From: Candidatus Micrarchaeota archaeon
Lineage (GTDB): Archaea; Micrarchaeota; Micrarchaeia; Anstonellales; Bilamarchaeaceae
Reading direction: 5' to 3'
Assembly: GCA_038046805.1 (NCBI GenBank)
Contig: JBBSVO010000003.1
Coordinates: forward strand, 147,120-211,119
Length of the DNA: 64,000 nucleotides
The number at the start of each line of letters is the position of its first letter. Positions within the stretch are counted from its first letter, which is position 1. Positions 1 to 64,000 of this stretch are shown here, piece by piece. The notes below the pieces were generated by a model. That model saw only the letters and a program-made list of their open reading frames with translations, had not been told where the DNA came from and did no database searches. Position numbers and translations under genes: made by a program.

Positions 1-1
1 A

Positions 2-829
2 ATGTGGCACGACCTTGCGGATACGAAAAGCGAGGGTGCTGGCGTTGATCATTTTACAAAAGGCGGAAGCCACGACACGCTTTCTGCAGTCTTCAAAGAA
101 ATGTTCAAAAAACCAGAACCGATTGGCTATAAATATGGATTTATTTTATTCCAGGGAAAGAAATATTCCAAATCAAAAGGAATAGGAATGGGCGTAGCAG
201 ATATTGTCAAGGTAGTCCCTCCAGAAGTAGTGAGATATATCCTTCTAAAGCCGGATTTACAGGAGAATATTGATATAGACCCGACAAGCGAGAACCTGCT
301 AAGGGCGATTGAGGATTTTCAGGGCGCGGCAGGGATTGCTACAAGTGGGAATGACCCCGAAACAATTCCGCGCGCAGAACAAAAAAGAATGCAGGCGTTT
401 GGATTAGCCAATAATGGGGAAAAAATTCACTGGAAAGCACCATTCCTTGATGTTTTACTTTATTATCAAATTTACGGAGACTGGGATGAAGTTGGAAAAC
501 TACTAGGAGATGCCGAAGGAGTAAAGTACCTCGCTCCGTATGTAAGCGAATGGATAGCACGTGAATTCATACCAGAAGATTACCGATTCAAATACCAGCC
601 AAAGAAAGCAGAAGGAAGCGTGCAGAGCTTATTTCAAAAGCTCGAAGCTGGGATGGACGCACTCGCAATTCACAATGCGGTTTTTGAGCATGCAAAGACA
701 AATGAAATCGAGCCTAAAGAACTGTTCAAACAAATTTATCTCGCACTAATTGGAAAGGAAAAAGGACCAAGGGTCGGGAAACTGGTTTACGCGCTTGACG
801 TGGAGAGAGTTAAAAAGGACGTTTTGTGA
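2..829 (+). CDS. lysS: Class I lysyl-tRNA synthetase, C-terminal part (5'-truncated by window)
   Basis: KYSKSKG (KMSKS-like) motif; C-terminal anticodon-binding signature FKQIYLALIGKEKGPRVG typical of LysRS1. Confidence 0.93.
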   Translation: MWHDLADTKSEGAGVDHFTKGGSHDTLSAVFKEMFKKPEPIGYKYGFILFQGKKYSKSKGIGMGVADIVKVVPPEVVRYILLKPDLQENIDIDPTSENLLRAIEDFQGAAGIATSGNDPETIPRAEQKRMQAFGLANNGEKIHWKAPFLDVLLYYQIYGDWDEVGKLLGDAEGVKYLAPYVSEWIAREFIPEDYRFKYQPKKAEGSVQSLFQKLEAGMDALAIHNAVFEHAKTNEIEPKELFKQIYLALIGKEKGPRVGKLVYALDVERVKKDVL

Positions 830-838
830 GTGTGTTGC

Positions 839-1441
839 ATGGCCGAGGTAATCCAACAGGATAATGAATTTGCATCCCATAAAACAAAGGACGCTATTAC
901 GAGCGGAAAAATTGTAATTTATCCGACAGATACTGTTTATGGAATTGGATGTGACGCGCTTAATGCAACGAGCGTTGAGCAGATTAAAAAAATAAAAGGC
1001 CGCGATGCGAACAAACCGATGTCAGTTATACTTGGAACGTTGGATTTGGTACGCGAGTACTGCGAAGTTTCGGACAAACAGGCAACGATTCTTGCAACAT
1101 ATCTTCCCGGACCGTTCACGTTCATTTTGCGGCTCAAAAAAGGAAAGGAAAAAACACTGGAACAAGTTTCCGGCTCCGGAGGGAGAATAGGAATCCGCGT
1201 TCCAGAACATCAGTTAATGAGAAGGATAAGTTCGGGATTGGGTGTGCCTGTTGTAACCACAAGCGCGAATCCAAGCGGTGAGAAGGAGGTTATTGAATTT
1301 GGAAAAATAAATAAAAAAATTGTTTCCGCATGCGATCTTGCGATTGATGGCGGAAAAACGAAATATGCTGCTCCTTCGACAGTAATTGATTTAACCGGGG
1401 ATGAAATGAAGGTTTTAAGAAAGGGCGCGGGAAAGATTTGA
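839..1441 (+). CDS. sua5: L-threonylcarbamoyladenylate synthase (Sua5/YrdC/TsaC family)
   Basis: YPTDTVYGIGC, KGRDANKP, PGPFT, GIRVP, TTSANPSG, PSTVID motifs; ATG at 839 preferred. Confidence 0.93.
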   Translation: MAEVIQQDNEFASHKTKDAITSGKIVIYPTDTVYGIGCDALNATSVEQIKKIKGRDANKPMSVILGTLDLVREYCEVSDKQATILATYLPGPFTFILRLKKGKEKTLEQVSGSGGRIGIRVPEHQLMRRISSGLGVPVVTTSANPSGEKEVIEFGKINKKIVSACDLAIDGGKTKYAAPSTVIDLTGDEMKVLRKGAGKI

Positions 1442-1446
1442 ATGGG

Positions 1447-2472
1447 TTATCCCCTCAATGGCGTCTTCCTCAACGCGCAGGCATATCCAACGTCTCGTAG
1501 GTAGGCGGAAATCACCTCTTCGCGTTCTGCATCGCTCATTTTCAGGAAATTCCCGTCCCCTTTCCCATTCATGTATGGACAACGGAACATCTTTCCGTCA
1601 TAATCAATAGTAACCGCTGCGCCTGCACCCATCATGCACTGCCCGCGTTCGTCTGCGGTACTGTGCTCAAGGTTCAATGTAGAATTTTCACGCGCAAGCA
1701 CCTTCAACTGATTGTATTTATCCGAGTTGGGATCAAGATGAAATTCCGTGTTGCAGATGAAGAATACGCCATTTGCCTCTGCGGCTTCTTTCAATGCACG
1801 CAATCTCATCCCGCCATCGGCAATATCTCTTTCGCTAACAACGTAATTCATTCCGATTCTGGTTGTTCCTTCTATCAACGACGGCGCACTTTCGCTCAAT
1901 GTACGATAAGTTTCAATTAATGTTCGCAAATTTCGTGCGATCTCCGCCTCGTTCTGGAATGAAAGCTCAGCTCCAGCGTATTCCCGACCATTGAAAAACC
2001 CCGCGTCTATGAACGGGTTTCCAAACAAGCTGATCATTACATTTGTTCCACACCCTGCAAGTGTTCTGCAGGTTTCGCTGTCAAGATTTTGGCCAGCGGT
2101 GAAAACATAGGAACGAATCCCAAGGCTTGCGGCAAATCGGATTTTGTCAAGTGTCATTGCTTTGAGTACTGGATGGAAAGGGTCGCCCCTCCCATTAATT
2201 GTTATTACGCATGTGCCGTGATTTTCCGCAAAATCGCGAATAATTTGTCTCACACTCTCCGGACTCATGCGCCTTCCGCCATGGAGTTCCTGGGTAACAC
2301 AGCCAAAGCAAGCCTGTCGCGCGGTTCCATCAGGCATCCGTACCAGCTCTTTTCTTTTCTCGCAGAGATTTGCATCAGGAAGATTCAGCACATGAACCAG
2401 TGGAAGCCGAGTGTTTGGAGGATTTCGTACCCGTTCCATAATAAATTTGTTTATTTCCAGCATCTTTGCCAT
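1447..2472 (-). CDS. Radical SAM protein with SPASM/twitch-like C-terminus and atypical CX17CX2C motif
   Basis: C-x17-CFGC, GRGDP (GGEP-like), C-terminal CMMGAGAAVTIDYDGKMFRCPY; GGTGAT RBS before ATG 2472. Confidence 0.7.
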   Translation of the reverse strand: MAKMLEINKFIMERVRNPPNTRLPLVHVLNLPDANLCEKRKELVRMPDGTARQACFGCVTQELHGGRRMSPESVRQIIRDFAENHGTCVITINGRGDPFHPVLKAMTLDKIRFAASLGIRSYVFTAGQNLDSETCRTLAGCGTNVMISLFGNPFIDAGFFNGREYAGAELSFQNEAEIARNLRTLIETYRTLSESAPSLIEGTTRIGMNYVVSERDIADGGMRLRALKEAAEANGVFFICNTEFHLDPNSDKYNQLKVLARENSTLNLEHSTADERGQCMMGAGAAVTIDYDGKMFRCPYMNGKGDGNFLKMSDAEREEVISAYLRDVGYACALRKTPLRG

Positions 2473-2525
2473 AAGGATCACCACCAATTGATAAATTACC
2501 ACAGTTGGAGTATATAAAATAAAAT

Positions 2526-2565
2526 ATCAAAAAATTATACAAAACCGATAGAATTATATAGAAAT
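2526..2565 (+). promoter_or_regulatory. Conserved promoter/operator upstream of tandem Lrp gene (copy 1)
   Basis: ATCAAAAAATTATACAAAACCGATAGAATTATATAGAAAT closely matches 59064-59103 upstream of the paralogous regulator; contains TTATA box. Confidence 0.55.
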
Positions 2566-2582
2566 ATAGGAATAGTAAACTA

Positions 2583-3596
2583 ATGAAAACCGGACTAGAC
2601 GTTAAGGATAGAAGGATACTCTATGAATTAGACCTAAATGCACGGGCTTCAAATGCAGAGATTGCCAAGCGCGCGGGGGTATCCAAACAGATTGCAGGGC
2701 TTCGGATAAAAAGGCTTATCGGAAACGGAACAATCAACAATTTCTTTGCGGTCATAGACAACGCCAAGCTCGGATATACCATACATAAAAACTTTGTCAG
2801 GCTGCAAAACATGGATAGCAACACCGAGCAGCGAATGCTAGACTTCCTGAAAAATCATCCTGCAATTGTGTGGATTGTAAGCTGCGATGGAAGATATGAT
2901 CTTGCATTCGGAACGCGCGCAACGAATATGGCTGAATTGGACCGCACGCTAAGCGAAATAGATGCACAATTTGGCAGCAATATTTCAGAACGTCAGATTG
3001 CAACCATTTTACATGGAGAATATTTTGACAGGGGGTATCTTCTGGAAAATCTGAAAAAGGAGATCAAAAACAAGGAAAGCACAACTGCAGCATTTGGCGC
3101 GATTCCAGAACCTGCACCTCTTGATGAAACAGATTGGAAGATACTTCTTGAGTTGGGAAAAAATGCACGCGCTACGCTGGTTGAAATCGCGAAAACAATC
3201 GGAATAAGCCCGGACACGATTGCGGTTCGGATAAAAAATATTGAAAAACAAGGAGTGATAAAACGATATAATTTTGTTCCGAGCGAATCGGTTTACCCAT
3301 ATCTTCATTACAAGGTTCTTGTCGGACTAAAAAACTCTGGAGAAGAGAGAGAACGCGCGCTTATAGGATTTTGCAAAACCCATCCAAATATCGTTTATAT
3401 AGTTAAGGCACTTGGCCCATGGGATTTCGAAATAGATATTGAAGTTGAAACCGCTGAGGAGTATAGAGGAATTATGATGGCGCTCAAAACAAGATTTGCA
3501 GATATGATAAAGGATTACTCATCGCTCAGCATTTATCAGGTTCATAAATACAATTTCTGCCCTGGAGTGCCGGCTAATCCTAGAAGGCGTGCCTGA
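2583..3596 (+). CDS. Tandem (duplicated) Lrp/AsnC-family transcriptional regulator
   Basis: Two HTH+RAM units: LDVKDRRILYELDLNARAS... and LDETDWKILLELGKNARAT... Confidence 0.88.
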   Translation: MKTGLDVKDRRILYELDLNARASNAEIAKRAGVSKQIAGLRIKRLIGNGTINNFFAVIDNAKLGYTIHKNFVRLQNMDSNTEQRMLDFLKNHPAIVWIVSCDGRYDLAFGTRATNMAELDRTLSEIDAQFGSNISERQIATILHGEYFDRGYLLENLKKEIKNKESTTAAFGAIPEPAPLDETDWKILLELGKNARATLVEIAKTIGISPDTIAVRIKNIEKQGVIKRYNFVPSESVYPYLHYKVLVGLKNSGEERERALIGFCKTHPNIVYIVKALGPWDFEIDIEVETAEEYRGIMMALKTRFADMIKDYSSLSIYQVHKYNFCPGVPANPRRRA

Positions 3597-3602
3597 GAAC
3601 AG

Positions 3603-3730
3603 TCGGTAACATAATCGCCAATATTTGCTGTTTATCGCTATTATGATAGCTACAATTTGATAAACTTCGCGATTACAATAGCAACATTTAGAGAATATCC
3701 GCTAATACGATGGCGACATAGACGTAAAAT
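3603..3730. repeat. Four degenerate repeats with exact 32-bp period
   Basis: Units start at 3603, 3635, 3667, 3699; approximate consensus TCGCTANTAYRATNGCNAMATTT. Confidence 0.55.
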
Positions 3731-3878
3731 TCAATACCTGCATGAGCGTTTCTTCTCTTAATCTGAAGAAAAACCACACAGCAACCTTTAAAATCCTTAG
3801 ATTACAGTAATCCACATTGATAATGTGGATAACAGTATGGCAAACGTCGTTTGCCATATATGGAAATGTGGCGATAAC

Positions 3879-4169
3879 ATGGTTGAACTGAAACGCACCA
3901 TAAGGTGTTCCAACTGCAATAGTGAAGCTAACTTCTTTCTATCGTCGGATATGGGCATGAGCGAACTGCAGATTCAGGGAAGATGCCCAAAATGCGGCAA
4001 TTCAATGCAGGTTACGTTTAGTATAGTGGAATCAGGAACAGGCAGTTCACCTGGACATCAGTCCTCATCCGATAGCGCATTTCAGGAATCAGGGCTTGCT
4101 GGGATAGATGAAACGATGTTCACACCAGATATAACCAGCGATGCAATAAAAGATTTGATTGATGGATAA
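3879..4169 (+). CDS. Small zinc-ribbon protein with acidic tail
   Basis: CSNC...CPKC pair; ATG 3879. Confidence 0.7.
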   Translation: MVELKRTIRCSNCNSEANFFLSSDMGMSELQIQGRCPKCGNSMQVTFSIVESGTGSSPGHQSSSDSAFQESGLAGIDETMFTPDITSDAIKDLIDG

Positions 4170-4194
4170 AGAATAAAGATGCAAACGTGCGGTT

Positions 4195-4998
4195 TTACAA
4201 TAATTCCGGCAACTCGCGAACCGAACCAATAACCAAATCAGGTTTCTCATTCTTTTTTAATTTATCAACGTCCTCTTTTTTCGCAATTCCGCTCAGAACA
4301 AGAACCGAACGGACTCCCGCCTTTTTTGCAACCGCGATGTCACTGTCAAGCCTGTCTCCGACCAGGATTACCTCATCTTTCCCTACTCCCAGCTCATCAA
4401 GAATCATTTCCAGCATATAGGTATTCGGCTTTCCGATTATTATTTTTGGTGGAGTTCCACTTGCGAATGAAAGAAACTCCACAAGAGCACCTGCACCGGG
4501 AAGCAATCCATCTTCAACGGGAAAGGTCGCATCGGTGTTTGTTGCAATGAAATCCGCTCCGCGAATTATCGCGCGGAACGCATTTGACATTTTTTCATAG
4601 GTCATTTTGGAATCAAGACCGACAACGACAATGTCTGCCTTATTCGTATCAACAACCGAAATACCAGCCTTAGCCAGCTCTTCGCCAACCCCATCTCCAC
4701 CAATGTAAAATACGTTCCATTTTGATTTCGGATAGTTTTCAGAGATATGTTTTGCGGTTGCGTAGGATGTAGTAAAAAATTCGATTTCTTTCGAGTCTAT
4801 CCCCAGTGATGCCAGCTTCTCAACCCTTCCTTTTCTCGAGCGCGTGCATGCGTTCGTTAAATATGCGATTTTTATTCCGCGTTTCTTTAGCTCTGCAATC
4901 GCCTTGTCCGCGCCTGCAATGAGCGTTCTGCCGCGATAGATAACTCCGTCCATGTCGAGGATGACGGCTTTGATGCCTTTGAAATGACTTGAAGCCAT
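4195..4998 (-). CDS. HAD-IIA hydrolase (NagD-like phosphatase)
   Basis: DMDGV motif I, LTN, ATNTD, GKP, GDRLDSDI. Confidence 0.92.
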   Translation of the reverse strand: MASSHFKGIKAVILDMDGVIYRGRTLIAGADKAIAELKKRGIKIAYLTNACTRSRKGRVEKLASLGIDSKEIEFFTTSYATAKHISENYPKSKWNVFYIGGDGVGEELAKAGISVVDTNKADIVVVGLDSKMTYEKMSNAFRAIIRGADFIATNTDATFPVEDGLLPGAGALVEFLSFASGTPPKIIIGKPNTYMLEMILDELGVGKDEVILVGDRLDSDIAVAKKAGVRSVLVLSGIAKKEDVDKLKKNEKPDLVIGSVRELPELL

Positions 4999-5030
4999 GT
5001 TTAAAATCATGAGCAGATAAAATATAAAAT

Positions 5031-5690
5031 ATGACAGTTCACGTTGCAGTTCTCTTTTCCGGAGGAAAGGATTCCTGCTATGCCGCAGGCTGGGCACTGG
5101 CGCAGGGCTACGATATAGTATTGGTTACAATGAATCCCGAGCCTTATTCAATGATGTTTCACCATCCGAATGTTCAATGGACGAAATTGCAAGCAGAGGC
5201 GATGGGAATCAAACAGGTAATGGTCACAACCAAGCATGATACCGAATTGAACGACCTTGAGGAAACGCTTCGCAAACTAAAAATCGGTGCGATTGCCACT
5301 GGTGCTGTTGCAAGCGTTTACCAGAAAGACCGGATCGAAGCGATTGGCAAAAGACTCGGCGTTCCGGTTCATTCCCCATTATGGCATTCTGATGAGAAAA
5401 AGCTGCACGAGCTTCTTGACACGATGGAGATTTACGTTGTTGCAGTGGCAGCAGAAGGATTGGGAAGGGAATTTCTTGGGAAACCGTTGCGCAAGCTTGT
5501 TGATGCCAAAGTAAAGAATATCCATCCATTCCTTGAAGGCGGGGAGGGGGAAACGTTTGTAACGAACGCACCATTCTTCAAAAAGCGGATTGAGATTAAA
5601 GGATGGAAGATAAGCTGGGATGGGGTAAGGGGCGTGGCGGAGATTGAGGATGCGGGATTGGTTGAGAAGGAAAAGAAAAAAACAAAATAA
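5031..5690 (+). CDS. dph6: Diphthine-ammonia ligase (PP-loop ATPase)
   Basis: LFSGGKDS, SMMFH, PLW, EGGEGETFV motifs. Confidence 0.9.
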   Translation: MTVHVAVLFSGGKDSCYAAGWALAQGYDIVLVTMNPEPYSMMFHHPNVQWTKLQAEAMGIKQVMVTTKHDTELNDLEETLRKLKIGAIATGAVASVYQKDRIEAIGKRLGVPVHSPLWHSDEKKLHELLDTMEIYVVAVAAEGLGREFLGKPLRKLVDAKVKNIHPFLEGGEGETFVTNAPFFKKRIEIKGWKISWDGVRGVAEIEDAGLVEKEKKKTK

Positions 5691-5702
5691 GTTTTATTTG
5701 GC

Positions 5703-6122
5703 TTAGTCACATGGCGCCAGTGGTTTTCCACCGCTAACGGTTACGGATGGCGCAGATTCCGAAGTACCACTAAACGCAACGGCCTGACCTCCATTCAATG
5801 TTTTTGGACCAAACTCAACAGCTATTAGTGTCCCATTCTCTAGTATAGTTTCTCCTTTAGATACGTCCATTGTTTTGCCATCTTTTGTCCGAAATCGTAC
5901 CCCACTATTTGTTCTACAAAGGCCTTCTGCCATTACGTTGTTTAATACTCCTGTAATTCTCTCGCGCTCTACATCTGCCTCAATGGCCTTCTTATTGCCC
6001 CAACTTGCCAATCCCGCAATACCAGCAAACAGTACGGCTGCGGCGCCAAGCTTCGCCAAAGTATTTGCATTTCTCCTTACCCATCCTTTCTGTTGTCCTT
6101 CCATAACTTGTGCCTGAACCAT
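5703..6122 (-). CDS. Hypothetical protein with N-terminal TM/signal segment
   Basis: GAGGTG RBS; hydrophobic LGAAAVLFAGIAGLA. Confidence 0.6.
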   Translation of the reverse strand: MVQAQVMEGQQKGWVRRNANTLAKLGAAAVLFAGIAGLASWGNKKAIEADVERERITGVLNNVMAEGLCRTNSGVRFRTKDGKTMDVSKGETILENGTLIAVEFGPKTLNGGQAVAFSGTSESAPSVTVSGGKPLAPCD

Positions 6123-6135
6123 TTACCCACCTCAT

Positions 6136-6162
6136 TTGTTTAAGTTGTTTAAGTTGTTTAAG
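6136..6162. repeat. Tandem repeat (TTGTTTAAG)x3 in promoter region
   Basis: Three exact 9-bp units upstream of 5703..6122. Confidence 0.8.
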
Positions 6163-6238
6163 CAGTATATATAACAGAATCTTTAACAATGTTTGCGGAA
6201 GTTGTAAAATGGTGTTCTGCGACCGATAGGAAGTGCCT

Positions 6239-6646
6239 CTAAAGCATTTCCATCAAATCCGCGGTTTTCCAGATTTTGATTTTTTTCTGCTTCGTGAAAT
6301 GCTCGTCATCGCTCCAGATGTCGGCACCTGTTACCAATGCTGCTGCAACGAAAGGCACATCTCCAACATCAACTTCGAGGATTAATTTCTTGGCATCATC
6401 CCAATGCTCAAAAAGGGCGTCGTTTTCTACAAGAACGCATCTTCGCATTAACTGCTCGAGAAGAAGATTGAATGATGCTTCGTTCATCCCGGATTTAACA
6501 AGCAACTCTTTCTTGTATTTCTCCAGCTCTTGATAATTGGTCTGAATAATGAAAAACTCAGCGTTCAAATGCAGAAAAAGCCTTCGCGTCACTGAGTCTT
6601 TTATTAAGGCTGCAAAGACGATATTGCTATCAACAACCAGTTGCAT
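6239..6646 (-). CDS. PIN-domain (VapC-like) toxin
   Basis: VVDSNIV N-terminus, D-x-G-D..F..AA, IWSDDEHF. Confidence 0.88.
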   Translation of the reverse strand: MQLVVDSNIVFAALIKDSVTRRLFLHLNAEFFIIQTNYQELEKYKKELLVKSGMNEASFNLLLEQLMRRCVLVENDALFEHWDDAKKLILEVDVGDVPFVAAALVTGADIWSDDEHFTKQKKIKIWKTADLMEML

Positions 6647-6647
6647 A

Positions 6648-6893
6648 TCACACCTTCTTTCTTTTTGCCGCCTCTTTTTCGAGTCTCTCGAACATCGCAT
6701 GCTTTATCTTATGCCCTATCCTGTTAACGTCCTCTTCCGTCAGCTCGCTCTTTTCAATCAACTTATCCATCCAGTGCAGTTCACTCACCTTCATCTCAAA
6801 AGCCTTTCTTGCGACTTCACTCCACTTTATTTCAGAGTGGAACTGCATCTCCTTGTAAAGCTCTTCCGGGATAGCCAACGTCATATTAACCAT
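6648..6893 (-). CDS. Antitoxin, ribbon-helix-helix type
   Basis: MVNMTLAIPEELYKEM...IKWSEVARKA; directly upstream of PIN gene. Confidence 0.82.
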   Translation of the reverse strand: MVNMTLAIPEELYKEMQFHSEIKWSEVARKAFEMKVSELHWMDKLIEKSELTEEDVNRIGHKIKHAMFERLEKEAAKRKKV

Positions 6894-6960
6894 AAGCTCA
6901 CCTATGTGTAGTATGTGTATGCAAATATTTAAAAATAGTTGGGAGCGAGAAAGTTACCAA

Positions 6961-7107
6961 TCAACCTTCTCTGAATCTCTTTGCAATATTTTTCCTGACC
7001 TGTTTCCCTAATCTTAATGCATCTTCTTCGGTCATTTCACTTTTTTCCATGAACTTGTTTAGTATTCGTAAGTCATTTATTTCGTTATCTGACTTTCGTT
7101 TCGCCAT
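6961..7107 (-). CDS. 48-aa orphan paralog of the antitoxin C-terminal half (not in ORF track)
   Basis: MAKRKSDNEINDLRILNKFMEKSEMTEEDALRLGKQVRKNIAKRFREG; KSEMTEEDALRLG matches KSELTEEDVNRIG of 6648..6893. Confidence 0.7.
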   Translation of the reverse strand: MAKRKSDNEINDLRILNKFMEKSEMTEEDALRLGKQVRKNIAKRFREG

Positions 7108-7111
7108 CTTC

Positions 7112-8110
7112 TCACAACACCAAATCAAATTCCTTTCCGTCTTTTGTTAATCGCACGCCTTTTCCATCAGCAGCCTTTCCGATGACATGCGCGCCTACTC
7201 CGTGTTTTCTCGCGATTCCGCGGATTTGGTTCTCAGCAGCACGCGGAACAACAAGAACCATTCCAATTCCCATGTTAAACGTACGGTAAAGTTCGCGGAT
7301 ATCTTTCACCCCACGCGCAAGCTCTTCAAAAATAGGCTTTGGCTTTGGCATTCCGCCTGCATCGAATTCAAATCCAACAGTCTTGCTTAACCGGGTTATT
7401 TTTGAAAATGCGCCTCCAGTAATATGGGCTATCCCATGAATTTCCGCACCACTGTCAATCATTTCAAGCACAGGCTTACAATAGATACGTGTAGGCTCAA
7501 GCATTTCTTTTCCCCATTTCTCTAGGTCCAGAAGCTTCCGCGCCAGGGTATAGCCGCTTGAATGGATACCTGAACTTTCAAGACCAATAAGAATATCTCC
7601 GTCTGTGATGTCCTTGCCAGTGATCGTCTTCTTTCTTATCCTTCCAACCGCGGTAAATGCCAGGTCAAATGGCCTATTTCCACCTTTTATTACATCTGGC
7701 ATTATGGCAGTTTCACCACCAATAATCGCGCAGCTCGCTTCTCTCGCACCTTCAACAAGCCCCTTCATTAATTCATCCACAAGCTCATCATCTTCGCTTG
7801 TAAGCGCAATATAATCAACACCAACCATTGTCTCTGCACCGAGGCAAAGGATATCATTCGCGCTCATTGCAACCGCGTCAATGCCAACTGTGTCAAACTT
7901 CCCGATATCCTGCGCAACAAGGACTTTTGTACCCACGCCATCTGTGTGAATAACAAGCTGTTCGCTGCCACACTGAAAAACTCCGCCATAGTGGCCAAGA
8001 ATCGGAAGCGGACCACCATATCCCTTGCGAAAGTCGAACGTTTCCGCAATCCTGTTCCAAAGCTTTCCCTGGATCTTCTTCACGTGAGAAACATCAATCT
8101 GGTATCGCAT
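7112..8110 (-). CDS. purM: Phosphoribosylformylglycinamidine cyclo-ligase (AIR synthetase)
   Basis: TDGVGTK, IGGETA, SSGIHS, AHITGG, TFNMGIG. Confidence 0.96.
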   Translation of the reverse strand: MRYQIDVSHVKKIQGKLWNRIAETFDFRKGYGGPLPILGHYGGVFQCGSEQLVIHTDGVGTKVLVAQDIGKFDTVGIDAVAMSANDILCLGAETMVGVDYIALTSEDDELVDELMKGLVEGAREASCAIIGGETAIMPDVIKGGNRPFDLAFTAVGRIRKKTITGKDITDGDILIGLESSGIHSSGYTLARKLLDLEKWGKEMLEPTRIYCKPVLEMIDSGAEIHGIAHITGGAFSKITRLSKTVGFEFDAGGMPKPKPIFEELARGVKDIRELYRTFNMGIGMVLVVPRAAENQIRGIARKHGVGAHVIGKAADGKGVRLTKDGKEFDLVL

Positions 8111-8199
8111 AATTAAACTAAAACGAGAAGGAAATAAAAATAGATGTGTAATCTTAAGGTAATAGTAGATGTTTAAATTTGTTTTTATTCAAATTAAGA

Positions 8200-9339
8200 A
8201 TGATGTCTGATTTAGAATATGTAGACCCCGAAGGGTTGCGCCTTATTGTATTATACCATCCAAACGACGACTTTAGAAGAACCGTAGAACTTGAACTCCT
8301 GAGAAGATATGTAGAGAAAGGAGACCTCGAACTATTAGCTCTATTAGTAAATGAACCTCTAACAACTACAGATGGCTTGACAGATGGATTGATAAGAATA
8401 TTATCTGAGACTCCAGTTGAAGAATTCCGATCACAACCCGGATTCTTGACCGGTCTTCTTGAAGACAATAGATTACTCAACAGAGCAAGGGATTTGATAA
8501 AAACTATCCTGAATAGAATATCGGAACAACTAGATACAGGAATAGAAAATAAATCCGAATCAACACTCTTCGAAATAGCGGTTGATGGAACAAAACCCGA
8601 ATCTCTAAGAATAGCTGCCGGAGTGTCAATAGTTAAGAAAAAATCCGGAGCAAAGAAAACTGATGATCTTCTCAGAATGTCGAAAAACCTCGGGCTACAC
8701 CCACAAGTGCGACAGGATGCAGAAGAGGAATTAATTAAACTAAAAACAGAAGAAATCAGAGGTTATGTGGAAAAAGGAGATTACCATTCGGTTATCCGCA
8801 TGTATCAGGATAAAGGTATGCCCCCAGTCGTAACCGAGGAAGCATATTCGCACATAAAAACAGCAGTTGACCGAAAAGTAGATGGATTGGTAAAGAACGG
8901 AGAGTATTCAAAGATACTGGATATGAAATTAGATGGAGAACTGATTGAAATGGGAATACAGATTAGTGAAGACAGTGTAAAAGACGCGACACTGGTAGCT
9001 GTAGGGTTTGCAGAAGCAAACGGCAGATATTACACAGTTATTGATATTTCAAAAGATGAACGACTGGGCCCGGAATTAAGAGTAGTTGTAAAAGGAAAAA
9101 TTCCGGCCGCGGCACGACGTGCTCTGGAAAGCAAATCCATCAACCATGATCTTGAAAATAAAATGAGGATGGTTGGGCGAGAAGAGATTCCACCAGAAAT
9201 TCGAGAACAAACAAGAATAGTCCTTGTCAGAAAGGCACAGGAGTATGCGACAGAATGGATGAAAATTAAACCTAGCCCTCGTAGAGATTTAGAGGCATAT
9301 CTTCAAAATGCAAGAAGATGTGCGAAATTAGCAACATAA
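8200..9339 (+). CDS. Hypothetical alpha-helical protein
   Basis: Long ORF, charged helical composition, no recognised motif. Confidence 0.6.
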   Translation: MMSDLEYVDPEGLRLIVLYHPNDDFRRTVELELLRRYVEKGDLELLALLVNEPLTTTDGLTDGLIRILSETPVEEFRSQPGFLTGLLEDNRLLNRARDLIKTILNRISEQLDTGIENKSESTLFEIAVDGTKPESLRIAAGVSIVKKKSGAKKTDDLLRMSKNLGLHPQVRQDAEEELIKLKTEEIRGYVEKGDYHSVIRMYQDKGMPPVVTEEAYSHIKTAVDRKVDGLVKNGEYSKILDMKLDGELIEMGIQISEDSVKDATLVAVGFAEANGRYYTVIDISKDERLGPELRVVVKGKIPAAARRALESKSINHDLENKMRMVGREEIPPEIREQTRIVLVRKAQEYATEWMKIKPSPRRDLEAYLQNARRCAKLAT

Positions 9340-9349
9340 ATTTTCATTG

Positions 9350-9466
9350 TGTCAAAAACCACTGGTTAGAGACCAGTGGCTTGTTTTTGACAGGCAGAGA
9401 TTCCACGACTGGGCCAGGTAATGATTATGTGACCATTAGTCACAGACTAGTGGAATCTCTGGATTT
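9350..9466. repeat. Dispersed palindromic repeat family B, full copy
   Basis: Hairpins TGTCAAAAAC..GTTTTTGACA and CAGAGATTCCAC..GTGGAATCTCTG; homologous to 50698-50928 and 33899-33941. Confidence 0.8.
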
Positions 9467-9470
9467 AGAA

Positions 9471-10598
9471 TCATTTCAAAAGGGCTTTCCCTTCCTCTGA
9501 AATTTTTTCCCGCATTTCCTCCGGGCACATCACCATTACCTTGCGCCTTTTTTCCTCGCTTGTTTTCAGTGCTGCAACGATATCTGAAATGCGCGAGATA
9601 GGTTCAACAATTCCTGTGTCAAACTTAACTTTAAAATCAATTGGCTTGAAAAAACCAGATGGATATTCAACTATAACATCACATTTATATTTCTGCTTTA
9701 GTACGTCTTCCAGCTTTTTCGTTTTTGTCTGAAGCTTTTCAGGATCGGTTTCCGAGGGTTTGAATGAAAATGCCTCTTTGTATAATTTCCGTCCGACAAG
9801 CGCGCTTATGTATGGAGACGAACCAGCCACGCCTGCCAATGCTGAAAGAATCTCGTCATCATTCATGATTGTAAATTTTTCCGGCTCAAAACCTTCTGAA
9901 ACCGCGCTTTGAATCGCTTTATGGTAAATTGCCGCAGCGATTCGAACTGTGCGGTGCAGATAAACCGTTGAAAACATCAGAAAACGAGCGATTAAAAGGG
10001 ATTCCGCGGCTTCAAGACCGCCTTCGTTGATGACAAGCGAACCTGTTTCGTCGTTCAACTCCATAGTGTGCATAATGCGTTCTGTGTCGATTACGCCGTA
10101 AGCAACCCCGGTATTCGCTGAATCCCTTACAAGATAATCCATCCTGTCTGCGCCCAGGTCAGAACAGACGACCTGGCCTATTTTCGCATTCTCGAGATTC
10201 ATTATTTCTTCCGCATTCCACGATTCGTTCAAAATAGTGCCGATTTCTCCAGTAAGAACTTTTTTCTTTCCGATTTCCTCATGAGTTCGAAGATGAGGCT
10301 CGAGGACCTTTTCTGATTCATGCGAAAACGGCAGATGACCAATATCGTGAAGAAGTGCAAATAAGCGAACCTTTTGCGCATCGTCATCGCTCAAACCAAG
10401 CTTGCGGCACAACTCGCTTGCAAGATGAAAAACACCTATTGAATGCTCAAAACGCGTGTGGTTTGCGCCCGGATAAACCAGATAAGTGAACGCCATTTGT
10501 TTTATTCTGCGAAGCCGCTGAAAATCCAGAGTATCAACTATCCTTTCTTCGAGTTCGTTGAAATAGATATTTCCGTGAATTTCGTCCTTTATCATCAT
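9471..10598 (-). CDS. HD-domain phosphohydrolase (dNTPase/SAMHD1-like family)
   Basis: FQRLRRIKQ, HTRFEHSIG, LHDIGHLPFSH, ADRMDYLVRD, VYLH. Confidence 0.92.
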   Translation of the reverse strand: MMIKDEIHGNIYFNELEERIVDTLDFQRLRRIKQMAFTYLVYPGANHTRFEHSIGVFHLASELCRKLGLSDDDAQKVRLFALLHDIGHLPFSHESEKVLEPHLRTHEEIGKKKVLTGEIGTILNESWNAEEIMNLENAKIGQVVCSDLGADRMDYLVRDSANTGVAYGVIDTERIMHTMELNDETGSLVINEGGLEAAESLLIARFLMFSTVYLHRTVRIAAAIYHKAIQSAVSEGFEPEKFTIMNDDEILSALAGVAGSSPYISALVGRKLYKEAFSFKPSETDPEKLQTKTKKLEDVLKQKYKCDVIVEYPSGFFKPIDFKVKFDTGIVEPISRISDIVAALKTSEEKRRKVMVMCPEEMREKISEEGKALLK

Positions 10599-10654
10599 TC
10601 TAAAGTCACCGCTAACAGCCCATAGCTCAAGGCTCACTACCAAATGCCAATGTG

Positions 10655-11524
10655 CTATGCAAGGCAGAAACTGTCCTTCTTCTTTTCCAGAACATCTCCG
10701 TTGTCAGACATTATCCTAAGAATTGATCTGCATCCGTCTTCTTCGGTTTTGCACGCACTCGCGATCGCGGAAACAGTCATCGTCCCCTTAAGATTTTTCT
10801 GCACAAGTTCAGATACCTTGGCAAAGTATTGCTTTGTTGCAACATAGAATTTTCCGTCAAACCCCTTTATCCCAACCACGTCTCCCTTTGGCAGTTTCTT
10901 TATTTCATCTGAGATTTTCTGCGCCTCTCCCTGACTGGAAAAGATTGCGTAGCCGCGCTTTAGGATTTCCAACATCGAACTGCTTTGGATTGTTTGATTC
11001 GTCACTGGAGAATGGGCAGATTGGACTTGTGAAATATTTTGTCCGAAAGCGTTTTGTCCGGAAACCCCTGCCTTCAACAACGGATAGATTTTGTCATCGA
11101 TATTATAAACGCCGGTATTCTTGTATTTTGTCCCGTAAAACACGCTTACAAAACCTTTTTTCTCAAGCTCTTTGAGAACTGCAAGCTCTTCTGGCTTAAA
11201 AACTTCTTTAACATGCGCCGGAGTACGGTTCTCAAAACGAATTGTCAGAAGGCCGTGAAGGAGTTTGCGCTCTGCTGGAGAAAGAGATAACGAAGATGAA
11301 GTTTGTGACACAGCTTGCGGAACCCCTTCTTTTTCCTGTTTTTTTGTTCCGTCTGGGAGCGATACAGAAACCGATGTATGCGCGGACATTCCTGACGTAA
11401 GCAGATAAAATCCGTCTTTGAGTGGGAACAACTCTAATTCACCTGAAACGGAAAGCGAATTCGCCAGCTCGTCCGGTATCTGTAAGTAGAATTTATCATC
11501 CTTTTTGAATAAAGAGAGCTGCAT
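10655..11524 (-). CDS. Hypothetical protein; possible AbrB-like N-terminus and winged-helix C-terminus
   Basis: N-terminal YLQIPDELA..L..GELELFPL resembles SpoVT/AbrB; C-terminal MTVSAIASAC...GDV wHTH-like. Confidence 0.55.
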   Translation of the reverse strand: MQLSLFKKDDKFYLQIPDELANSLSVSGELELFPLKDGFYLLTSGMSAHTSVSVSLPDGTKKQEKEGVPQAVSQTSSSLSLSPAERKLLHGLLTIRFENRTPAHVKEVFKPEELAVLKELEKKGFVSVFYGTKYKNTGVYNIDDKIYPLLKAGVSGQNAFGQNISQVQSAHSPVTNQTIQSSSMLEILKRGYAIFSSQGEAQKISDEIKKLPKGDVVGIKGFDGKFYVATKQYFAKVSELVQKNLKGTMTVSAIASACKTEEDGCRSILRIMSDNGDVLEKKKDSFCLA

Positions 11525-11598
11525 GAACTGATTTCGCGCTGGGGGTTAAAAAAGCTGATGTTTAATGTTTTTAAATCCGTTGTTCCTAATAAACATTT

Positions 11599-12255
11599 AT
11601 GGGTTCAACCTTTAGAAACAGCGTCATACACGATCCAGGCTCCAAAGGATGGAAACAATTTAATCCGCTTCGCCTTGGCATTAACGGGTATCTGCTGGTT
11701 GACGACGTCGTTCACAGGTCAATAAACAGGCCCGCGGAATGAGTTGAGAGAAAAACAGGCATAAGCAAGTATGCAATGGGTTGGCTCGCGGTAACTACTG
11801 GCGTTAGCGCTGAATTGGTGATCGCCTCAAATTATGCACCACCAGACCAATTTGAGTTTCACGCACTTACGAGTATTCTCGGGCCACTATACTTATCTCT
11901 CAAGAAGATGAAAAAACTTGTTACCCCTGCAACTGGATTTACTTATGACAGCAATATTGAGTCAGATGCACGTGTTATAATTTTTTTAGGAGGATCAGTT
12001 ATATCTGGCCTGGCGTACTACTTAGCTCCAGGGGTTAATCCTGGGCTTTATGGTGTTGCCGGTGGCGGCATAGGCCTTACTTCAATAGGTACGGCAATGT
12101 ATCTTACAACCTCAAGTAACGGGACAATCGACGGGTTTAAGAGTTATGTTAAAGAAAAGTTGGGGAAATTAGTGACTGCATACAAGAAGCTCCGCACTCC
12201 GGCCCCAGTTCCTGAGACTGGATTGAACGAGCCGGTGCCTTCCTTAACTTTTTGA
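11599..12255 (+). pseudogene. Membrane protein gene interrupted by an in-frame TGA at 11740-11742
   Basis: ATG 11599 is in frame with the 11776..12255 ORF; reads ...NRPAE*VERKTGISKYAMGW... Confidence 0.6.
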
Positions 12256-12364
12256 TGATGAGGGTAACCGGTTCATATTCGTTTAAAAGAATTCAAATTC
12301 TATTAATAGAAACCTGATTATGTCAAACAAAAAACTTTATAACCTTGCAATTACTACTATCTCT

Positions 12365-13681
12365 ATGGCAATCTCCCCTTTTGAAGAAAGATACAAAACT
12401 GAAATGAATTCGATTTTTGAAGAAGAGAACAAGCTGCGCAAATGGATGGATGTTGAAATTGCATTGGCAAAGGCGCACGCGGGGATGAAAACAATTCCAA
12501 AGGACGCTGTAGAAAAAATCGCCGGCGGAGCAAAGAAAGTCAAACTCGAAAGAGTAAATGAAATAGAAGCCGAAATTCATCATGATTTAATGGCAATGGT
12601 AAGGGCGCTCAGCGAGCAGGCAGGAGATGCCGGAAAATACGTTCATCTCGGAGCGACGAGCTATGATATCGAGGATACGGCAACCGCGCTCATATTCCTT
12701 GATGCGATAGCTCTGCTGGAAAAACATCTTTCCGGATTCGCGGAAGTGCTCCGCTCAATTGCGATTAAGCACAAGAAAACCGTTTGCATAGGCAGAACGC
12801 ACGGACAGCACGCAGTTCCAACAACATATGGCCTGAAATTCGCGATTTATTATCAGGAGTGCCTCAGGAATCTGGAACGCCTGCACGAGGCAAAGAAACG
12901 CATCGGAGTCGGAAAAATGTCCGGTGCAACCGGAACAATGGCAACATTTCTCGGAAGCGGTGGAAAAATCCAAACTCTGGTCATGAAAAATCTGGGGTTA
13001 AAGCCTGCGCCAGCCTCAAATCAGGTTATCCAGCGTGACAGGCACGCAGAAGTAATGTTTGTACTCGCACTAATTGCAGCAATGCTTGAAAAAATCGCAA
13101 AAGAAATCCGCAACCTCCAGCGCACGGAAATCTTAGAAGTCTCAGAACCGTTTGGTGCAAAACAGGTCGGCTCTTCGACAATGCCGCAAAAAAGGAATCC
13201 GCACAAGAGCGAGCGTGTTTGCAGCATCGCGCGACTGGTCAGGGCAAACGTACAGACGGCATTGGAAAACATACCGCTTGAGCACGAGCGGGATCTCACC
13301 AACTCGGCAAACGAACGCGCAATATTTTCAGAAAGCTTTATAGCAACCGATTACATGCTGGGTGAAATGACGAAAATTCTTGGCGGATTGGAATTTTTTG
13401 AAGATAATATAAAGAAAAATCTCGAACTGACAAAAGGCTTAATAATGGCCGAACGTTTGATGATTTTCCTTGTTTCAAAAAAGAGTTATGGACGACAGGA
13501 AGCGCACGAAATAGTGCGCCAGCTTGCTCAGGAAGCATTCAGGCAAAAGATCCACCTAAAGGAAATGGTCAAGCGGAGCAAAATAGGAATAATCATGCGC
13601 GACAGCGAGCTGGACGAGATTTTCAACCCGGAAACATACATAGGGGAAGCCGAAAGAATAGCTGATGAGGCCTCAAAATAA
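12365..13681 (+). CDS. purB: Adenylosuccinate lyase
   Basis: HLGATSYD, GRTHGQHA, GSSTMPQKRNP, HERDLTNS. Confidence 0.97.
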   Translation: MAISPFEERYKTEMNSIFEEENKLRKWMDVEIALAKAHAGMKTIPKDAVEKIAGGAKKVKLERVNEIEAEIHHDLMAMVRALSEQAGDAGKYVHLGATSYDIEDTATALIFLDAIALLEKHLSGFAEVLRSIAIKHKKTVCIGRTHGQHAVPTTYGLKFAIYYQECLRNLERLHEAKKRIGVGKMSGATGTMATFLGSGGKIQTLVMKNLGLKPAPASNQVIQRDRHAEVMFVLALIAAMLEKIAKEIRNLQRTEILEVSEPFGAKQVGSSTMPQKRNPHKSERVCSIARLVRANVQTALENIPLEHERDLTNSANERAIFSESFIATDYMLGEMTKILGGLEFFEDNIKKNLELTKGLIMAERLMIFLVSKKSYGRQEAHEIVRQLAQEAFRQKIHLKEMVKRSKIGIIMRDSELDEIFNPETYIGEAERIADEASK

Positions 13682-13795
13682 CCAAAAAAAGCCGCGAAAC
13701 CGGAAACCGAAAACCGGAAACGGATTGGGGCAAGGCTTTTAATACCCGTTTCCTAATTCTACCTCAGAGATAGATAACGGGATTGAGTGATTCAC

Positions 13796-14605
13796 ATGGT
13801 CAGTCAGAACAAACTCCTAATGTATGTGTCAATAGGACTTGCATTTTTAGGTGCACTTTTTGCAATGATAGGCGGCGGCGGGATATTCTCAATGATAGGT
13901 GGGATAGCCGCCGGCATAGGCGGGCTTCTCGGAATATTGTTCAGCCGCTACGGATACATCATGATACCGCTTATCACAAAGGGAACCAAGACAATAATGA
14001 TAACAGATACCGGATTTGAAGTGCCACCGTCCCAAGACGTTATAGTAAAGGAATCACAGGGAACATACTATGCCTCAGCTTTCCTTGGATTAAAAATATT
14101 CGAATCTGCGAGCGAAAAAAGCAGCGAGGAAAATGTATTATACAACGAATCTTTTGAACGCGCAATATCCAACCTCAGAAACGTTACAAAGATCGCATAC
14201 ATGCTTTACGTAGAAGATATTGGAGAAAAGAGAAAGACTATAGAGGCAAAAAGGGCAGAGGCACAATTAAGGCTTGCGCGAGAGCGCGAAAAACCAGAGC
14301 CGGATGTTCTTAGAATTGACAAATACGAACGTGAAGTTGCGCTGTGGGACCTTCAGCTAAACAAACTTGTAAAAGGAATAAAACCAATGGGGGTAATCGC
14401 ATATGCAATGACAACCGCAACAGGTGTGAGTAAGGAAGGTGCAATTGCGGGTGTGAAGGTGCAGGCAAACGAACTCAAATCGATTCTTGCAAACTCCCTG
14501 AACGTAGAGGTTGAATGGCTTACAGCAGACGAGATGCTCAAATGCTTTGAATGGGAAAGAATGATGCCCACGAGCCCGCAGGAACTTGAGGAAAGCGTAG
14601 TTTAA
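13796..14605 (+). CDS. Membrane-anchored protein upstream of VirB4-like ATPase
   Basis: Two Gly-rich N-terminal TM segments, then coiled-coil/soluble domain. Confidence 0.7.
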   Translation: MVSQNKLLMYVSIGLAFLGALFAMIGGGGIFSMIGGIAAGIGGLLGILFSRYGYIMIPLITKGTKTIMITDTGFEVPPSQDVIVKESQGTYYASAFLGLKIFESASEKSSEENVLYNESFERAISNLRNVTKIAYMLYVEDIGEKRKTIEAKRAEAQLRLAREREKPEPDVLRIDKYEREVALWDLQLNKLVKGIKPMGVIAYAMTTATGVSKEGAIAGVKVQANELKSILANSLNVEVEWLTADEMLKCFEWERMMPTSPQELEESVV

Positions 14606-14689
14606 AGTACTGGATAATGTGATAAAATGGGATGACTGGGAATAAAACCAGTAGTAGAGAATTGCAGCTAACCACGGAGATGGGGAAAA

Positions 14690-16270
14690 ATGTTTGGCGG
14701 AAAAATAAAAATCAGTAAAATATCTAACAAGGAAATTTCCAAAAGAAATCTTCTTGTTCACCCTCCAGAGCCTCCGGCGGAGATAATATTCGCAGATCCG
14801 GCAAATTCTATATATGTAGGAAGGACCAGAGTTTTTCACGTTCCGTTTTACTGGTCATATGAACACGTGCCAAACCCGCACATATCAATCGTAGGAATAA
14901 GCGGAAGTGGAAAAAGCTACTTCATCAAAACATTTCTGTTGCGCGCGTCTTTTGTATGGGATTCGAATGCACTGGTATTTGACTGGGCAGGAGAATACAA
15001 AGACTGGGTAAAACAAACGAATGGGAAGGTAATTTCGCTAGGTAAAGGATCATATCTCAACTTGTTGGATTTGGGCGGAATGAAGCCGTATGACCGGATA
15101 AAACAGGTTGTCAGAACACTTGAGCTGCTTACAGATCTTGCAAATTACCCGGAACAAAGGAGACTCACGGAACAGGCGATTGAAAAGTCATATATGGAAA
15201 ACAAATACAAAATGGATTCTCTTGACCACAAGGATGAATTGGGAAAGCCACTTAGCCCGCCAACGCTAAAGGACGTGGTTCGCATATTAGAGGAACAATC
15301 AAAACTCGGCACATATGAAATCCCGGCAGAACTTGAAAATGCGATATACCGGCTCAAACAATTCACAAAAAGCGGAGAGGATTTCTTTGCGCAGCAAAGC
15401 ACAGTAAGCCTGGATGCGCTTGTGACCTCCGGACTCGTAGACCTTGATCTCTCAGGCCTTCCTGATGAAACATTTAGGGCACTTGGCGCACTTACCGTTC
15501 TTCAGTTTGTAAAGGAAAAGATGAGAGCGTCGGGATGGGCAAAACAAAAGGGTCTACGACTTATAGTTGTCATAGACGAAGCATGGAAAATTGCAAAAGA
15601 AGAAAACAGCGACGCGGTCATGATAGTAAGGGAAGGGCGAAAATACAATTTCGGGCTCATTGTGGCAAGCCAAAATCCGACAGATATTAGCGAGGCAATA
15701 TTCAGCAACGTAGGCACTACGTTCATACTCAAGGTAAAATTCGAAAGATTCCTGGATTATCTGCAGGGAACGCTTAATTTCAGTCATTATATGCGAAATG
15801 AGATAGCGAAATTAGGGGTTGGACAATGCGCAGTAAACATGGCGTTCCATTCAACAACCCCATACCCGCCAACGTTCCTTTTGGATAAGATAGAGGGAGA
15901 GGAACCATCTAAGGAATTCTTCCTTGACCTGGATAAGGTTCTTAGTACTGCACAACGGAGGGATATTGCTATGGCAAAATCAGTTGCTTTTGTAAAAGAA
16001 GAGTTTAGGAGACGGGTAAGACAGTATGGACTCAATGATGAGAAGATAGAGGAAATATCCAAACTATTCGAAAGAAGTAACAGACACATTGATGTTGTTT
16101 CGTTCGTTATTCTCATGGAAAGATACGGACTGGTGCGAAGAAATATAAGCGACTTTCTAAAGGACGCGGGAATAGACGATATAACAATAATAAACATATT
16201 CGGAAAAGTAGATATAAAGAAAAACGAGCTCGGTGGACGGGACATAACCCAGGTAATACTGGAAGATTAG
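14690..16270 (+). CDS. VirB4/HerA/TraC-like (FtsK-HerA superfamily) ATPase
   Basis: NPHISIVGISGSGKS Walker A, VFDWAGEY, VVIDEAW Walker B, REGRKY, ASQ. Confidence 0.88.
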   Translation: MFGGKIKISKISNKEISKRNLLVHPPEPPAEIIFADPANSIYVGRTRVFHVPFYWSYEHVPNPHISIVGISGSGKSYFIKTFLLRASFVWDSNALVFDWAGEYKDWVKQTNGKVISLGKGSYLNLLDLGGMKPYDRIKQVVRTLELLTDLANYPEQRRLTEQAIEKSYMENKYKMDSLDHKDELGKPLSPPTLKDVVRILEEQSKLGTYEIPAELENAIYRLKQFTKSGEDFFAQQSTVSLDALVTSGLVDLDLSGLPDETFRALGALTVLQFVKEKMRASGWAKQKGLRLIVVIDEAWKIAKEENSDAVMIVREGRKYNFGLIVASQNPTDISEAIFSNVGTTFILKVKFERFLDYLQGTLNFSHYMRNEIAKLGVGQCAVNMAFHSTTPYPPTFLLDKIEGEEPSKEFFLDLDKVLSTAQRRDIAMAKSVAFVKEEFRRRVRQYGLNDEKIEEISKLFERSNRHIDVVSFVILMERYGLVRRNISDFLKDAGIDDITIINIFGKVDIKKNELGGRDITQVILED

Positions 16271-16316
16271 AAGAGTTGAAGAGTTAAGGATTATTACTGA
16301 GTTGAGTGGTGATGAT

Positions 16317-16715
16317 ATGGTCAACTGCGCGATTTGTAATGGAACGAATGGGGTAAAGGGCATCAGAGTGAAGAATGATTTTGTTGTAGGTGCCGCCAGA
16401 CGTATAAAGAAACTTCTAAACAAGCCATTAAACAACAATGTTTTTCTATGCGGGGAGCATATGAAAGACCAGATGGAAAAACGTAAGAAGTTTGAAAAAG
16501 CAGCAATGATCGCAGGGATTGTAACTATGTTCGTAGTGCTGGTGTTAGTAGCGTTACCAGTCTTTCTTGGTAGATTTGACTTCCGAAATATCATTGTTTC
16601 GATAATATTTATAGCGATAATTGTTCTCTTCACATTAATATTCCGGTACGCCCCTTCGATTGAAGTTATGGGTTCGGAGGCTGCCCGCAAAGAAGAGAAG
16701 ATAAAAAAGAGGTGA
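16317..16715 (+). CDS. Small 2-TM protein with N-terminal Zn-finger-like CxxC...CxxH
   Basis: CAIC...LCGEH followed by two hydrophobic helices; GGTGAT RBS. Confidence 0.7.
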   Translation: MVNCAICNGTNGVKGIRVKNDFVVGAARRIKKLLNKPLNNNVFLCGEHMKDQMEKRKKFEKAAMIAGIVTMFVVLVLVALPVFLGRFDFRNIIVSIIFIAIIVLFTLIFRYAPSIEVMGSEAARKEEKIKKR

Positions 16716-16719
16716 AAAT

Positions 16720-17517
16720 ATGCCGTTAATCCCAACACCGCAACAAAAAGGTGCCACTGCAACAGCGCAGCAGAGTGCGAAAACAGGACAGTCAGGTACA
16801 TTATCTTCTAGAACACCGCTGGTTGATGGATTTAAGATATCTGCAAAACTTAAAACCAGTATAAAGGAAGTCTCGACAGCATTGCGTTCGATATCCTTCC
16901 TGGAAGTTGCGCAGGAAAAAGACGGTGCTAGCGCAGCATACGTTGAAAGCAGAGATATAAACCGTATTCCGTATCTTTTTTCAATTCTCAGATTAACAGA
17001 TGATTCAATAGAACTGGAGTATACTATACCAAGCGGCATATCTCCAAAAAAGAGACGTCTGGATATGGTCAGATATTTTATGAATCTGGTAACTCTTCTT
17101 AGCACACATTATACGATTGACACAAAGGTAATCCTGCAGATCATGGAAAATGTTGTGAAGGATGCAACAGATTCTGTTGGCACGGAATATTCAAAACTTT
17201 ATACGGAATATGATACCCTGAAAAAAGAGCTTGACGACGTTAAAAGAAAATTAAAGCGTCTTGAAGATGATAACAATGCATTGCGAAGGGAGAACTATGA
17301 TGTTAAGGGAAGAAATGACGAGCTCATGTTAAGACTTGGAAAGCTCGAAAACCTTACAGATGACGTATTACGGGCAAAAGTACAGGAATGGATTGTTGAG
17401 CACAACGGAGAGATAAACATCGTGGAATTTTCTAAGGTAAACAATGTTAATGAAGTTCGTGTTGAAGAAGTTCTGAACCAGCTTGTAACGGAAGGATATA
17501 TTGAATCTGTACAATAA
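16720..17517 (+). CDS. Coiled-coil protein with C-terminal winged-helix-like domain
   Basis: Heptad-rich segment (YDTLKKELDDVKRKLKRLEDDNNALRREN); C-terminal VEEVLNQLVTEGYI; GAGGTGA RBS. Confidence 0.7.
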   Translation: MPLIPTPQQKGATATAQQSAKTGQSGTLSSRTPLVDGFKISAKLKTSIKEVSTALRSISFLEVAQEKDGASAAYVESRDINRIPYLFSILRLTDDSIELEYTIPSGISPKKRRLDMVRYFMNLVTLLSTHYTIDTKVILQIMENVVKDATDSVGTEYSKLYTEYDTLKKELDDVKRKLKRLEDDNNALRRENYDVKGRNDELMLRLGKLENLTDDVLRAKVQEWIVEHNGEINIVEFSKVNNVNEVRVEEVLNQLVTEGYIESVQ

Positions 17518-17583
17518 GTTATATCAAACCAACAAAGTTTTCCGGAGTTTTATCCGGTCTCTCGGCGAGGCTGGTTTGATATA

Positions 17584-17722
17584 TGTCAAGAACGACCTAT
17601 AAAACGGCAAACCGTTTTATGGTCCATTGAACGATTCGTCGTTCAATTGGACGTTTCGTTCTTGGGGATTTGAGAACCGAAAAGTTCTCAAAGTGCTCGT
17701 GATCGTTGCGACGATCGCGACA
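17584..17722. repeat. Branched palindromic element family A, copy 1
   Basis: TGTC..GACA-bounded; stem CAAGAACGA/TCGTTCTTG with internal hairpins; homologous to 50745-50858 with compensatory changes. Confidence 0.85.
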
Positions 17723-17835
17723 CTGTGAACCCGAAAAACATTTCGGGGTCGCTGTAAGCACAAAACGCGACGCAGATATTGCTGAGAACCAAGAACTCTG
17801 GACTGAAAACAGGAATATGGTGGTGCGGCCAGTAT

Positions 17836-20442
17836 ATGGAACTTAAAAAGATAAAAATCATAAAAAAACTTTACCGTTTCGAGGTAAGGAAAAGATACCA
17901 GCATATCTCCAGATTTAGAGTTAAACAAAAAAGTCCGATAGAACAAATTCGCGGCCAGATTTCGAAAATATTCGCAAAACCACATGATAAAGTTGCGGCC
18001 TCCAAAAGTCAAACGAAAGGCACGACTTCCGGGGGAGTAGAACCAAAGAATAACACATGGATAATGGTAGCAACTATTGCAATGGTACTTATACTTCTTC
18101 TGGTTGGAGGATTATATTTTTATGCTCAAAGCGCAAAGGCAGGGCAGATGTATTACACATCTCGACTCATACTCTCGCCTCAACTCAACACTACAATAGA
18201 AAATAGCGGGGTGATTACCGCTGGAGATAAAAAAGATAATACGAGTATAGGATACATCAGACTACGGTACAATACAGATGGTGTTCAAAATTTCACTATG
18301 AACTTCAAAACTTACGAGATGGGAATTCCTTCAGAAGTATTTATTCTATCCAGTCCGATGGATAAAGCCCAGACAACAAAATACGCAGACTTTAGGGCCA
18401 TATTGAAAAAGGAAATGACAAAGAAAAGAATAAGCGTAAACGAACTTGACCTGGAACAACTTGAAACAATTCCGAAAGGCGCGTTTCTACTGATACCTCA
18501 TGGAAGGATGCCACAAGAACTATTTGGAATTGAAAGCTCAATCGATATGAACAAACTAACAGAAAGAGGAGTGAACATCGTATATGTGGGTCTCCAATTT
18601 GACAAGATGATCCTAAAAAACGGACTTTTGGTTTCAACCCCGGAAAATGCATTGAAGAACGCAGGCGTTTCGTTTGATGAAAAAGAGGACTTGCTCACAA
18701 ATGGACTAAACCTTTATCAGCCCCTGTATGTTGCAAAAGGAACCTCTGGAGACTCGAACTCCATAATATATGGTTCAGTAAGTGCGATTCGGAGAAAGAA
18801 CGGAATGTTGATTTTTATCCCGCAAACGCTTGACGGAGGATGGAAACGAGATCCGGAAGCTGCTGCAAAGGATGTTGCGAAACTGCTTATTCAAACCGCA
18901 TGGGCAACCCCGGATAATCCAGAGGGCATAACTTATACCAAGGAATCTCTTGATAATGAAACCCACATAGAAGATTTCTTCACAAATATTTTCAATGGAA
19001 ATTCGAGACATGTAAAGATAGACCTTACTGGGAAAGATGTAAATGGAGACGATGTTGGGGAATTAAGAATAGCAGAAATAAAGAAGGAAGCTGCAGGTTC
19101 ATGGTATATCAGTGGTGGATTCACAGTAGCGCCAACTGAGATAACAAACGAAGAAGTTCCGATAATACTAACCTTAAAAGAAAAAACAGGGGTAGAAAAA
19201 TACCTGTATGTGGCCATAACAAAGAATGGCGGGCTGGTTGGAGAGAAAAAACTGCTCAAAACAGTGCCAATAAACATTCAGACAGAACTAACAGATTATC
19301 TTCCAATAAATCTGGATAGCGGGGATTATATTGCGAGTATAGAGGATGAAGCTGGTAATAGATATGCCCAAACATTCCTTCACGTGGTTTTTGTAGATGT
19401 TAAAAAACTCTATGATAAAGAGGAAAGACAGGTAATAAGATTCGCATTTGAGAAGGAAGGAACACCAGTAGTCATACGAAATGTTGAGGTTACAGTAAAA
19501 TCAAAGAAAGGAGATAGTTACGGAAAATACGAATTCAGCGACGTATCCCAAATATCAGTAGATGTGAGCAAAAATGTACCGGGCTCGGATAAGTTACCAT
19601 TCGGGGACTATGTCTTCAAATTCAAAATGGGTGAAATAGAAAAGGACGTTCCTGTTTCGTATGCCAGGGCTGCCACTATCTTCGAGGACCCGGTTTTCAT
19701 CGTAATTGGAGTAATGAGTGTTCTTATCCTTGGTATCGGGGTGTATTTTGCAAGAAAAGAAGAGGTAATGTATCAATTAGATGTCCCGGATTTCCCACCA
19801 ATAACAAAAACAAAGATTTCGATAACAACCCCGGAATTTATTTCTATTTTCGGCCAGGTAAATACAGATTATAGATGGAGATATACTCCGCTCAACACAA
19901 CCGAAGTAAAGAACGGTTTCAGAAAAATCATGAAAGAAGGGCGAACCGTGTATATATCGGATTACAACGTAGAGTATATACTCGGCAATCTTGTGAAAAA
20001 AGATGTAGTTAGGGAATCCATTGGATATTATTGTCCAACAGCATGGGAAGGGGAAAGCAAAAGAAGCTCCGGATATCTTTGTATTTTCAGAAAACTAAGA
20101 GATATATTTGTGAATAATGCTATACCATTCACACAACTTGGAGAGGAAATAGAATGCGATACAAAAATGGATATGATAGGGCAGGAAATGCATGTTCATA
20201 TTTTTGACAAGGATGGAGACGAAAAAAGAATGGAAACCCTTATTAGTAATGCTCTGAAAACAGCGCAGAAAGGGATATCCATGGTTATATTCAAAAACGA
20301 CGACGGAAAACGCGAGTTTCAGGATATTTTATCATCTTCATCCGCAGGACCAATAACTCTGAAGCTTGAAGTCGATGCAAAATCAGTTCTTCTTCTGACA
20401 ATAGACGAGTTTGAGAAGATGGTGCTGGAAATGAAAGGTTAA
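17836..20442 (+). CDS. Large membrane protein with two TM segments and a large beta-rich domain between them
   Basis: TM near N-terminus (IMVATIAMVLILLLVGGLYFY) and a second TM (VFIVIGVMSVLILGIGVYF). Confidence 0.75.
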   Translation: MELKKIKIIKKLYRFEVRKRYQHISRFRVKQKSPIEQIRGQISKIFAKPHDKVAASKSQTKGTTSGGVEPKNNTWIMVATIAMVLILLLVGGLYFYAQSAKAGQMYYTSRLILSPQLNTTIENSGVITAGDKKDNTSIGYIRLRYNTDGVQNFTMNFKTYEMGIPSEVFILSSPMDKAQTTKYADFRAILKKEMTKKRISVNELDLEQLETIPKGAFLLIPHGRMPQELFGIESSIDMNKLTERGVNIVYVGLQFDKMILKNGLLVSTPENALKNAGVSFDEKEDLLTNGLNLYQPLYVAKGTSGDSNSIIYGSVSAIRRKNGMLIFIPQTLDGGWKRDPEAAAKDVAKLLIQTAWATPDNPEGITYTKESLDNETHIEDFFTNIFNGNSRHVKIDLTGKDVNGDDVGELRIAEIKKEAAGSWYISGGFTVAPTEITNEEVPIILTLKEKTGVEKYLYVAITKNGGLVGEKKLLKTVPINIQTELTDYLPINLDSGDYIASIEDEAGNRYAQTFLHVVFVDVKKLYDKEERQVIRFAFEKEGTPVVIRNVEVTVKSKKGDSYGKYEFSDVSQISVDVSKNVPGSDKLPFGDYVFKFKMGEIEKDVPVSYARAATIFEDPVFIVIGVMSVLILGIGVYFARKEEVMYQLDVPDFPPITKTKISITTPEFISIFGQVNTDYRWRYTPLNTTEVKNGFRKIMKEGRTVYISDYNVEYILGNLVKKDVVRESIGYYCPTAWEGESKRSSGYLCIFRKLRDIFVNNAIPFTQLGEEIECDTKMDMIGQEMHVHIFDKDGDEKRMETLISNALKTAQKGISMVIFKNDDGKREFQDILSSSSAGPITLKLEVDAKSVLLLTIDEFEKMVLEMKG

Positions 20443-20478
20443 TCCAGAATTTGTTTTTATCATTTTCTATTCGATGAT

Positions 20479-20880
20479 TTACTCTTCCAGCAGTTCCATC
20501 GCCTCTTCCGCGTTCAGCCCTAATTTCAGGTATTTTATCTCTCTTGGAAACATCCACCTGAATTCATCGTGCTCATCACAAAGAGTTACGTTTGAGCCGC
20601 TGACTGCGCACTTGTAAACCAAATAAACAGAATGCTTATCATCCCCGCCAGGGGTTTTGTATGTTGCGGATGAAACACCCATAAATTTTGGCTCTATCGC
20701 AGAAAGACCTGTTTCCTCTCTGAGCTCGCGACTGGCAGACTGCGAGGGTTTCTCACCCCAGTCCACGCCTCCACCTGGGAATTCCCATAGCTCGTTCTTG
20801 CGCTTTAAAACTAGCAATTTTCCTTCGAATTCCGGAATCATATAAACATTCAATTCCTGAATCTGTGCCAAAAAAATCAC
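20479..20880 (-). CDS. NUDIX hydrolase
   Basis: Nudix box GGGVDWGEKPSQSASRELREETG. Confidence 0.9.
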   Translation of the reverse strand: MIFLAQIQELNVYMIPEFEGKLLVLKRKNELWEFPGGGVDWGEKPSQSASRELREETGLSAIEPKFMGVSSATYKTPGGDDKHSVYLVYKCAVSGSNVTLCDEHDEFRWMFPREIKYLKLGLNAEEAMELLEE

Positions 20881-21665
20881 TACAACCTTCGTTTATTAAT
20901 AGCAAATAGCTCCTCTTTTGCTTCTTCATCTAAAAAGTCCAGATTTCTGCTGCATTGAACGCATTTGAAAGAACGTTCGGATGCAACCTCGAAACCAATA
21001 ATACTCGCAATTCCACAGGAATCGCAGAAATATTCGTCAAGGCCTTCCTGGCCAACTTTTACACGGCATTCGAGCATTTTTGTGTTTACCCATTTTTCAA
21101 GACGTTCCTGATTCAAACGCCAGGTATATGAATACCACCCAGTTTCGTTGTCTTTTTCTCTGCAATAGAACACGATTCCTTCATTATGCAACCGATTCAG
21201 GGCCGCACGCACGTCGCTTATTTTCAATTTGAGATCACGGGAGATTTCTTCGTCACTCATTCCACCCCTGAAATGACGAACCATTTCTAGTGAATTCTCT
21301 CCAGCCAAATCAATTATCAATTGACGCGCATATGCGCTTGTCAATAAGGATGAAAGCTGTTCGAATCTCTTTTTTTCCATCTCTGCATCAATGAGTTTTT
21401 GTTCAGCCAGACGTAGGGTTTCAGCTTCGAGAGCTGCCTTTTTCCTAAGGTCTCTGGCACTTAATTTTTGTTTTTTTACATTTCCTGCCTTTAAACCTGG
21501 CTTTGGGGGATGAGGATGTTTTTTCTTTATATGAGGGCTGGCACGAGGACCAGTATGAGGGCTAGCAATTTTTTTCTTGCCCTTGGTTTGACCCCTCGTA
21601 ACTCCTTTTTTGAAGGATTTGGCTGACTTGTTATGCTTTGAAGACAAAATACCACCTATGCCCAT
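20880..21665 (-). CDS. tfe: Transcription factor E (TFIIE-alpha) with long basic N-terminal extension
   Basis: SDEEIS..LKISDVRAALNRL, KDNETGWYSYTW, Zn ribbon CDSC...FKCVQC. Confidence 0.88.
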   Translation of the reverse strand: MGIGGILSSKHNKSAKSFKKGVTRGQTKGKKKIASPHTGPRASPHIKKKHPHPPKPGLKAGNVKKQKLSARDLRKKAALEAETLRLAEQKLIDAEMEKKRFEQLSSLLTSAYARQLIIDLAGENSLEMVRHFRGGMSDEEISRDLKLKISDVRAALNRLHNEGIVFYCREKDNETGWYSYTWRLNQERLEKWVNTKMLECRVKVGQEGLDEYFCDSCGIASIIGFEVASERSFKCVQCSRNLDFLDEEAKEELFAINKRRL

Positions 21666-21773
21666 TTTCTAAATCAGGGCATCTAAATTAGCGCATTTTT
21701 TATATTTAAAGCTTTCGGTTTGGGGTGGAAAAACGGCAAACTATATTAATCTTAGATCATATGGTAAAATCTT

Positions 21774-22946
21774 ATGCGTATCGCATTTTTCACAGACTCA
21801 TACCTCCCAAATGTAGATGGAGTGGTAACCACAATCTGCAATTACAGGAGGGAACTTGAACGACTTGGACACGAGGTGTACATCTTCTCTCCGGGCACTA
21901 AAACGCAAAAGGACGAAAACAAGGACGAGAGAGTATATTATTTCACATCCACTGCATTTAAACCATACCCAGACTACCGTATAGCAATATTCAACTTTTT
22001 TTCCCCGGTAAAACTGGTAAAGGAGCTCGGATTTGATATAATTCATTCGCACGGAGTTGCAACAACAGGAATTGCTGCGATTCAATCATCTCAAAAGCTG
22101 GGAATCCCTGCGGTGGCCAGTTTCCACACATTCCTTCCCGAAGCGGTTCACTACATTTCCAGCAATCGAAATGTGCAGAATATACTCCAGGGGGTTGCAA
22201 CAAAGTATCTAAGCTGGTATTACTCAGGATACAAAAAGGTAATTGCACCCAGCATATTCGCGAAAAAGGTTCTTGAAAGCTGGGGAATTAAAAATGTCGC
22301 AGTCCACCCAGCAGGAATAGAACTGGAAAAATTTGCGAGTATAACAGGAACCGCACGGATTGAAAACTCAGCGGCTATAAGAAAGGAATTCGGGATTCCA
22401 AAAGCCTCAAACGTTGTTCTTCACGTTAGTAGAATCGCAATGGAAAAGAATATAGAAATGCTGATAGAAGCTGCACCAAGCATCATCAACCTGGTTCCAC
22501 AAACAAAATTCGTGATAGTTGGAAAGGGACCTGCAGAAGCACATTACAAGAATCTGGTGGAGAGAAAGGGACTTTCACAACATTTCATATTCACTGGTTA
22601 TGTGGCAAACGAAAAACTCCCTCTTCTTTACTCAACTGCAGATGTATTTGCATTCCCATCGGCATTCGAAACCCAGGGACTGGTAGTACTGGAGGCAATG
22701 GCATGCGGAACACCGGCAGTTGTAAAGGTAGGTGGAGCGGCATCAGAATTCATCGTTGATGGAAAAAATGGATGTATATTCACAGATCATTTTGACTTTC
22801 ATGATAAAATAGTATTTGCAATGAAGAATAAACAAATCCTTGGAAAGAATGCCATAGAAACCGTACAGGATTATGATATACGAAAAAACACTGAGAAACT
22901 GGTTGAAATATACAAATCCTGCATTGGTAATAGCGGAACTAAATAG
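21774..22946 (+). CDS. GT4 glycosyltransferase
   Basis: MRIAFFTDSYLPNVDGV, FPSAFETQGLVVLEAMACG. Confidence 0.92.
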   Translation: MRIAFFTDSYLPNVDGVVTTICNYRRELERLGHEVYIFSPGTKTQKDENKDERVYYFTSTAFKPYPDYRIAIFNFFSPVKLVKELGFDIIHSHGVATTGIAAIQSSQKLGIPAVASFHTFLPEAVHYISSNRNVQNILQGVATKYLSWYYSGYKKVIAPSIFAKKVLESWGIKNVAVHPAGIELEKFASITGTARIENSAAIRKEFGIPKASNVVLHVSRIAMEKNIEMLIEAAPSIINLVPQTKFVIVGKGPAEAHYKNLVERKGLSQHFIFTGYVANEKLPLLYSTADVFAFPSAFETQGLVVLEAMACGTPAVVKVGGAASEFIVDGKNGCIFTDHFDFHDKIVFAMKNKQILGKNAIETVQDYDIRKNTEKLVEIYKSCIGNSGTK

Positions 22947-22975
22947 AATAAAAAGGTTCTCATGGAGTGTAGGGT

Positions 22976-23716
22976 ATGAACTCCATTGAATTTCATAAAA
23001 CCGCGGATTTTAAACTGAAGAACCCTATAGTCGTGGTCGGCTTGCCAGGAACCGGGCTTGTTGGAAGCGTATCTGCATCGCACCTTACCGAAACCCTCGG
23101 ATTTACATTTGGTGGATATATTTCAAGCGATCAATTCGCACCGCTTGCAGCAATACACAACTATATTCCCATGCCTGCAGCACGAATCCATTATTCTGAA
23201 AAACATAATATGATAGTAATACTTTCAGAAATGACGATTCCGGTCGCATCTTCTCAGGAACTAGCAGACAAAATATTGGAATTTGCAAAAGCTGTCAAGG
23301 CAAAATATGTGGTGTCTCTTGGCGGGATATCAATGAACGAGGATGAAAACGCTGTGTACGTCGTCTCGAGCGATGCAAAGCTTTCACAACCGGTAATAGG
23401 AAAGCGCGGAATAAAACAGATAAAAGAAGGGGCAACAACAGGAGTAAGTGGAGTTCTTCTTGCAAAAAGCGCTCTTGAAAAATTCCCAGTTATATCTATT
23501 CTCGCAGAGGCTTCTGCAGACTATCTTGATCCGCATGCGGCTGCAAACGCGTTGGGAGCATTCTCGTTACTTACAGGGGTAACCATAAGCACGGTTGAAC
23601 TCGAAAAAGAAGCTGGAGAACTTTCAAAAGTAATAAAGGAGAATGTAATCAAATCAAAGATTCCGACAAAAAAGATTTCTAACATAAAAGATGAGGGCGG
23701 ATCCATGTATGGATGA
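22976..23716 (+). CDS. PAC2-family proteasome assembly chaperone (PbaA/PbaB-like)
   Basis: VGLPGTGLVG N-terminal motif, DPHAA, C-terminal HbYX-like MYG. Confidence 0.88.
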   Translation: MNSIEFHKTADFKLKNPIVVVGLPGTGLVGSVSASHLTETLGFTFGGYISSDQFAPLAAIHNYIPMPAARIHYSEKHNMIVILSEMTIPVASSQELADKILEFAKAVKAKYVVSLGGISMNEDENAVYVVSSDAKLSQPVIGKRGIKQIKEGATTGVSGVLLAKSALEKFPVISILAEASADYLDPHAAANALGAFSLLTGVTISTVELEKEAGELSKVIKENVIKSKIPTKKISNIKDEGGSMYG

Positions 23717-25529
23717 AAAATTTGCGAAAATTTTTCAGTATGGAGATTCGATAGAATTTTCATACAATAAAAAAATATTCTTGTTTGTGGGCATAGTGGC
23801 AGCTTTACTCATTCTTGCAGGCTGCATTAATATCCTAAATAGAGAGTGCCCGTCAAGCTGTAATGACGGAAATATCTGTACAGATGATTATTGCGGCGCA
23901 GACACAAATTACAAATGCGTCAATAAACCTCTAAGCGGAAGCCAGCCCGCATGCTCTGGATCAGTTACAGGAGCACCATGTGCAGTTATGGCATGTGACA
24001 GCGGAACATGTGTAACAAAAAACATCTCGAATTGTTGTGGAAATGCCAACTGCGAATATAATGAAGATATGGGTTCGTGTCCGCAGGACTGTAAAAACAG
24101 TGTTGAATTGAAATGCGGAACTGAAGGCACATTTGTCCCAATCCTTCTAAAACTGGAAAACGAGCTGGACAAAAGCTTCATCTCCTGCACGATAACGAAT
24201 AAAGGAAAAAAACCAATTGAAGCGATACTAACTGCAGAAATACCCGAGTGGAGTAATCAGTTTTCAAAGAACATATTTATAGCTCCGGATCAGAGCCAGA
24301 ACGTGAATATTTCACTTACATACAAGGACAAATTTTATTCAAATACCGAACTGGCAGATGCCACGGCACTCTTTACCGTTGAAAGTGCTGGCACTACTCT
24401 GTCTAAGGAATCAAGAAACATAAAAATAGCGCCAAAAGATAACATTGTATGGTATTACAATGCAAATGGAAAACAGTTGGATCTTTCTTATTCTGTAGTT
24501 GCATGGGTAACTCCGCACGATCCTTGCATAAAATCACTTATTTCTATTGCAAAAGAACTTCACCCAAAGAAAACGCTCGGTGGATACGCTGGATATGACG
24601 GAATGAACAAGCAAGAAAAAGAAGATAATACGCTTGCACAGTCAAAGGCTATTTACGAGGCAATAAAGGGACAGGGAATTTCATATGTGAATACGCCAGT
24701 AAGTTTTATTTCATCAGGCCAACAAGTGAAGCTTCCGTCCGAATCCCTTATGCAAAAATCAGGAAATTGTGTTGATGGTTCAGTATTGTTTGCATCTGCA
24801 TTTGAAGCACTTGGAATGAATACAATTATTGCATTCATCTCAGATCACACGTGGGTTGGCGTGGAAAGTTACCCGGGAAGCGGTCAGTTCATGTTTATCG
24901 AAACGACTATTGTTGAGGAGGCCTCTTTTGAACAGGCCATTGCTGAGGGGAAAAAGGAATTTGAACAAGAACAATTTTCAAAGGACTTCTTTATTATCCC
25001 AATTAACAAATACCGTACAAAGGTAAAACCATTCCCATCAGCAGTTAGCACCTGCCAGCTAAAGGCAAGCTGTGATGACGGAACTCCCGTTGGGCAATGC
25101 TCGGCACAGAAACCAAAGATGTGTATTGGAAACGAATTTGTAGACAAGGCACTTACATGCGGATGTTCTGAAGGGCACATAAGAATGGGCGATTCATGCG
25201 TTTCCGGCAAGCTTCGGGACGAAACTATTTCAATCAAAAAAGGATTTGCGTATTATTATGGAGGGGACCCTACAACAGAATCCCGTTTTGTGAAATATCG
25301 TTATGTAGTAAGTTCCAACGAGGCGATCGATATCAAGATGGTACCGTCAGAGGCCGATTACAACGGAATCCTTGCCAATGGTGCATATGACGAATACGGG
25401 GCATGTGGGGCCATAAGCAATAAGTTCTACAACCAAACCTGCACGATAAACCAAAAAGGCGGGATAGTGATATTAAACAACGGTATTGCCGAGGCGACCG
25501 TGAATCTGCAGGTTTTTGTTGAAGACTAA
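23709..25529 (+). CDS. Cys-rich surface (lipo)protein with transglutaminase-like domain
   Basis: Lipobox LILAGC; CNDGNICTDDYC and CCGNANCE..E...CPQDC repeats; GNCVD..H.W..F.ETT catalytic-type triad. Confidence 0.72.
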   Translation: MDEKFAKIFQYGDSIEFSYNKKIFLFVGIVAALLILAGCINILNRECPSSCNDGNICTDDYCGADTNYKCVNKPLSGSQPACSGSVTGAPCAVMACDSGTCVTKNISNCCGNANCEYNEDMGSCPQDCKNSVELKCGTEGTFVPILLKLENELDKSFISCTITNKGKKPIEAILTAEIPEWSNQFSKNIFIAPDQSQNVNISLTYKDKFYSNTELADATALFTVESAGTTLSKESRNIKIAPKDNIVWYYNANGKQLDLSYSVVAWVTPHDPCIKSLISIAKELHPKKTLGGYAGYDGMNKQEKEDNTLAQSKAIYEAIKGQGISYVNTPVSFISSGQQVKLPSESLMQKSGNCVDGSVLFASAFEALGMNTIIAFISDHTWVGVESYPGSGQFMFIETTIVEEASFEQAIAEGKKEFEQEQFSKDFFIIPINKYRTKVKPFPSAVSTCQLKASCDDGTPVGQCSAQKPKMCIGNEFVDKALTCGCSEGHIRMGDSCVSGKLRDETISIKKGFAYYYGGDPTTESRFVKYRYVVSSNEAIDIKMVPSEADYNGILANGAYDEYGACGAISNKFYNQTCTINQKGGIVILNNGIAEATVNLQVFVED

Positions 25530-25546
25530 AAAGAAAGAAAATAAAA

Positions 25547-25761
25547 CGCCCCCACCGGGATTTTCGATTCATGCTTCCCCACCAAATATATTTTCTTTGG
25601 GGGTGAAACACTCAGACCCTTTCTTTTTTGAAAAGAAAGGAGATATGTGTTCGAACCCGGGTCGCGAGAGTGACAGTCTCGTATGCTAGACCAGTATGCG
25701 CAATCAGCAATCAAAACCCAAGATAAGGGACTGAAAACAGACTACCCTACACTATAGAGGC
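25547..25761 (-). tRNA. tRNA-Asp(GTC) with two non-canonical introns (15/16: 25694-25746; 59/60: 25561-25649)
   Basis: Spliced 73-nt cloverleaf GCCTCTA TA GTGT AG|TGGTCTA GCAT A CGAGA CT GTC AC TCTCG CGAC CCGGG TTCGAA|T CCCGG TGGGGGC G; BHB-like helices at both junctions. Confidence 0.9.
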
Positions 25762-25831
25762 GTGAGTATCTATAAATCTCTTGCGAAGAGTTTTTATATT
25801 ATTGGGATTAACAAAAGTTAAAGGCGAATAT

Positions 25832-26125
25832 ATGCGATGCAATATAATTGTTAAAGGAAAGGTTCAGGGCGTGTACTTCCGCGCGTTTGTGCGATCCATA
25901 GCGGAAAGAATGAACGTGCGCGGATATGCAAAGAATCTCGACAATGGAGACGTTGAGGTCTTTGCAGAGGCTAATGATGAGAATGCAATAGCCCGTTTTA
26001 CACGTGGAATAAATGTGAAGAATACGGATGGCGCATTCGTAGAATCAATGGAAATATGCATGGAAGGCAAACCCGGGTTTCATCTTCCGTTAAAGAATTA
26101 TTCGGAATTTGAGATCGAGAGATAG
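25832..26125 (+). CDS. acyP: Acylphosphatase
   Basis: GKVQGVYFR, GYAKNLDNGDVEV. Confidence 0.92.
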   Translation: MRCNIIVKGKVQGVYFRAFVRSIAERMNVRGYAKNLDNGDVEVFAEANDENAIARFTRGINVKNTDGAFVESMEICMEGKPGFHLPLKNYSEFEIER

Positions 26126-26185
26126 TAATAACTCATTTTCTGGCTCTCCGAAAGCTATTTATTGGTTAGAGGAAGCAAGCTAATT

Positions 26186-26440
26186 ATGGCAGGACCCGCA
26201 TTCAAGGAAAGGGAAACCGGAGAAACCGAATTAACGGTAGTTCCAAAAAAGGTAGAGGCAGAGAAAAGACTCGTCAGAGCTGAGATAAGAGAAACAACTG
26301 TTCAGGCAACAGTCGTAGCAGCGGCAACCGAAAAAATGCTTGAAAAATATGCTAAATACTGTCCAGAAACCATGGACGCGCTCAGGGCGGCGCAAAGACC
26401 GAAAAACATAGCGGATGTCCAGATAGCGATGACAGGATAA
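26186..26440 (+). CDS. Hypothetical protein
   Basis: ORF in operon-like arrangement. Confidence 0.55.
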   Translation: MAGPAFKERETGETELTVVPKKVEAEKRLVRAEIRETTVQATVVAAATEKMLEKYAKYCPETMDALRAAQRPKNIADVQIAMTG

Positions 26441-26451
26441 ATGGTGTTTGT

Positions 26452-26637
26452 ATGCCGGACCACATCTATTCCATGAAGATAACCCTGAAAGGAGAGCCGC
26501 GCGTTCTTACAATCCGCGTCGGAGATAAAGGAACAGATGTTCTGCTTACAGACGGAAAGGGAAAAACCATTGAATATTTCAAGCAGGAAGGAAGTAAGGT
26601 AACAATAACAAAGCCGAAAAAGAAAAAAGCGGCATAA
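26452..26637 (+). CDS. Small basic hypothetical protein
   Basis: GGTG RBS; 61 aa. Confidence 0.55.
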   Translation: MPDHIYSMKITLKGEPRVLTIRVGDKGTDVLLTDGKGKTIEYFKQEGSKVTITKPKKKKAA

Positions 26638-26659
26638 ATCGTCATCAAAGCTGATTTTT

Positions 26660-27334
26660 ATGTCTTCGCAACAGGCTCAAAAGATAAACGCGGCAAAAGG
26701 CGCATTAGAACTTGTAAAAAACGGGATGTGTGTTGGATTAGGCAGTGGAACAACTGTAAAGGAATTCATAACTCTTCTCGGACAACGCGTGAAAAAGGAA
26801 AAACTAGGGGTTTGTGTGGTTTGCACTTCGTATGATACCCGAATGCTCGCGATTGAAAACGGGATATGGGTATCTGAACCGGATGCGATTACAAAGATGG
26901 ACCTTGCGATTGACGGCGCGGACGTAGTAACGAAGACTGCGCTTCTCAAGGGCGGGGGAGCCGCACTTACGCGGGAAAAAATAATTGATTACGCAGCAAC
27001 CGAGTTTGTAGTCATCGTGGATGAAAGCAAAGTAAAGGAAACACTCACTGGAGAAGTAGTCGTAGAGGTTCTTCCATTTGCAGTTCCGTTCATTGTTCCA
27101 ACACTAAAAAAATACTGCAAGAATCCAAAATTAAGGATGAGTTCGGAAAAGCTTGGTCCGATCGTAACAGATAATGGCGGATTCATCATAGACTGCGAAA
27201 TGAACATAACCGAAAAAGATGCAAAAAAAATTGAAACCGAACTTAACACCATCCCGGGAGTAGTTGAAAACGGAATATTCACTAAATTTTCAAAGATTAT
27301 CATCGGGCAGGAAAATGGATATCGGATATTATAG
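26660..27334 (+). CDS. rpiA: Ribose-5-phosphate isomerase A
   Basis: GLGSGTT, DGAD, KGGGAALTREKI, TDNG, PGVVENGIF. Confidence 0.96.
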   Translation: MSSQQAQKINAAKGALELVKNGMCVGLGSGTTVKEFITLLGQRVKKEKLGVCVVCTSYDTRMLAIENGIWVSEPDAITKMDLAIDGADVVTKTALLKGGGAALTREKIIDYAATEFVVIVDESKVKETLTGEVVVEVLPFAVPFIVPTLKKYCKNPKLRMSSEKLGPIVTDNGGFIIDCEMNITEKDAKKIETELNTIPGVVENGIFTKFSKIIIGQENGYRIL

Positions 27335-27335
27335 A

Positions 27336-28940
27336 TTAGGATTTTTTGAAGTTGAATATATTTACCCTTAGATTCTTGTTTTTCTCAAGACCGGATATGG
27401 CCCATGCCAACAAAACTTTCTTAGTTTCTAAATACCTCCCTTTTCCTACCTCCACATTACCTATAGCGTATCTCTTGTTGCGTGTATTGAAACAAAACAT
27501 AGATTCGTGCACATTCTCGCAGTTATGGCAGAAATAGCAGTCAGTGCAGTTGTTTGAATGGTCAACCTCAAAACAGCGGGTTATTCTGGTTGAGAAATGA
27601 GAGTTTATAGAAAACTGCGCGTACCGCACTTCCCTGCATCCAAAACAGTACTCGGAATTTCGTGGGCAAAAGCAAAAGGCGCACAAACGGGACCACATGT
27701 TCTGGATACCATGATAACAATCAGAGGCATCAATAACCAGCGGGCAATCAATGTTATTTTGAAGCTTGCCTGCGAGCCAGAACGGGCAGAAATAAGCAAT
27801 CTTGGAGATTATTGTTGCCGCATTCTCAAGCGCTAAATGAGTTACTTCATCTTCGCTGAGTAAAAGCTTTTCTCCGAAGAAATACGCCTCATCCTGCATA
27901 AGCAGCCTATTCCTTGGAAAATCAAGGAAACTGGCAAAATCAGGTAACAAAAGTGCCTTTCCAGATGCACAGGACTTTTCTTTGTCCAACCGGATACTGG
28001 AGGCATCTGAAAGCCATTCGGAATAATCATCTAATCTTTCAAGTGGCTTTCCAAACAAAATGCCAGTTGTCTGGGAAAACGCCTTTTCTATTCCGCCTTT
28101 TTCCGTATTTTTAGGTTGCACTGGTGGCAACTTTGGCGCAGCGGCTACCAGATAGGAATAGTCTGGTTTTTCCTTTTCAACCAGCTCTGTTATGAATGGG
28201 AGCCTCTTGTCTTTTTTCAGCCTTTCTCTGATTTCGGCAAGCAACTTGTCCTTGAGGGAATAATATTTATCTTTTGAAAGCGAAAGGTTTCCTATTACAT
28301 ACCTCTTTGATTTTAGGTTGAACGAAAACATACACTCCATGCAGCTTGAAAGACCGTGTGAATAGAAACAATCTGAAGAGAAATCTGCTTTTGAAGTCAT
28401 AAAACAACGCGTTGATTCGCTGATCTCATTTGATTTGATTGAAAAGGAGGATGGACCAAACGCATAACAACCAAAAATATTTTCGCTATAGCTTCCGCGC
28501 GTAGAGTATGCAACATTCTTTGAAAACGCAACCCTCTCGGAATGCAGGACATAATGACATTCGGTTATCGTAGTACTTTGATCAATAAAACTGGAATTTC
28601 CGAGGATTATGTTGCCAGTGTATGCAATGCGCTCCCCGAGGATGGAGAGGATTGAATCTATGTCTTTTACCTCATCTATGCCCAGCGAATCCGTTTTTCT
28701 GTTGAAATCGATCTCGTCGTAGCCAACAAAATTGAAATCGCGGGCGTAATTAGTGCTTGCACAGATCACTTCTTTTCCGGAAACATGTGATTTTTTAACA
28801 AGGCGCGGTCCGTTCCCTTCGTATAACCATTTGGCATAATCATCCAAGTCTCCGACTTGCTCTCCAAGAAGAATTTTGCATGTAGACTGCCATTGTTTAT
28901 TCAGGTTAGCATACAGGCCTGGATCCGTGCTTGAAGGCAT
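27336..28940 (-). CDS. Cys-rich internally duplicated repeat protein (paralog of 57418..59025)
   Basis: Two halves, each ending C..C.FxFNxxxKRYxIGN...Y; C/S-x2 periodic repeats suggest a beta-solenoid. Confidence 0.75.
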   Translation of the reverse strand: MPSSTDPGLYANLNKQWQSTCKILLGEQVGDLDDYAKWLYEGNGPRLVKKSHVSGKEVICASTNYARDFNFVGYDEIDFNRKTDSLGIDEVKDIDSILSILGERIAYTGNIILGNSSFIDQSTTITECHYVLHSERVAFSKNVAYSTRGSYSENIFGCYAFGPSSFSIKSNEISESTRCFMTSKADFSSDCFYSHGLSSCMECMFSFNLKSKRYVIGNLSLSKDKYYSLKDKLLAEIRERLKKDKRLPFITELVEKEKPDYSYLVAAAPKLPPVQPKNTEKGGIEKAFSQTTGILFGKPLERLDDYSEWLSDASSIRLDKEKSCASGKALLLPDFASFLDFPRNRLLMQDEAYFFGEKLLLSEDEVTHLALENAATIISKIAYFCPFWLAGKLQNNIDCPLVIDASDCYHGIQNMWSRLCAFCFCPRNSEYCFGCREVRYAQFSINSHFSTRITRCFEVDHSNNCTDCYFCHNCENVHESMFCFNTRNKRYAIGNVEVGKGRYLETKKVLLAWAISGLEKNKNLRVNIFNFKKS

Positions 28941-28965
28941 AATCCATAATACTCGCTCAACAGTT

Positions 28966-30189
28966 TTAAGGATGGGGGTTCTCTACAGTGTGATTATCCG
29001 CCACCGTAAACTTCAGTAAAACCAGCGCAAACAGCGTCGTAGCAATCGCAAATACAAACGATGCATTTGTACCGAACAGGCTTTGCTCCCATAGTAATCC
29101 TGCAATAAGATTTGATGGGAGGGCCAGGATTCCTGCCACTGCACCATACAAACCGATTGCACTGCCATATTTTGATTCATCAAACGTTCTGGTAATGAAA
29201 ACCTTGGGTGCAGTTTCAATTATTGCCATGAAGACTCCTAGAATAGCAAGCGAGAGGAATGCAGACCAGATAAATGGATAGAATGCCATAAGGGCAATGC
29301 TCATTGCAAAAAGAGCAAAACTCGCCAAAATCGCGTTTTTTGCTCCGAATTTGTCAGAAAGATACCCTGCAGGAACTGCAAAAATCGTATAGAACAGGTT
29401 ATATGCCAAATAAATAATCGGAATCATAATCAACCCAACGATTGGATTTGCTTTAAGAAGAAAGAATGCCACGCTGAACTGCCCCAGAGTAAAAATGCCG
29501 ATTGCGACAAGGAACATTTTGTAATTTTTGATGGATAACAGCGCAGAAAAAGAAAACTTGTACCCATCTCCTATTCCGTCTTTTTTGTCCTTTACGAAAA
29601 ATATCAACGCAACTGCAATAATTGCAGGAATAAATGAGATAGCAAAAATGTTCCGGTATGCTGCACCAATTCCGTCTCCTGTAAAAAACAGGATAAGAAG
29701 TGCAGAAGCAAGAAGTGGCCCAATTGTGGCACCGGAAGAATCCATCATCTTAAGATAACCAAATGCACGGCCGAGATTTTCCTTTTTCTCGGACTGGGCA
29801 AGAAGAGAGTCGCGTGGTGCGTTGCGAATTCCTTTTCCAAGCCTGTCTAGGAATCTAAGAGCAACAACATGCTGCCAAATCGCAGCAAAGAAAAGAGCGC
29901 CTTTTGAAAGAGATGACAACAGATAACCTGCCAACATGGGCATTTTCCGTTTTCCTATTCTGTCCGAGTATACCCCGGCAATAAAACGCGAAACACCCGC
30001 AACGAATTCCCCTATGCTTTCCATGAATCCCAATACAAATACAGGGGCACCAAGAACACCTGTAAGGAAGAACGGGAGAAGTGGGAATATCATCTCGCTG
30101 CTTACATCGGTGAGAAAACTAATCGCACCGAAGAGTTTCGTATTTTTGCTTAAAGGAGGAAAAAGTTTTAGACCTGAAGGCACATGCAT
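28966..30189 (-). CDS. MFS transporter
   Basis: SFLTDVSSEM, GVYSDRIGKRK, DRLGKGIRNAPRD; ~12 TM. Confidence 0.92.
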   Translation of the reverse strand: MHVPSGLKLFPPLSKNTKLFGAISFLTDVSSEMIFPLLPFFLTGVLGAPVFVLGFMESIGEFVAGVSRFIAGVYSDRIGKRKMPMLAGYLLSSLSKGALFFAAIWQHVVALRFLDRLGKGIRNAPRDSLLAQSEKKENLGRAFGYLKMMDSSGATIGPLLASALLILFFTGDGIGAAYRNIFAISFIPAIIAVALIFFVKDKKDGIGDGYKFSFSALLSIKNYKMFLVAIGIFTLGQFSVAFFLLKANPIVGLIMIPIIYLAYNLFYTIFAVPAGYLSDKFGAKNAILASFALFAMSIALMAFYPFIWSAFLSLAILGVFMAIIETAPKVFITRTFDESKYGSAIGLYGAVAGILALPSNLIAGLLWEQSLFGTNASFVFAIATTLFALVLLKFTVADNHTVENPHP

Positions 30190-30241
30190 GAAAATTTGTT
30201 ATTCGACAAACATTTTAAACAGCTGTGCAGAAATTAAAGAT

Positions 30242-30742
30242 ATGCCTGAAATTTCTGAAGAACGAAAAAACGAGCTGAAGAATCCGATGGGCCGCATCAT
30301 AACTTACTCTGAACTCCAGTTTATATCCGGGAGATACAGAATTATTTCTGTAGGCGATATCTGCACTCTTGAACTTATTGCGCACGGAGTAACTCCATTC
30401 GTAGCAGTATTCGATTTCAAATATATGCGAAAACCGCTTGAGGCGGAAAAGGTGAAGATACTCAAAGAAAAGTTCAGAAGCCCCATTCACGTGACAAACG
30501 CTGCCGGAACAATATCGAAAATATCAGTCAGTGCGGCAAAAAAACTGCTAAAAAGTGAGAAAGGAGGGGCGATACTCGTTGATGGTGAAGATGACCTTGT
30601 TGCGCTTCCGTTTATCGCATTCGCGGACAGTAATACTGCAATAATTTACGGCCAACCAGATAAGGGAATGGTTTTTGTGCCGCCTGGAAGCGGCGCTGAG
30701 AAAAAGGCTAAGGAGATTCTAAAGGAGATTGGACTTTTGTGA
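30242..30742 (+). CDS. DUF359 family, GTP-dependent dephospho-CoA kinase-like
   Basis: ELKNPMG, VGDI, NAAGTI, VDGEDDL, YGQPDKG. Confidence 0.85.
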   Translation: MPEISEERKNELKNPMGRIITYSELQFISGRYRIISVGDICTLELIAHGVTPFVAVFDFKYMRKPLEAEKVKILKEKFRSPIHVTNAAGTISKISVSAAKKLLKSEKGGAILVDGEDDLVALPFIAFADSNTAIIYGQPDKGMVFVPPGSGAEKKAKEILKEIGLL

Positions 30743-30850
30743 TATAAGCAGTTAGCTACTTGCTTTTAGCCACTGAGTGCAGATTTGAAATGTTTTCCGT
30801 TCCGCCAGTTACTAATTGATTCCCACTTATTCATTTGCTGTTATATTCGG

Positions 30851-31039
30851 CTAATCCCCGCCGCTTCCCTTTGTCAGGAAAAACATAGCAACAAACGATG
30901 CGAGCGTTGTTACAACCCCCACGCCGACTTTTGTCATAAATTCATCATCTGGCCTTAGGGATTCCCAAAAATAGAACATGCCTACTCCAAATATTATTGC
31001 GATAATAAAAAGAACAACACGAACAAAGGTTTTGGACAT
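30851..31039 (-). CDS. Small 2-TM membrane protein
   Basis: GGTGA RBS; two hydrophobic helices. Confidence 0.65.
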   Translation of the reverse strand: MSKTFVRVVLFIIAIIFGVGMFYFWESLRPDDEFMTKVGVGVVTTLASFVAMFFLTKGSGGD

Positions 31040-31083
31040 AGAGATTTCACCATCAAGACACAAGACCGGGAATCGAAGACCGG

Positions 31084-31338
31084 CTACTGTGGTACCGGTC
31101 CGCCACCCATCTTTGTGACTATAATTACATCTTCAACTGATTTTACGTTCTTGTACTGAACGCTCTTTTCCCTCAAGACCCTTTTTGCATCATCCTTGCT
31201 TGATGGAAGCTGTTCAATCAAAATTCTTGAAACCTCTCCTGATTCGACATCCATGATAAAATCCTGGGCATCGCCGAGATACTTGCCGCCATCCGTCATG
31301 ATATTCATCCCATACATCCTAGAGAGTCTTGTCGTCAT
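31084..31338 (-). CDS. PRC-barrel protein (CdpB-like)
   Basis: LSRMYGMNIMTDGGKYLG...D...DVESGEV...VKSVEDVIIV. Confidence 0.85.
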   Translation of the reverse strand: MTTRLSRMYGMNIMTDGGKYLGDAQDFIMDVESGEVSRILIEQLPSSKDDAKRVLREKSVQYKNVKSVEDVIIVTKMGGGPVPQ

Positions 31339-31473
31339 ATTAATCACCAAGTAATTGTTTTCGTTGAGAGTCTATTGCGGAAAAGATATATAAAGATATC
31401 CGATTGGCCAGAAGCTTTGGGCTTTTGGCCTTGGGCTTTGGGCAGTTACAGTTTTCAGTTCCGAGTTCCAAAT

Positions 31474-31562
31474 AGAACGACGCATCGTTCTTGAGCACTT
31501 CAAAAACGACGTCTCGTTTTTGAGGATTTTAGAACGGATCGCCGTTCTAAAAGTGCTCGCGA
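31474..31562. repeat. Branched palindromic element family A, variant copy upstream of cdc6
   Basis: AGAACGA-CGCA-TCGTTCT, GAGCACTT..AAGTGCTC enclosing two perfect hairpins, then GCGA; same module order as copies at 17584 and 50745. Confidence 0.75.
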
Positions 31563-31651
31563 AGGTTCTCTGCCCATTGCCCACAGCTCATTGCCAACTG
31601 CTAATAGCCAACCCATCACATTTTTATCTTTTACCTCTCTTAACCATTGCG

Positions 31652-32863
31652 ATGACTACTTTTCAGGATATTTTATCCAGGCCTTCTTTGTTCAATGACA
31701 CTAATGTGTTATCCCCACATTACGTGCCGGATACACTTCCATTCAGAGAAGCCCAGATAAAAGAAATAATGGAAACGGTTTCATCTGCATTGAGAGGACA
31801 AAAACCGAGAAATCTTTTTATTTATGGAAAAACCGGAACAGGTAAAACATGCTGCACAAAATACGTCATGGATAGATTCAATTCAAATTCTGAAAATAAT
31901 GGTAAGGGCGGAATGATGCAATACATAAACTGCCGTATATATAATTCGCGCTACAGGGTTTTGCAGAAAGTAATGAAACAATTTGTACCTGAGCTTGAAA
32001 AAGCAGGATTCGGATTGCCATTTCTTTATGAAAAAATGATCGAAGTTGCAAGCAACGGAAAACAGCTGGTAATAGTTCTCGATGAGATCGATATGGTAAA
32101 GGACCTTGACGATATGATTTATACTATGACAAGGGCGAATGACGAAATAAAAAGCGGCGGGGGCGTAAGCATAGTCGGGATTTCAAACAAGCTCTCGTTC
32201 AAAAACGAACTTGACCCAAGAAGCAAGAGCAGCCTTTATGAAAACGAGATAGTTTTTCCACCTTATTCTTCAACACAACTTCAACAAATATTATTACAGC
32301 GTGCCACTCATGGATTTAGACCCGGTGTTGTTTCACAGTCTGCAATAAACTTAGCATCAGCGATTACTGCCCAGGAATGCGGGGATGCGCGCTATGCACT
32401 AAAACTTATAGCAAAAGCAGGAGAGATTGCAGAAGCTGCAGGAAAAATGCAGATAAATGATGAGGATGTAGAAGCCGCACGAAAAAAGGTTGATGCGGAT
32501 ATAGCCGCTGAGACGATTGCAACGCTTCCATACAACCATCAGGTTGTTCTTTATGCTATCGCACATCTTTCCAAGGGTGGAAGCAAATATGCCAGACTTG
32601 ATGGGATGGATGAAGGATTCTTGTTTTCCGGAGAGATTTACGAAGAATATGAACGTACGTGCAGACGTCTCGGAAAACGAGCAAGAAGCTCACGATGGTA
32701 CAAAGAATATTTGACAGATCTGGAAATGCTTGGACTAATTATGACGACCCCTAGCGGGCGGGGGGTCCGTGGACATACCACTCTTGTTAAGCTGGGGCAT
32801 TCTCCTTCTGAGATATTGACTATAATTTCAAGAGGATTGAATTTTACCGGAGAAAGCGAATAG
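31652..32863 (+). CDS. cdc6: Orc1/Cdc6 replication initiator
   Basis: LSPHYVPDTLPFRE, YGKTGTGKT, IVLDEID, FPPYS, GDARYA, C-terminal wHTH with GRGVRG. Confidence 0.95.
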   Translation: MTTFQDILSRPSLFNDTNVLSPHYVPDTLPFREAQIKEIMETVSSALRGQKPRNLFIYGKTGTGKTCCTKYVMDRFNSNSENNGKGGMMQYINCRIYNSRYRVLQKVMKQFVPELEKAGFGLPFLYEKMIEVASNGKQLVIVLDEIDMVKDLDDMIYTMTRANDEIKSGGGVSIVGISNKLSFKNELDPRSKSSLYENEIVFPPYSSTQLQQILLQRATHGFRPGVVSQSAINLASAITAQECGDARYALKLIAKAGEIAEAAGKMQINDEDVEAARKKVDADIAAETIATLPYNHQVVLYAIAHLSKGGSKYARLDGMDEGFLFSGEIYEEYERTCRRLGKRARSSRWYKEYLTDLEMLGLIMTTPSGRGVRGHTTLVKLGHSPSEILTIISRGLNFTGESE

Positions 32864-32942
32864 CATATCAATGTTCAGAAAAAGTGAACAACTTGTTTAA
32901 AAATATGAACAAATTGTTTAAGAGAAGTAAACGAAAAAGCAC

Positions 32943-33665
32943 TCAAACCCTCAGCAAACTTCCTATTCCGTATCCGATTAGCGCGGAAACCATCCCGATT
33001 ATCGCCATTTCCAATCCTTCTTTTTTCCAGTTTCCAATAGTGAGCTTTGCTTTTATCGCTCCGGCCACGAATAAAACGAGTATCGCAATACCTAAAGCAG
33101 ACCACATTGCCAAAGAGACGGGCAAAACGAAAAATGGGACCACGGGAATAAACGAACCAACAAGCGCGGAAATACCAACTACGACTGCATCTTTTGCAGG
33201 CTTGCCTTCTTCCGGCTCGCTCATGTTAAGCTCCTCGGACATCATAGTATCAAGCCATCTTTTCTTGTCACTGCAGATGGCATTCGCTATTGTTTCAAGC
33301 TCTTTTCCCTTGAAACCCTTTCGCATATAAAGAACCTTTATCTCCTCGCGCTCTATTTCCGGAAGCTCTTCGATTTCAAGTTGTTCCCGCTCGCGCTCGC
33401 TGTAATAATAATCCCGAGCTGCTTTTCCAGAGGTATATGCAACTGCGGCCATTGCAACGGATTCCGCAAAGGCAGCTGCTATTCCAGCAACAACAACTAT
33501 GCGTGAATCATTTGTAGCCGAAGCTACGCCAAGCATCAAACCGAGAACATTGACTAAACCATCCTGCCCGCCAAGAATAACCTCACGAAGTGAACTGATA
33601 TGGTTGTTCTTCTCGTTCTGCTCCCAATGCTCGCGAAGAGCCGGGGATAGGTCAAGTTCACGCAT
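32943..33665 (-). CDS. VIT1/CCC1 family Fe2+/Mn2+ transporter
   Basis: LREVILGGQDGL, EREREQLEI...EREEI...Y..KG, TM helices. Confidence 0.9.
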   Translation of the reverse strand: MRELDLSPALREHWEQNEKNNHISSLREVILGGQDGLVNVLGLMLGVASATNDSRIVVVAGIAAAFAESVAMAAVAYTSGKAARDYYYSEREREQLEIEELPEIEREEIKVLYMRKGFKGKELETIANAICSDKKRWLDTMMSEELNMSEPEEGKPAKDAVVVGISALVGSFIPVVPFFVLPVSLAMWSALGIAILVLFVAGAIKAKLTIGNWKKEGLEMAIIGMVSALIGYGIGSLLRV

Positions 33666-33803
33666 AAGGAAGCAACCATGTTTTAGATTAAAAAGGTTCT
33701 CACAGAAAGGCGCTTCACCCTCCGAGTTCGCGCGGATCACTACTGGGAAACAGATAGTTCTATTTTTATATTCTTTCGCACAGAGAAAGAAATATTAATT
33801 TTA

Positions 33804-33887
33804 GCTGGGGTCGCCTAGTCTGGTAGGGCGGCAGGTTGCTAACCTGTTGCGCGCAAGCGTCCGTGGGTTCAAATCCCTCCCCTAGCG
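33804..33887 (+). tRNA. tRNA-Ser(GCT), intronless
   Basis: GCTGGGG/CCCTAGC acceptor, GCAGG-TT GCT AA-CCTGT, long variable arm, GGTTCAAATCC. Confidence 0.92.
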
Positions 33888-33898
33888 ATTTTTTATTC

Positions 33899-33941
33899 AA
33901 ATCCAGAGATTCCACTGGTCCTTGACCTGTTGTTTTTGGCA
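33899..33941 (-). repeat. Repeat family B, internally deleted copy just downstream of tRNA-Ser
   Basis: Reverse complement TGCCAAAAACAACAGGTCAAGGACCAGTGGAATCTCTGGATTT joins the left and right ends of the 9350 copy at AGTGG. Confidence 0.7.
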
Positions 33942-33992
33942 CTCACAGGCATCGGATTAAAATCAAGTGCGATTTCATATTGAATTGATAAG

Positions 33993-34715
33993 ATGGAACT
34001 TCCCAGATTAGTCTCTAACCCGTGGTTCTTGACAAGGCCGTTTCTCCTGTTAACAGGATTTTTTTTATTATTTATTCTGTTGAACTTGCAGAGTTTCCTG
34101 GATAATGTCTGGTTTTATGCCTCTGGTAGCGCGATTGCAATCGCAATAAAAGGCCAGTGGTGGTTTGCTGCGCTTAATATTGCAATTTTTTTATCTCTGT
34201 TGTTATTCCTAAATAGAAAAAAAGCAAATTGGAAGACACACGGTCTGTTTTCCGCATTCGTAATTTCTTTATTCGTGGAAATGTATGGTGCGGCGTTGGC
34301 GATTTATTTTCTGGCAGGCGGCCAGGCATCGGTTCCCAAAGATACGGCACACGAGGTATTATTTAGTTTAAACTTTTTTGGCATTACCCTTGGGTTTGAT
34401 TTTTGGATGACCTTTGGAACAATAGTGATTACAACGGGAATCGCGATAATTGCCATTGGCTGGTACCAGCTATGGAAATCTAGGAAAAAACTATTTACCG
34501 AAGGATTTTACAGATACTCCAGGCATCCGCAGTATATCGGATTTTTGTACACGATCTGGGGCTGGATGATCGCCTGGCCAACTATAACAACATTAATTTT
34601 TACCCCGATACTGACTATTGCATATTTGTACGCAGCAAAAAAAGAGGAAGAACAGATTCTAAATGAGAATCAAGAATACGAATCTTATGCCAAAAAAACG
34701 CCATTTTTGATATAA
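33993..34715 (+). CDS. Isoprenylcysteine carboxyl methyltransferase (ICMT/PEMT) family membrane protein
   Basis: SLFVEMYG, LFTEGFYRYSRHPQYIG, KKEE, Y..YAKKTPFL. Confidence 0.85.
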   Translation: MELPRLVSNPWFLTRPFLLLTGFFLLFILLNLQSFLDNVWFYASGSAIAIAIKGQWWFAALNIAIFLSLLLFLNRKKANWKTHGLFSAFVISLFVEMYGAALAIYFLAGGQASVPKDTAHEVLFSLNFFGITLGFDFWMTFGTIVITTGIAIIAIGWYQLWKSRKKLFTEGFYRYSRHPQYIGFLYTIWGWMIAWPTITTLIFTPILTIAYLYAAKKEEEQILNENQEYESYAKKTPFLI

Positions 34716-34754
34716 TGGTGAAAAAACCGATAACGGAAACCCTGCGACAAACAA

Positions 34755-35918
34755 TTATAGTCCTCTCAAATCGCGTACAATCGAACCAGAGCGAACATCA
34801 AAAACAACCATTTCGCTATGACGTTCGTCACCGTAACGAAGAACAAGCGCATCCGAATTCCCATCTCCTTTGGTTGAGCGCATTCTCAATGAAGCATGAA
34901 CAAGACCATCGACATCAGGTATACCAGCAGACGGATTATACAACCTTGATAAACGTTCGGCAAAAAGATGAATACCAGCTCCACTTGCGACACGGGAAAG
35001 AGGGATATCTATGTCCAATTCAGATGCCCCGCTTAAAACACCAACTCGTCTTGCCACTCCGATTCCATCGCTTAATAAGACAGGGGTTCCGCACAATGAA
35101 AATCTGGATGGATTAAGAAAAGCGCCCTCGGAATTCAAAATACTCCATATTGCCGCCCTTAGCAAATCCTCTGGACCCGTATAAAGTGCTTCTTCGATTG
35201 GTCGCTGTTTTGCCTTTAGATCTACGCCTTCAGTTGAGAAAAAAGTTATACGCGCCAGTTCAAAATAAAGCGCAAACCCGCGAAGGAGACGTTCTTTTTC
35301 AGGTCCGAAGGATTCCATCTCGTCCAGAACATCCCTAAACATTTTAAGAGTCCGAAGGAAATACACATGTTTTGCCTGGATAACTGGATCAACTGCATCT
35401 TCCATGATTGGCGGAATAATTCTTTGATCAGTAACCGCACCAAAAACATTTCCCTCCAAAAGGGCTTGAAAAGAACTTTCGAGCACGGCTCTGAAAAATG
35501 ATGGATCCCTGAATTGAATATTTACAAACCGGCTTCTTGATGCAGAGCAAAGAGACCGTAGGATTTCTGAATCCGTTGTTTGTAACGCACGCTCAAGAAG
35601 AGCGCTGGAAGCCCCAAGTTCTCTCAGGCTAAGAAAACCAAAATTGTACATCGCGAAGGCTGTAATATGGGACTCAACGACGCCCTCGGTCAAAACCCTT
35701 GCCGTATGCCCTCTGGACAACCAGCTTTGAACAAGAAGTTTGTCGCTGCGCGGAACCAACCTCAATCTTCTGCTCGTCCCTTCTTCTATGGCTGCAGCTC
35801 GCATGCAGTAAGGTCCAATCGCATGGGTATCCTTTGCCACCCGGGCGATGTTGTGGTATAATCCTGCAGTCAAACCCCGCGGCTCGGATATAGGTTCGGC
35901 TGGATGTTTAAACGTCAT
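34755..35918 (-). CDS. Hypothetical protein
   Basis: 387-aa ORF, no recognised motif. Confidence 0.55.
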   Translation of the reverse strand: MTFKHPAEPISEPRGLTAGLYHNIARVAKDTHAIGPYCMRAAAIEEGTSRRLRLVPRSDKLLVQSWLSRGHTARVLTEGVVESHITAFAMYNFGFLSLRELGASSALLERALQTTDSEILRSLCSASRSRFVNIQFRDPSFFRAVLESSFQALLEGNVFGAVTDQRIIPPIMEDAVDPVIQAKHVYFLRTLKMFRDVLDEMESFGPEKERLLRGFALYFELARITFFSTEGVDLKAKQRPIEEALYTGPEDLLRAAIWSILNSEGAFLNPSRFSLCGTPVLLSDGIGVARRVGVLSGASELDIDIPLSRVASGAGIHLFAERLSRLYNPSAGIPDVDGLVHASLRMRSTKGDGNSDALVLRYGDERHSEMVVFDVRSGSIVRDLRGL

Positions 35919-36024
35919 ACGGGATTACAATGTGGTAAAGGATTTAAAAACAGATAGTACACAAAAGCGGAACAAACAAAACCCGAAACCGGATTTTCAC
36001 GGAAACCGGAAACTGAAAACGCAA

Positions 36025-37221
36025 CTAAGCCAGCTCCCCGCACCCCGCGAGTCTCCATCTCTGTCCAAGCTTTCTACATAGCGCAACTTTTGATGATTTT
36101 TCAACAATCATCATCTTCTTGAGCTTGATAGTTGCAGTTCCTTTTGCAAGGGCGGTGATAACCCCTACATTGGTAGAGGTGCTTGCATTTACAACGACTG
36201 CTTCGCCTTGCTTGAATGGAGGATTCTCCATATCGGTTCTTTTCAAAAGCTGATATTTCAGTTTTATTGTGTCAACTGGTTCGGGTAGTTCCCCTGGAGT
36301 CCCTACGACTGAACCAATAAGCGCATCTGATTTTGTAAGTGCTGGATCAATAAGCGTACCAACTGCCACAAGACCCCCAGGTAACGCCTCCTCGAGATCA
36401 TCATTTTCTTTTCTTAGGGCAACAACCTCGAGAGTTATTGGGGTCGGTTTTGCACCTTCTTTTTTCACAATTCCTGGACTGAGTTCTATCTTATCGCCAA
36501 CCCTGAGTGATCCGCGAACAACAGAACCACCTATAATTCCACCATGAAGCTTTGAAATCGGAGTACCGGGCTTATTGATGTCAAAAGAACGTGAAACGAA
36601 CATTCTGAGCTTAGCATTCTTGTCACGTTTTGGTGTGGGCAGATATTTTTCAATCGCAGCAACAATTTCACCCAGATTTATTCTATAGTTTGCTGCAACA
36701 GGAATAATCGGTGCATTCTCTGCTACAGTGCCTTTTAGAAAACCTTTTATTTGATTATAATTTTCAATTGCCTTTTCTTTGCTGATAAGGTCAACTTTTG
36801 TCTGGACTACTATTACATTCTTTATTCCGAGAAGACCAAGAACCATCAAATGTTCCGTTGTCTGCGGCTGAGGACATTGCTCATTCGCAGCAATAAGGAA
36901 AAGAGCTCCGTCAATTATACTAGAGGCAGATATTGCAGTAGTCATCAGGGTTTCATGACCCGGGGCATCAAGAAAGGAAATTTTGCGCTTAAGCTCTCCG
37001 TTGGTGCCACAACCCTCGCATTTCTCAGAAAACGAATACGAATCGCATTTCGCACAGAAGTAGACAGACGCTTCCGCATACCCAAGCCTGATGGAGATTC
37101 CTCGTTTTATTTCCTCGCTATGAGTGTCTGTCCACTTGCCAGTTAAGGCATGAGTGAGTGTTGTCTTTCCATGGTCGACGTGCCCAAGAATTCCAATATT
37201 CAGTTCAGCCTGCAAAACCAT
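36025..37221 (-). CDS. eif2g: Translation initiation factor aIF2 gamma subunit
   Basis: GHVDHGKTT, EEIKRGISIRLGY, Zn knuckle, DAPGHE, PQPQTTEH. Confidence 0.97.
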   Translation of the reverse strand: MVLQAELNIGILGHVDHGKTTLTHALTGKWTDTHSEEIKRGISIRLGYAEASVYFCAKCDSYSFSEKCEGCGTNGELKRKISFLDAPGHETLMTTAISASSIIDGALFLIAANEQCPQPQTTEHLMVLGLLGIKNVIVVQTKVDLISKEKAIENYNQIKGFLKGTVAENAPIIPVAANYRINLGEIVAAIEKYLPTPKRDKNAKLRMFVSRSFDINKPGTPISKLHGGIIGGSVVRGSLRVGDKIELSPGIVKKEGAKPTPITLEVVALRKENDDLEEALPGGLVAVGTLIDPALTKSDALIGSVVGTPGELPEPVDTIKLKYQLLKRTDMENPPFKQGEAVVVNASTSTNVGVITALAKGTATIKLKKMMIVEKSSKVALCRKLGQRWRLAGCGELA

Positions 37222-37226
37222 AAAAA

Positions 37227-37628
37227 TTACTTCTTTCCCTCTTTCTTTTCGCCTTCTTTCTTCGGGAACAAAGTCGCAAGATCTGTTGGACCCCATTCGA
37301 CAACCTTTGCATTCACCTGCATTGTTGCATCACTGTACGTATTGCCTCTAAGACTTTTCTTCCTTCGCTCCCCTTTGTCTGAAGCATGAAAACCAACACC
37401 ATCGGAAATGATCGATTGAATCTTTCTTCCGCCACTTATATCAGAACGCATCGGAAATCCGCTTGTATCACTTCCACCAGTAAGCTCAAGCTGATAACCA
37501 GCAGCACCAAACACACCACCATCGATCTTTTCGTGAATTTTCTTGCCAACGATGTGCGCTTCTTTTCCCTTTTCTACCTCCAATTGGTAGGATTTTCCAC
37601 TTTTTGAATCAGATATTACTAAACGCAT
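37227..37628 (-). CDS. rps6e: 30S ribosomal protein S6e
   Basis: ISDSKSGKSYQ, TGGSDTSGFPM, GERRKKSLRGN. Confidence 0.95.
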   Translation of the reverse strand: MRLVISDSKSGKSYQLEVEKGKEAHIVGKKIHEKIDGGVFGAAGYQLELTGGSDTSGFPMRSDISGGRKIQSIISDGVGFHASDKGERRKKSLRGNTYSDATMQVNAKVVEWGPTDLATLFPKKEGEKKEGKK

Positions 37629-37704
37629 AGATACACCTCTAAATAGTTGCAGAAAAAGAGTTTGATAGAATGATTTTAAAAATGGTGCTGGAGACGAATT
37701 AAAC

Positions 37705-39192
37705 GTGGAAATTTACAACTCTTTGAGTAGAAAACTGGATTCGCTTGGCACGGGCGACGGAAAGGAACCAAACCTTATGTACGTCTGCGGGCTTACGCCA
37801 TACGACCAAACACATATAGGACATGCAAGAACCTGTGCTGCGTTTGACACTGTGAAACGATATCTAAAACTGCGTGGCCACACGGTTTTTCATATCCAGA
37901 ACATAACGGATGTTGAGGATAAAATAATAAATCGCTGCAAACAAACTGGCGCAGACCCGAAGAAACTGACTACTGAAGTTCACGAGGATGCATTACGACT
38001 TTTTGATAAACTTTCCATAATTCGGGCAGATGAATACCCAAAAGTAACTGAACATATCCCAGAGATAATAAAAATAATAAAACAGATAATGGAATGTGGT
38101 TATGCCTATGAAACAAAAACCGGAATTTACTTCGATGTTTCAAAATTCAAGAATTATGGTGCGCTCTCTGGACAGAAAATGGATGAGATATTAGCTGGTT
38201 CGCGAAAGGAAGTGGATGAAACAAAAGACGACCCCTCGGATTTCGCACTATGGAAAAAAACAGATGGAGAACTTATTGAATTTGACTCCCCGTGGGGCAG
38301 AGGACGACCGGGGTGGCATATTGAATGCAGTGCAATGAGCCTAAAGTACGCGCGGGGCAAAGGAAAAACGACTATTGATATTCACGGTGGGGCGAGAGAT
38401 TTGATATTTCCGCACCATGAAAACGAAATTGCGCAGAGCGAGGCGGCAACAGGAAAAAAATTCGCAAGATTGTGGATGCACACTGGATTTTTGACCGTGG
38501 ATGGGGAAAAGATGAGCAAGAGCCTTGGTAATTTTATCACCGTAGAAACTGCTCTTAATATGTTTGAACCGAATGCACTGCGCATGTTTTTTGCAATGAC
38601 GCATTACAGAAGCCCGATAGATTATAACGAGGATGCGATAAGGGCAGCAGGCGAGAGCGCGGAAAGGCTGCTCACCGCAAGCGGATTGATGGCAGAATCG
38701 GAAAAAGATGCGGAAAAGAAAAATAAGAAAGATTCCGAATTCCGCAAGGAAACGGATAGGCTGCTAAAGGAATTCCATGAACATATGGAAAATGATTTTG
38801 ATACTCCGAACGCGCTCGCGGCATTGTTCAATTTCGTAAGGATTACAAACTCGCATTGTAATCAGGGGGAGGTTGACAAAATCCAGTTGAAGAAAATTAG
38901 TAAGGAACTTACCGCAGATATTTCCATTTTTGGGATTGTAGAAAGAATCTCTGAAGGAATTGAGGATAAAAAAGATGCATTGGTGGAAATTGCAGCCAGG
39001 TATCCTGAACAGGAGAAAGAAAAACTTGTCAGCAAAACCGCGGAACAACTTATTGAACTTATTTTAGAAATTCGAGACAATGCAAGGAAAAAGAAGCAGT
39101 TCGCTGTATCTGATGAAATAAGAAAAAGGCTCACCAGTATAGGCATTACGCTGGAAGACTCTGCAAAAGGACAAAAATGGAAGACAACGTAA
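37705..39192 (+). CDS. cysS: Cysteinyl-tRNA synthetase
   Basis: YVCGLTPYD, HIGH, GRPGWHIECSAM, FPHHENE, KMSKS. Confidence 0.97.
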   Translation: MEIYNSLSRKLDSLGTGDGKEPNLMYVCGLTPYDQTHIGHARTCAAFDTVKRYLKLRGHTVFHIQNITDVEDKIINRCKQTGADPKKLTTEVHEDALRLFDKLSIIRADEYPKVTEHIPEIIKIIKQIMECGYAYETKTGIYFDVSKFKNYGALSGQKMDEILAGSRKEVDETKDDPSDFALWKKTDGELIEFDSPWGRGRPGWHIECSAMSLKYARGKGKTTIDIHGGARDLIFPHHENEIAQSEAATGKKFARLWMHTGFLTVDGEKMSKSLGNFITVETALNMFEPNALRMFFAMTHYRSPIDYNEDAIRAAGESAERLLTASGLMAESEKDAEKKNKKDSEFRKETDRLLKEFHEHMENDFDTPNALAALFNFVRITNSHCNQGEVDKIQLKKISKELTADISIFGIVERISEGIEDKKDALVEIAARYPEQEKEKLVSKTAEQLIELILEIRDNARKKKQFAVSDEIRKRLTSIGITLEDSAKGQKWKTT

Positions 39193-39219
39193 CAGAATAA
39201 CGTAACAAGACAACGTAAC
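39181..39219. repeat. 13-bp tandem repeat x3 (AAGACAACGTAAC-type) upstream of metal cluster
   Basis: aagacaacgtaac / agaataacgtaac / aagacaacgtaac. Confidence 0.75.
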
Positions 39220-39378
39220 GTATCGAAAGTATCAACCGTTACAAAAACAGTAAGCCTTTTAAATAGAACCTAATTAACCATTACTACTTTTGTAAAAGTT
39301 AAATGAAAAATTTATGATTGCGAGGTTTGTGTGGTTGCGACCACAAAACCATCAAACAAAATTTGAGGTGTATGAAAA

Positions 39379-40182
39379 ATGGCTGAGAAACCTGAAGAAA
39401 AAAAGAATGAAACGAAAATTGAGGAAACAACCCAACCACAGATTCCAATTCACTTTTACGTGATGCTCGGACTTTTGGTAGTTGTGCTTGCGTTCAACCA
39501 GTTTCAGATAATGGGACTTAGCTCGCAGATTGCTGCTCTTGGCAGTGTAGCTGCATCAACAGGCGGAAGCGCGTCTGGAGGTTCGTCTTCATCCGGAAGC
39601 AGTTCAAGCGGAACGGGTTCATCTGCTGAACTAAGCGCAGAGCAGGTTTGGGAGAAGATAAAGCCAAGCGGAGTCCCTCCGGTTTACGGAAAGGAGCTTG
39701 GGGTAAACTATGATGACACGGTTGGCGCGCTTGGAAAGCTCGCTGCACTTGATGATAGCATTACATATAGCAGCCTTAATGAAAAGGCAAAAACAAGATA
39801 CCTGAAAATCGGGTTTGCAATTGCATGTGAATACTGCTGTGGCGCAAAGTCGCTCATATTCTCAAATGGAGAAAAGGCATGTGGATGCCAGCACTCATAT
39901 GCAATGAGAGGAATTGCCAAGTATATCCTGAAGAACTATCCTGAAGAATTCACGGATGACCAGATAGTGGAGGAACTCGCCAAATGGAAGATGACATACT
40001 TCCCGAAGCAGCACATATCTAAGGCAATGGAATTCATGAAAGCAGGAATGCCGCTTAACGCGATGGATCTTGCCAGCCAGAAATACCGTGGATTCAAGGC
40101 ATCAACAGCAAGCTCTTCTGGTAGCGGAGCAGCAACAGGTAGTGGGGCATCAAGCCTTCCGAACATGGTTGGGGGATGCTAA
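39379..40182 (+). CDS. Membrane-anchored Cys-motif protein (CEYCC...CGCQH) ending LPNMVGGC
   Basis: N-terminal TM, Ser/Gly linkers, putative metal-binding Cys cluster; GAGGTG RBS. Confidence 0.8.
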   Translation: MAEKPEEKKNETKIEETTQPQIPIHFYVMLGLLVVVLAFNQFQIMGLSSQIAALGSVAASTGGSASGGSSSSGSSSSGTGSSAELSAEQVWEKIKPSGVPPVYGKELGVNYDDTVGALGKLAALDDSITYSSLNEKAKTRYLKIGFAIACEYCCGAKSLIFSNGEKACGCQHSYAMRGIAKYILKNYPEEFTDDQIVEELAKWKMTYFPKQHISKAMEFMKAGMPLNAMDLASQKYRGFKASTASSSGSGAATGSGASSLPNMVGGC

Positions 40183-40227
40183 GCTTGTTTCACGTTTTGA
40201 GTCTAGTGTCTAGGCGATGGTGAAATT

Positions 40228-40344
40228 ATGCCGTTTTGCAAAAACTGTGGAAAAAGGTTTATGGCATGCTGTGGAGACGAAGATGAGCACTGCAACGAGT
40301 GCATGAAATCTTCGGACACGGGGAAAAAAGAGGGCAATAATTGA
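40228..40344 (+). CDS. 38-aa Cys-rich metallothionein-like micro-protein (not in ORF track)
   Basis: MPFCKNCGKRFMACCGDEDEHCNECMKSSDTGKKEGNN; GGTGA RBS; paralog at 42105. Confidence 0.75.
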   Translation: MPFCKNCGKRFMACCGDEDEHCNECMKSSDTGKKEGNN

Positions 40345-40373
40345 AATTGAATGAAATATTTGGGGTGGAAAAT

Positions 40374-40610
40374 ATGGCAGTTGACAAGATGATGTTGCTG
40401 ACAATAATCGTCGGCGTATTGGTCGTAGTGGCATTGTTCCAGGCACTTCAGCTTGGGAAGACATCTGGAGAACTATCTGCAAAGAAGCTTGCAGTCGGTT
40501 CGGCCAGCAGCTCGGGTGGGGCATCAGCAGCACCTTCTTCAGGTTCCGGGGCAGGCAGTGCTTCAGGCGCAGGAGTTGCAAGTCTTCCAAGCATGGTTGG
40601 AGGATGCTAA
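40374..40610 (+). CDS. Small membrane-anchored protein ending LPSMVGGC
   Basis: One TM, Ser/Gly/Ala linker, same tail as 39379..40182. Confidence 0.8.
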   Translation: MAVDKMMLLTIIVGVLVVVALFQALQLGKTSGELSAKKLAVGSASSSGGASAAPSSGSGAGSASGAGVASLPSMVGGC

Positions 40611-40682
40611 ATTTCTTCTTTTTTTTATTTTTTATTTAATTTATCCGTACAAAGCAACAACAAGTAAGTGTATGGTGAATAT

Positions 40683-41312
40683 ATGGCAAACAATCTGACT
40701 GGGATATTCTTCATTTTCGTTCTTTCATCGCTCATTTTCGCGCACTCTATGGAGGACTGGAAGATCATAATATACAAAAGCGCGGGGTGCGGGCATTGTG
40801 TTCCGTATCTTGAGGGCTTAATGGACGAATTGACAAAAGCCGGCGTAAAGGACATACAAAACAAGGAATTTCTGGGAAATGAACAGGTACGGGTGGAACT
40901 TGCGAACCTTCAAGATAAGGTCGGAGTGCCGCTAAATTTGCAGGGGCACTTAGTAGTATCAATAGATGATGGTTCTGGATCCGGATACGCATTGTTTGAA
41001 GGCCATGTCCCACCAAAACTTATTGTGGATTTTCTGGCAAATGACCATGAACGCCAGCATAAAGGAACAGTAGTCACGCAGGATGCGATGGATCTTTCCA
41101 CGGTAAAGGAGTATTTCCATTTCAAGGACGGAATAACCAAAACGTGCGGAATAAATGAAAAAATAATTGATTGCGAGAAACAAGAGTCTCCAGCTTCCGG
41201 TGGTTCGACAGCCTCGTTTGAATGGACTTCCATTTTGATACCAGTGCTTATCGTCATAGTTCCAATGGCGCTTATCTGGAAACTCTGGAAAGAAGAGAAA
41301 AAAAGCAGTTAG
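40683..41312 (+). CDS. Exported thioredoxin-fold CxxC protein (DUF411-like) with C-terminal TM
   Basis: IYKSAGCGHC, GVP..L..H, FEGHVP motifs. Confidence 0.7.
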   Translation: MANNLTGIFFIFVLSSLIFAHSMEDWKIIIYKSAGCGHCVPYLEGLMDELTKAGVKDIQNKEFLGNEQVRVELANLQDKVGVPLNLQGHLVVSIDDGSGSGYALFEGHVPPKLIVDFLANDHERQHKGTVVTQDAMDLSTVKEYFHFKDGITKTCGINEKIIDCEKQESPASGGSTASFEWTSILIPVLIVIVPMALIWKLWKEEKKSS

Positions 41313-41324
41313 ATTGGTGTTTTG

Positions 41325-42080
41325 ATGGAACCATCCGAATCCCTTAAAATCAAGATAGGCCTGGTTGGGCTGTTTCTAGTGCTTGTAATCGTAGCGCTAA
41401 CATCCAGCAACGCAAATATTCTTCCGCTCGTGATATCAACCGGTTTCCTTGATGGAATCCACCCGTGCGGATTCGCAGTATTGTTGTTTTTCATAGCATT
41501 TCTTCTTTCAATCAAAAGAAGCCGCGGAGAAATAATGCTGATGGGCGGGCTATATATATTCGGAGTGTTTGCCGCATATCTGCTCATAGGATTGGGAATA
41601 ATACAGGCGATAACTGTGTTCCCGCCGCATTTCATGGCAAAGGCAGGTTCTGTTCTTCTGATATTCATAGGCATAGTGAACATATTTGACGCATTCACCG
41701 GAAAACAGACCTTGAAAATCCCGAAATTCTCCAAACCATTCATACAGAAGACAATTGAGAATGCAACCATGCCATCAGCGCTTATTGCCGGATTTATAGT
41801 CGGCTTGTGCGCGTTTCCGTGCGCAGGAGGAATTTATGTTGCGATTCTTGGGCTTATCGCAACGAAAATGGCAACGCTCGAAGGTTTCGCATACTTGATT
41901 ATCTATAATGTGATGTTTGTAATGCCACTCATAATCATGCTGGCACTGTCGTCAAACGAGAACGTTGTGGAGAAATTAGAAGAGGCAGAACGTACGAACA
42001 GGAAATTCTTCAAGATTGTTTTGGGGATATTGATGATAGCACTTGCCATATTCCTTTTGTTTGGAAATCTTCTGGTATAG
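41325..42080 (+). CDS. CcdA/DsbD-like cytochrome c biogenesis membrane protein
   Basis: DGIHPC and FPCAGGIY Cys pair, YNVMFVMPL. Confidence 0.82.
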   Translation: MEPSESLKIKIGLVGLFLVLVIVALTSSNANILPLVISTGFLDGIHPCGFAVLLFFIAFLLSIKRSRGEIMLMGGLYIFGVFAAYLLIGLGIIQAITVFPPHFMAKAGSVLLIFIGIVNIFDAFTGKQTLKIPKFSKPFIQKTIENATMPSALIAGFIVGLCAFPCAGGIYVAILGLIATKMATLEGFAYLIIYNVMFVMPLIIMLALSSNENVVEKLEEAERTNRKFFKIVLGILMIALAIFLLFGNLLV

Positions 42081-42104
42081 GACTGAGTCAAATAAAGTGA
42101 GATT

Positions 42105-42227
42105 ATGAAATGCAAGAAATGCCAAAAATTGTTCCTGCGATGTTGTGAAGGGGATGAACATTGCCTGGATTGCACACGGGAAATAGTAAAGGAGAAAATG
42201 AAGATGGCCGGAGAAAAGGGCAATTAG
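42105..42227 (+). CDS. 40-aa Cys-rich micro-protein, paralog of 40228..40344 (not in ORF track)
   Basis: MKCKKCQKLFLRCCEGDEHCLDCTREIVKEKMKMAGEKGN. Confidence 0.75.
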   Translation: MKCKKCQKLFLRCCEGDEHCLDCTREIVKEKMKMAGEKGN

Positions 42228-42240
42228 GGGTGATAAACAA

Positions 42241-42702
42241 ATGGTTCAAAACGAAAAAATACTTGGCAGCGCAAACGCGATAAGTGGCGGACTTGGGATT
42301 ATAAGCGCGCACAATCTGTGCCATAATGTATGCCTTGGCGCGATCGCATTTATAGGGGCATTCGGACTGACTGTTGATGGAATGCCGCTGGCGTTTCTTG
42401 CAGAGTACAACACACTATTTTGGGGAATGGCAGCATTCTTTCTTGTAATAAGCCTTGCACTCCATGCGACGAAAAAGGCGTGCTTTTCACAGAAGACTGT
42501 TTTGTTCAATGCTGGAATCGTGGTCGCAGGAGTTCCGTTCGGAGAGGTGGCACCAATTCACCCGCTTCTCTGGTTTGCTGGCGGGGCGATGGTAGTTGTG
42601 GCAATCGCCATGTTTGTTAAGGAAAAACTGGACGAACGGGCGGGCAAAAACGAAAAAACCGGGAAAACAAATCAAACGAAAAAATGCGAACAATGCGCAT
42701 AA
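42241..42702 (+). CDS. 4-TM protein with HNLCHNVC motif (MerC/MerT-like metal transporter candidate)
   Basis: Intramembrane Cys/His motif, C-terminal CEQC; GGGGTGA RBS. Confidence 0.65.
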   Translation: MVQNEKILGSANAISGGLGIISAHNLCHNVCLGAIAFIGAFGLTVDGMPLAFLAEYNTLFWGMAAFFLVISLALHATKKACFSQKTVLFNAGIVVAGVPFGEVAPIHPLLWFAGGAMVVVAIAMFVKEKLDERAGKNEKTGKTNQTKKCEQCA

Positions 42703-42718
42703 AGTTACGGGTGTTGAA

Positions 42719-43063
42719 ATGACTGAAACGAAAAACGAGAGGTATATTTTATACGGAATCGGAATTATCGCTGTTTTGATGCTCGGATGGGTTTTTTATG
42801 GATTCGTCTCCCCTCCGCAGCCTGCGCAATATCAGGCAAATGGTGCGGGTGCGACACATGCAACCTTTTCCCAATCCGGCAGTGGGGTTGATGACGAATG
42901 CGGAGATATTACCGATGCAAGCAATGTTCAGCATTTGGGGCATCATCCGGACCAGTTTGCGAACTGCCTGAAAAAAGTAAATCCGCAATTACTCAAACAG
43001 GCAACCGGAAAAACGCTGGATGAGCTTCTTGGCGGATCAACAGATATGTCTAGTATGCATTGA
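42719..43063 (+). CDS. Small membrane-anchored protein with His/Cys motif
   Basis: TM, then CG...NVQHLGHHPD...C. Confidence 0.65.
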   Translation: MTETKNERYILYGIGIIAVLMLGWVFYGFVSPPQPAQYQANGAGATHATFSQSGSGVDDECGDITDASNVQHLGHHPDQFANCLKKVNPQLLKQATGKTLDELLGGSTDMSSMH

Positions 43064-43100
43064 TTGATCAATTCATGGACTAAACAATCGCAGTGAGTAG

Positions 43101-43742
43101 ATGACACTTATATATAAGGTGTATATGGCCATTACGGCATTAGTTGCATTGTGGATTATTGCGACTCCGGTTCTTGCACATGCCAATAGCGAATTTTATC
43201 CGCAGTTATACAAGCTTGGGGAACCAATCTGCCATCAGAAGATATCACGATCTTTTTGCCTGTTCAAGGATACGAACGCAGGCGGAATTGCATGGAGTGT
43301 TGGGGATTGTACACCACAAAATGGAATCATGCGTGAGGACCTAAGAAGCGAGGTATGCGCTGATGGAAACGGAAAAATCGGGAAGGTTGGAAATTGTTCC
43401 GCACTCGGTGCAGATGGTGCAAAGATTGGATATAAATTTCCGGTAAGCGCACGGGATATTACGATTTATCTGGGCGCGTTTGTTGGGGGAATTGCGATGT
43501 TTGCCCTGAAGCGGCACGATAAAAAGGAGATTCTTCCTGCAATTTGGCTTATTCTTGCAATTGTTCCGATTGGAATTGACGGCACCGGGCAGCTTCTTGG
43601 ATTCTGGGAAAGCACAAACTTAATAAGGGCGATTACAGGAGGAATTGTTGGAATCGCAATAGCGGTTTATATGATCCCGATTCTTAACAAAATATTCGGC
43701 GGCAACAGAATGCCAGAAGGTCAATCACATGAAAAAACTTGA
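43101..43742 (+). CDS. DUF2085-like membrane protein
   Basis: ICHQKISRSF, PVSARDITIYLG, IDGTGQ, ESTNLIRAITG. Confidence 0.78.
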   Translation: MTLIYKVYMAITALVALWIIATPVLAHANSEFYPQLYKLGEPICHQKISRSFCLFKDTNAGGIAWSVGDCTPQNGIMREDLRSEVCADGNGKIGKVGNCSALGADGAKIGYKFPVSARDITIYLGAFVGGIAMFALKRHDKKEILPAIWLILAIVPIGIDGTGQLLGFWESTNLIRAITGGIVGIAIAVYMIPILNKIFGGNRMPEGQSHEKT

Positions 43743-46245
43743 ATTTCGCATAAAGGGAATGCATTGCGCTTCTTGCGCCGTGAACCTGGAGCGGGCGCTA
43801 GGCAAAAAAAGCGGAATAAAAAATGCAAACGTGAGTTATGCGCTGGAAAAGGCAGTGGTTGAATTTGACGAGTTAAAGATAAATGCGGAAGATATAGCAG
43901 ATATTGTTGAAAAACAGGGATACCGCGCGGAAATGAAAAAAGAGAACGTGGAATCACAGGAAGAAACTAAAAAATCCGAAACTGAAACGTTCCGCGTGGA
44001 AGGAATGGGCTCTCCCCATTGCGTGAACATTGTAACAAATGCACTGAAGCGTGTGAATGGCGTCTCGAATATAAAGGCCGATTTTTCAACCGAACGCGTA
44101 ACAGTAACGTTTGAGCCTCCCGCAGATTTCCTGAAAATGAAAAAAGCTGTTGAAGATGCAGGATATGGATTTTCCGAGATGGCCGCGAAAGCAAAGGCCC
44201 AAACCAAAAATCCAACAGAAAGTCCAGAAGATACTGAACGAAGGGAACGCGATGCGGAGATTATAGGATACCGCAATAAGTTCGCAATCTCGATGCTGTT
44301 TAGTCTTCCATTATTATTTATGTTTTTCAGGCACAGTGGAATACTTTCGTTTGCTCTTCCTGAATTTCTTGAAACAAACAACATGCTTGCACAGTTCATA
44401 CTCGCAAGCACAGTTGTGATTGTGAATGGAGACACGTTCATACGGGGTTTTCGCGCGCTTTTAATAAACAGAATGCCGACCATGGATTCCCTTGTGGCAA
44501 TAGGGGTTGGTGTGGCATACCTGTTCAGCGTGGCCGTATCTTTTGGTGCAATAGAAAGCACGGACCTTTATTATGAAGTTGGCGCACTTGTCATCACGTT
44601 TATAGTTCTTGGAAGATGGCTTGAGGCAAAGGCAAAGGGAAGAACTTCCGAAGCAATAAAAAAACTAATGGGTCTTCAGCCAAAAACCGCGAGGATAATA
44701 CGCAACGGCAACGAAATGGAAATACGAATTGCAAATGTGGCGGTCGGAGATATTGTTGTAATCCGCCCTGGCGAAAAAATACCGGTCGATGGCGAAGTGA
44801 CAGAAGGAGAATCCGCGGTTGACGAAAAAATGATAACTGGCGAACCAATCCCTGTAATGAAAAGAAAGAGCAGTATTGTTATTGGTGGAACAATAAACAA
44901 ACACGGGACATTCATGTTCAAGGCAACTAAGGTCGGAAAGGACACGATGCTATCACAGATAATAAAGCTGGTGGAAGACGCGCAGATGAGCAAGGCACCG
45001 ATTCAGGAACTTGTGGATAAGGTTTCGGCTTATTTTGTTCCGGTGATAATGCTTGTAGCAATTATTGCGTTCGGATATTGGTATTTTGTTGCCGCGCAAA
45101 CGTTTGAATTCTCCCTTATTATGGCCGTAACAGTTCTTGTGATTGCATGCCCATGTGCACTAGGACTCGCGACGCCAACAGCAGTAATGGTCGGAACAGG
45201 CTTGGGGGCAGAACATGGAGTTCTTTTCAAGACTGCAAAGGCATTGCAGGGAACCGGAAAGATAAACATGATTGTGCTGGATAAAACCGGGACTATAACC
45301 AAAGGGGAACCTGAGGTAACCGACATAATTACGCTTGCAGAGATGAAACAGATTGACATACTAAAAACTGCAGCATCTGTGGAAAAAGGAAGCGAGCATC
45401 CGCTTGCAGAGGCAATCATACGAGCGGCAAAACAGGAGAAGATAAAACCAGAATCCCTTGAAAAGGCAACAGGATTCACCGCGATTCCAGGATATGGCGT
45501 AAGGGCAAAACTCGGGCGGGACACAATTTACATAGGAAACAGAAAACTCATGGAAAAACAGAAAATAGCAATTGACCAGCAAACTGAGGATGAGCTTCAG
45601 CGGCTTGAAAACGAAGGAAAAACCGCAGTGATTGTTGCAGTAGGAAAATACGCTGTCGGAATAGTCGCAATTGCAGATACGCTAATGGAACATTCAAAGG
45701 AAGCAATCGCAGAATTCAAAAAAATGGGACTTGGAGTTGCAATGATAACCGGGGATAATAGAAGAACCGCAAACGCAATTGCTCGCGATGTTGGAATAGA
45801 ACCGCAAAACGTTCTCGCCGAGGTTCTCCCCCAGGACAAAGAAATCAAAGTTTCAGAGCTTCAGAAAAGTGGGAAAAAAGTCGCAATGATCGGTGATGGA
45901 ATAAACGATGCACCTGCACTGGCAAAGGCGGATATTGGAATAGCTGTTGGCTCTGGAACAGACATTGCAATGGAAAGCGGGGATGTTGTTCTTGTCAAAA
46001 GCGATTTAAGAGACGTGGCAACGGCAATTCGCCTTAGCAGGTTTGTAATGGGAAAGATAAAGGAAAATCTGTTTTGGGCATTTGTTTACAACGTAGTTGG
46101 AGTTCCAATAGCTGCGGGAATTCTTTACGGAGCATATGGAATTCTTATAAATCCAGCTCTGGCAGGGCTTGCGATGGCATTTAGTTCAGTTTCTGTCGTA
46201 ACTAATGCAGGTCTCATGCGGTTTTTTAAAGATAAACGAGAGTAA
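43729..46245 (+). CDS. copA: Copper-translocating P1B-type ATPase
   Basis: HMA GMHCASC, TGEP, CPC, DKTGT, HP, GDGINDAP, YN, MAFSS. Confidence 0.95.
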   Translation: MKKLEFRIKGMHCASCAVNLERALGKKSGIKNANVSYALEKAVVEFDELKINAEDIADIVEKQGYRAEMKKENVESQEETKKSETETFRVEGMGSPHCVNIVTNALKRVNGVSNIKADFSTERVTVTFEPPADFLKMKKAVEDAGYGFSEMAAKAKAQTKNPTESPEDTERRERDAEIIGYRNKFAISMLFSLPLLFMFFRHSGILSFALPEFLETNNMLAQFILASTVVIVNGDTFIRGFRALLINRMPTMDSLVAIGVGVAYLFSVAVSFGAIESTDLYYEVGALVITFIVLGRWLEAKAKGRTSEAIKKLMGLQPKTARIIRNGNEMEIRIANVAVGDIVVIRPGEKIPVDGEVTEGESAVDEKMITGEPIPVMKRKSSIVIGGTINKHGTFMFKATKVGKDTMLSQIIKLVEDAQMSKAPIQELVDKVSAYFVPVIMLVAIIAFGYWYFVAAQTFEFSLIMAVTVLVIACPCALGLATPTAVMVGTGLGAEHGVLFKTAKALQGTGKINMIVLDKTGTITKGEPEVTDIITLAEMKQIDILKTAASVEKGSEHPLAEAIIRAAKQEKIKPESLEKATGFTAIPGYGVRAKLGRDTIYIGNRKLMEKQKIAIDQQTEDELQRLENEGKTAVIVAVGKYAVGIVAIADTLMEHSKEAIAEFKKMGLGVAMITGDNRRTANAIARDVGIEPQNVLAEVLPQDKEIKVSELQKSGKKVAMIGDGINDAPALAKADIGIAVGSGTDIAMESGDVVLVKSDLRDVATAIRLSRFVMGKIKENLFWAFVYNVVGVPIAAGILYGAYGILINPALAGLAMAFSSVSVVTNAGLMRFFKDKRE

Positions 46246-46251
46246 CAAATT

Positions 46252-48873
46252 ATGCCAGAAGGAATTGCGACAAGCGCGGAGGGAGTCCATTCGAAAACCT
46301 CCAAAGATGTAATTTCCAAACTTGCCACAAACGAGGATACTGGGATAACCACAGACGAGGCTGCCGCAAGGCTGTCAAAATACGGGCTTAACCTAATCTC
46401 TGGAAAGCACAAAAGAACTGCATTGGATATAATTATAGAACAGCTCAAAAATATCGTATTGATTCTTCTTATAGCTGCATCAATTGTCTCATACTTTACA
46501 GGGCACGTGCTGGACGCAATCGCAATAGCTGCGGCTGTAATCATAAGCGTAATATTCGGCTTCATGTTAGAATATAAAGCAGACCAAAGCCTGCGTGCGC
46601 TTCAAGAGCTCGTTTCGCCAAAGGCACTCGTCACGCGCGGCGGAAAGCATATTACAATAGATGCGGCACATTTGGTTCCTGGAGATATTTTAACAATTGA
46701 AGAAGGGGCAAAGGTTCCTGCAGACTGTCGCATAATCGAAGAGTATGGGTTTGAAGTAAATGAAGCGCCACTTACTGGCGAATCGGTTTCTGTTGTAAAA
46801 ACAATGAACACGTCTGACAAAAACGCTCCTTTATCGGAAAGAACTTGTATGATTTATGCTGGAACCCTTGTAGTGAAAGGACACGCAAAATGCATCGTCG
46901 TTGCTACAGGAGACGAAACCGAAATCGGAAAAATTGCATCAACATTAAGCGGAATAGAAAGCGAAGAAACGCCACTCAAGAAATCGCTTGACGAGCTTGG
47001 GAAGCGCATAAGCCTGGCCGGAATAGCAGTTATACTTCTTTTTTTCATTATCGGAACACTGAACGGCATGGATCCGTCATTCCTGTTCATATTGGGCATA
47101 TCACTTGCAGTAGCCGTAGTGCCTGAAGGCCTGATCACCGTGCTCACGATTATCCTGGCAAATGGGGTTCGCACAATGGCAGAAAACAAGGCACTGGTAC
47201 GAAGAATGAATGTAGTTGAAACCATTGGAAATACTTCTGTCATTGTGGTTGATAAAACCGGAACTATTACTGAAGGAAAAATGTCACTTGTGGAAATTTT
47301 CTCTGATGGTGAAAATATAAGCATATCAGAAGTGCCAGAAGATAACAAAACCCTGAAATATGCATCGATGTGCAACATGGCAAAAATCACTGAAAAAGGA
47401 ATTGTTGGAGATGAAATGGACCGCGCAATACTTCATGCGGCACAGCTTCGTGGGTTTGACATACATGCGCTGAAAAGCACCAAGCCGGTCCTGATAAAGC
47501 CTCTTGATTCTGTGAAAAAGCAGATGTCATGCGCATACGAACAAAGCGGAACAGGAAAATTCATTTCCATAGTAAAAGGCGCTCCGGAGATAGTCTTGTC
47601 ACAGTGCACGCATATAACGGAGAATGGAACTGAAAAACGGCTAAATAATGACCAGAAAAAAAATCTGGAAAAAGAACTTGCACGAATGACTGGAACCGGG
47701 AGACGCGTTCTTGCAGTTGCATGTAAAGAATTAGATAACATAAAAGAAACGAGCGAAAAATCAGCTGAAAGCAATCTCACATTTATAGGTCTTCTTGGAT
47801 TTAGCGACAGACTGAGAGAAGAAGTTGAGGGAACTCTCGCAACGTTCCGCAATGCGGGAATACGTGTGATGATGCTAACCGGAGATAACTTACGAACTGC
47901 GATTTCTATAGGAAAGGAATGCGGACTGATAGATAATGAAAAGGAAGCTGTGGAATGGAAAGAACTCGAGGGTAAAGGAGATAATGAACTAAAAGAACTC
48001 CTGCGCGGGTATAATATAATTGCACGCTCAACACCGATAAGCAAGCTAAGAATAGTTGAGGCGTTGATTAAGACTGGCGAAATAGTAACTGTAACCGGAG
48101 ATGGAGTAAATGATGCGTTAGCGCTCAAAAAAGCGCACGTTGGCGTGGTAATGGGAAGCGGGACCGATGTAAGCAAGGAAGCTGGAAGCCTTATACTCAT
48201 GGACGACAATATTTCCACGCTTGCATCTGCGATCAAATATGGAAGAGGCGTGTTTCACAACATAACTAACTTTGTAAGGTTCCAGTTCACAACCAATATC
48301 GCTACACTCGGGCTGTTTCTGGTTACATTCCTAAGCGGACTTCCAAGCCTGTTAACACCAATTCAGATTCTTTTCATAAACATAATCATGGATGGGCCAC
48401 CTGCACTTGCATTGGGATTTGAGAAATCCGTGGATAGTGTCATGGACGAAAAACCAAGAAAAAATCATAGCGTGCTGACTCACAAGACACTGACGTCAAT
48501 ATCAATGACTGCAGTATTTATGATAATAATAACTTTGCTCGCATATATGTATTTTGAACCGCATGGAAAAAGCACTGCATTAACTGCAACATTCTTCGTG
48601 TTTGTTTCAATGCAACTAGCTAATTCCCTGAACTGCAGGTTTCACAAAGACCACTTCTTTTCAAAGCCATCTTCTAACCCATACCTGTTTGCCACCATAG
48701 TTGTAATGGGACTGGTATTATTGGTTATGGCATATGTTCCAGAACTGCATGAGATATTCTCGATAATAAACCCAGATAAAAATATTTTATTCGTTGCTGG
48801 AATTGCAGGGCTGGGGGTGTTGTTGTTTGAAGAAATGAAAAAGGCTACGATGACAAGATTGGTGGAGTATTAA
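46252..48873 (+). CDS. P2-type cation (Ca2+-like) transporting ATPase
   Basis: TGES, PEGL, DKTGT, KGAPE, TGDGVND, INIIMDGPPALAL. Confidence 0.93.
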   Translation: MPEGIATSAEGVHSKTSKDVISKLATNEDTGITTDEAAARLSKYGLNLISGKHKRTALDIIIEQLKNIVLILLIAASIVSYFTGHVLDAIAIAAAVIISVIFGFMLEYKADQSLRALQELVSPKALVTRGGKHITIDAAHLVPGDILTIEEGAKVPADCRIIEEYGFEVNEAPLTGESVSVVKTMNTSDKNAPLSERTCMIYAGTLVVKGHAKCIVVATGDETEIGKIASTLSGIESEETPLKKSLDELGKRISLAGIAVILLFFIIGTLNGMDPSFLFILGISLAVAVVPEGLITVLTIILANGVRTMAENKALVRRMNVVETIGNTSVIVVDKTGTITEGKMSLVEIFSDGENISISEVPEDNKTLKYASMCNMAKITEKGIVGDEMDRAILHAAQLRGFDIHALKSTKPVLIKPLDSVKKQMSCAYEQSGTGKFISIVKGAPEIVLSQCTHITENGTEKRLNNDQKKNLEKELARMTGTGRRVLAVACKELDNIKETSEKSAESNLTFIGLLGFSDRLREEVEGTLATFRNAGIRVMMLTGDNLRTAISIGKECGLIDNEKEAVEWKELEGKGDNELKELLRGYNIIARSTPISKLRIVEALIKTGEIVTVTGDGVNDALALKKAHVGVVMGSGTDVSKEAGSLILMDDNISTLASAIKYGRGVFHNITNFVRFQFTTNIATLGLFLVTFLSGLPSLLTPIQILFINIIMDGPPALALGFEKSVDSVMDEKPRKNHSVLTHKTLTSISMTAVFMIIITLLAYMYFEPHGKSTALTATFFVFVSMQLANSLNCRFHKDHFFSKPSSNPYLFATIVVMGLVLLVMAYVPELHEIFSIINPDKNILFVAGIAGLGVLLFEEMKKATMTRLVEY

Positions 48874-48937
48874 TACTGATTGCTGCTAGCTGCTGGGTAC
48901 TAGCTACTACCTAGAAGCCAGAACCCAGTACCAACAG

Positions 48938-49738
48938 TTACTTTATCCCCAACATCGTCACATTAAATATTAGCGTCTGACCCGCAAGCGGATGATTCTC
49001 ATCCAGAATTACATTCGTCTCATTTATGGAAATAACACGCACGAATTTCTGCATTCCGGCCTTGCTGTCAAACGTAACGTAATCCTTGCCCTCTTCCAAA
49101 TCGTATTTTATTGTGAATGAATTCACGGATTTGTTTGCAACAATCTGGGGGAGGCCATTGAATTTGAATTTTGAACCTACAGGTAGCAGATATTCCAAAG
49201 TCGCAGTTTCGTTTGTGAAATTATAGATTGAGACTAGCCCGATGTTTGTCTGGAAAACAGAATCGTTCTTTATTTCAACATTTTGCGTCTTCAGCCAGGC
49301 CATAGGGACTTCTTCAAACCTCTCTTTTTCATAATAAAGCGGGATTGAAGTGAGCTTGTTTGGATCAAAAACCCCGTATCCCTTTTCCGGTGGAATTTCT
49401 ATCTGCCGTTTTCCACCCTCCTTCATTCCTATTACACCTTCAACGAATCCATCTATTAAGCCTACACCTTTGGTAACCGTAAACTTGAGTGGGAAGTATT
49501 TTCTAAGAGGGTCGTATATGCCAGAGCCTTTGGCAACTGATTCCGAATTGGTGTCATAGACCGTGCCATTTTGGAGGATAAGGGCGTATTCCACTGCAAC
49601 GGCATCCCCATATTGGACAACCTTTTCGAATGTAGTATTCTTACCAGGTTCTGGAGGTTTGATATCCGCAGGCTGCCCTATGCACCCGAACAACAGAAAG
49701 ATTCCAAGGATTAGAATGACAAAAAGATTGGCTTTCAT
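48938..49738 (-). CDS. FKBP-type (SlyD-like long) peptidyl-prolyl isomerase, lipoprotein
   Basis: Lipobox LLFGC; GTVYDT, GFVEGVIGMKEG, PPEKGYG, DENHPLAGQTLIF. Confidence 0.9.
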   Translation of the reverse strand: MKANLFVILILGIFLLFGCIGQPADIKPPEPGKNTTFEKVVQYGDAVAVEYALILQNGTVYDTNSESVAKGSGIYDPLRKYFPLKFTVTKGVGLIDGFVEGVIGMKEGGKRQIEIPPEKGYGVFDPNKLTSIPLYYEKERFEEVPMAWLKTQNVEIKNDSVFQTNIGLVSIYNFTNETATLEYLLPVGSKFKFNGLPQIVANKSVNSFTIKYDLEEGKDYVTFDSKAGMQKFVRVISINETNVILDENHPLAGQTLIFNVTMLGIK

Positions 49739-49790
49739 AAAAAGACATCTCTGCCATTGTTTAAAATTATTTGCCCGCCCAGATAAACTC

Positions 49791-50120
49791 ATGGTTGCCA
49801 GGATAGGAATTAATATTAAACAGACTGTAGTGGTCGCTGCCACTGCAGGAGTAATTGCATTTGCTTCATTACTTCCAAAAATTGCACATGATAATCAACA
49901 ACGAGATGAAACACGTTCCAGATGGATACAAAAACAGATCGTATTCGCAGAAGGATTGCAAAAAAGAACCAGAATACAAGGAACCATAGGACTCGTGGAA
50001 CGTATTGCAGAAGACGAGACCATGAAAGCATCTGCAGGAAAACTGTTTGAAAGGGCAGGGGGATGCAAACACTTCAAAAAAATTGGACCGTTACAAGAAG
50101 AACTCGCGGCACAAAAATAA
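49791..50120 (+). CDS. Hypothetical protein with N-terminal hydrophobic segment
   Basis: ORF divergent from FKBP gene. Confidence 0.45.
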   Translation: MVARIGINIKQTVVVAATAGVIAFASLLPKIAHDNQQRDETRSRWIQKQIVFAEGLQKRTRIQGTIGLVERIAEDETMKASAGKLFERAGGCKHFKKIGPLQEELAAQK

Positions 50121-50130
50121 AATAAAAAAG

Positions 50131-50365
50131 TGGGGTCATAGAGATCGTCAGCTTTGCTGGCGAATTTTGAAATCGCCAGATTTCAATGCTTTTGAACTCT
50201 AACATGCTGGTTTCGCGGCCCTAAATTCCGCAATTAAGCGGAGGGATCTGGAGCCAGCCGCGCTACCTGGCAACACAGTTTTCAGTTTTCCGTTTCCAGT
50301 TCCGTGCGCTAAAACAATATGCGAAACCGGAAACTCGTGACCAAAAACTCTTACGCCATGACCCC
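50131..50365 (-). tRNA. tRNA-Trp(CCA) with three introns (15/16: 50271-50350; 37/38: 50212-50247; 59/60: 50145-50190)
   Basis: Spliced 73-nt cloverleaf GGGGTCA TG GCGT AA|CCAGGTA GCGC G GCTGG CT CCA G|A CCAGC ATGT TAGAG TTCAAA|T CTCTA TGACCCC A; D-loop junction forms a full BHB and gives an A15-U48 Levitt pair. Confidence 0.88.
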
Positions 50366-50464
50366 TAAACAGGAATAATCTGATTGAACTAGTTTATATT
50401 GGTAACGAACAAAGGTACACCGTATTTAAATAAATACGAATCATACAAACTGAGGTGAATTTCA

Positions 50465-50680
50465 ATGAACGGTTGTAGAATAATCAGCGGGCTACTGGTA
50501 TTGGCATCAGGCGCCTCGTTTTTGGGTCTTGCATATGGAGTACTGGATGCAAAGACAACTTATACCGTGGCCGGTCTTGCACTAGGAATTTTTGGTTTGC
50601 ACAAATTGCTTGCATGTATGGGGATTTGCCAATGCTGTAAGGAAGAACAATGCTGCAAAGACGAAAAATGCTGCAAGTAA
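50465..50680 (+). CDS. Small 2-TM protein with Cys-rich tail
   Basis: GAGGTGA RBS; tail CMGICQCCKEEQCCKDEKCCK. Confidence 0.72.
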   Translation: MNGCRIISGLLVLASGASFLGLAYGVLDAKTTYTVAGLALGIFGLHKLLACMGICQCCKEEQCCKDEKCCK

Positions 50681-50697
50681 AATTTTTTTTTAATATT

Positions 50698-50928
50698 TGT
50701 CAAAAACCACCAGTTAGAGACCTGGCTTGTTTATTTTTGACAGATGTCAAGAACGACCGATAAAACTTATCGAAGTTTTATGGTCCATAAATCGATGCGT
50801 CGATTTATCGGACGATTCGTTCTTGAGCATGTTCGTGACCGATGCGTCGGTCGCGACATAGATCTTCCCCATAGAACTGGTGTTTCTTGGGTGACCACCA
50901 GTTACAAACTGGTGGAATATCTAGATTT
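50698..50928. repeat. Repeat family B copy interrupted by a family A element
   Basis: Left arm TGTCAAAAACCACCAGTTAGAGACC..TTTTTGACAG and right arm GTGACCACCAGTTACAAACTGGTGGAATATCTAGATTT align to 9350-9466. Confidence 0.75.
50745..50858. repeat. Branched palindromic element family A, copy 2
   Basis: Aligns end-to-end with 17584-17722, with compensatory stem changes and a shorter third arm. Confidence 0.85.
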
Positions 50929-50958
50929 TAATATTTTTAAGGAATCCGGGCGAAAAAT

Positions 50959-51369
50959 ATGAAATCCAAGACCGCTTACCTGACTTTTAATACGCGAAAT
51001 CGCATTGAATTCGTACGGATTACTGACGAAATTGAAAAGGTTGTCCGCGAAAGCGGAGTAAAGGAAGGGCTTGTTCTTGTCAATCCAATGCACATAACTG
51101 CCGCAGTTATTGTAAACGATAACGAAAGCGGATTGATCGAGGATTACAAACGCGTGCTTGAGCGGCTTGTGCCCTATCGCGCGGATTATGCACACAACAT
51201 GGGAGAGGACAATGCTGCCTCGCATATCTGGCGCCAGTTGATGGGCCATCAGGTTGTAATGGCAATAACGAACGGTCGTCTCGACCTTGGAACCTGGGAG
51301 CAGATTTTCTATTGCGAGTTTGATGGACGACGGAATAAACGGGTTTTGATGAAGGTTATCGGGGAATGA
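50959..51369 (+). CDS. yjbQ: YjbQ/UPF0047 family protein
   Basis: [31 protein letters not shown]. Confidence 0.92.
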
Positions 51370-51383
51370 AACTCTCCCTATTT

Positions 51384-52343
51384 TCAGTGCAATCTCCGTT
51401 TGCCCCTCATTTTTTTATGATCTTCGATTATTCGATTTATCAAAAAATAAGTAAACTCCTTAAAACCACCAAAGTGGGCTTTTTCCTGTGTTTCGAAGTA
51501 CTCATCTCGTTTCTCATAAGGTATATCTAAAAATGGAAAGCCGTTGATCTGTAAAATATAGTTCATAAGCAGTCTAGCCATTCTGCCATTACCATCTGCA
51601 AATGGATGTATCGTTACCAGTCTTGCATGAAATTTCGCCGCGAGTTCTACTGGATGAATTTTATCCTTATTCTCCTTATACCAAGCCATTAATCCAGCCA
51701 TTAGATTTGGAACGTCCTTCCAATTTGGAAATTCGTATTTACTGGTGCGTATAAACACATTTACTGTTCTCCATACTCCACGGTGCGCCCCATAACCCGG
51801 AATTGCCTTAAGTAAAAGAAAATGCAATTTTAATATCTCATTTTCTGTTATTTCAGCCCGATCTTCCAAATATCCATCATACAATTCAAGGCATTTTTCC
51901 ATATTTATAACTTCAAGTTCTTCTTCATCAGCTTCATAATTTTTCTTTAGTTCCAGTATCTTTCTGGTTTGATCCAATGTTATTCTGCTTCCTTCTATTG
52001 CATTTGTATTTGTGATGAATATTTCTCTTTGCTGCCCCAACCATGCCTTTCTACTTTTTTTATCCATCTCTTCAAATAATTTTTTATGCTCGTTTTTTAT
52101 TCTTTCGAGCTTTAGCACTATCTTTCTGTCGATAAATTCAGTTTTTGACCTGATGAGCTCGTTTTCAAGATAGTTACTTACTTTTTGATCCAGTCTTTTC
52201 GCTAGTTCTTTCAGCTTAGTTTCAGCTGGCTTCACTGAACCAAGATATAAATAGATTTTTTTCCATTTTTTATCCGCTAATCTAATTGTTTTTTCAAGGT
52301 AGTAATAAGTCCTTCCTTTTACTTTTCGTTCCGTTATTCCCAT
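51384..52343 (-). CDS. Fic-domain protein with N-terminal YYYL domain
   Basis: TNAIEG inhibitory-type motif; canonical HPFADGNGRMAR. Confidence 0.92.
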   Translation of the reverse strand: MGITERKVKGRTYYYLEKTIRLADKKWKKIYLYLGSVKPAETKLKELAKRLDQKVSNYLENELIRSKTEFIDRKIVLKLERIKNEHKKLFEEMDKKSRKAWLGQQREIFITNTNAIEGSRITLDQTRKILELKKNYEADEEELEVINMEKCLELYDGYLEDRAEITENEILKLHFLLLKAIPGYGAHRGVWRTVNVFIRTSKYEFPNWKDVPNLMAGLMAWYKENKDKIHPVELAAKFHARLVTIHPFADGNGRMARLLMNYILQINGFPFLDIPYEKRDEYFETQEKAHFGGFKEFTYFLINRIIEDHKKMRGKRRLH

Positions 52344-52348
52344 ACATA

Positions 52349-52426
52349 GTTACAACCACTAAACTATTTAAATATTGTGGTTATAACCTACAACCACAGG
52401 ATAGATTTGAAAATGTGGTTATAACC
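52349..52426. promoter_or_regulatory. Putative operator repeats upstream of Fic gene
   Basis: TGTGGTTATAACC twice (palindromic core GGTTATAACC) plus TACAACCAC half-sites around a TATTTAAATA box. Confidence 0.6.
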
Positions 52427-52453
52427 AATTAACAAGACGGGTTTTGGTAAAGG

Positions 52454-52981
52454 TTATTGGGGGGCAGTTTGGGTTTCGGGTTGCTTGCGCGGCTTGGACT
52501 GTACCCATCTAGCCATGAACTCTATCGCTCCTGCTAGAAATAGCATAAATCCAGTAATCACCCATTGTTTCATTTTCTCATCAGATGCTTTTTCCTCACC
52601 TAAGGAGAGTAATTCTGATTTGTTATCAACCCTGCTGCAGTTGATCGGGGCTGTGCCAGCAGCTATCCCGATATTACCAGGGCTGCAAACCTCAAGAGTG
52701 CAATCTGCAGGAATTGATTTTGCCATATCTCGCGCTTCTGAAAACGAAATTTTTTTCTCCATTTGACCGTAGGCGGTTTCACAGGTCAAAACAGTTTGTG
52801 GTTTTGAATCATAGAAACCCGTATATGCTACTTCTGCCAAAACCGCGCACCATACAAATGCACGAACTACAGGCACGCTGCCCTTAGGACCAATCAAACA
52901 TCGCCCGAATTTTCTTAACCCGCTTTTCTGACCCGGGTCAGTTGCCGCCTTTGCGCCATTTTGTACAGAAACAGAATTCAT
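52454..52981 (-). CDS. Hypothetical 2-TM protein
   Basis: GGTG RBS; two hydrophobic segments. Confidence 0.55.
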   Translation of the reverse strand: MNSVSVQNGAKAATDPGQKSGLRKFGRCLIGPKGSVPVVRAFVWCAVLAEVAYTGFYDSKPQTVLTCETAYGQMEKKISFSEARDMAKSIPADCTLEVCSPGNIGIAAGTAPINCSRVDNKSELLSLGEEKASDEKMKQWVITGFMLFLAGAIEFMARWVQSKPRKQPETQTAPQ

Positions 52982-53025
52982 AACAACACCAATAGCTTTA
53001 TTATTAATGCGATAATTATAAAATC

Positions 53026-53847
53026 ATGCCTGACAAACTCAAAAAATTAGCAGAAGAAAACAAGACGATTCTTTGTTTTGGAATAGACCCAGATATCCAG
53101 AGGATAAACGGGAAAAAGGGAAGCGGAACAATAGAAGAACAGATTATGCAGTTTTATTCCGCAATAACCGACGCGCTCCTTGACGAGAACCAAATCTCTG
53201 CAATAAAACCAAATTATGCCTATTTTGCCCAGTATGGATTTGACGGGCTACGTGCGCTCAAGAACATCATTGAACAGTATCAGAATCGCACGTTCGTAAT
53301 ACTTGACGGAAAACGCGGAGATATTGGAAAATCAAGCGAGGCATACTCTCGCGAAGTTTATGACTTCTGGGGTGCGGACGCTTGCACAGTTTCACCATAC
53401 CTGGGCGCGGATTCAATCGCACCGTTCATGCGGGACGGAAAACTCGCTTATGTTTTGTGCCGCACTTCGAACGAAGGAGCAACGGATTTCCAGGAATTGA
53501 AAATCGGAAAGAAATATTTATACGAAATGGTAGCTGAAAAAGCGGTCGGATGGGGCGGAAATACGAACGGCAGTTGTGGGCTCGTTGTCGGTGCAACCAG
53601 CGATTCAATCGTGCGGATTACAAAAATAACAAAGAACCGCATTCCGATGCTCATTCCCGGAATAGGTGCACAGGACGGAGACCTAGAACTAGTCATGAAA
53701 TCCGTGCGCAGTAATCCGTACATCCACCGAATAAACGCGTCATCGTCAATTGCGTTTGCATATGAAAAGGAAAAGGGCACAACTCCAATTAGCGCTGCAC
53801 TAAAGGAAGCTAAAAAACTTAACGAGAGTATACGAAAATATCTCTGA
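53026..53847 (+). CDS. pyrF: Orotidine-5'-phosphate decarboxylase
   Basis: LCFGIDP, KPNYAYF, DGKRGDIG, VLCRTSN, GLVVGAT, PGIGAQ. Confidence 0.95.
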   Translation: MPDKLKKLAEENKTILCFGIDPDIQRINGKKGSGTIEEQIMQFYSAITDALLDENQISAIKPNYAYFAQYGFDGLRALKNIIEQYQNRTFVILDGKRGDIGKSSEAYSREVYDFWGADACTVSPYLGADSIAPFMRDGKLAYVLCRTSNEGATDFQELKIGKKYLYEMVAEKAVGWGGNTNGSCGLVVGATSDSIVRITKITKNRIPMLIPGIGAQDGDLELVMKSVRSNPYIHRINASSSIAFAYEKEKGTTPISAALKEAKKLNESIRKYL

Positions 53848-53848
53848 T

Positions 53849-54712
53849 TTATCCAAGCTGAATCTCTTTGGGAATTCCCGCACCAGAGCCCGCCTTTGGC
53901 ATCGTCTTCTTTGGAAGGAAGAAAATACCCAACAGCGAAAGCACTGCAAGACCAGCAAACATCCACACCGGCCTGAGCAAAACCCCTCTTAACACATCGC
54001 TTGCACCGCCAACAGCCGCAGAGATTGCCTCTGTAAGCTGTACTGGAACTTCTGGACCTGCGATTGAAGAGGAGATTTTCGACAATATCGCTGGAAATAC
54101 GAAATAAGCTATTCCGACCAAAATCAAATCAATAATGCACAGAACAAGAGACATGAAACAAAGAGTTCTCAAGGCATTTTTGAAATTCCAGTCATCAATG
54201 AAAAGAAATAGTAATGCGATAATTGCCAAAAATATGAATGCTCCGACAAGCGGGATAAAAAAGGATGACAGAAACACTGCCTTTGGCATAAATTCTGAGG
54301 CCATTGCAGAGATTACCGGCTTTGTGACACCCTTGGAAAGCTCTGTTTTGAATCCACTTACGTCGCTTATTTCCCCGGCAGATACCTTTGCACATATTTC
54401 CTGCATATTAAACTGCATCATTCTGTCCCCGCCGTCTCCCTGAGTTTCCTGACTGGCTGCGGAGACTAATTCTGGATTTTGGCATGCTAGTTTTAACTGC
54501 TCAAAATCAACATCCGAAGATGAAAGCTCTGGCAATTGCGCTTCAAGAGCTGAGAGAGCAATTGGAGACAGCCCTTTTTCAAGAGAGGCTGAAAGAACCT
54601 GCATATCCTGAGGAAGAGAAAAAAACATCGCAGCAAGGGAAAGCGCAAGAAAACCAATACCCAGAAGAATAAACGAAATTAGCCCAATAAGAAAACTTTT
54701 TATGCCTACCAT
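53849..54712 (-). CDS. Hypothetical multi-pass membrane protein
   Basis: One N-terminal and three C-terminal TM helices. Confidence 0.65.
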   Translation of the reverse strand: MVGIKSFLIGLISFILLGIGFLALSLAAMFFSLPQDMQVLSASLEKGLSPIALSALEAQLPELSSSDVDFEQLKLACQNPELVSAASQETQGDGGDRMMQFNMQEICAKVSAGEISDVSGFKTELSKGVTKPVISAMASEFMPKAVFLSSFFIPLVGAFIFLAIIALLFLFIDDWNFKNALRTLCFMSLVLCIIDLILVGIAYFVFPAILSKISSSIAGPEVPVQLTEAISAAVGGASDVLRGVLLRPVWMFAGLAVLSLLGIFFLPKKTMPKAGSGAGIPKEIQLG

Positions 54713-54725
54713 GGTTTGAGATAAT

Positions 54726-55496
54726 GTGGCAAGCATTAAGAATATTATCAGGAAGCTTTGTCTTCCTTCCAAATACTCGCATAAAGGCCAGAATGGAAAA
54801 TTGCTGATTATAGGTGGAAGCAGATGGTATCATGGAGCGCCAATGCTCGCGATTCTCGCTGCACGAAGGTTCGTTGATTTAGTCTATTTTTATCCTGGAG
54901 AATGGAACGAACAGATTATTAGGGCAGTGAAGACAATCCCTGAGGTTATTGTTCTTCCGAACTTGCGGAGGATTGAAGAAATGGATTGCGTTCTTTTTGG
55001 TATCGGACTTGGAAACGCAATGTTTCCCATGCAAACGATTTCTGGAGCAAAACGACTAGTGATTGATGGCGACGGGCTAAAGCGGATTAAAGGAAGATTC
55101 GAACTAGCAAAGGGAGCAATCCTTACTCCACACGAGGGAGAGTTCGGGCTTCTTTTTGGGATAAGCGGAACAAAAGAAAATGTAAAGAAAATGGCGAAAA
55201 AGTACGGGTGTGTGATTTTGAAAAAAGACCCTAGGGGGGATATCATCACGGACGGAAAACAAATTTTTGTGAACCGCACGCACAATCAGGGGATGACAAA
55301 AGGCGGGACAGGCGATGTGCTTTCCGGATTGGTGGCTGCGCTTGCGTGTAAAAATGAACCGCTTGTTGCGACGATTGCCGGCGCGCACTTCTGCGGAACT
55401 ACTGGAAACGTGCTGAAAAAGGAATTTGGATTCAATTTCTCTGCGAGTGATCTGGCAAATGGACTGGCAAGAACGATTAAACAGATTTGGAAGTAA
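54726..55496 (+). CDS. nnrD: ADP/ATP-dependent NAD(P)H-hydrate dehydratase
   Basis: SHKGQNGKLLIIGGS..Y.GAP, ILTPHEGEF, GGTGDVLSG. Confidence 0.9.
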   Translation: MASIKNIIRKLCLPSKYSHKGQNGKLLIIGGSRWYHGAPMLAILAARRFVDLVYFYPGEWNEQIIRAVKTIPEVIVLPNLRRIEEMDCVLFGIGLGNAMFPMQTISGAKRLVIDGDGLKRIKGRFELAKGAILTPHEGEFGLLFGISGTKENVKKMAKKYGCVILKKDPRGDIITDGKQIFVNRTHNQGMTKGGTGDVLSGLVAALACKNEPLVATIAGAHFCGTTGNVLKKEFGFNFSASDLANGLARTIKQIWK

Positions 55497-55535
55497 AGAG
55501 CAAAATTATAAACTAATTTACACAGATAACCGCAT

Positions 55536-56318
55536 ATGACACATAGAAAAGTAGAACCACCAAGATTGCTCACACTTCCTTCAGTATGGCATCCATTCAA
55601 AAGACGAGAAGTACTTGAGTACAATGGTCGGGAAATGCGCAGGGTTGAACGGGAATATGTTAGATTGGTAAACGAATACGAAATTCGGGCACGCGAATTA
55701 TCCGAATCTGGGCAATTTGTAAAGGCAGGTGCGGAATTGGACGAGGCTGCGGAACTTATGCGGAAAGCACACGAGTCATTCCCTGGAAGGAGATACGAGG
55801 AAAAGATGAATGCTCTCAAACATGCGGCAGAAGAAAAATATCGCCTTGAAAGTTCCGTACGCGGAACACCGGAAATCTCGGAGATGCGCGCTGACCATAA
55901 TGAGAGATGGGGAAAAGGGGTAGCACAATATTATAAAGGAGAGGCAAGGCAGCTAAGGGAACGCGAGGAAAGTGATAAGGAATTCCGCGCACTCATGGAC
56001 ATATATCGCATGGAAAGGGGGATTCTTGAGAATCGGGGAACCGTGGATGCGAAAACGATCTGGGGTATGTTCTGTACAATCCTTGAATTGCTTCCCAGGG
56101 CAGCCTTGGGTTTGGAGCGCGAGCACGTAGAGCTCCTGAAGCAGGATATTCAGAATTTGGCGGCAGATGTTTATGGGAATGGACCAGGGGCACAACAAAT
56201 AAATGAGAAAACGAAAAGGGTAACGCACTGTAAGGTGATGACTGCCGGCGAGCGGAAACGCAAGGCCCGGCGAGAAGGAGATATTTCCAGTTGGGCAAGA
56301 GATGTTTACCTCAGCTAA
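55536..56318 (+). CDS. Hypothetical helical protein
   Basis: 260-aa charged ORF. Confidence 0.55.
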   Translation: MTHRKVEPPRLLTLPSVWHPFKRREVLEYNGREMRRVEREYVRLVNEYEIRARELSESGQFVKAGAELDEAAELMRKAHESFPGRRYEEKMNALKHAAEEKYRLESSVRGTPEISEMRADHNERWGKGVAQYYKGEARQLREREESDKEFRALMDIYRMERGILENRGTVDAKTIWGMFCTILELLPRAALGLEREHVELLKQDIQNLAADVYGNGPGAQQINEKTKRVTHCKVMTAGERKRKARREGDISSWARDVYLS

Positions 56319-56366
56319 GCAACATCTTCTTTAATCTTTCAAATTCGTCCATGAAAGTAAACCAGA

Positions 56367-57299
56367 CTAGACATTTTTCAAGAATTGCGCGTAGACAAAC
56401 TCAACAAAAGGCTTTTCGGCCTTAGTTTCAACTGATTTTATCAAAACATCGAAGTAGCTTGCAGTTTCCTTTGAAATATTAAGTAATGGATAACCGCTGT
56501 CGAAAAGTGCCTTGTTCAGAAGCAGGCGGGAGATCCTCTTGTTGCCATCCTCAAATGGATGAATCATGTAAAAACGCAAGTGGAGCAGGGCAGCGAGCTC
56601 CAGTGCACTGAGTTTCCCAAGGTTTTCGTTGTACCATAAGATAAGTTTCCCCAGTTCTTTGGCAATAACCTTATGCCCCACGGGCCTAAAACCTATTTCT
56701 TCTACCTTATCGTAGCTTTTCAGGTATATGTATGCCTGTTTTTCACGCAACACGCCTGGTTTCCTTTCCTCAAAATCAGACATGATGATCCTGTGCAATT
56801 CTAGAATAAAATTGAGTGTCAGCCCTTTAGCACTTTCCTTGACGTACCTAAGCCCTTTTATCATGTCCAAGGCTACACGAAGGTTCTCATCCCTAATGTC
56901 CTTTACATTCTTTTGATTAAACTTATAGGCAAGATTCGCATCCTCTCTGGTTATTGGAATTCCTTCCGTTGATAATGTAGTATAAATAAAATTAACCGTA
57001 TCGATCTCTTCTTTTTCATCTTGTGCAGATTTGCCGAGCTTGGCCAATTTTTTTATGTAACGTCGCCTTCTTTTTTCGGCTTCTATGAGCTGCTCTTTGG
57101 TGAGATATACCGGGGTTACATTATCCAAAAGAAAAAGGTATATCTTATCCAATAGTTCACATTTCTTTTTTTCAACCTCGGCCTTGTTTGGGATTCTACG
57201 ACCTAAGAAAACCGAGAAAACCTTTGGACGTTCGAGCCGTATTGACTCTTCCAAATAGTAATACTCGTGTCCATTGACCAGCTTCGTGCGTATTTTCAT
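56367..57299 (-). CDS. Fic/Doc-domain protein with N-terminal YYYL domain
   Basis: HPFEDGNKRISR (Doc-like K in motif); N-terminus paralogous to 51384..52343. Confidence 0.88.
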   Translation of the reverse strand: MKIRTKLVNGHEYYYLEESIRLERPKVFSVFLGRRIPNKAEVEKKKCELLDKIYLFLLDNVTPVYLTKEQLIEAEKRRRRYIKKLAKLGKSAQDEKEEIDTVNFIYTTLSTEGIPITREDANLAYKFNQKNVKDIRDENLRVALDMIKGLRYVKESAKGLTLNFILELHRIIMSDFEERKPGVLREKQAYIYLKSYDKVEEIGFRPVGHKVIAKELGKLILWYNENLGKLSALELAALLHLRFYMIHPFEDGNKRISRLLLNKALFDSGYPLLNISKETASYFDVLIKSVETKAEKPFVEFVYAQFLKNV

Positions 57300-57325
57300 G
57301 GAATTAATTGGAAGCCAAGGTTATT

Positions 57326-57416
57326 AAACTTATCATACATTTTATATGTTAAATGTATGCCTAAAAATTACGTCTGAAAAACTTATCATACATTTTATAA
57401 CATAAAAGTAAGATAA
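57326..57416. promoter_or_regulatory. 21-bp direct repeats, each with a downstream inverted arm, upstream of Fic gene
   Basis: AAACTTATCATACATTTTATA at 57326 and 57379. Confidence 0.65.
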
Positions 57417-57417
57417 C

Positions 57418-59025
57418 TCATTGGCGACCAGCACAATTGAGATTGTAAATATCCATCCCAAACTCTTTGTTCTTCTCCAGTCTCCTTAGCAATTCATCCA
57501 TTACAATCTTTTTTACTTCCATGTATTTCTCCCGCCCAACCTCAACATTGGCAATAGCATACCGTTTGCTCTTCGTATTGAAACAAAACATGCAATTATC
57601 CAGATTCTCGGAATTATGGCAGAACATTGAGTTCGCGCAATTATTGCACCCGTTCATTTCTAGGCACGCAGTCATATTGGTGCAACCATGGCACCTTATG
57701 CAAAATTTTGAATGAACCGCACGCTGGCAACCAAATACGTTTTCCGAGGCAACTGCCATATTGCAATATGCGCAGTTTTTCGAATGCGCGCAATCCTCAA
57801 CCTGATAGCTGTTCGCAACGCAATAGGTGACATGAGACTCGATATTATTGACCGAATTTCCCTCGGTAACATTAGTCGGGAAAAAGGCGACGCCGGCAAG
57901 TTTTGCGGCAAGCTGGCCAAGCCCTAGTGTTTCGCCTTCCTTAAGCTCCATCTTCATTCTGGAAGCATGCTCGGATTCATGGCAGGAGATAACCCTGTCT
58001 TTTGGCACTGAACCGAAAAACGTAAATGAAGGAGAGAACCAGACCGTATTTCCAAACGAAGTTGGATGTGATTTAACTGAGTTTATTCCATGAGTAAGAA
58101 ACTTCTGGTTTTCATTTAGTCCGCCGATTTCTTTTCCGAATATTACCCTGCACGTGTCATGGAACGCAGTGTCGAGTTTGTTGAAGTCTTGTTCCGGCAG
58201 TTTGAACGCAAATTTCGGCATAACTGGAGCTTTTGGCATTCCGGGAATTACGAACGGCGGATAGAACCTTTTGTGTTTCTCGATATATTCACGAATCTCC
58301 ACAATGAGCTTGTCCTTTAATTGCAAATATCGTTCTCTCGGCAATTCGAGATTCCCGATGCAGTATCGCTTTCCCTTTTGGTTAAATGAAAACATAAGGT
58401 GCGCGCAATCAAAATTGTAATAACTGCAGTAAACATCAGATACCGACGCGGAAAAATACGATTCAAAGGCGCGGATAAGCGTTCCTTCAATCACGTGTAT
58501 TGCATATTTACTGCTCGGGGAATATGCGCATCCGAATGTGTATTCCGCCCCGTCCCGCATGTAAGAAGAATACGCCACATATTTTGAGCCGTGAATGTTG
58601 TGCGAATTCTTTACGCAGAAACTGTCAACGCAATTGTCGCTGATTTCGATTTGTTCCGAACGTCCGAATTTCTTGTTTCCAGTATAAATTACTCTTTCCT
58701 GTATCGCCTCAACAATGGAATCAACGTCCTTTATTTCATTAATTCCGAGAGGATTGAACGGCGCACCGTTCAAATTTTGAAAAAACAGTGGTTTTTTCAA
58801 CGGCTCGAATTTTTTGTTCCAGTCAATCTCGTCCTGTGAAATAAATTTTGCGGTTTCAAGATAGCTCGAACTGGAGACCATAACTGGTTTTCCTGATACT
58901 GAGGATGTTTTTTGCCCAAGCGGAACCTGGTAACTGAGCAGCCAATCCTTTACTTCATCCATCTCCACGTTGCACTCACCCAAAAGAAGCTTGTACGTGA
59001 ATTTGAATGCCTGATTGATGTCCAT
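57418..59025 (-). CDS. Cys-rich internally duplicated repeat protein carrying a 17-aa palindrome-derived insertion
   Basis: Paralog of 27336..28940 (EIKDVDSI vs EVKDIDSI; CFNTKSKRYAIANVEVG vs CFNTRNKRYAIGNVEVG). Confidence 0.75.
   Translation of the reverse strand: MDINQAFKFTYKLLLGECNVEMDEVKDWLLSYQVPLGQKTSSVSGKPVMVSSSSYLETAKFISQDEIDWNKKFEPLKKPLFFQNLNGAPFNPLGINEIKDVDSIVEAIQERVIYTGNKKFGRSEQIEISDNCVDSFCVKNSHNIHGSKYVAYSSYMRDGAEYTFGCAYSPSSKYAIHVIEGTLIRAFESYFSASVSDVYCSYYNFDCAHLMFSFNQKGKRYCIGNLELPRERYLQLKDKLIVEIREYIEKHKRFYPPFVIPGMPKAPVMPKFAFKLPEQDFNKLDTAFHDTCRVIFGKEIGGLNENQKFLTHGINSVKSHPTSFGNTVWFSPSFTFFGSVPKDRVISCHESEHASRMKMELKEGETLGLGQLAAKLAGVAFFPTNVTEGNSVNNIESHVTYCVANSYQVEDCAHSKNCAYCNMAVASENVFGCQRAVHSKFCIRCHGCTNMTACLEMNGCNNCANSMFCHNSENLDNCMFCFNTKSKRYAIANVEVGREKYMEVKKIVMDELLRRLEKNKEFGMDIYNLNCAGRQ
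58747..58800. repeat. In-frame double-hairpin insertion related to family A
   Basis: TTGAACGG-CGCA-CCGTTCAA and TTGAAAAAAC-AGTG-GTTTTTTCAA; absent in the paralog. Confidence 0.7.
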
Positions 59026-59063
59026 GAATTGATTATGTATTACATTATATTTTAATTCTAACA

Positions 59064-59103
59064 ATCAAAAATTGCACAAAATACGAATATTTTATAAAGA
59101 AAT
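59064..59103 (+). promoter_or_regulatory. Conserved promoter/operator upstream of tandem Lrp gene (copy 2)
   Basis: ATCAAAAATTGCACAAAATACGAATATTTTATAAAGAAAT matches 2526-2565. Confidence 0.55.
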
Positions 59104-59120
59104 CTCATTATAATTAATAT

Positions 59121-60107
59121 ATGACTGGACAAGTTGCTGGACAGATTGAACTAGATACGCTGGACAGAAGAATTATGTACGAACTGGACCTGAACGCACG
59201 GATAAGCGCGTCCCAGCTAGCAAAAAAACTCAGAAAGAGCAAGGAAACGATAAATTTCAGGATAACCCGGCTGCTTAAGGAGAAGTACGTCAAAGGATTC
59301 TACGCAGTGCTCAATATCGCCAAGCTGGGCTGGTTTTATTACAAGCTTTACCTCAAATTCAATCCAATTTCACCTGAAAAGGAAAATGAAATCATAGAAT
59401 ACATAAAGACCCAGGATTACATCGCATATCTTGCGAGCATGGAGGGAAAATACGACTGCATCCTGCTCTTTATGGCAAAGGATGCTATAGGCATGCTTGA
59501 TTTTCTTTATCCATTCATGAAGAAGTACGGTGATCTCATACGGGAAAAGGACTTGGTATCGTTTATCGGTGCAAGGCGCCTAAACGAGCGGTTTCTTTAC
59601 GCAGGGGAAAAAAGACAAAGCCTGGATTATTCCTTTGAACTCGGAAACTACGAGACAGATGAACTTGACGAGCGCATTCTCCGGGTTCTGGCAAGCGAGG
59701 CGCGAATCCCTTTGACAGGGCTTGCAAAAAGGGCATATTCCAACCCAAAGGCAGTGAAATACCACATGAAAAAGCTGGAGAAAGAGGGGATAATACTTGG
59801 ATATGCAAGCTCCCCAAATTTCGACAGGCTTGGATTGCAGTTCATCCAGATAAACATCTCATTGGTGGATCCGACCGCAAAGCCCGCGATAATAGAATAT
59901 TTCGATTCCACGAACAAATGCCTGTTCGTGCTTGAGTATCTTGGCAAATATGATCTGGGCGTAGAGCTTCATCTCAAGAACCATGATGAACTTAACTCAA
60001 TTTTGGATAGCTTCAGGGAGAAATTTTCAGATAAGTATTACGATTACGATGTTGCCACAATACCAAAAGAGCACGTAGTTATATGGGGTCCGTTTTCAAA
60101 AGTCTGA
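59121..60107 (+). CDS. Tandem Lrp/AsnC-family transcriptional regulator
   Basis: LDTLDRRIMYELDLNARIS... and second unit DELDERILRVLASEARIP; paralog of 2583..3596. Confidence 0.88.
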   Translation: MTGQVAGQIELDTLDRRIMYELDLNARISASQLAKKLRKSKETINFRITRLLKEKYVKGFYAVLNIAKLGWFYYKLYLKFNPISPEKENEIIEYIKTQDYIAYLASMEGKYDCILLFMAKDAIGMLDFLYPFMKKYGDLIREKDLVSFIGARRLNERFLYAGEKRQSLDYSFELGNYETDELDERILRVLASEARIPLTGLAKRAYSNPKAVKYHMKKLEKEGIILGYASSPNFDRLGLQFIQINISLVDPTAKPAIIEYFDSTNKCLFVLEYLGKYDLGVELHLKNHDELNSILDSFREKFSDKYYDYDVATIPKEHVVIWGPFSKV

Positions 60108-60118
60108 TTCAATGCGTC

Positions 60119-62824
60119 TTATCTCCTCTCCCCATATTCCCCTTTGAACTGCTCATATTCGCCAAGCATTGCTTTGGTTACCGAGGGCCTTCTTGTCTTT
60201 ATTATCGCAAGCAGAGATTCAGCTGTTATCTTTGCGTCTCTTCCCCCTATCTTTGCCCTCACTGCCTGCATTTTCGCTTCCTGTGCAATTCCGGCAATAT
60301 CTGCACCGGTGAAACCTTCTGACGCATCTGCCAGCGCTGCTAAGTTTAGCCCTTCTGCAAACTTTCCAAGATGAATTTTGAACATCTCCGCACGCCCGGC
60401 ATTGTCTGGAGGAGAGATATAAAATATCTTGTCAAAACGTCCCGGACGCAGGATGGCAGAATCTAATATGCTCGGCCGGTTTGTTGCACCCAACACCACG
60501 ACACCTTTTAGTTCCTTCAAACCGTCCATTTCCGTAAGTAACTGCCCTACTACCTCGCTCGTTCCTATTCCGCGCTGCGGCGCAAACGTCTCAATTTCAT
60601 CAACAAAAATTATTGCTGGCGCATTCTCTCTTGCACGGTTGAATGCTTCCTTAATCACTGTAACGGCCTGAGTATAACCGAGTTTCATTATCTCTGCGCC
60701 GCTCAACACCTGGAAAGATGCTTTCAATTCACCGCTCGCAGCCTTTGCCATTAGTGTTTTTCCACAACCCGGAGGGCCGAACAGCAAAATTCCCTTGCTT
60801 GGCTTTACTTTGAATTCCTTCATTAAATCTTCTCTGAGGAGCGGAAGTTCCAGGGTTTCAAGAAGCGCTTGTTTCACGTCGCCAAGTCCGGCAACATCCT
60901 CCCATTTGACAATCTCGCCTTGCCCTTCTTCGTCTTTTCCGTCTTCCTTTCCGCCGCCGCTTCTTCTTTCAAAATCCATTTTGAACCGTTCGAAATCCTC
61001 AAGCTGTGCGATCCCAGTGCTTGGTTTTGTCCGCTTTAGCACTGAAAGAAAATGTTCCATAGAAACAAGAACTATTTTTCCTGTTTTGCCTGCTTCTTTT
61101 GCCGCAAGTCCGGTTGCTTCATCAACAACGTTCTTTAGGTCAGCACCAGAGAAACGTTCGGTCTTCACTGCCAGCTTTTCAAAGTCCAGGTCATCATCTA
61201 CAGGAACTTTTCGTGTATGGACCTTTAGAATTGCTTCGCGCCCTTCTTTTTCCGGAAGATGCATGTAGATTATTTTATCAAATCTTCCAGGACGCAAAAT
61301 TGCAGAATCAAGCTGTTGTGGAACATTTGTTGCACCCATCACCAGAACCATTTTCCCCTTTTTCTTTCCTGCGCCATCCATTTCCTGAAGGAATATACTC
61401 AATACGCGTGGCGTTACATCATCTGCTCCATAAGAAGTTCTTTTCTTCGCAAGCGCGTCTATTTCATCAAAGAACATTATGCAAGGTGCATTCTTTCTGG
61501 CAGATGTGAAGATTTCAGCCACATTTCTCTCGGATTCACCCATCCATTGGCTCAGGATATCCGAACTCTTCACATAATAAAACGGATATTTCAATTCCTT
61601 TGCAAGCGCGCGCATGAGCATTGTTTTACCAGTACCTGGAGGGCCAAACATCAGAATGCCGCTCGGTGGTTTTAGTCCGTACGTGATTGCAATTTCCTTT
61701 TTCTCAAGCGGAACAACAATAGAATCGCGAAGCTCCTGTTTAACATCCTCATAATTTCCTATGTCATCCAGAGACTTCTCACTTGAGCCAAGTGCCATGT
61801 CCTCGAATCCGAATTTCCCGAATGATTTCATTTTTTCCTTGTGCGTTTCTTCTACTTCGTGGCTTATCTGCACCCCGGATTGTTCGAGCGCACCAACGAT
61901 TGCTATTGTCGCGATAACCGCACCGGCCAATTCAAAACTGAACATTCCCGGTATTATTGTTCCGAAAATGAAATATGCGAGCGGAACAAAAAATAAAATC
62001 AGGCTTGATATCAACTGAGTTCTCTTTCCTTTCATTGTGCCAGACATATAGCTTATCCCATACAGTGCAATTAACCAAATTATTGCCTGCAAGAGCCCGC
62101 TATCCGCAAATAAAACTGAGAGAAGATTTCCGAGAGAGTGTCCCATTGCCTGCGGAAGATTTGCAACACTTTCAGAAGAGAATAACCCTCCAAGTGAAGT
62201 TGCCACAGCCGTTGGGATGCCAAGCAATTCTATTGGTTCTTTTGTCAGCATCATCGGGGAATATGAAGGATATTTCAGAAGTGAAACCGGAAGGAACGCA
62301 CTGTTTTGTACCATCCATACAGAAGAAAGGAACAGAATCGCAAGAACAGATGGAATGGAAATCATCGCACTTTTTCTTGAGCCGAAATGAAATGCACCAA
62401 GTACCATACCAAGTATGCTTATCCATCCAAAAAGAGGAAGCTGACCAAATGCAAAAGGCGCGAATATCAATACTTCAAGTGTTGAAATAACATTCCATCT
62501 TTCAAACATCTCAAAAAGAACTATCGCGAGCACCAGAAGGAATAACAGACCGAAAACCGAGGACTGAAATGCAACTGCGGGAATTACAAAAACGATTGAA
62601 AGAAGCGTTCCGAGCGGCGGGGATTTATATGCTGCAATCCCGCAAACCGCTGCCAATGCAACAACAACGTAAATCGGATAAAACGGGAATGTTCCCAAAA
62701 CGAAAAGCGCACCTAGAAAAACAAGCAATGCGTTCCAGATTCCCTCGTTTTCCTGCATAAGCCTCAGGGTTGCCACTACCTTTTGGCCTTCCAATGATTT
62801 TCCCTTTAACTTAGAGGCTGGCAT
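60119..62824 (-). CDS. Double-AAA ATPase (Cdc48/VCP-like D1+D2) fused to a polytopic membrane N-terminal domain
   Basis: ~320-aa hydrophobic N-terminus; GPPGTGKT/FFDEID/RPGRFD and GPPGCGKT/FVDEIE/RPGRFD. Confidence 0.9.
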   Translation of the reverse strand: MPASKLKGKSLEGQKVVATLRLMQENEGIWNALLVFLGALFVLGTFPFYPIYVVVALAAVCGIAAYKSPPLGTLLSIVFVIPAVAFQSSVFGLLFLLVLAIVLFEMFERWNVISTLEVLIFAPFAFGQLPLFGWISILGMVLGAFHFGSRKSAMISIPSVLAILFLSSVWMVQNSAFLPVSLLKYPSYSPMMLTKEPIELLGIPTAVATSLGGLFSSESVANLPQAMGHSLGNLLSVLFADSGLLQAIIWLIALYGISYMSGTMKGKRTQLISSLILFFVPLAYFIFGTIIPGMFSFELAGAVIATIAIVGALEQSGVQISHEVEETHKEKMKSFGKFGFEDMALGSSEKSLDDIGNYEDVKQELRDSIVVPLEKKEIAITYGLKPPSGILMFGPPGTGKTMLMRALAKELKYPFYYVKSSDILSQWMGESERNVAEIFTSARKNAPCIMFFDEIDALAKKRTSYGADDVTPRVLSIFLQEMDGAGKKKGKMVLVMGATNVPQQLDSAILRPGRFDKIIYMHLPEKEGREAILKVHTRKVPVDDDLDFEKLAVKTERFSGADLKNVVDEATGLAAKEAGKTGKIVLVSMEHFLSVLKRTKPSTGIAQLEDFERFKMDFERRSGGGKEDGKDEEGQGEIVKWEDVAGLGDVKQALLETLELPLLREDLMKEFKVKPSKGILLFGPPGCGKTLMAKAASGELKASFQVLSGAEIMKLGYTQAVTVIKEAFNRARENAPAIIFVDEIETFAPQRGIGTSEVVGQLLTEMDGLKELKGVVVLGATNRPSILDSAILRPGRFDKIFYISPPDNAGRAEMFKIHLGKFAEGLNLAALADASEGFTGADIAGIAQEAKMQAVRAKIGGRDAKITAESLLAIIKTRRPSVTKAMLGEYEQFKGEYGERR

Positions 62825-62861
62825 GATAACACAAATGCGGGAATGTTTATATTTGTATTAG

Positions 62862-63368
62862 CTAACTGGAATTTATTGCTGCTGCAACCGCGTTCTCAGT
62901 TACTCCATAGGTTATCAAAGCAAGTATTGCAAATAAGGGATAGATTACCCATGTATAGCCAGCATAACTGCTTTTTGATATTAGTGGAGAAACATTAAGA
63001 TATGTCGATATGAGAAGAACGAGAACATTTAGGACATGCCGCTGAAGATGTATTCCATTCCAAACATCATAGTTTCCGTAAACCACATTGTTAGTTTCAT
63101 CAAGATACGCACCGGGAGTATAACCCGCAGTGTCAATTATTGTTTTTCCAAGAAATATTTGCTCGATTGCCGGGCTGACTGCAAACAACCATGCAACAAG
63201 CATCATCCCAAATGCAATCCAGTTTATACCTTTGAATTCTATTTCGTAGAATGCTTTTTTTCCCTCAATTTCATTCATTAATCCTGAGGAAATGAAATAG
63301 AAGATAGCATATATCAAAAGGCTTACCAAAAGAAAAAACAATTTTAGAGAGATTAATCCTGCATCCAT
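62862..63368 (-). CDS. Multi-TM membrane protein (paralog of 63375..63842)
   Basis: Shared LVAWLFAVSPA and RH..N..VL.I..Y.N.SP motifs. Confidence 0.75.
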   Translation of the reverse strand: MDAGLISLKLFFLLVSLLIYAIFYFISSGLMNEIEGKKAFYEIEFKGINWIAFGMMLVAWLFAVSPAIEQIFLGKTIIDTAGYTPGAYLDETNNVVYGNYDVWNGIHLQRHVLNVLVLLISTYLNVSPLISKSSYAGYTWVIYPLFAILALITYGVTENAVAAAINSS

Positions 63369-63374
63369 ATTTTA

Positions 63375-63842
63375 TCACCCCGAATCTGCAAACACGGGTT
63401 TTCCCGTAACAATGACCGATACAAGCATTTCTGTAAATGCGTAAGCAGTTAGAATAAGTATTACTCCTGTTATAACTGTAAATAAATCCAGTGCACTTGC
63501 TTCACTTTTTTTCGCAAGACCAACCAGTTCAAGAACAGGGCTATTGTTCGCATATGCTCCGATAGATAATACTGCTAAATTTATCGCATGCCTTTTCATA
63601 TCCCAGATATCAAATTGGACCTGTTTTCCAAGCAAATGGTCCACGGCCGGACTTACTGCAAAAAGCCAGGCAACCAGAAACAACGAGATTACTTTCATAT
63701 CCCCGACAAAACTATCCCAATCCGTCGCTGGTTTTTTTGCACTTTCTTCAACGCTAATCTGGGTTGTCATCCAGACAGTTATATAAAAAATAATTGTCAT
63801 TCCAAGAAGCAACAACTTCCATAGAAGTTTCGCGAGATCCAT
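63375..63842 (-). CDS. Multi-TM membrane protein (paralog of 62862..63368)
   Basis: Shared LVAWLFAVSPA and RH..N..VL.I..Y.N.SP motifs; GAGG RBS. Confidence 0.75.
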   Translation of the reverse strand: MDLAKLLWKLLLLGMTIIFYITVWMTTQISVEESAKKPATDWDSFVGDMKVISLFLVAWLFAVSPAVDHLLGKQVQFDIWDMKRHAINLAVLSIGAYANNSPVLELVGLAKKSEASALDLFTVITGVILILTAYAFTEMLVSVIVTGKPVFADSG

Positions 63843-63901
63843 GCCTCAAATCCCCGCGCAACCCTTTTAATAATTAACTATGTAGGTATACCGGTGAATA
63901 C

Positions 63902-64000
63902 ATGGTTCAGGATGCTGCGCTTTCGAAACCGAGAACAGGAACAATCGGAGTTTTCAATCAGTTTTTTTCCAATAAACAGGATGGACGAGCCGGAGTAAAG
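63902..64000 (+). CDS. Start of an ORF running off the window
   Basis: GGTGA RBS, ATG 63902, open to the window end. Confidence 0.45.
   Translation, partial: MVQDAALSKPRTGTIGVFNQFFSNKQDGRAGVK

Follow-up and report, generated by a model that had tools for sequence, protein, structure and literature searches.

Nested Mini-Elements in the Window

The sequence at positions 17584–17722 of the window (the whole 64,000-nucleotide stretch of DNA that was analyzed) is a nested composite and not one element, with three mini-elements inside a fourth repeat. These mini-elements and their relatives in Micrarchaeota are real, mobile and apparently undescribed in print. The best explanation for them, in which we have somewhat better than even confidence, is that they are non-autonomous and move as single strands through an HUH/Y1 enzyme acting in trans, our guess being a TnpA of the IS200 type. 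The window belongs to a small groundwater archaeon, whose 1.2-Mb genome is one of 16 contigs that is 86% complete (G000), and it was compared with a congeneric genome (G001) and with individual loci, which are given L-numbers (e.g., L001).

The first composite, A1 (17584–17722, + strand), consists of an A core, a C insert and half of a D insert, and the entire block is absent at the orthologous site in G001. The A core begins with its left end TGTC and the 5' arm of hairpin 1 (17584–17595, +), and after the GA of that arm there is an inserted C element of 56 bp (17596–17651, +) with the structure CC..hairpin-GGTCC-hairpin..GGA, defined by 25 unique C copies. The loop and 3' arm of hairpin 1 follow (17652–17663, +), and a perfect hairpin is restored when C is removed. 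Comparison with full D copies (window 31498–31553, G000 C4:105383 and L003) identified 17664–17693 (+) as the right half of a D element, comprising its spacer and second hairpin; a deletion between two 3' arms of similar sequence most likely removed the left half. The A core is then completed by the right half of its spacer, hairpin 2 with one T-G pair, and the right end GACA (17694–17722, +). Uninterrupted 58-bp A cores were found at G000 C3:116396, C3:134898, C4:86412, C4:154491 and C6:75128. The repeat that A invaded, host E, spans 17520–17757 with no strand assigned, its loose ends carrying the flanks of its A-free copy at G000 C7:17043–17150. Directly downstream of A1 is an ORF of 874 residues (17818–20442, +) that had no Pfam match and is conserved in G001, with 89% DNA identity across the compared part.

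Composite A2 (50745–50858, +) has an intact A core with a C element in the loop of hairpin 1 (50757–50812, +), the same position as in A1. It sits between the two halves of a PATE-like host repeat, B (50698–50928, +). A copy of B without an A insert, in effect an empty host, is present at 9350–9466 (+), others are at G000 C7:47954–48119 and on contigs C11, C9 and C2, and a divergent copy adjoins tRNA-Ser (33899–34034, −). By eye, the end hairpins of host B resemble those around tnpA in L027 and L162, and for this reason B is probably derived, without a gene of its own, from ends of the IS200/IS605 type. Composite A3 (31473–31562, +), between a PRC-barrel gene and cdc6, has a decayed A core with a full 56-bp D element inserted at CA|TG of the A spacer (31498–31553, +); in G001 the same interval holds a different nested composite. 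Short 7-mer tandem tracts in inverted arrangement flank A3 upstream of cdc6 (31406–31470 and 31563–31615), and similar tracts occur elsewhere in the genome.

The original prediction had treated these three stretches as variants of a single branched palindrome under selection for a multi-way junction. The coordinates and sequences quoted for them were correct when re-read in the window, the double (compensatory) changes it described were present, and the three stretches folded far more strongly than dinucleotide shuffles on both strands (z = −6.4 to −9.3 as DNA, −5.4 to −7.4 as RNA). An end-to-end alignment of the two main copies fails, however, since their lengths differ (139 versus 114 nt) through an extra half-module at 17664–17693. 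The third copy is indeed related to A, but it lacks the left TGTC and most of hairpin 2 and holds a full D module. Selection on one element for a junction was not supported, as the two-hairpin elements each also occur alone. What looks like a junction results from the insertion of independent two-hairpin elements into each other.

Nesting also occurs in reverse, with A inside the spacer of C (G000 C4:86412 and in G001), and two further element families occupy the A spacer in other genomes. In addition, a related two-hairpin unit forms an in-frame insertion of 51 nt (17 residues) at 58751–58801, with limits uncertain by about 2 bases and no strand assigned, in the gene at 57418–59064 (−), a member of a large paralogous protein family. 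This insert is absent from paralogues L364 and L369 and is the same in the G001 paralogue L366, and the G001 orthologue L363 has a different insert, of 14 residues, at that site.

Several other repeats were noted. At L260 754–781, a single-hairpin TGTC..GACA unit with mismatched outer arms lies inside an IS200-like hairpin host; it resembles an A element reduced to one hairpin by a deletion between the two. A tandem 57-bp two-hairpin repeat is present at two contig ends (G000 C7:137174–137237 and C8:1–110), copies that could come from rolling amplification. Other short two-copy repeats of the window are at 40151–40189 and 40579–40617, bracketing a 126-codon ORF, and at 52351–52426 and 57326–57410, the kinds listed being a 38-bp tandem pair and a 32-bp pair.

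Element Families and Arm Pairing

The elements are 58 bp (A), 56 bp (C), 58–59 bp (C') and 54–56 bp (D) in length, and looser relatives also exist. Each is made of two 20–24-bp hairpins of opposite loop polarity with a short spacer between them. The order in A is TGTC, hairpin, a GA-N-CATG-N-TC spacer, hairpin and GACA; C has a GGTCC spacer and also occurs alone. The loop of the 5' hairpin is mostly CGNN and that of the 3' hairpin NNCG, with an A-T closing pair, and an element therefore reads alike from either end. The UNCG-type TTCG and TGCG loops of the original prediction are thus confined to the 3' hairpin of each element, while the 5' hairpin carries the reverse complement, CGNN. This polarity is the opposite of what is expected for UNCG tetraloops in one RNA.

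Pairing was counted with arm positions left free, with the caveat that the patterns used to retrieve the loci had set part of the arm sequence (GAACG in one hairpin of A, AT and CG in C) and that related copies are not independent. Watson-Crick stem pairs accounted for 399 of 400 pairs in C (25 unique copies with 27 different arms) and for 733 of 752 in A (47 copies), compared with 242/400 and 442/752 (59–60%) when arms were paired across hairpins as a control. The covariation alignment of C held 20 of the 25 unique copies, related copies among them not being independent; all 360 cells were paired, with no one-sided change and no G-U, double changes were found at 13 of 18 pairs, and none of 500 shuffles matched this. 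Arm pairing is thus kept while the arm sequence drifts.

Arms are shuffled between copies, and within G001 all four pairings of four arms were found (a four-arm cycle). Identical arms within a doublet were not seen in any of the 47 A or 25 C copies. The two arms of A differed at 3.36 of 8 positions versus 2.69 under random pairing, a difference whose significance is inflated by kin; such a difference would prevent the two hairpins from merging into a single long stem. C had no excess arm difference over random pairing, and the link between its two arms across copies was weak (Mantel r 0.16, p 0.09). Kissing loops were considered and rejected, as only the CG of the loops is complementary and no covariation was seen.

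Distribution and Mobility

Perfect 20-bp CG-N6-CG palindromes numbered 71 in G000 and 0, 1 and 0 in three codon-shuffled controls. Of these units 64 were outside ORFs of at least 100 codons, although such ORFs make up 87% of G000. The further copies that the original prediction would lead one to expect were numerous in G000 and its relatives. The full C pattern was found at 14 loci in the species-wide genome collection, each of them titled Candidatus Micrarchaeota. Across the phylum the A pattern was found in 17 of 301 genomes, all within the family of the window, and in none of 236 others sampled; within that family a looser A-end pattern matched 31 of 99 genomes (reversed control, 0) and the C pattern 19 of 99. 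Five near-identical repeats carrying A in G039, and 14 matches in G099, indicate that host repeats can multiply together with their passenger elements. Viral contigs gave 25 pattern matches, among which there were no perfect palindromes and no true copies. No account of such repeats in Micrarchaeota was found in a literature search that covered few subscription journals.

Empty sites were found in a relative, as would be expected of a mobile element. The conserved flanks of the first composite are 286 bp apart in the window and 28 bp apart in G001, and the intervals of A2 and A3 carry different composites in G001. To measure turnover we began with 24 given G001 loci, 19 of which had an A or C pattern match and 14 of which had orthologous flanks on both sides. 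At none of these 14 sites was an insertion common to G001 and G000; two that were initially scored positive hold different elements in the two genomes. Clean empty sites were identified for A at L251 and for C at L071 (empty site G000 C6:216001), and A is present in the IS200 leader of L001 and absent from its homologues L020 and L021; none of these showed a multi-base duplication. Target duplications of 2 or more bases were absent, and an overlap of 1 bp is possible for C. The elements are therefore multi-copy, gained and lost between close relatives, and inserted without multi-base duplication.

A joint between 17582 and 17728 in two DNA runs was rejected as an empty allele of A1, as it is the paralogue of host E on contig C7. 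In another study, one contig runs through A1 with no change. The assembled contigs of sequencing runs showed no circle junction, and one RNA run had no piece over A1 among the pieces listed, which says nothing either way.

Target Sites

The left flank of C is GA in 23 of 25 copies (background 0.066), and all 25 have a terminal A, in each case on the strand that reads GGTCC. At A junctions there is an A on one strand in 44 of 45 cases (background 0.49) and GA in 27 of 45 (background 0.13). The cut could fall after or before the junction A (A| or |A). Rebuilt empty sites lay within stems in 43 of 69 cases versus 263 of 1500 non-coding GA sites, and the median folding energy was −9.2 versus −4.0 kcal/mol, the control sites being from G000 only. 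Inserts recur in IS200/IS605 end hairpins from different genomes (L001, L148, L214, L029, L031 and L166) and are also found in other hairpins and in tRNA introns. Survival in neutral DNA adds to the hairpin bias, but insertion at exactly the same positions again and again speaks for targeting. D breaks the A rule, its terminal base being G whichever strand is read, and the targets of C' (TA, AA, TA and GA) are not predicted by its spacer.

Several tRNA genes have long, hairpin-rich introns, a number of which carry elements (G000 C3:5357–5512, C3:95158–95308, C3:116340–116500, C6:37835–38066 and C8:6534–6723); ARAGORN reported only 10 tRNAs in G000. That the elements are themselves archaeal introns of the bulge-helix-bulge kind was rejected because copies tend to lie outside coding DNA and the single coding insert examined leaves the reading frame intact.

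Predicted Dumbbell Geometry and a Proposed Mechanism

The ends of A, C and C', as fixed from empty sites, are complementary to the spacer of the element itself, and an excised single-strand circle would therefore be a dumbbell. When circles were folded as single strands, all 47 A and all 25 C copies paired both ends with the center of the spacer, a count that is partly built in because ends and linkers were specified in the search patterns. More informative is that the dumbbell rule holds for three linkers unrelated to one another (A, C and C'). The energy of the dumbbell is lowest at the true left end and rises when that end is shifted by 1–3 bases. Two single bulged bases of the dumbbell vary freely, and C' behaves alike with a different linker. 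D and two looser families fit the rule less well.

Based on these observations, we propose that an HUH/Y1 enzyme supplied in trans would bind the hairpins of an element moving as a single strand and cut at (G)A sites. A circle would then be released whose end-to-end junction pairs with the spacer, giving a dumbbell with single bulged bases, and the same enzyme would nick a hairpin-containing target at (G)A and join the circle in. In C, base pairing of the spacer with each of the two GA sites is possible, which recalls the guide in IS608 and REP systems. The original prediction had suggested a non-autonomous element mobilized in trans, which these data support; we infer its HUH mechanism, that is, single-strand excision and insertion, by analogy with TnpA-REP (PMC3333891, PMC8266576). 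As described in those sources, the dinucleotide cut sites of TnpA-REP flank a hairpin on each side and the release of single-strand circles has been proposed (PMC3333891), and a changed REP guide redirects cleavage to GA (PMC8266576). The symmetry of A counts against an HUH/Y1 enzyme.

This is because IS200/IS605 transposition is strand-specific. A narrower version of the proposal, which we consider less likely than not, is that the elements are hyperparasites of IS200/IS605 elements: self-guided dumbbells of 55–59 nt that would borrow TnpA and land in the hairpins that TnpA binds, including each other. If it is true, they would count as some of the smallest transposition substrates that guide themselves, would provide archaea with a way to REPIN-like repeats that needs no RAYT, and would give a testable answer to how the SMR-A repeats discussed below move.

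Search for the Mobilizing Enzyme

IS200 TnpA acting in trans is our best guess for the mobilizer, one to which we give slightly more than an even chance. The guess falls on it since no other type of transposase turned up in the genomes tested, in searches covering the Y1, IS110 and serine-resolvase families. No Y1 gene is present in the window, in agreement with the original prediction that it holds no transposase; a profile built from 14 Y1 proteins identified one in G000, an IS200-like gene with its own ends about 12 kb before the window, which has been invaded twice. The same prediction had proposed looking for a RAYT- or IS200-type HUH gene flanked by the element. By eye, none of 37 Y1-transposase loci, several of them cut by contig ends, was natively bounded by A, C or D hairpins, and Y1 loci with visible ends had GC-rich end hairpins of their own, unrelated to those families. 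Y1 genes were found in 25 of 99 genomes of the family, and they co-occurred modestly with A (13 genomes with both, 18 with A only, 12 with Y1 only and 56 with neither; OR 3.4, p 0.013 before allowing for kinship). Thus 18 of 31 A-positive genomes had no Y1 match, kin among them not being independent.

Many IS200 tnpA genes of Micrarchaeota have a conserved hairpin, GTAGC...GCTAC, in the leader ahead of their start codon (L001 1893–1965; homologues L020, L021, L027, L148–L154, L157, L162 and L214), with a possible role in translational control.

Among 413 ORFs near units at 164 loci, the recurrent neighbors were TnpA, TnpB, one family without a Pfam match, and housekeeping or other genes, so that TnpA and TnpB were the only mobile-element genes among them. 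TnpB was present in five of five element-rich genomes. A protein without a Pfam match adjoins elements in two genomes (L055 592–1347 and L140 2624–3452) and appears interrupted in G001. A metagenome scan for non-standard right ends returned 62 loci, 48 of them chance-like and 14 with at most one stem mismatch; the eight examined contained no transposase. By eye, the ORFs around 16 hairpin-rich regions included no new transposase, and a self-comparison of G000 brought out no multi-copy transposase repeat of IS size. The IS110 and serine-resolvase families were found in none of the five element-rich genomes, which are incomplete, and a search for DUF1424 Rep proteins had no match in any genome, controls included, and so carries no information.

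Tyrosine recombinases were present in four of the five element-rich genomes. Three related proteins of this kind in G000, of 400 residues and with a C-terminal zinc-ribbon-like motif (C4:78368, C6:167486 and C11:6868), have relatives in G039.

Alternative Explanations

An undescribed structured ncRNA with a multi-way junction would fit the strong RNA folds and the TTCG and TGCG loops. This reading is already largely refuted and retains hardly any probability; perfect covariation alone does not establish an RNA gene. Compared with Rfam, the window gave one tRNA only, and the three element loci had no match at E ≤ 1. The C alignment had neither G-U nor one-sided changes, and the A mispairs were G-T in 6 and A-C in 10 cases, with arbitrary orientation. 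Furthermore, the loops are closed by an A-T pair and their polarity is reversed on the 5' hairpin, the two strands fold in the same way, copies are not conserved in position, and the arms of the junction are separate insertions. Some copies do lie in tRNA introns and one in an mRNA leader, and these are therefore transcribed passively. Nesting, pairing, the target pattern and the dumbbell instead favor the mobility of single-stranded DNA. Selection on a fold need not be the source of perfect covariation either, since template switching during replication can, as described in PMC8794818, create and maintain perfect stems, and the passenger inserts in the related IS ends L029 and L031 differ by double changes in place. 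We consider such repair of palindromes improbable as the origin of the covariation. The complete turnover between congeners means that copies are young, and near-perfect stems need no repair; nor would template switching explain the fixed length, the conserved linkers, the loop polarity or the arm difference of A. It may act alongside single-strand movement of the mini-elements.

If mobility is accepted, the enzyme could be of another kind. It is possible, though we think it rather unlikely, that the same mini-elements are moved by a different single-strand enzyme, such as the rolling-circle Rep of an unsampled plasmid or virus, a nuclease-ligase of the host, or a tyrosine recombinase working on the dumbbell once it has folded. 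None of the 37 Y1 genes has these ends, and many element-rich genomes are without a Y1 match. Nicking before A is typical of rolling-circle Reps, a register that the ambiguous junction permits; a viral source is disfavored by the viral contigs lacking true copies. Tyrosine recombinases act on folded single strands in the integron and CTX-phage systems, and the dumbbell would present two inverted half-sites around a 4–5-bp core. However, the nine tyrosine recombinase loci examined were not bounded by doublets, several being adjacent to tRNA genes, and targets share only (G)A with the junction and have no core homology. Double-stranded movement of classical MITEs by a DDE transposase, through short terminal inverted repeats and with a 1-bp (A) duplication for C, is very unlikely in our view. 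Both families do have inverted ends (TGTC..GACA in A, CCRAT..ATYGG in C), and C can be read as A-[CC..GG]-A. Symmetric ends, however, would not impose a terminal A on the same strand relative to the spacer in 25 of 25 C copies, A-family insertions are blunt, and the recognition of terminal repeats does not need hairpin pairing to be kept despite sequence drift. Single-strand movement by an HUH/Y1 enzyme in trans thus remains the reading that we prefer.

Comparison with Known Systems

The present analysis contributes three element families (C, C' and D), their nesting, a rule for target sites and the predicted dumbbell. The inserts account for unusual tRNA introns, disrupted IS ends and protein loops added in frame in Micrarchaeota genomes. 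Boundaries, target rule and pairing are sufficiently defined for tests with short oligonucleotides and one small protein. If a self-guided dumbbell of 56 nt is indeed moved by TnpA or by some other HUH enzyme, this would show an origin of REP-like repeats in archaea and would provide a minimal programmable substrate for single-strand insertion.

The elements share with the REP doublets, REPINs and BIMEs mobilized by RAYT, as described in PMC3116915, PMC3333891 and PMC8266576, a mobile unit of two inverted short palindromes, compensatory changes, a low-specificity dinucleotide cut, a proposed single-strand circle and module shuffling. They are likewise multi-copy, mostly extragenic inverted doublets. 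Unlike REPINs, they have no GTAG tag, A having a partly paired TGTC and C, C' and D having no tag; no RAYT gene flanked by the repeats was found in these incomplete genomes, and the doublet is not one long hairpin. For Archaea, the available text of PMC6006769 reports only subclass 1.1 of the Y1 family, the IS200 type, and the account of archaeal REPs in PMC12306157 predicts them by a generic scan and, in its available part, mentions neither DPANN nor RAYT. CGTC-tagged REPs, according to PMC3733652, often have TGTC as their terminal motif, with 8–9-bp stems and 4–5-nt loops, and are mostly heterodimers for which no dedicated transposase was found, all in likeness to the present elements. That account places them in five bacterial phyla and gives them an unpaired tag and a CCA tail, whereas here TGTC is partly in the stem and C, C' and D are untagged.

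PATEs, the gene-less derivatives of IS200/IS605 elements described in PMC3119063, also lack target duplication and have hairpins near their ends, and host B looks like one. A, C and D differ from PATEs in that their hairpins are unrelated to the IS200/IS605 ends seen, their termini are inverted and they are themselves invaders of PATEs. In behavior, the present units appear most like SMR-A of Haloquadratum walsbyi (HqIRS42, 43 and 55). As described in PMC3119063, SMR-A are archaeal and gene-less, with inverted ends and no target duplication, as are our units; both prefer palindromes of PATEs or IS605-type elements, near-terminal ones in the case of SMR-A, and in both the mobilizer is unknown. 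SMR-A are about 110 bp in that description, compared with 54–59 bp for the units here and 111–139 bp for their composites, and what sets the present units apart from SMR-A as there described is that they are built of two covarying hairpins and insert into one another at fixed points.

Follow-up and report, generated by a model that had tools for sequence, protein, structure and literature searches.

Here we describe a 51-nucleotide (nt) palindromic segment, selfish-looking in character, that lies in frame inside a protein-coding gene of an ultrasmall Micrarchaeota archaeon. The window, that is, the whole 64,000-nt stretch of DNA analysed, belongs to a 1.2-Mb Micrarchaeota MAG (the source genome, G000), which was compared with a congener (G001); the two assemblies are 86% and 84% complete. 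The features of the locus, in window positions, are:

57418 to 59025, minus strand: host gene, a member of a Cys-rich paralog family, 535 amino acids (aa) (ORF list, Pfam, homolog search, Foldseek)
58801 to 58812, minus strand: left target flank, AAATTCGAGCCG in mRNA sense, codons K-F-E-P; resembles the element-internal AAATTTGAACGG
58750 to 58800, minus strand: in-frame double-hairpin insertion of 51 nt, encoding LKKPLFFQNLNGAPFNP, aa 76–92 of the 535-aa protein
58777 to 58800, no strand assigned: hairpin A, perfect 10-bp stem TTGAAAAAAC/GTTTTTTCAA with a 4-nt loop
58754 to 58773, no strand assigned: hairpin B, perfect 8-bp stem TTGAACGG/CCGTTCAA with a 4-nt loop, carrying the GAACG-N6-CGTTC core of a genome-wide family
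58741 to 58749, minus strand: right target flank, CTCGGAATT in mRNA sense, codons L-G-I of the conserved LGINEIKD motif
27336 to 28940, minus strand: paralog without the insertion, 34% identical to the host protein by BLASTP

Counted from its ATG, the host gene encodes 535 aa, or 548 aa if an upstream TTG at 59064 is used; one public call of this gene begins within the insert. Neither the host protein nor the in-window paralog matched a Pfam family, and a Foldseek search of the PDB with the AlphaFold model of the host protein gave no match at E ≤ 0.001. Its homologs (n = 185) come from Micrarchaeota-type MAGs in every named case. The Cys-rich family has about 21 matches in the source genome, often in tandem, and about 20 paralogs per genome. 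The 17 extra residues that the earlier note had reported relative to the in-window paralog are real and appear in BLASTP as a single 17-residue gap. However, at 34% identity this paralog is too distant to prove an insertion; the proof is an empty ortholog that is 91% identical to the host protein.

On the mRNA strand the insert runs exactly from CCG^TTG to CCT^CTC (58750–58800), boundaries that were set by a filled/empty ortholog pair of another paralog (filled in G001, empty in G000). The same insert had been placed at 58747–58800, with the peptide KKPLFFQNLNGAPFNPL, an assignment shifted by one Leu codon. The two perfect hairpins described then are present as inverted repeats of 8 nt (58754–58761/58766–58773) and 10 nt (58777–58786/58791–58800), each with 4 nt between the arms and 100% complementary. 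Sliding the insert along its flanks leaves 0 nt of target-site ambiguity, and hence no duplication. The fold energy of the 111 nt around the insert is unexceptional (−24.3 kcal/mol, z = −1.58; 13 of 200 shuffles were equally good). Because the insert is 51 nt long and stop-free in the phase used, the host gene remains open and most likely makes a protein with 17 extra residues. In the AlphaFold model of the 548-aa form, in which the insert occupies residues 89–105, pLDDT drops under 50 internally only at residues 87–103, and the extra residues are most likely to sit in a disordered surface loop.

The insertion in the host gene is recent, lineage-specific and without target-site duplication. 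In a 90% cluster of seven proteins, P0125 (the 91%-identical ortholog) reads DEIDFGKKFEPLGINEIKD and is empty at the site, four members carry a different 14-residue insert and two have the window form. The DEID..EIKD segment measures 16–23 residues in 114 of 120 aligned homologs, which lack the insertion, versus 36 in the window protein; the lineage specificity supposed earlier is thus borne out by the alignment. The insert peptide is present in 3 genes among 259 family proteins, and the DNA is palindromic in all three, so that the segment is neither widespread nor found apart from palindromic DNA. The same point of the gene has received other sequences: the G001 ortholog carries a 42-nt insert (14 residues) flanked by a perfect 10-nt direct repeat, TTTGAACCGC, and P0052 has another, longer and unrelated insertion at the same codon.

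The same element fills the same codon in three diverged paralogs, each from a different genome. Besides the window gene, the 51-mer is found at FEP^L in the G001 paralog P0050 and in the G041 gene P0065, with host proteins only 35–41% identical. Pairwise, the elements agree at 48/51, 43/51 and 41/51 positions, versus 57, 57 and 56 of 90 (about 63%) in the right flank, where 15, 11 and 10 of 30 third codon positions are identical, and 12–15 of 30 in the final 30 nt of the left flank. Thirty-two of the 51 positions are identical in all three copies, with host flanks saturated at synonymous sites. Across six copies of the element, 107 of 108 cells are paired; five pairs are altered on both sides and none on one side only, and the pairing score was reached by 0 of 500 shuffles. 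The peptide encoded by stem A, meanwhile, diverges among the genic copies (KKPLFF, KKSPFF and KNHQIF). When 185,579 species genomes were scanned for the pattern of the genic doublet, two loci were returned, both genic, to which the window copy is additional; a metagenome scan returned a single locus, with the same sequence as the G001 paralog copy.

The element belongs to a family that is abundant in the source genome and is scattered through non-coding DNA across its Micrarchaeota genus. Perfect hairpins with a stem of at least 9 bp number 182, versus 30–42 in each of four first-order Markov simulations, and adjacent perfect pairs (stem of at least 8 bp, gap of at most 10 nt) number 58, versus 0 in each simulation. 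By crude gene calls made for this analysis, roughly 90% of the genome is coding, yet 128 of the 182 hairpins are intergenic, as are 44 of 51 tandem clusters; the clusters are evenly spread over divergent, tandem and convergent spacers. The GAACG-N6-CGTTC core occurs at 52 (G000), 68 and 23 sites in three genomes, versus 0, 1 and 0 for the reversed control. Among near-perfect hairpins, G.T and A.C mismatches are equally frequent (15 each of 74), a count that is uninformative because it was made without orienting the hairpins by transcription. The family is represented elsewhere in the window, with no strand assigned, by:

17599 to 17692 (C3:164718-164811): three-hairpin intergenic cluster, including ATTGAACGA-TTCG-TCGTTCAAT
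23715 to 23765 (C3:170834): intergenic 51-nt double-hairpin insertion, present in G000 and absent from G001, with clean flanks and no sliding ambiguity
31500 to 31552 (C3:178619-178671): family hairpin doublet, with TCAAAAACGA.. and TTTTAGAACGG..
50760 to 50808 (C3:197879-197927): intergenic family hairpin doublet

The family arms that had been pointed out near 17624 and 31522 exist, at 17626–17647 and 31527–31552. Intergenic near twins of the window doublet occur at G000:C3:97935-97986, C1:54333-54383 and G001:C12:13321-13368; the G001 copy is a 51-nt presence/absence difference. Between the two genomes we found 20 clean hairpin-rich indels of 36–152 nt. Their sliding ambiguity (median 2 nt, range 0–7) is like that of 29 unstructured indels (median 1 nt, range 0–9), and the hairpin insertions thus show no target duplication. 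The idea that loops of hairpin-prone sites are the targets fitted a few hand-picked sites but was dropped, since the empty sites of the 20 events averaged −1.02 kcal/mol versus −1.46 kcal/mol for controls and so folded no better.

A second in-frame doublet, of 54 nt, is found in isoleucyl-tRNA synthetase (IleRS) and is missing from G001 within about 90%-identical flanks. Every confirmed copy deep within a gene has a length divisible by three and no stop in the phase used. Eight more hairpin-rich indels within crude ORF calls have lengths that, taken as single gaps, are not divisible by three; six of these are no more than 150 nt from the called 5′ end, and the other two are neighbours in C13 that total 54 nt. 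A candidate third in-frame doublet, at G000:C6:25748, proved to lie in an over-extended ORF call and not in a peptidase. The earlier suggestion that a process like that of the Rickettsia palindromic elements (RPEs) adds peptide segments in this archaeon is thus supported by the lineage-specific insert, by an intergenic family polymorphic for insertion and by the doublet in IleRS.

From these comparisons we consider it probable that 58750–58800 is a non-autonomous double-hairpin element of the REP/RPE-like kind, inserted at a hot-spot target and probably translated. A copy of a two-hairpin repeat would have been inserted between the Pro and Leu codons of the conserved K-F-E-P-L motif, moving as DNA in copy-and-paste fashion via single-stranded or template-switch intermediates. 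The resemblance of the target to part of the element may have a role in insertion, which would be carried out by some enzyme or process distinct from the genome's IS200 transposase. Constraint would act on the nucleic-acid fold rather than on the peptide, and the 17-residue segment, if translated, would be tolerated rather than useful. Worked through by hand, circle-integration and simple template-switch schemes failed to give the observed arrangement of flank, hairpin A, hairpin B and flank. Against this reading, just one of the roughly 20 paralogs in each genome is occupied, a low number if the element targets its site efficiently and specifically. It is possible, if doubtful, that the 51-mer goes further and is a protein-less, site-specific ‘homing’ mini-element that copies itself into one conserved codon junction across Micrarchaeota genomes. 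Its target would then be recognised through the element's own similarity to AAATTTGAAC[C/G]G and through single-stranded DNA structure, with a host replication or repair enzyme assisting the copying. If true, selfish DNA would have a new route into coding sequence, and the proteins of genome-reduced archaea would be steadily supplied with new loops.

Several other explanations were weighed against insertion of a mobile repeat. The element might have entered one paralog once and been spread by ectopic gene conversion or recombination through the conserved flanks (DEID..KFEP and L.INEIKDIDS), a route that we regard as unlikely. All exact doublet copies in the 185,579 species genomes and the window do sit in this Cys-rich family at the same codon, within the best conserved block of a family whose paralogs are numerous and often in tandem. 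However, identity falls right at the element edges, so that a conversion tract would have to end within 3–9 nt of microhomology. Only 3 of 30 flanking positions distinguish the filled G001 paralog from its empty ortholog in G000, and no patch of foreign sequence is present. Related doublets have also clearly been gained and lost at unrelated intergenic sites. Retention of the double hairpin for a role in the gene family, such as slowing of the ribosome or marking of a recombination or nicking site in DNA, is improbable. In its favour, the encoded residues vary but compensatory changes keep the pairing, copies whose flanks are saturated at synonymous sites still share 32 of 51 positions, and the two other unrelated insertions at this codon mark the site as special. 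By contrast, just three family genes carry the element and close orthologs do without it, related doublets behave identically in non-coding DNA and in IleRS, and perfect stems could equally mean youth or templated correction of palindromes. Origin of the segment in situ, with slippage, duplication and the formation of palindromes acting on the sequence of the gene itself, is very improbable: the left flank AAATTTGAACCG looks like hairpin B and linker combined (11 of 12 positions of the target flank are alike in the G001 paralog), and the direct repeat around the 42-nt insert of the G001 ortholog is what a duplication or template switch leaves behind, but three diverged genes could not independently have produced 41–48 of 51 identical bases, and free-standing relatives of the doublet exist between genes.

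Splicing had been judged less likely in the earlier note, and our scan agrees. That the 51 nt are an archaeal intron cut from the mRNA by the splicing endonuclease appears extremely improbable, even though cutting it out would bring back the family consensus KFEP-LGINE. Hairpin-rich insertions also occur in the D-loop region of two tRNA-like G001 genes, where removal would be needed; ARAGORN recognised no tRNA in either stretch, and a scan of the window at Rfam gathering thresholds returned one tRNA and nothing else. A strict search for bulge-helix-bulge motifs (two 3-nt bulges with a 4-bp helix between, at both boundaries) gave, at the edges of the three genic inserts, 0 motifs that would excise 51 or 54 nt, and the 4–6 candidates per region were level with the shuffle mean of 3.0. 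The local fold consists of two independent hairpins, and the deep genic copies are all in-phase multiples of three without stops, which splicing does not require. Mobilisation of the doublets in trans by an IS200/IS605-type Y1 (HUH) transposase of the genome, as proposed for REPs and their RAYTs, is likewise improbable. The source genome has one Y1_Tnp gene (102 bits), with five family hairpins in the adjoining 280-nt spacer, and the hairpin insertions lack target duplications, as in IS200/IS605 transposition (mechanism in PMC6006769). However, NCBIfam assigns the protein to IS200 (NF033573, 103 bits; cut-off 55), and the REP-associated transposase profile NF047646 scores 22.7 bits, below its cut-off of 80. 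The IS, of about 850 nt, is missing at the syntenic G001 site; its end hairpins (ACGGCT-NA-AGCCGT) differ from the GAACG..CGTTC core, and the doublets lie inside it like passengers. G001 has only a Y1 gene fragment, yet has its own specific hairpin insertions, and Y1_Tnp was found in just 13 of 41 relatives searched, whose TnpA loci (best 45% identity) are too distant for comparison of the IS ends.

The mobile-repeat reading invites comparison with known systems. In Rickettsia and a few other bacteria, palindromic repeats are known, as a textbook oddity, to colonise genes in frame; the RPEs of Rickettsia, a bacterial host, fall into families RPE-1 to RPE-10 with family-specific conserved peptides. 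They are described as repeated palindromic DNA of about 100–150 bp that inserts in frame into unrelated genes, lengthens their products and also occurs between genes (PMC10969869). The archaeal elements likewise form a multi-copy palindromic family within one genome, with in-frame copies in ORFs left open (the window gene and IleRS). They differ in size (51–54 nt), in consisting of two perfect mini-hairpins, in their archaeal host, in sharing no sequence and in that one of their subfamilies occurs at just one codon of one gene family. By size and sequence, the archaeal element is analogous to the Rickettsia elements but unrelated to them. REPs favour 3′ ends and are thought to be mobilised by RAYTs. 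As described in PMC3733652, REP-type repeats are palindromes of 20–40 nt in many copies, often dimeric and mostly intergenic, with a conserved GTAG or CGTC tag at one end, and intragenic REP dimers of bacteria add 20–30 residues to proteins that include tRNA synthetases; according to PMC6006769, only IS200-type Y1 proteins are seen in Archaea. Like REPs, BIMEs and REPINs, the archaeal hairpins are short, high-copy, mainly extragenic and often dimeric; unlike them, they coexist with no REP-associated tyrosine transposase in the source genome, have varying stems that share just the GAACG/CGTTC core and are evenly spread over spacer types.

The double-hairpin elements of Allomyces mitochondria, which are G+C-rich and organellar, and the GC clusters of fungal mitochondria are also short, mobile units of two adjacent stem-loops found between and within genes. 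The likeness is one of form and implies no common descent; the archaeal elements, by contrast, are A+T-rich and chromosomal. MITEs and palindrome-associated elements derived from IS200/IS605 are small, non-autonomous and able to form hairpins, and IS200/IS605 relatives insert without target duplication. Unlike MITEs, the archaeal doublets have no target-site duplication of fixed length and share no terminal inverted repeats with an autonomous IS, the only IS found being of IS200 type with unrelated ends; unlike elements derived from IS200/IS605, their hairpins do not resemble the subterminal hairpins of the resident IS200. Our search of the open literature found no account of elements of this kind in Micrarchaeota or in DPANN archaea more broadly. 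Protein-lengthening palindromic elements of the bacterial type probably exist in archaea too, here in a DPANN archaeon with a 1.2-Mb genome and as much smaller units, in a housekeeping enzyme and a lineage-specific family. Because the element recurs at one codon in three diverged paralogs, is far better conserved than its flanks and has compensatory stems, it offers a clean natural setting in which to ask how hairpin repeats can move with neither a dedicated transposase nor target duplication, and how often they create new protein loops.

A search of sequencing runs turned up no RNA run with this DNA; contigs assembled from groundwater DNA (four runs) were aligned to 58300–59100. In the three low-depth runs no contig crosses the insert and no empty allele is seen; contigs end at 58721, 58741 and 58784 and restart at 58775, 58779 and 58810, and because palindromes and low depth can each break contigs, these gaps speak neither for nor against the insert. 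Hairpin inserts such as that at 58750–58800 break short-read assemblies and mislead gene callers.

The gene at 57418..59025 (minus strand; product of 535 residues) contains 51 extra in-frame nucleotides at 58750-58800, made up of four leading bases, two hairpins and three linking bases, and encoding LKKPLFFQNLNGAPFNP in the phase of the host gene:

58754-58773, read on the plus strand: hairpin B, perfect, 8 bp, 4-nt loop
58777-58800, read on the plus strand: hairpin A, perfect, 10 bp, 4-nt loop

The earlier note had observed this segment correctly but had taken its absence from a paralog in the window as the mark of insertion; that paralog is only 34% identical to the window protein, and its gap is therefore weak proof. 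It is the close relatives that bear the insertion out. In the seven-member 90% cluster of the window protein, P0125 (91% identical) has an empty site (..DEIDFGKKFEPLGINEIKD..), P0121 and P0122 have the window form, and a different 14-residue insert is present in P0001, P0123, P0124 and P0126, the last being the ortholog from G001, a congeneric genome. The DEID..EIKD segment spans 16-23 residues in 114 of 120 aligned homologs and is longer in six (33, 33, 35, 36, 36 and 39). An empty site in a close relative and a short segment in most homologs thus indicate that the insert is young and lineage-specific. Among 259 family proteins, the insert peptide is found only in P0050, P0065 and P0121/P0122. 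The sequence of P0122, which is the same as 57418..58770, occurs on contigs of up to 52 kb, and its public gene call begins at a TTG inside hairpin B (MNGAPFNPLGIN..); either the insert threw off the gene caller or the P0122 assembly differs upstream. Contigs of three low-depth public groundwater short-read runs all end within or beside the double hairpin (58721-58810).

A single 51-mer recurs in three diverged paralogs, each time at the same codon. In P0050, a G001 paralog 41% identical to the window protein, 48 of 51 bases match the window insert, and two of the three differences together swap a C:G pair of stem A for T:A; the ortholog of P0050 in the window's genome, G000 (85% identical), is empty. 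A pattern scan of 185,579 species (one genome each) placed the doublet, that is, both hairpins adjacent, at two places only: P0050 and P0065, a gene of a third Micrarchaeota metagenome-assembled genome (G041; 35% identical), at the FEP/L junction in both. A metagenome pattern scan returned nothing beyond the known copies. A related insertion, whose two hairpins are both perfect (11 and 9 bp) and whose peptide is KNKILRFCSDWKFDNFQQ, lies in isoleucyl-tRNA synthetase (IleRS), and further hairpin-bearing indels lie inside long ORF calls:

G000:C2:89255-92227, minus strand: IleRS gene, with a 54-nt in-frame double hairpin at G000:C2:90222-90275
G000:C4:99766: indel of 48 nt
G000:C7:134426: indel of 48 nt
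G001 site matching G000:C13:18578-18585: indels of 26+28 nt

The IleRS insert has the KMSKS region on one side and the anticodon-binding part on the other, and G001 IleRS is without exactly those 54 nt, with flanks about 90% identical. A 21-nt low-complexity indel lies a little downstream of the insert. The ORF indels, multiples of three singly or summed, are possibly further in-frame insertions of other hairpin types.

Pairwise, the three genic 51-mers have 48, 43 and 41 of 51 bases in common, against 57, 57 and 56 of the 90 nt to their right (15, 11 and 10 of 30 third codon positions) and 12-15 of the last 30 nt to their left. Conservation so far above the flanks suggests that the element is either far younger than the host divergence or strongly constrained as nucleic acid, and the poorly conserved flanks suggest that it travels without them. 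Three intergenic doublets have the genic-type build, with TTTGAAAAAC.. first and TTTGAACG.. second:

G000:C3:97935-97986
G000:C1:54333-54383
G001:C12:13321-13368

When these are aligned with the three genic copies (18 stem pairs, 108 stem cells), standard pairs occupy 107 of 108 cells; 5 of the 18 pairs are changed on both sides and none on one side, values reached by 0 of 500 shuffles. Two of the five double-sided changes arise because TTG and TTTG forms are offset in register; they are symmetric nonetheless. The residues encoded over stem A differ (KKPLFF, KKSPFF, KNHQIF) while pairing holds, which argues that the fold, not the peptide, is conserved.

The doublet belongs to a genome-wide setting. 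G000 contains 182 perfect hairpins (stems 9-12 bp, loops 3-8 nt), compared with 30-42 in first-order Markov genomes, and 58 adjacent pairs, compared with 0. By crude gene calls that take the first start codon, 128 are intergenic, 18 overlap a gene end and 36 are intragenic, in DNA that is about 90% coding; many of the 36 lie at most 150 nt from the 5' end of such a call and are thus probably upstream of the true start codon. Tandem clusters number 51 (44 intergenic). Divergent spacers hold 15 of them, co-directional spacers 21 and convergent spacers 5, about what spacer length would predict, so the clusters are not mere terminators. The common core GAACG-N6-CGTTC occurs 52 times in G000, 68 times in G001 and 23 times in G041, and the reversed pattern 0, 1 and 0 times.

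Alignment of G000 against all 109 G001 contigs (771 kb aligned; 746 indels of at least 12 nt) gave 60 clean-flank indels of at least 20 nt, 20 of them hairpin-rich (36-152 nt, including 51, 51, 54, 54, 58 and 59 nt). One is an intergenic insertion:

23715-23765: 51-nt double hairpin of TGAAAAATTT.. type that G001 lacks; flanks clean, no bases duplicated

Gap sliding, which target duplication would raise, had a median of 2 bases (0-7) in the 20 hairpin-rich indels and 1 (0-9) in 29 unstructured ones, so hairpin modules have been gained and lost between the congeners without regular target duplication. Empty sites of the clean indels folded no better than controls. In G001, two tRNA-like genes (C88 near 13152, and the site matching G000:C9:12437) are interrupted at one D-loop position, AGCY^TGG, by hairpin-rich insertions that measure 45 and 36 nt and are absent from G000. 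The 45-nt insertion fits no strict bulge-helix-bulge motif, and ARAGORN called no tRNA at the C88 locus in either version.

The empty targets, inferred or observed, are TTCGAGCCG^CTCGGA, TTTGAACCG^CTCAAC and TTTGAACCA^TTGAAT, with a left flank resembling the element's own linker and hairpin-B arm (AAATTTGAACGG). P0052, another homolog, has a further long segment at this junction, and the G001 ortholog of the window gene has an insert of its own there:

L004:1700-1790 (G001:C82): 42-nt insert, unrelated to the 51-mer

A perfect 10-nt direct repeat, TTTGAACCGC, flanks this insert, whose CGRRAC-like heptamer units are also present at several further sites in G001. The FEP/L junction is an insertion hot spot.

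An archaeal intron, which the earlier note already thought less likely, is rejected: no strict bulge-helix-bulge motif that would remove the insert turned up when the surroundings of the IleRS 54-mer and of each of the three genic 51-mers were scanned, weak candidates (4-6 per region) matched the shuffle mean of 3.0, and the insert region folds into two independent hairpins. Three of six phases are open in the 51-mer and four of six in the 54-mer. As for the mover, the resident candidate is an IS200-type Y1 transposase:

G000:C3:134483-134830, minus strand: sole Y1_Tnp gene of G000, IS200 equivalog (103 bits)
G000:C3:about 134355-135200: IS200-type insertion sequence of ~850 nt, G000-specific, 12 kb before the window

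This sequence contains five family hairpins, upstream of tnpA; a matching pair of hairpins of its own (ACGGCT..AGCCGT) marks its ends. The protein fails the REP-associated model (22.7 bits against a cut-off of 80), the syntenic G001 site lacks the insertion sequence entirely, and G001 has only a Y1 fragment. Given its IS200 scoring, its own ends and its absence from G001, we consider it improbable that this transposase moves the doublets. Its tyrosine motif is YIEGH, not the Y...Q given for typical IS200 proteins in PMC6006769, a study in which the Y1 proteins seen in Archaea were all of IS200 type. The element would instead be moved by a host process, namely template switching on DNA that is single-stranded or held at a stalled fork, or by an unrecognised enzyme.

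The 51-nt element lies outside every named family. Rickettsia palindromic elements are likewise in-frame palindromic inserts in genes, but bacterial (PMC10969869), whereas the host here is a micrarchaeon; bacterial intragenic REP dimers add 20-30 residues, some in tRNA synthetases (PMC3733652). Listings and abstracts searched for such elements in Micrarchaeota or DPANN yielded nothing relevant. The Rickettsia-like process proposed in the earlier note is supported as an analogy by the lineage-specific insertion, the hairpin family, the congener indels and the IleRS copy.

G000 is a 1.2-Mb assembly of 16 contigs (completeness 86%), in which the window occupies G000:C3:147120-211119, and its homologs are Candidatus Micrarchaeota wherever named. 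The host protein family matched neither Pfam nor PDB folds; it has 21 matches in G000 and similar totals in some relatives:

57418-59064, 27336-28940 and many other loci: about 20 full-length paralogs per genome, commonly in tandem arrays

Half-size genes matching the family's N- and C-terminal halves adjoin paralogs, and the C-terminal half has Cys-rich repeats. In an AlphaFold2 model of the 548-residue form, which starts at an upstream TTG (22-sequence alignment, mean pLDDT 75.6, pTM 0.79), pLDDT falls below 50 in two segments only, the N-terminal 12 residues and residues 87-103. The insert (residues 89-105) is predicted to lie after a strand (74-76) and before a helix (114-124), in a disordered surface loop where a tolerated insertion would be expected.

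Follow-up and report, generated by a model that had tools for sequence, protein, structure and literature searches.

The minus strand of the window (i.e., the 64,000-nucleotide stretch of Candidatus Micrarchaeota archaeon contig JBBSVO010000003.1 that we analyzed) encodes an ATPase in which a polytopic membrane domain is fused to two complete AAA modules of the classic clade, and the Micrarchaeota carry this fusion as a near-core gene, usually in single copy. Literature searches found no description of such a membrane-domain/tandem-AAA fusion, in line with an earlier sequence-only reading that did not recognize it as a described archaeal complex. The two small membrane proteins encoded directly upstream (P0002 and P0003), which that reading had taken to be partners of the ATPase, look like a genus-specific insertion rather than conserved subunits.

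The ATPase gene and its product

The gene (positions 60119..62824, minus strand; delimited from the open reading frame list and its translation) specifies 901 amino acids (aa) plus a stop codon, laid out as about 10 membrane helices (residues 1 to 320), a short linker, and the two AAA modules. Pfam identified two AAA (PF00004) and two AAA_lid_3 domains, and its search returned no protease domain and no match to PF01434 (M41). The C terminus reads EYGERR and does not fit HbYX. Both absences had already been noted from the translation. Among the tails of 44 family members, 30 end in YGER[KR], a single one (MYR) fits HbYX, and one further tail is HYR. Since the conserved tail is not HbYX, a hand-over to the 20S proteasome is unsupported.

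An AT-rich box (AAATATAAAC; 62844..62853, minus strand), read by eye ~24 nt upstream of the ATPase ATG, is possibly the gene's own promoter. A scan for sigma-70 promoters and terminators gave counts equal to the shuffle expectation, and the sigma-70 model is inapplicable to archaea. Contigs of one metatranscriptome library (X14) matched three pieces of the ATPase gene, one of P0003, and two of an HTH gene without mismatches; none of these contigs spans two genes, DNA carry-over is possible in this single library, and the stretches without contigs are uninformative.

A membrane domain in the place of the Cdc48 N-domain

About 320 residues containing roughly ten hydrophobic helices had been read in the position that the N-domain holds in Cdc48 (residues 1 to 320; 61865..62824, minus strand). 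Hydropathy analysis resolved 8 or 9 hydrophobic stretches within residues 27 to 314, and AlphaFold2 returned a confident all-helical bundle (pLDDT, 93.5; pTM, 0.89), which bears out that description. On the basis of hydropathy, the model, and the positive-inside rule, the domain is predicted to span the membrane 10 times with both ends in the cytoplasm (N-in/C-in); the same rule would place a loop at residues ~173 to 230 outside. The cytoplasmic linker that follows (residues 321 to 350; 61775..61864, minus strand) contains a helix in the AlphaFold2 model (residues 323 to 343) and an FGKFG motif that is conserved in an alignment of 42 full-length homologs.

The membrane domain matched no family of Pfam (residues 1 to 330, E ≤ 10) or NCBIfam, and it forms only 40 representative clusters among 1.84 billion proteins. 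The four short representatives that we inspected are truncated fragments, not stand-alone N-domains. Residues Q87, W110, F124, G148, and W170 are invariant. Comparisons of halves and quarters of the domain by hhalign detected no internal repeat (probability, 0.3% and 2.2%).

A Foldseek search of the domain model against the PDB gave nothing at E ≤ 0.001 (best E value, 0.35; TM-score, below 0.2). The top 12 rows of a VIA-align search were all ECF S-components or CbiM (Z = 10.0 to 7.1; rmsd, 3.6 to 5.1 Å; 138 to 156 residues aligned, mostly model residues ~100 to 329), with Z values under the ~13 below which, according to the tool, a match between helical bundles may be merely a common arrangement. 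This likeness hints at a ligand-binding or transport role, but the Z values lie within the helical-bundle background. One could picture a transport-coupled machine in which the ECF-S-like bundle is the binding site for a small molecule or lipid whose movement is energized or gated by the AAA rings, or in which polypeptides are moved outward to the host cell; the metabolite dependence of Micrarchaeota on their hosts, which is described in published abstracts, would suit such a role. The low Z values and the empty Foldseek result nevertheless count against it, and we consider it very unlikely. In classic-clade AAA motors that have aromatic pore loops, the polypeptide is threaded from the N-terminal to the C-terminal face of the ring, which here would mean inward movement and thus speaks against the outward variant.

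Structure matches in the ESM Atlas included similar bundles in a 532-aa Ser/Thr kinase cluster (TM-score, 0.63) and in a 787-aa Bathyarchaeota protein (TM-score, 0.66). Bundles fused to unrelated cytoplasmic domains suggest a modular anchor or sensor, and the AAA part of the ATPase is ordinary; the membrane domain might accordingly be just an anchor or sensor for a segregase whose motor works on cytoplasmic complexes, soluble or peripheral, at the surface of the membrane. However, a phylum-wide ten-helix domain with invariant residues far exceeds the needs of an anchor, and TM-scores of ~0.6 are weak evidence for helical bundles, so that we regard this arrangement as quite improbable. An ESM Atlas feature search reached at best 0.77 for the N-domain and 0.81 for P0002, below the meaningful level. 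Derlin, rhomboid, Hrd1, YidC, and Sec-type entries did not occur among the matches listed by Foldseek or the 50 listed by VIA-align; a Derlin/rhomboid likeness, or one to another unlisted family, may still lie beyond these matches.

Two ATPase modules, one aromatic pore loop

The first AAA module (residues 351 to 625; 60950..61774, minus strand) carries Walker A (GPPGTGKT, residues 394 to 401), Walker B (FFDEID), the sensor-1 Asn, RPGRFD, and an aromatic pore loop (QWMGESE). The second (residues 646 to 901; 60122..60889, minus strand) has equally intact ATPase motifs (Walker A, GPPGCGKT, residues 683 to 690; Walker B, FVDEIE; RPGRFD) and a degenerate pore loop 1 (KLGY), so the motifs that had been listed for both modules are all directly legible in the protein. 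Across 42 homologs, both modules keep Walker A, the DE of Walker B, and the sensor-1 Asn, and module 1 keeps RPGR[FLIV]D; the arginine fingers of module 2 were read from this protein alone, and the module 2 alignment query matched module 1 again. In 23 family members, W[YM]GESE predominates as the pore loop of module 1 and module 2 is variable (K[LRKN]G..), i.e., only the first module retains the aromatic loop.

Both modules align best to D2, not D1, of Cdc48/p97/VAT. In a FastTree module tree, Cdc48 D1 and D2 together formed a clade (0.97) that was sister to module 2 (0.95), with module 1 outside; the sample comprised 23 family members, 6 Micrarchaeota Cdc48 proteins, and 1 TPR-AAA root (i.e., a small reference set and a single outgroup). 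Neither D1-D1 nor D2-D2 pairing occurred in this tree, which did not recover orthology of the modules to Cdc48 D1/D2.

Distribution across the Micrarchaeota

The N-domain profile matched 329 of 401 genomes of the phylum, including 161 of the 188 high-quality ones, mostly with one match each, and the matches fall inside open frames of ~900 aa. All 20 diverse loci encode the N-domain and then both AAA modules in frame. Fused homologs are ~890 to 960 aa long phylum-wide, and longer where they contain inteins; many homologs carry these elements, which are typical of essential, conserved ATPases. The fusion has been kept in about four fifths of the sampled Micrarchaeota genomes, which measure ~1 Mb and have shed most nonessential genes, and this retention argues for an important, unstudied function.

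The membrane-fused ATPase is an extra AAA protein, not the organism's Cdc48. A canonical Cdc48 (721 aa; ending in MYG; TIGR01243 score, 1076.7 bits, which passes) is encoded elsewhere in the genome, as is a TPR-AAA, and the trio recurs in all five other genomes compared. The genome (86% complete) also encodes 20S proteasome and Lon_C proteins; an FtsH M41 protease was not found in it, which leaves an FtsH-like niche open.

Small membrane proteins upstream of the ATPase

P0002 (168 aa, ~4 membrane helices by hydropathy; 62862..63368, minus strand) and P0003 (155 aa, ~4 hydrophobic helices; 63375..63842, minus strand), both taken from the open reading frame list, are co-oriented with the ATPase gene at intergenic gaps of 37 nt (ATPase/P0002) and 6 nt (P0002/P0003). 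They had been described as membrane paralogs sharing LVAWLFAVSPA and RHxxN..Y.N.SP, and BLASTP corroborated the relationship (E = 4e-11; 33% identity over 78 aa). P0002 matched no family of Pfam or NCBIfam, and AlphaFold2 modeled it poorly from 11 sequences (pLDDT, 58.9; pTM, 0.43). An AT-rich box (TTAATTATTAAAA; 63865..63877, minus strand), read by eye ~29 nt upstream of the P0003 ATG, is possibly an archaeal TATA box, and a divergent 324-aa gene begins ~60 nt past P0003.

The sequence-only reading had joined P0003, P0002, and the ATPase into one ERAD/Msp1-like membrane complex. The tight, co-oriented packing of the three genes and the membrane nature of both neighbors fit this model, and the sister genome G294, the only one with an ortholog of P0002 (85% identical), has it upstream of the ATPase as well. 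Their distribution does not fit it, and lack of conservation with the ATPase is what the sequence-only reading had itself named as a refutation: strong matches to the P0002/P0003 family occur in 2 of the 401 genomes only (this one, G000, and G294), against 329 for the ATPase N-domain, and 5.8 billion proteins yielded 9 matches. A check of gene neighborhoods found the family in 0 of 28 out-of-genus loci (flanks of ±1.5 kb) and in 0 of 20 wide loci. No P0003-type copy lies upstream of the ATPase in G294, and a third paralog, ~75 kb away in this genome, sits beside an IS200 transposase and not an AAA gene. Profile comparison revealed no similarity of P0002/P0003 to the N-domain (probability, 0.2%). 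A three-protein complex is in our estimation highly improbable; what survives of the proposal is its functional half, an unfoldase or extractase being the most natural reading of the ATPase.

An aminotransferase gene directly adjoins the ATPase gene in 5 related loci, whereas the two are separated here by the 324-aa gene, P0003, and P0002, and it is this comparison that gives the pair the look of an insertion. In view of the tight packing, P0002 and P0003 may still interact with the ATPase in a lineage-specific manner. A complex prediction for the N-domain and P0002 scored 0.00 without controls ("no answer") and counts neither for nor against such contact.

A further small protein, P0034 (86 aa), is encoded just upstream of the ATPase in 12 of 30 family f1 loci, with a partial 13th match at a locus edge. 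It was rejected as a conserved partner: it is absent from all 20 diverse loci, and its copy in this genome lies on another contig, behind a DRG-type GTPase. We therefore read it as a companion of the GTPase, not as an ATPase subunit.

Linkage to S-layer genes

Of 43 related loci, 14 have an S-layer protein gene (PF05124, 1e-14; TIGR01564) directly after the ATPase gene and in the same orientation; in 12 of these, 217 to 699 nt separate the two genes. Members of 11 families show the linkage, out of 14 sampled when f1, f12, and f13 are set aside, and in 8 loci a secreted, sequon-rich protein follows the S-layer gene. This synteny suggests a narrower, envelope-specific job, in which the ATPase would serve S-layer biogenesis (e.g., by clearing or recycling S-layer precursors or their membrane anchor) and not general quality control. 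S-layer anchoring in a cultured Micrarchaeon is stated as unknown in PMC8975820, which we count in favor of this role; neither the S-layer locus tags nor "AAA family" occurs in the readable supplements of that paper. On the other side, none of the 18 loci from the window's own family and none of the 5 from families f12 and f13 showed the linkage, and the S-layer gene of this genome is on another contig. Gaps of more than 200 nt suggest separate promoters, and the S-layer proteins, which carry signal peptides of the Sec type and lack an anchor helix at the C terminus, offer no obvious handle for a cytoplasmic motor. We judge an exclusive role in the envelope to be unlikely. The linkage, present in many lineages, nonetheless provides a concrete hypothesis on archaeal envelope maintenance.

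Proposed mechanism

The reading that we prefer, with intermediate confidence and by analogy with other AAA motors, is that the ATPase forms a hexameric unfoldase integral to the membrane and draws membrane or envelope proteins through the first of its rings. The ten membrane helices would hold this ring ~35 residues below the membrane. The first ring would be the threading motor because it combines a full ATPase site with a canonical aromatic pore loop; the second, in which the ATPase is competent and the pore loop degenerate, would most likely contribute power or stabilize the hexamer. Substrates would presumably be membrane or envelope proteins arriving from the membrane side, given that the membrane domain occupies the place of the substrate-recruiting N-domain of Cdc48. 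The motor would grip them and draw them into the cytoplasm, in the service of quality control, turnover, or remodeling, in an action resembling that of FtsH minus its protease or that of Msp1.

Membrane AAA motors (e.g., FtsH, Msp1, Bcs1, and Cdc48 with ERAD channels) are central to the quality control of membrane proteins. To our knowledge, every characterized member of this group relies either on one or two anchor helices or on a channel supplied by other proteins. In the ATPase described here, the tandem AAA motor is fused to a membrane domain that has ten helices and whose fold is unassigned, which offers a compact system in which to study how motor and membrane module work together to extract proteins from the bilayer. 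The earlier reading is also corrected in that the small neighbors P0002 and P0003 lie outside any conserved system.

Comparison with known systems

The label "Cdc48-like" applies to the ATPase only in a loose sense. Like Cdc48/VAT/p97 (TIGR01243), it has tandem classic-clade AAA modules, each with a lid domain and arginine fingers, and its best PDB sequence matches are VAT (5vc7, 7.6e-116) and p97. Unlike Cdc48, it has ten membrane helices instead of a double-psi-barrel N-domain, two D2-like modules with an aromatic pore loop in the first and a degenerate one in the second, and a YGERR tail that is not HbYX. Its TIGR01243 score (510.1 bits) is below the curated NCBIfam cut-off (802.65), and the presence of a separate canonical Cdc48 and the missing D1-D1/D2-D2 pairing likewise set it apart.

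FtsH combines a single AAA module with 2 membrane helices and carries an M41 zinc protease at its C terminus. The ATPase shares with it an AAA ring placed directly under the membrane by N-terminal helices and, presumably, the extraction of membrane proteins, but it has ~10 helices, two AAA modules, and no protease, and it scores 419 bits on the FtsH model TIGR01241 (cut-off, 600). Msp1/ATAD1 and Bcs1 are classic AAA motors anchored in the membrane that work on membrane proteins and lack a fused protease; compared by description only, each has one anchor helix and one AAA module, against ten helices and two modules here. MBA, reportedly described by Serek-Heuberger et al. in 2009, is said to place one AAA module behind one N-terminal helix and to be confined to Sulfolobales. 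Compared with MBA by description only, the ATPase differs in its two modules, its polytopic domain, and its restriction to Micrarchaeota. PMC3493965, which cites the 2009 study, presents MBA of Sulfolobus as a predicted membrane-bound archaeal AAA protein in a separate archaeal AAA cluster.

The ECF S-components (RibU, ThiT, FolT, and PanT) are six-helix proteins that superpose on the last ~six helices of the N-domain, the best being 4hzu_S (Z = 10.0; rmsd, 4.0 Å; 145 residues; 13% identity), which is within the helical-bundle background. The N-domain differs from them in having four further helices and neither sequence similarity nor a Pfam match. A bolder version of the mechanism, which we hold to be decidedly unlikely, would make the sixty-helix ring of the hexamer a protein-conducting or laterally gated channel aligned with the module 1 pore. 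In the ultrasmall, host-dependent Micrarchaeota, such a self-contained retrotranslocon would turn over envelope or S-layer components, or possibly import proteins at the host contact site. It would, if real, be a prokaryotic equivalent of Hrd1/Derlin plus Cdc48 that unites channel and motor in a single polypeptide.

Locus and architecture of the ATPase

Three closely packed ORFs occupy positions 60119 to 63842 of the window on the minus strand, i.e., those for the small membrane proteins P0003 (63375 to 63842; 155 aa) and P0002 (62862 to 63368; 168 aa; 6 nt downstream of P0003) and for a 901-aa ATPase (60119 to 62824; 37 nt downstream of P0002). Since a 324-aa gene with no family in a Pfam search runs in the opposite direction ~60 nt upstream of P0003, and a gene for a double-HTH AsnC/MarR-type regulator downstream of the ATPase converges with it, the unit consists of P0003, P0002, and the ATPase gene. 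The neighbors of the ATPase (56367 to 59064, minus strand; 59121 to 60107, plus strand) encode this regulator, which is 328 aa long, and two further proteins, one of 548 aa without a family match and a Fic/DOC-domain protein of 310 aa. An AT-rich box seen by eye ~24 nt ahead of the ATPase start codon may serve the gene as its own promoter. Mismatch-free contigs from one metatranscriptome library lie on parts of the ATPase, P0003, and regulator genes, none spanning two genes, and give a weak hint of their transcription. The stretch was found in groundwater and aquifer metagenome assemblies under six study codes; it also has matches among the contigs of three DNA runs, which belong to three additional studies.

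The Pfam search assigned two AAA (PF00004) and two AAA_lid_3 domains, and no protease domain, to the 901-aa ATPase, which ends in EYGERR. Walker A, Walker B, the sensor-1 Asn, and RPGRFD were present in both modules on inspection. The ORFs, Pfam domains, motifs, hydropathy, and a BLASTP-type comparison (E = 4e-11) thus bear out what the sequence-only reading had observed, i.e., a membrane N-domain, an intact double AAA region without a protease, and two upstream membrane paralogs. Across an alignment of 42 sequences, the Walker A, Walker B, and sensor-1 motifs are conserved in both modules; the alignment covers the arginine fingers of module 1, and those of module 2 were read from the 901-aa sequence alone. 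Pore loop 1 of module 1 is aromatic (W[YM]GESE predominates among the members compared), and that of module 2 is degenerate and variable. Of the 44 family members compared, 30 have a tail ending in YGER[KR], and most of the rest carry YGER or YGKR, sometimes with a short extension; a single member has MYR at its end, in line with HbYX, and another has HYR. The latter two (loci L065 and L066) each lie on a C-terminal extension, and HbYX-type endings (MYG/MYR) are also found on Cdc48 proteins of Micrarchaeota. A divergent member with the same N-domain (P0076; 926 aa) has ATPase motifs that appear degenerate by eye (FFDDID as Walker B of module 1; GPKGCGKS and LLDGLDE in module 2) and may be a partly inactivated variant.

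Membrane domain

Hydropathy revealed 8 to 9 hydrophobic stretches within residues 27 to 314, and AlphaFold2, given a 49-sequence alignment, modeled residues 1 to 345 with confidence as a bundle of helices (pLDDT, 93.5; pTM, 0.89). From the helix list and the grouping of positive charges (N-terminus, K67, R109, R150/K151, and K265/K267/R268), we infer a topology of ten spans with both termini cytoplasmic and one larger outside loop at ~173 to 230. In the 49-sequence alignment, Q87, W110, F124, G148, and W170 are invariant, and D241, inside a predicted span, is nearly so; a cytoplasmic loop (FGS[KR]KS) and a linker motif (FGKFG) are also conserved. A search for an internal repeat detected none.

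Neither Pfam nor NCBIfam has a family that matches the N-domain, even when thresholds are relaxed, and Foldseek gave no PDB match at E ≤ 0.001. With VIA-align, ECF-transporter S-components and CbiM filled the top 12 rows (best, 4hzu_S; Z = 10.0; rmsd, 4.0 Å; 145 residues aligned; model residues 104 to 326), followed by small subunits of Complex I, BtuM, Lnt (Z = 6.4), and MreD (Z = 6.2). Because Z values below about 13 are common among helical bundles, this likeness serves as a lead rather than an assignment. A machine coupled to transport, which these rows would favor, or one that translocates outward has only a slim chance of being correct. The ESM Atlas structure search returned the protein's own family, labeled "Microcaldota" (a name proposed, in a passage of PMC8784108, to replace Micrarchaeota), and, as looser matches, similar bundles fused to kinase or other domains. 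Such fusions would suit a segregase that is merely tethered to the membrane, which we regard as quite unlikely.

Distribution across Micrarchaeota

All named homologs are "AAA family ATPase" proteins from Candidatus Micrarchaeota or Micrarchaeia. The N-domain alone retrieved 30 proteins in a word-indexed search, the window's own among them, and, in a set of 1.84 billion proteins, no more than 40 representative clusters; four short matches that were inspected are truncated fragments. As a single sequence it matched 278 of the 401 sampled genomes of the phylum, and as a 49-sequence profile 329 of 401. The profile matches cover 161 of the 188 genomes of high quality and 125 of the 155 genera, and most genomes have a single one. 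The profile found no match in five families (f15, 0/7; f16, 0/21; f19, 0/8; f21, 0/4; f22, 0/4). Open frames at the matches are ~890 to 960 aa long, or in some cases ~1390 to 1450 aa with intein domains in precomputed Pfam lists, and both AAA modules follow the N-domain in frame in all 20 diverse loci. Judged from these sequences, the fusion is an old, near-core gene of Micrarchaeota. The inteins (PF14890 and PF14528) interrupt the AAA part of many homologs (e.g., P0005, P0011, P0016, P0017, and P0030; also loci L057 and L062), with the break in L057 ~100 residues into module 1.

Full-text searches of the literature yielded no description of a polytopic-membrane tandem AAA protein of archaea, in agreement with the earlier failure to recognize a described complex, and two papers that deal with Micrarchaeota in culture (PMC8975820 and PMC8784108) mention neither "AAA" nor "Cdc48" in their main text. 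The architecture is real and conserved, and it appears to be undescribed.

The small membrane proteins

P0002 and P0003, with ~four helices each, are true paralogs (E = 4e-11). Among 30 loci (N-domain ± 1.5 kb), tblastn matched them only in the window itself and in a sister genome of the same genus (G294), where a single copy, 85% identical to P0002, was found and nothing of the P0003 type precedes the ATPase gene. A four-sequence profile detected 9 proteins among 5.8 billion, several from the source genome. It also matched 5 of 401 genomes, with strong matches confined to the source genome (3 copies) and G294 (2 copies); those in the remaining three genomes are marginal (E = 7.5e-5 to 7e-4) and fall within long open frames (429 to 449 aa). 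In 5 related loci, the gene immediately upstream of the ATPase encodes an aminotransferase, and in the window the 324-aa gene, P0003, and P0002 stand between this same gene and the ATPase; the simplest reading of this displacement is a genus-specific insertion. With strong matches in 2 of 401 genomes and neither protein in any of 20 wide loci, the claim that two membrane partners form a conserved system with the ATPase is refuted, on the ground (partners not conserved with the ATPase) that the sequence-only reading had itself named. A three-protein complex of P0003, P0002, and the ATPase, as first proposed, is very improbable given the N-domain's presence in 329 of 401 genomes.

A third paralog (G000:C3:135163-135507; L031:2158-2511) is located outside the window, ~12 kb ahead of it and at a distance of ~75 kb from the ATPase gene. 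The gene of an IS200 Y1 transposase (PF01797; 3.5e-29) lies ~280 nt away from this paralog. Because the paralog's relatives P0039 to P0041 have a longer N-terminus, its start has probably been placed too far downstream.

S-layer neighborhood and proposed role

Of 43 wide loci, 14 have a co-oriented S-layer protein gene (PF05124 and TIGR01564) next after the ATPase gene, with gaps of 217 to 699 nt in 12 of the 14; 8 loci then carry a gene for a secreted, sequon-rich protein (320 to 467 aa; no family match). These clusters (L042 to L061, e.g., L042:1278-4055 and L047:2-1402) come from 11 of the 14 families that were sampled besides f1 (the window's own), f12, and f13. Such linkage hints at a tie to the envelope across a large part of Micrarchaeota, one not applicable to the window locus. 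An S-layer-specific role, which this adjacency favors, is unlikely, though the least so of the alternatives: the linkage is absent from all 18 f1 loci (and from the 5 f12/f13 loci), and the S-layer gene of the source genome is on another contig (C6). Of 30 f1 loci, 12 encode an 86-aa soluble protein with no Pfam or NCBIfam family (P0034; L021:631-891, plus strand) just ahead of the ATPase, and there is one partial match at a locus edge. In the source genome its gene (G000:C6:102055-102291; L033:3056-3298) follows that of a DRG-type GTPase (MMR_HSR1, Xtn, and TGS), and P0034 may be an undescribed GTPase companion.

Classic-clade AAA motors are hexamers whose N-terminal domains sit at the face of entry into ring 1. 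By analogy, the ATPase would form a hexamer with its N-terminal domains at this face, which would be held ~35 residues beneath the membrane, and ring 1 would carry the gripping pore loop. The reading best supported by this arrangement, to which we give about even chances, is an unfoldase integral to the membrane that would extract proteins of the membrane or envelope or remodel them.

Comparison with known AAA proteins

The source genome (1.2 Mb; 16 contigs; 86% complete) encodes a canonical Cdc48 (721 aa, ending in MYG; 1076.7 bits to TIGR01243) and a protein in which TPR repeats at the N-terminus are combined with one AAA module (570 aa; G000:C2:64835-66544, minus strand; L090:13836-15545). 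A tblastn search of the genome with both AAA modules of the ATPase as queries turned up three AAA loci and no more, and none of the three resembles PAN. The same trio is present in 5 of 5 other Micrarchaeota genomes, where the matches at the TPR-AAA class have open frames of 477 to 557 aa. Both ATPase modules align best to D2 of Cdc48, p97, and VAT; the ATPase scores 510 bits to TIGR01243, below the cut-off of 802.65. In a module tree (23 family members, 6 Cdc48 proteins, and one TPR-AAA as root), which is indicative only because the reference set is small, each ATPase module type is monophyletic, Cdc48 D1 and D2 form one group (0.97) whose sister is module 2 (0.95), and D1-D1 or D2-D2 pairing is absent. 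"Cdc48-like" therefore holds for two classic AAA modules in tandem but not for family membership; by these sequence comparisons, the ATPase is not a member of the Cdc48 family.

The MBA proteins of Sulfolobus reportedly have a single-module architecture. MBA is among the archaeal AAA clusters named in part of PMC3493965. The source genome, at 86% completeness, encodes a 20S proteasome and Lon_C proteins, and an FtsH-type M41 protease was not found in it. The partner system does not stand, and the ATPase represents a variant on the theme of membrane-anchored AAA unfoldases: its proposed role in the extraction or remodeling of proteins would be FtsH-like, but without a protease, or Msp1-like.
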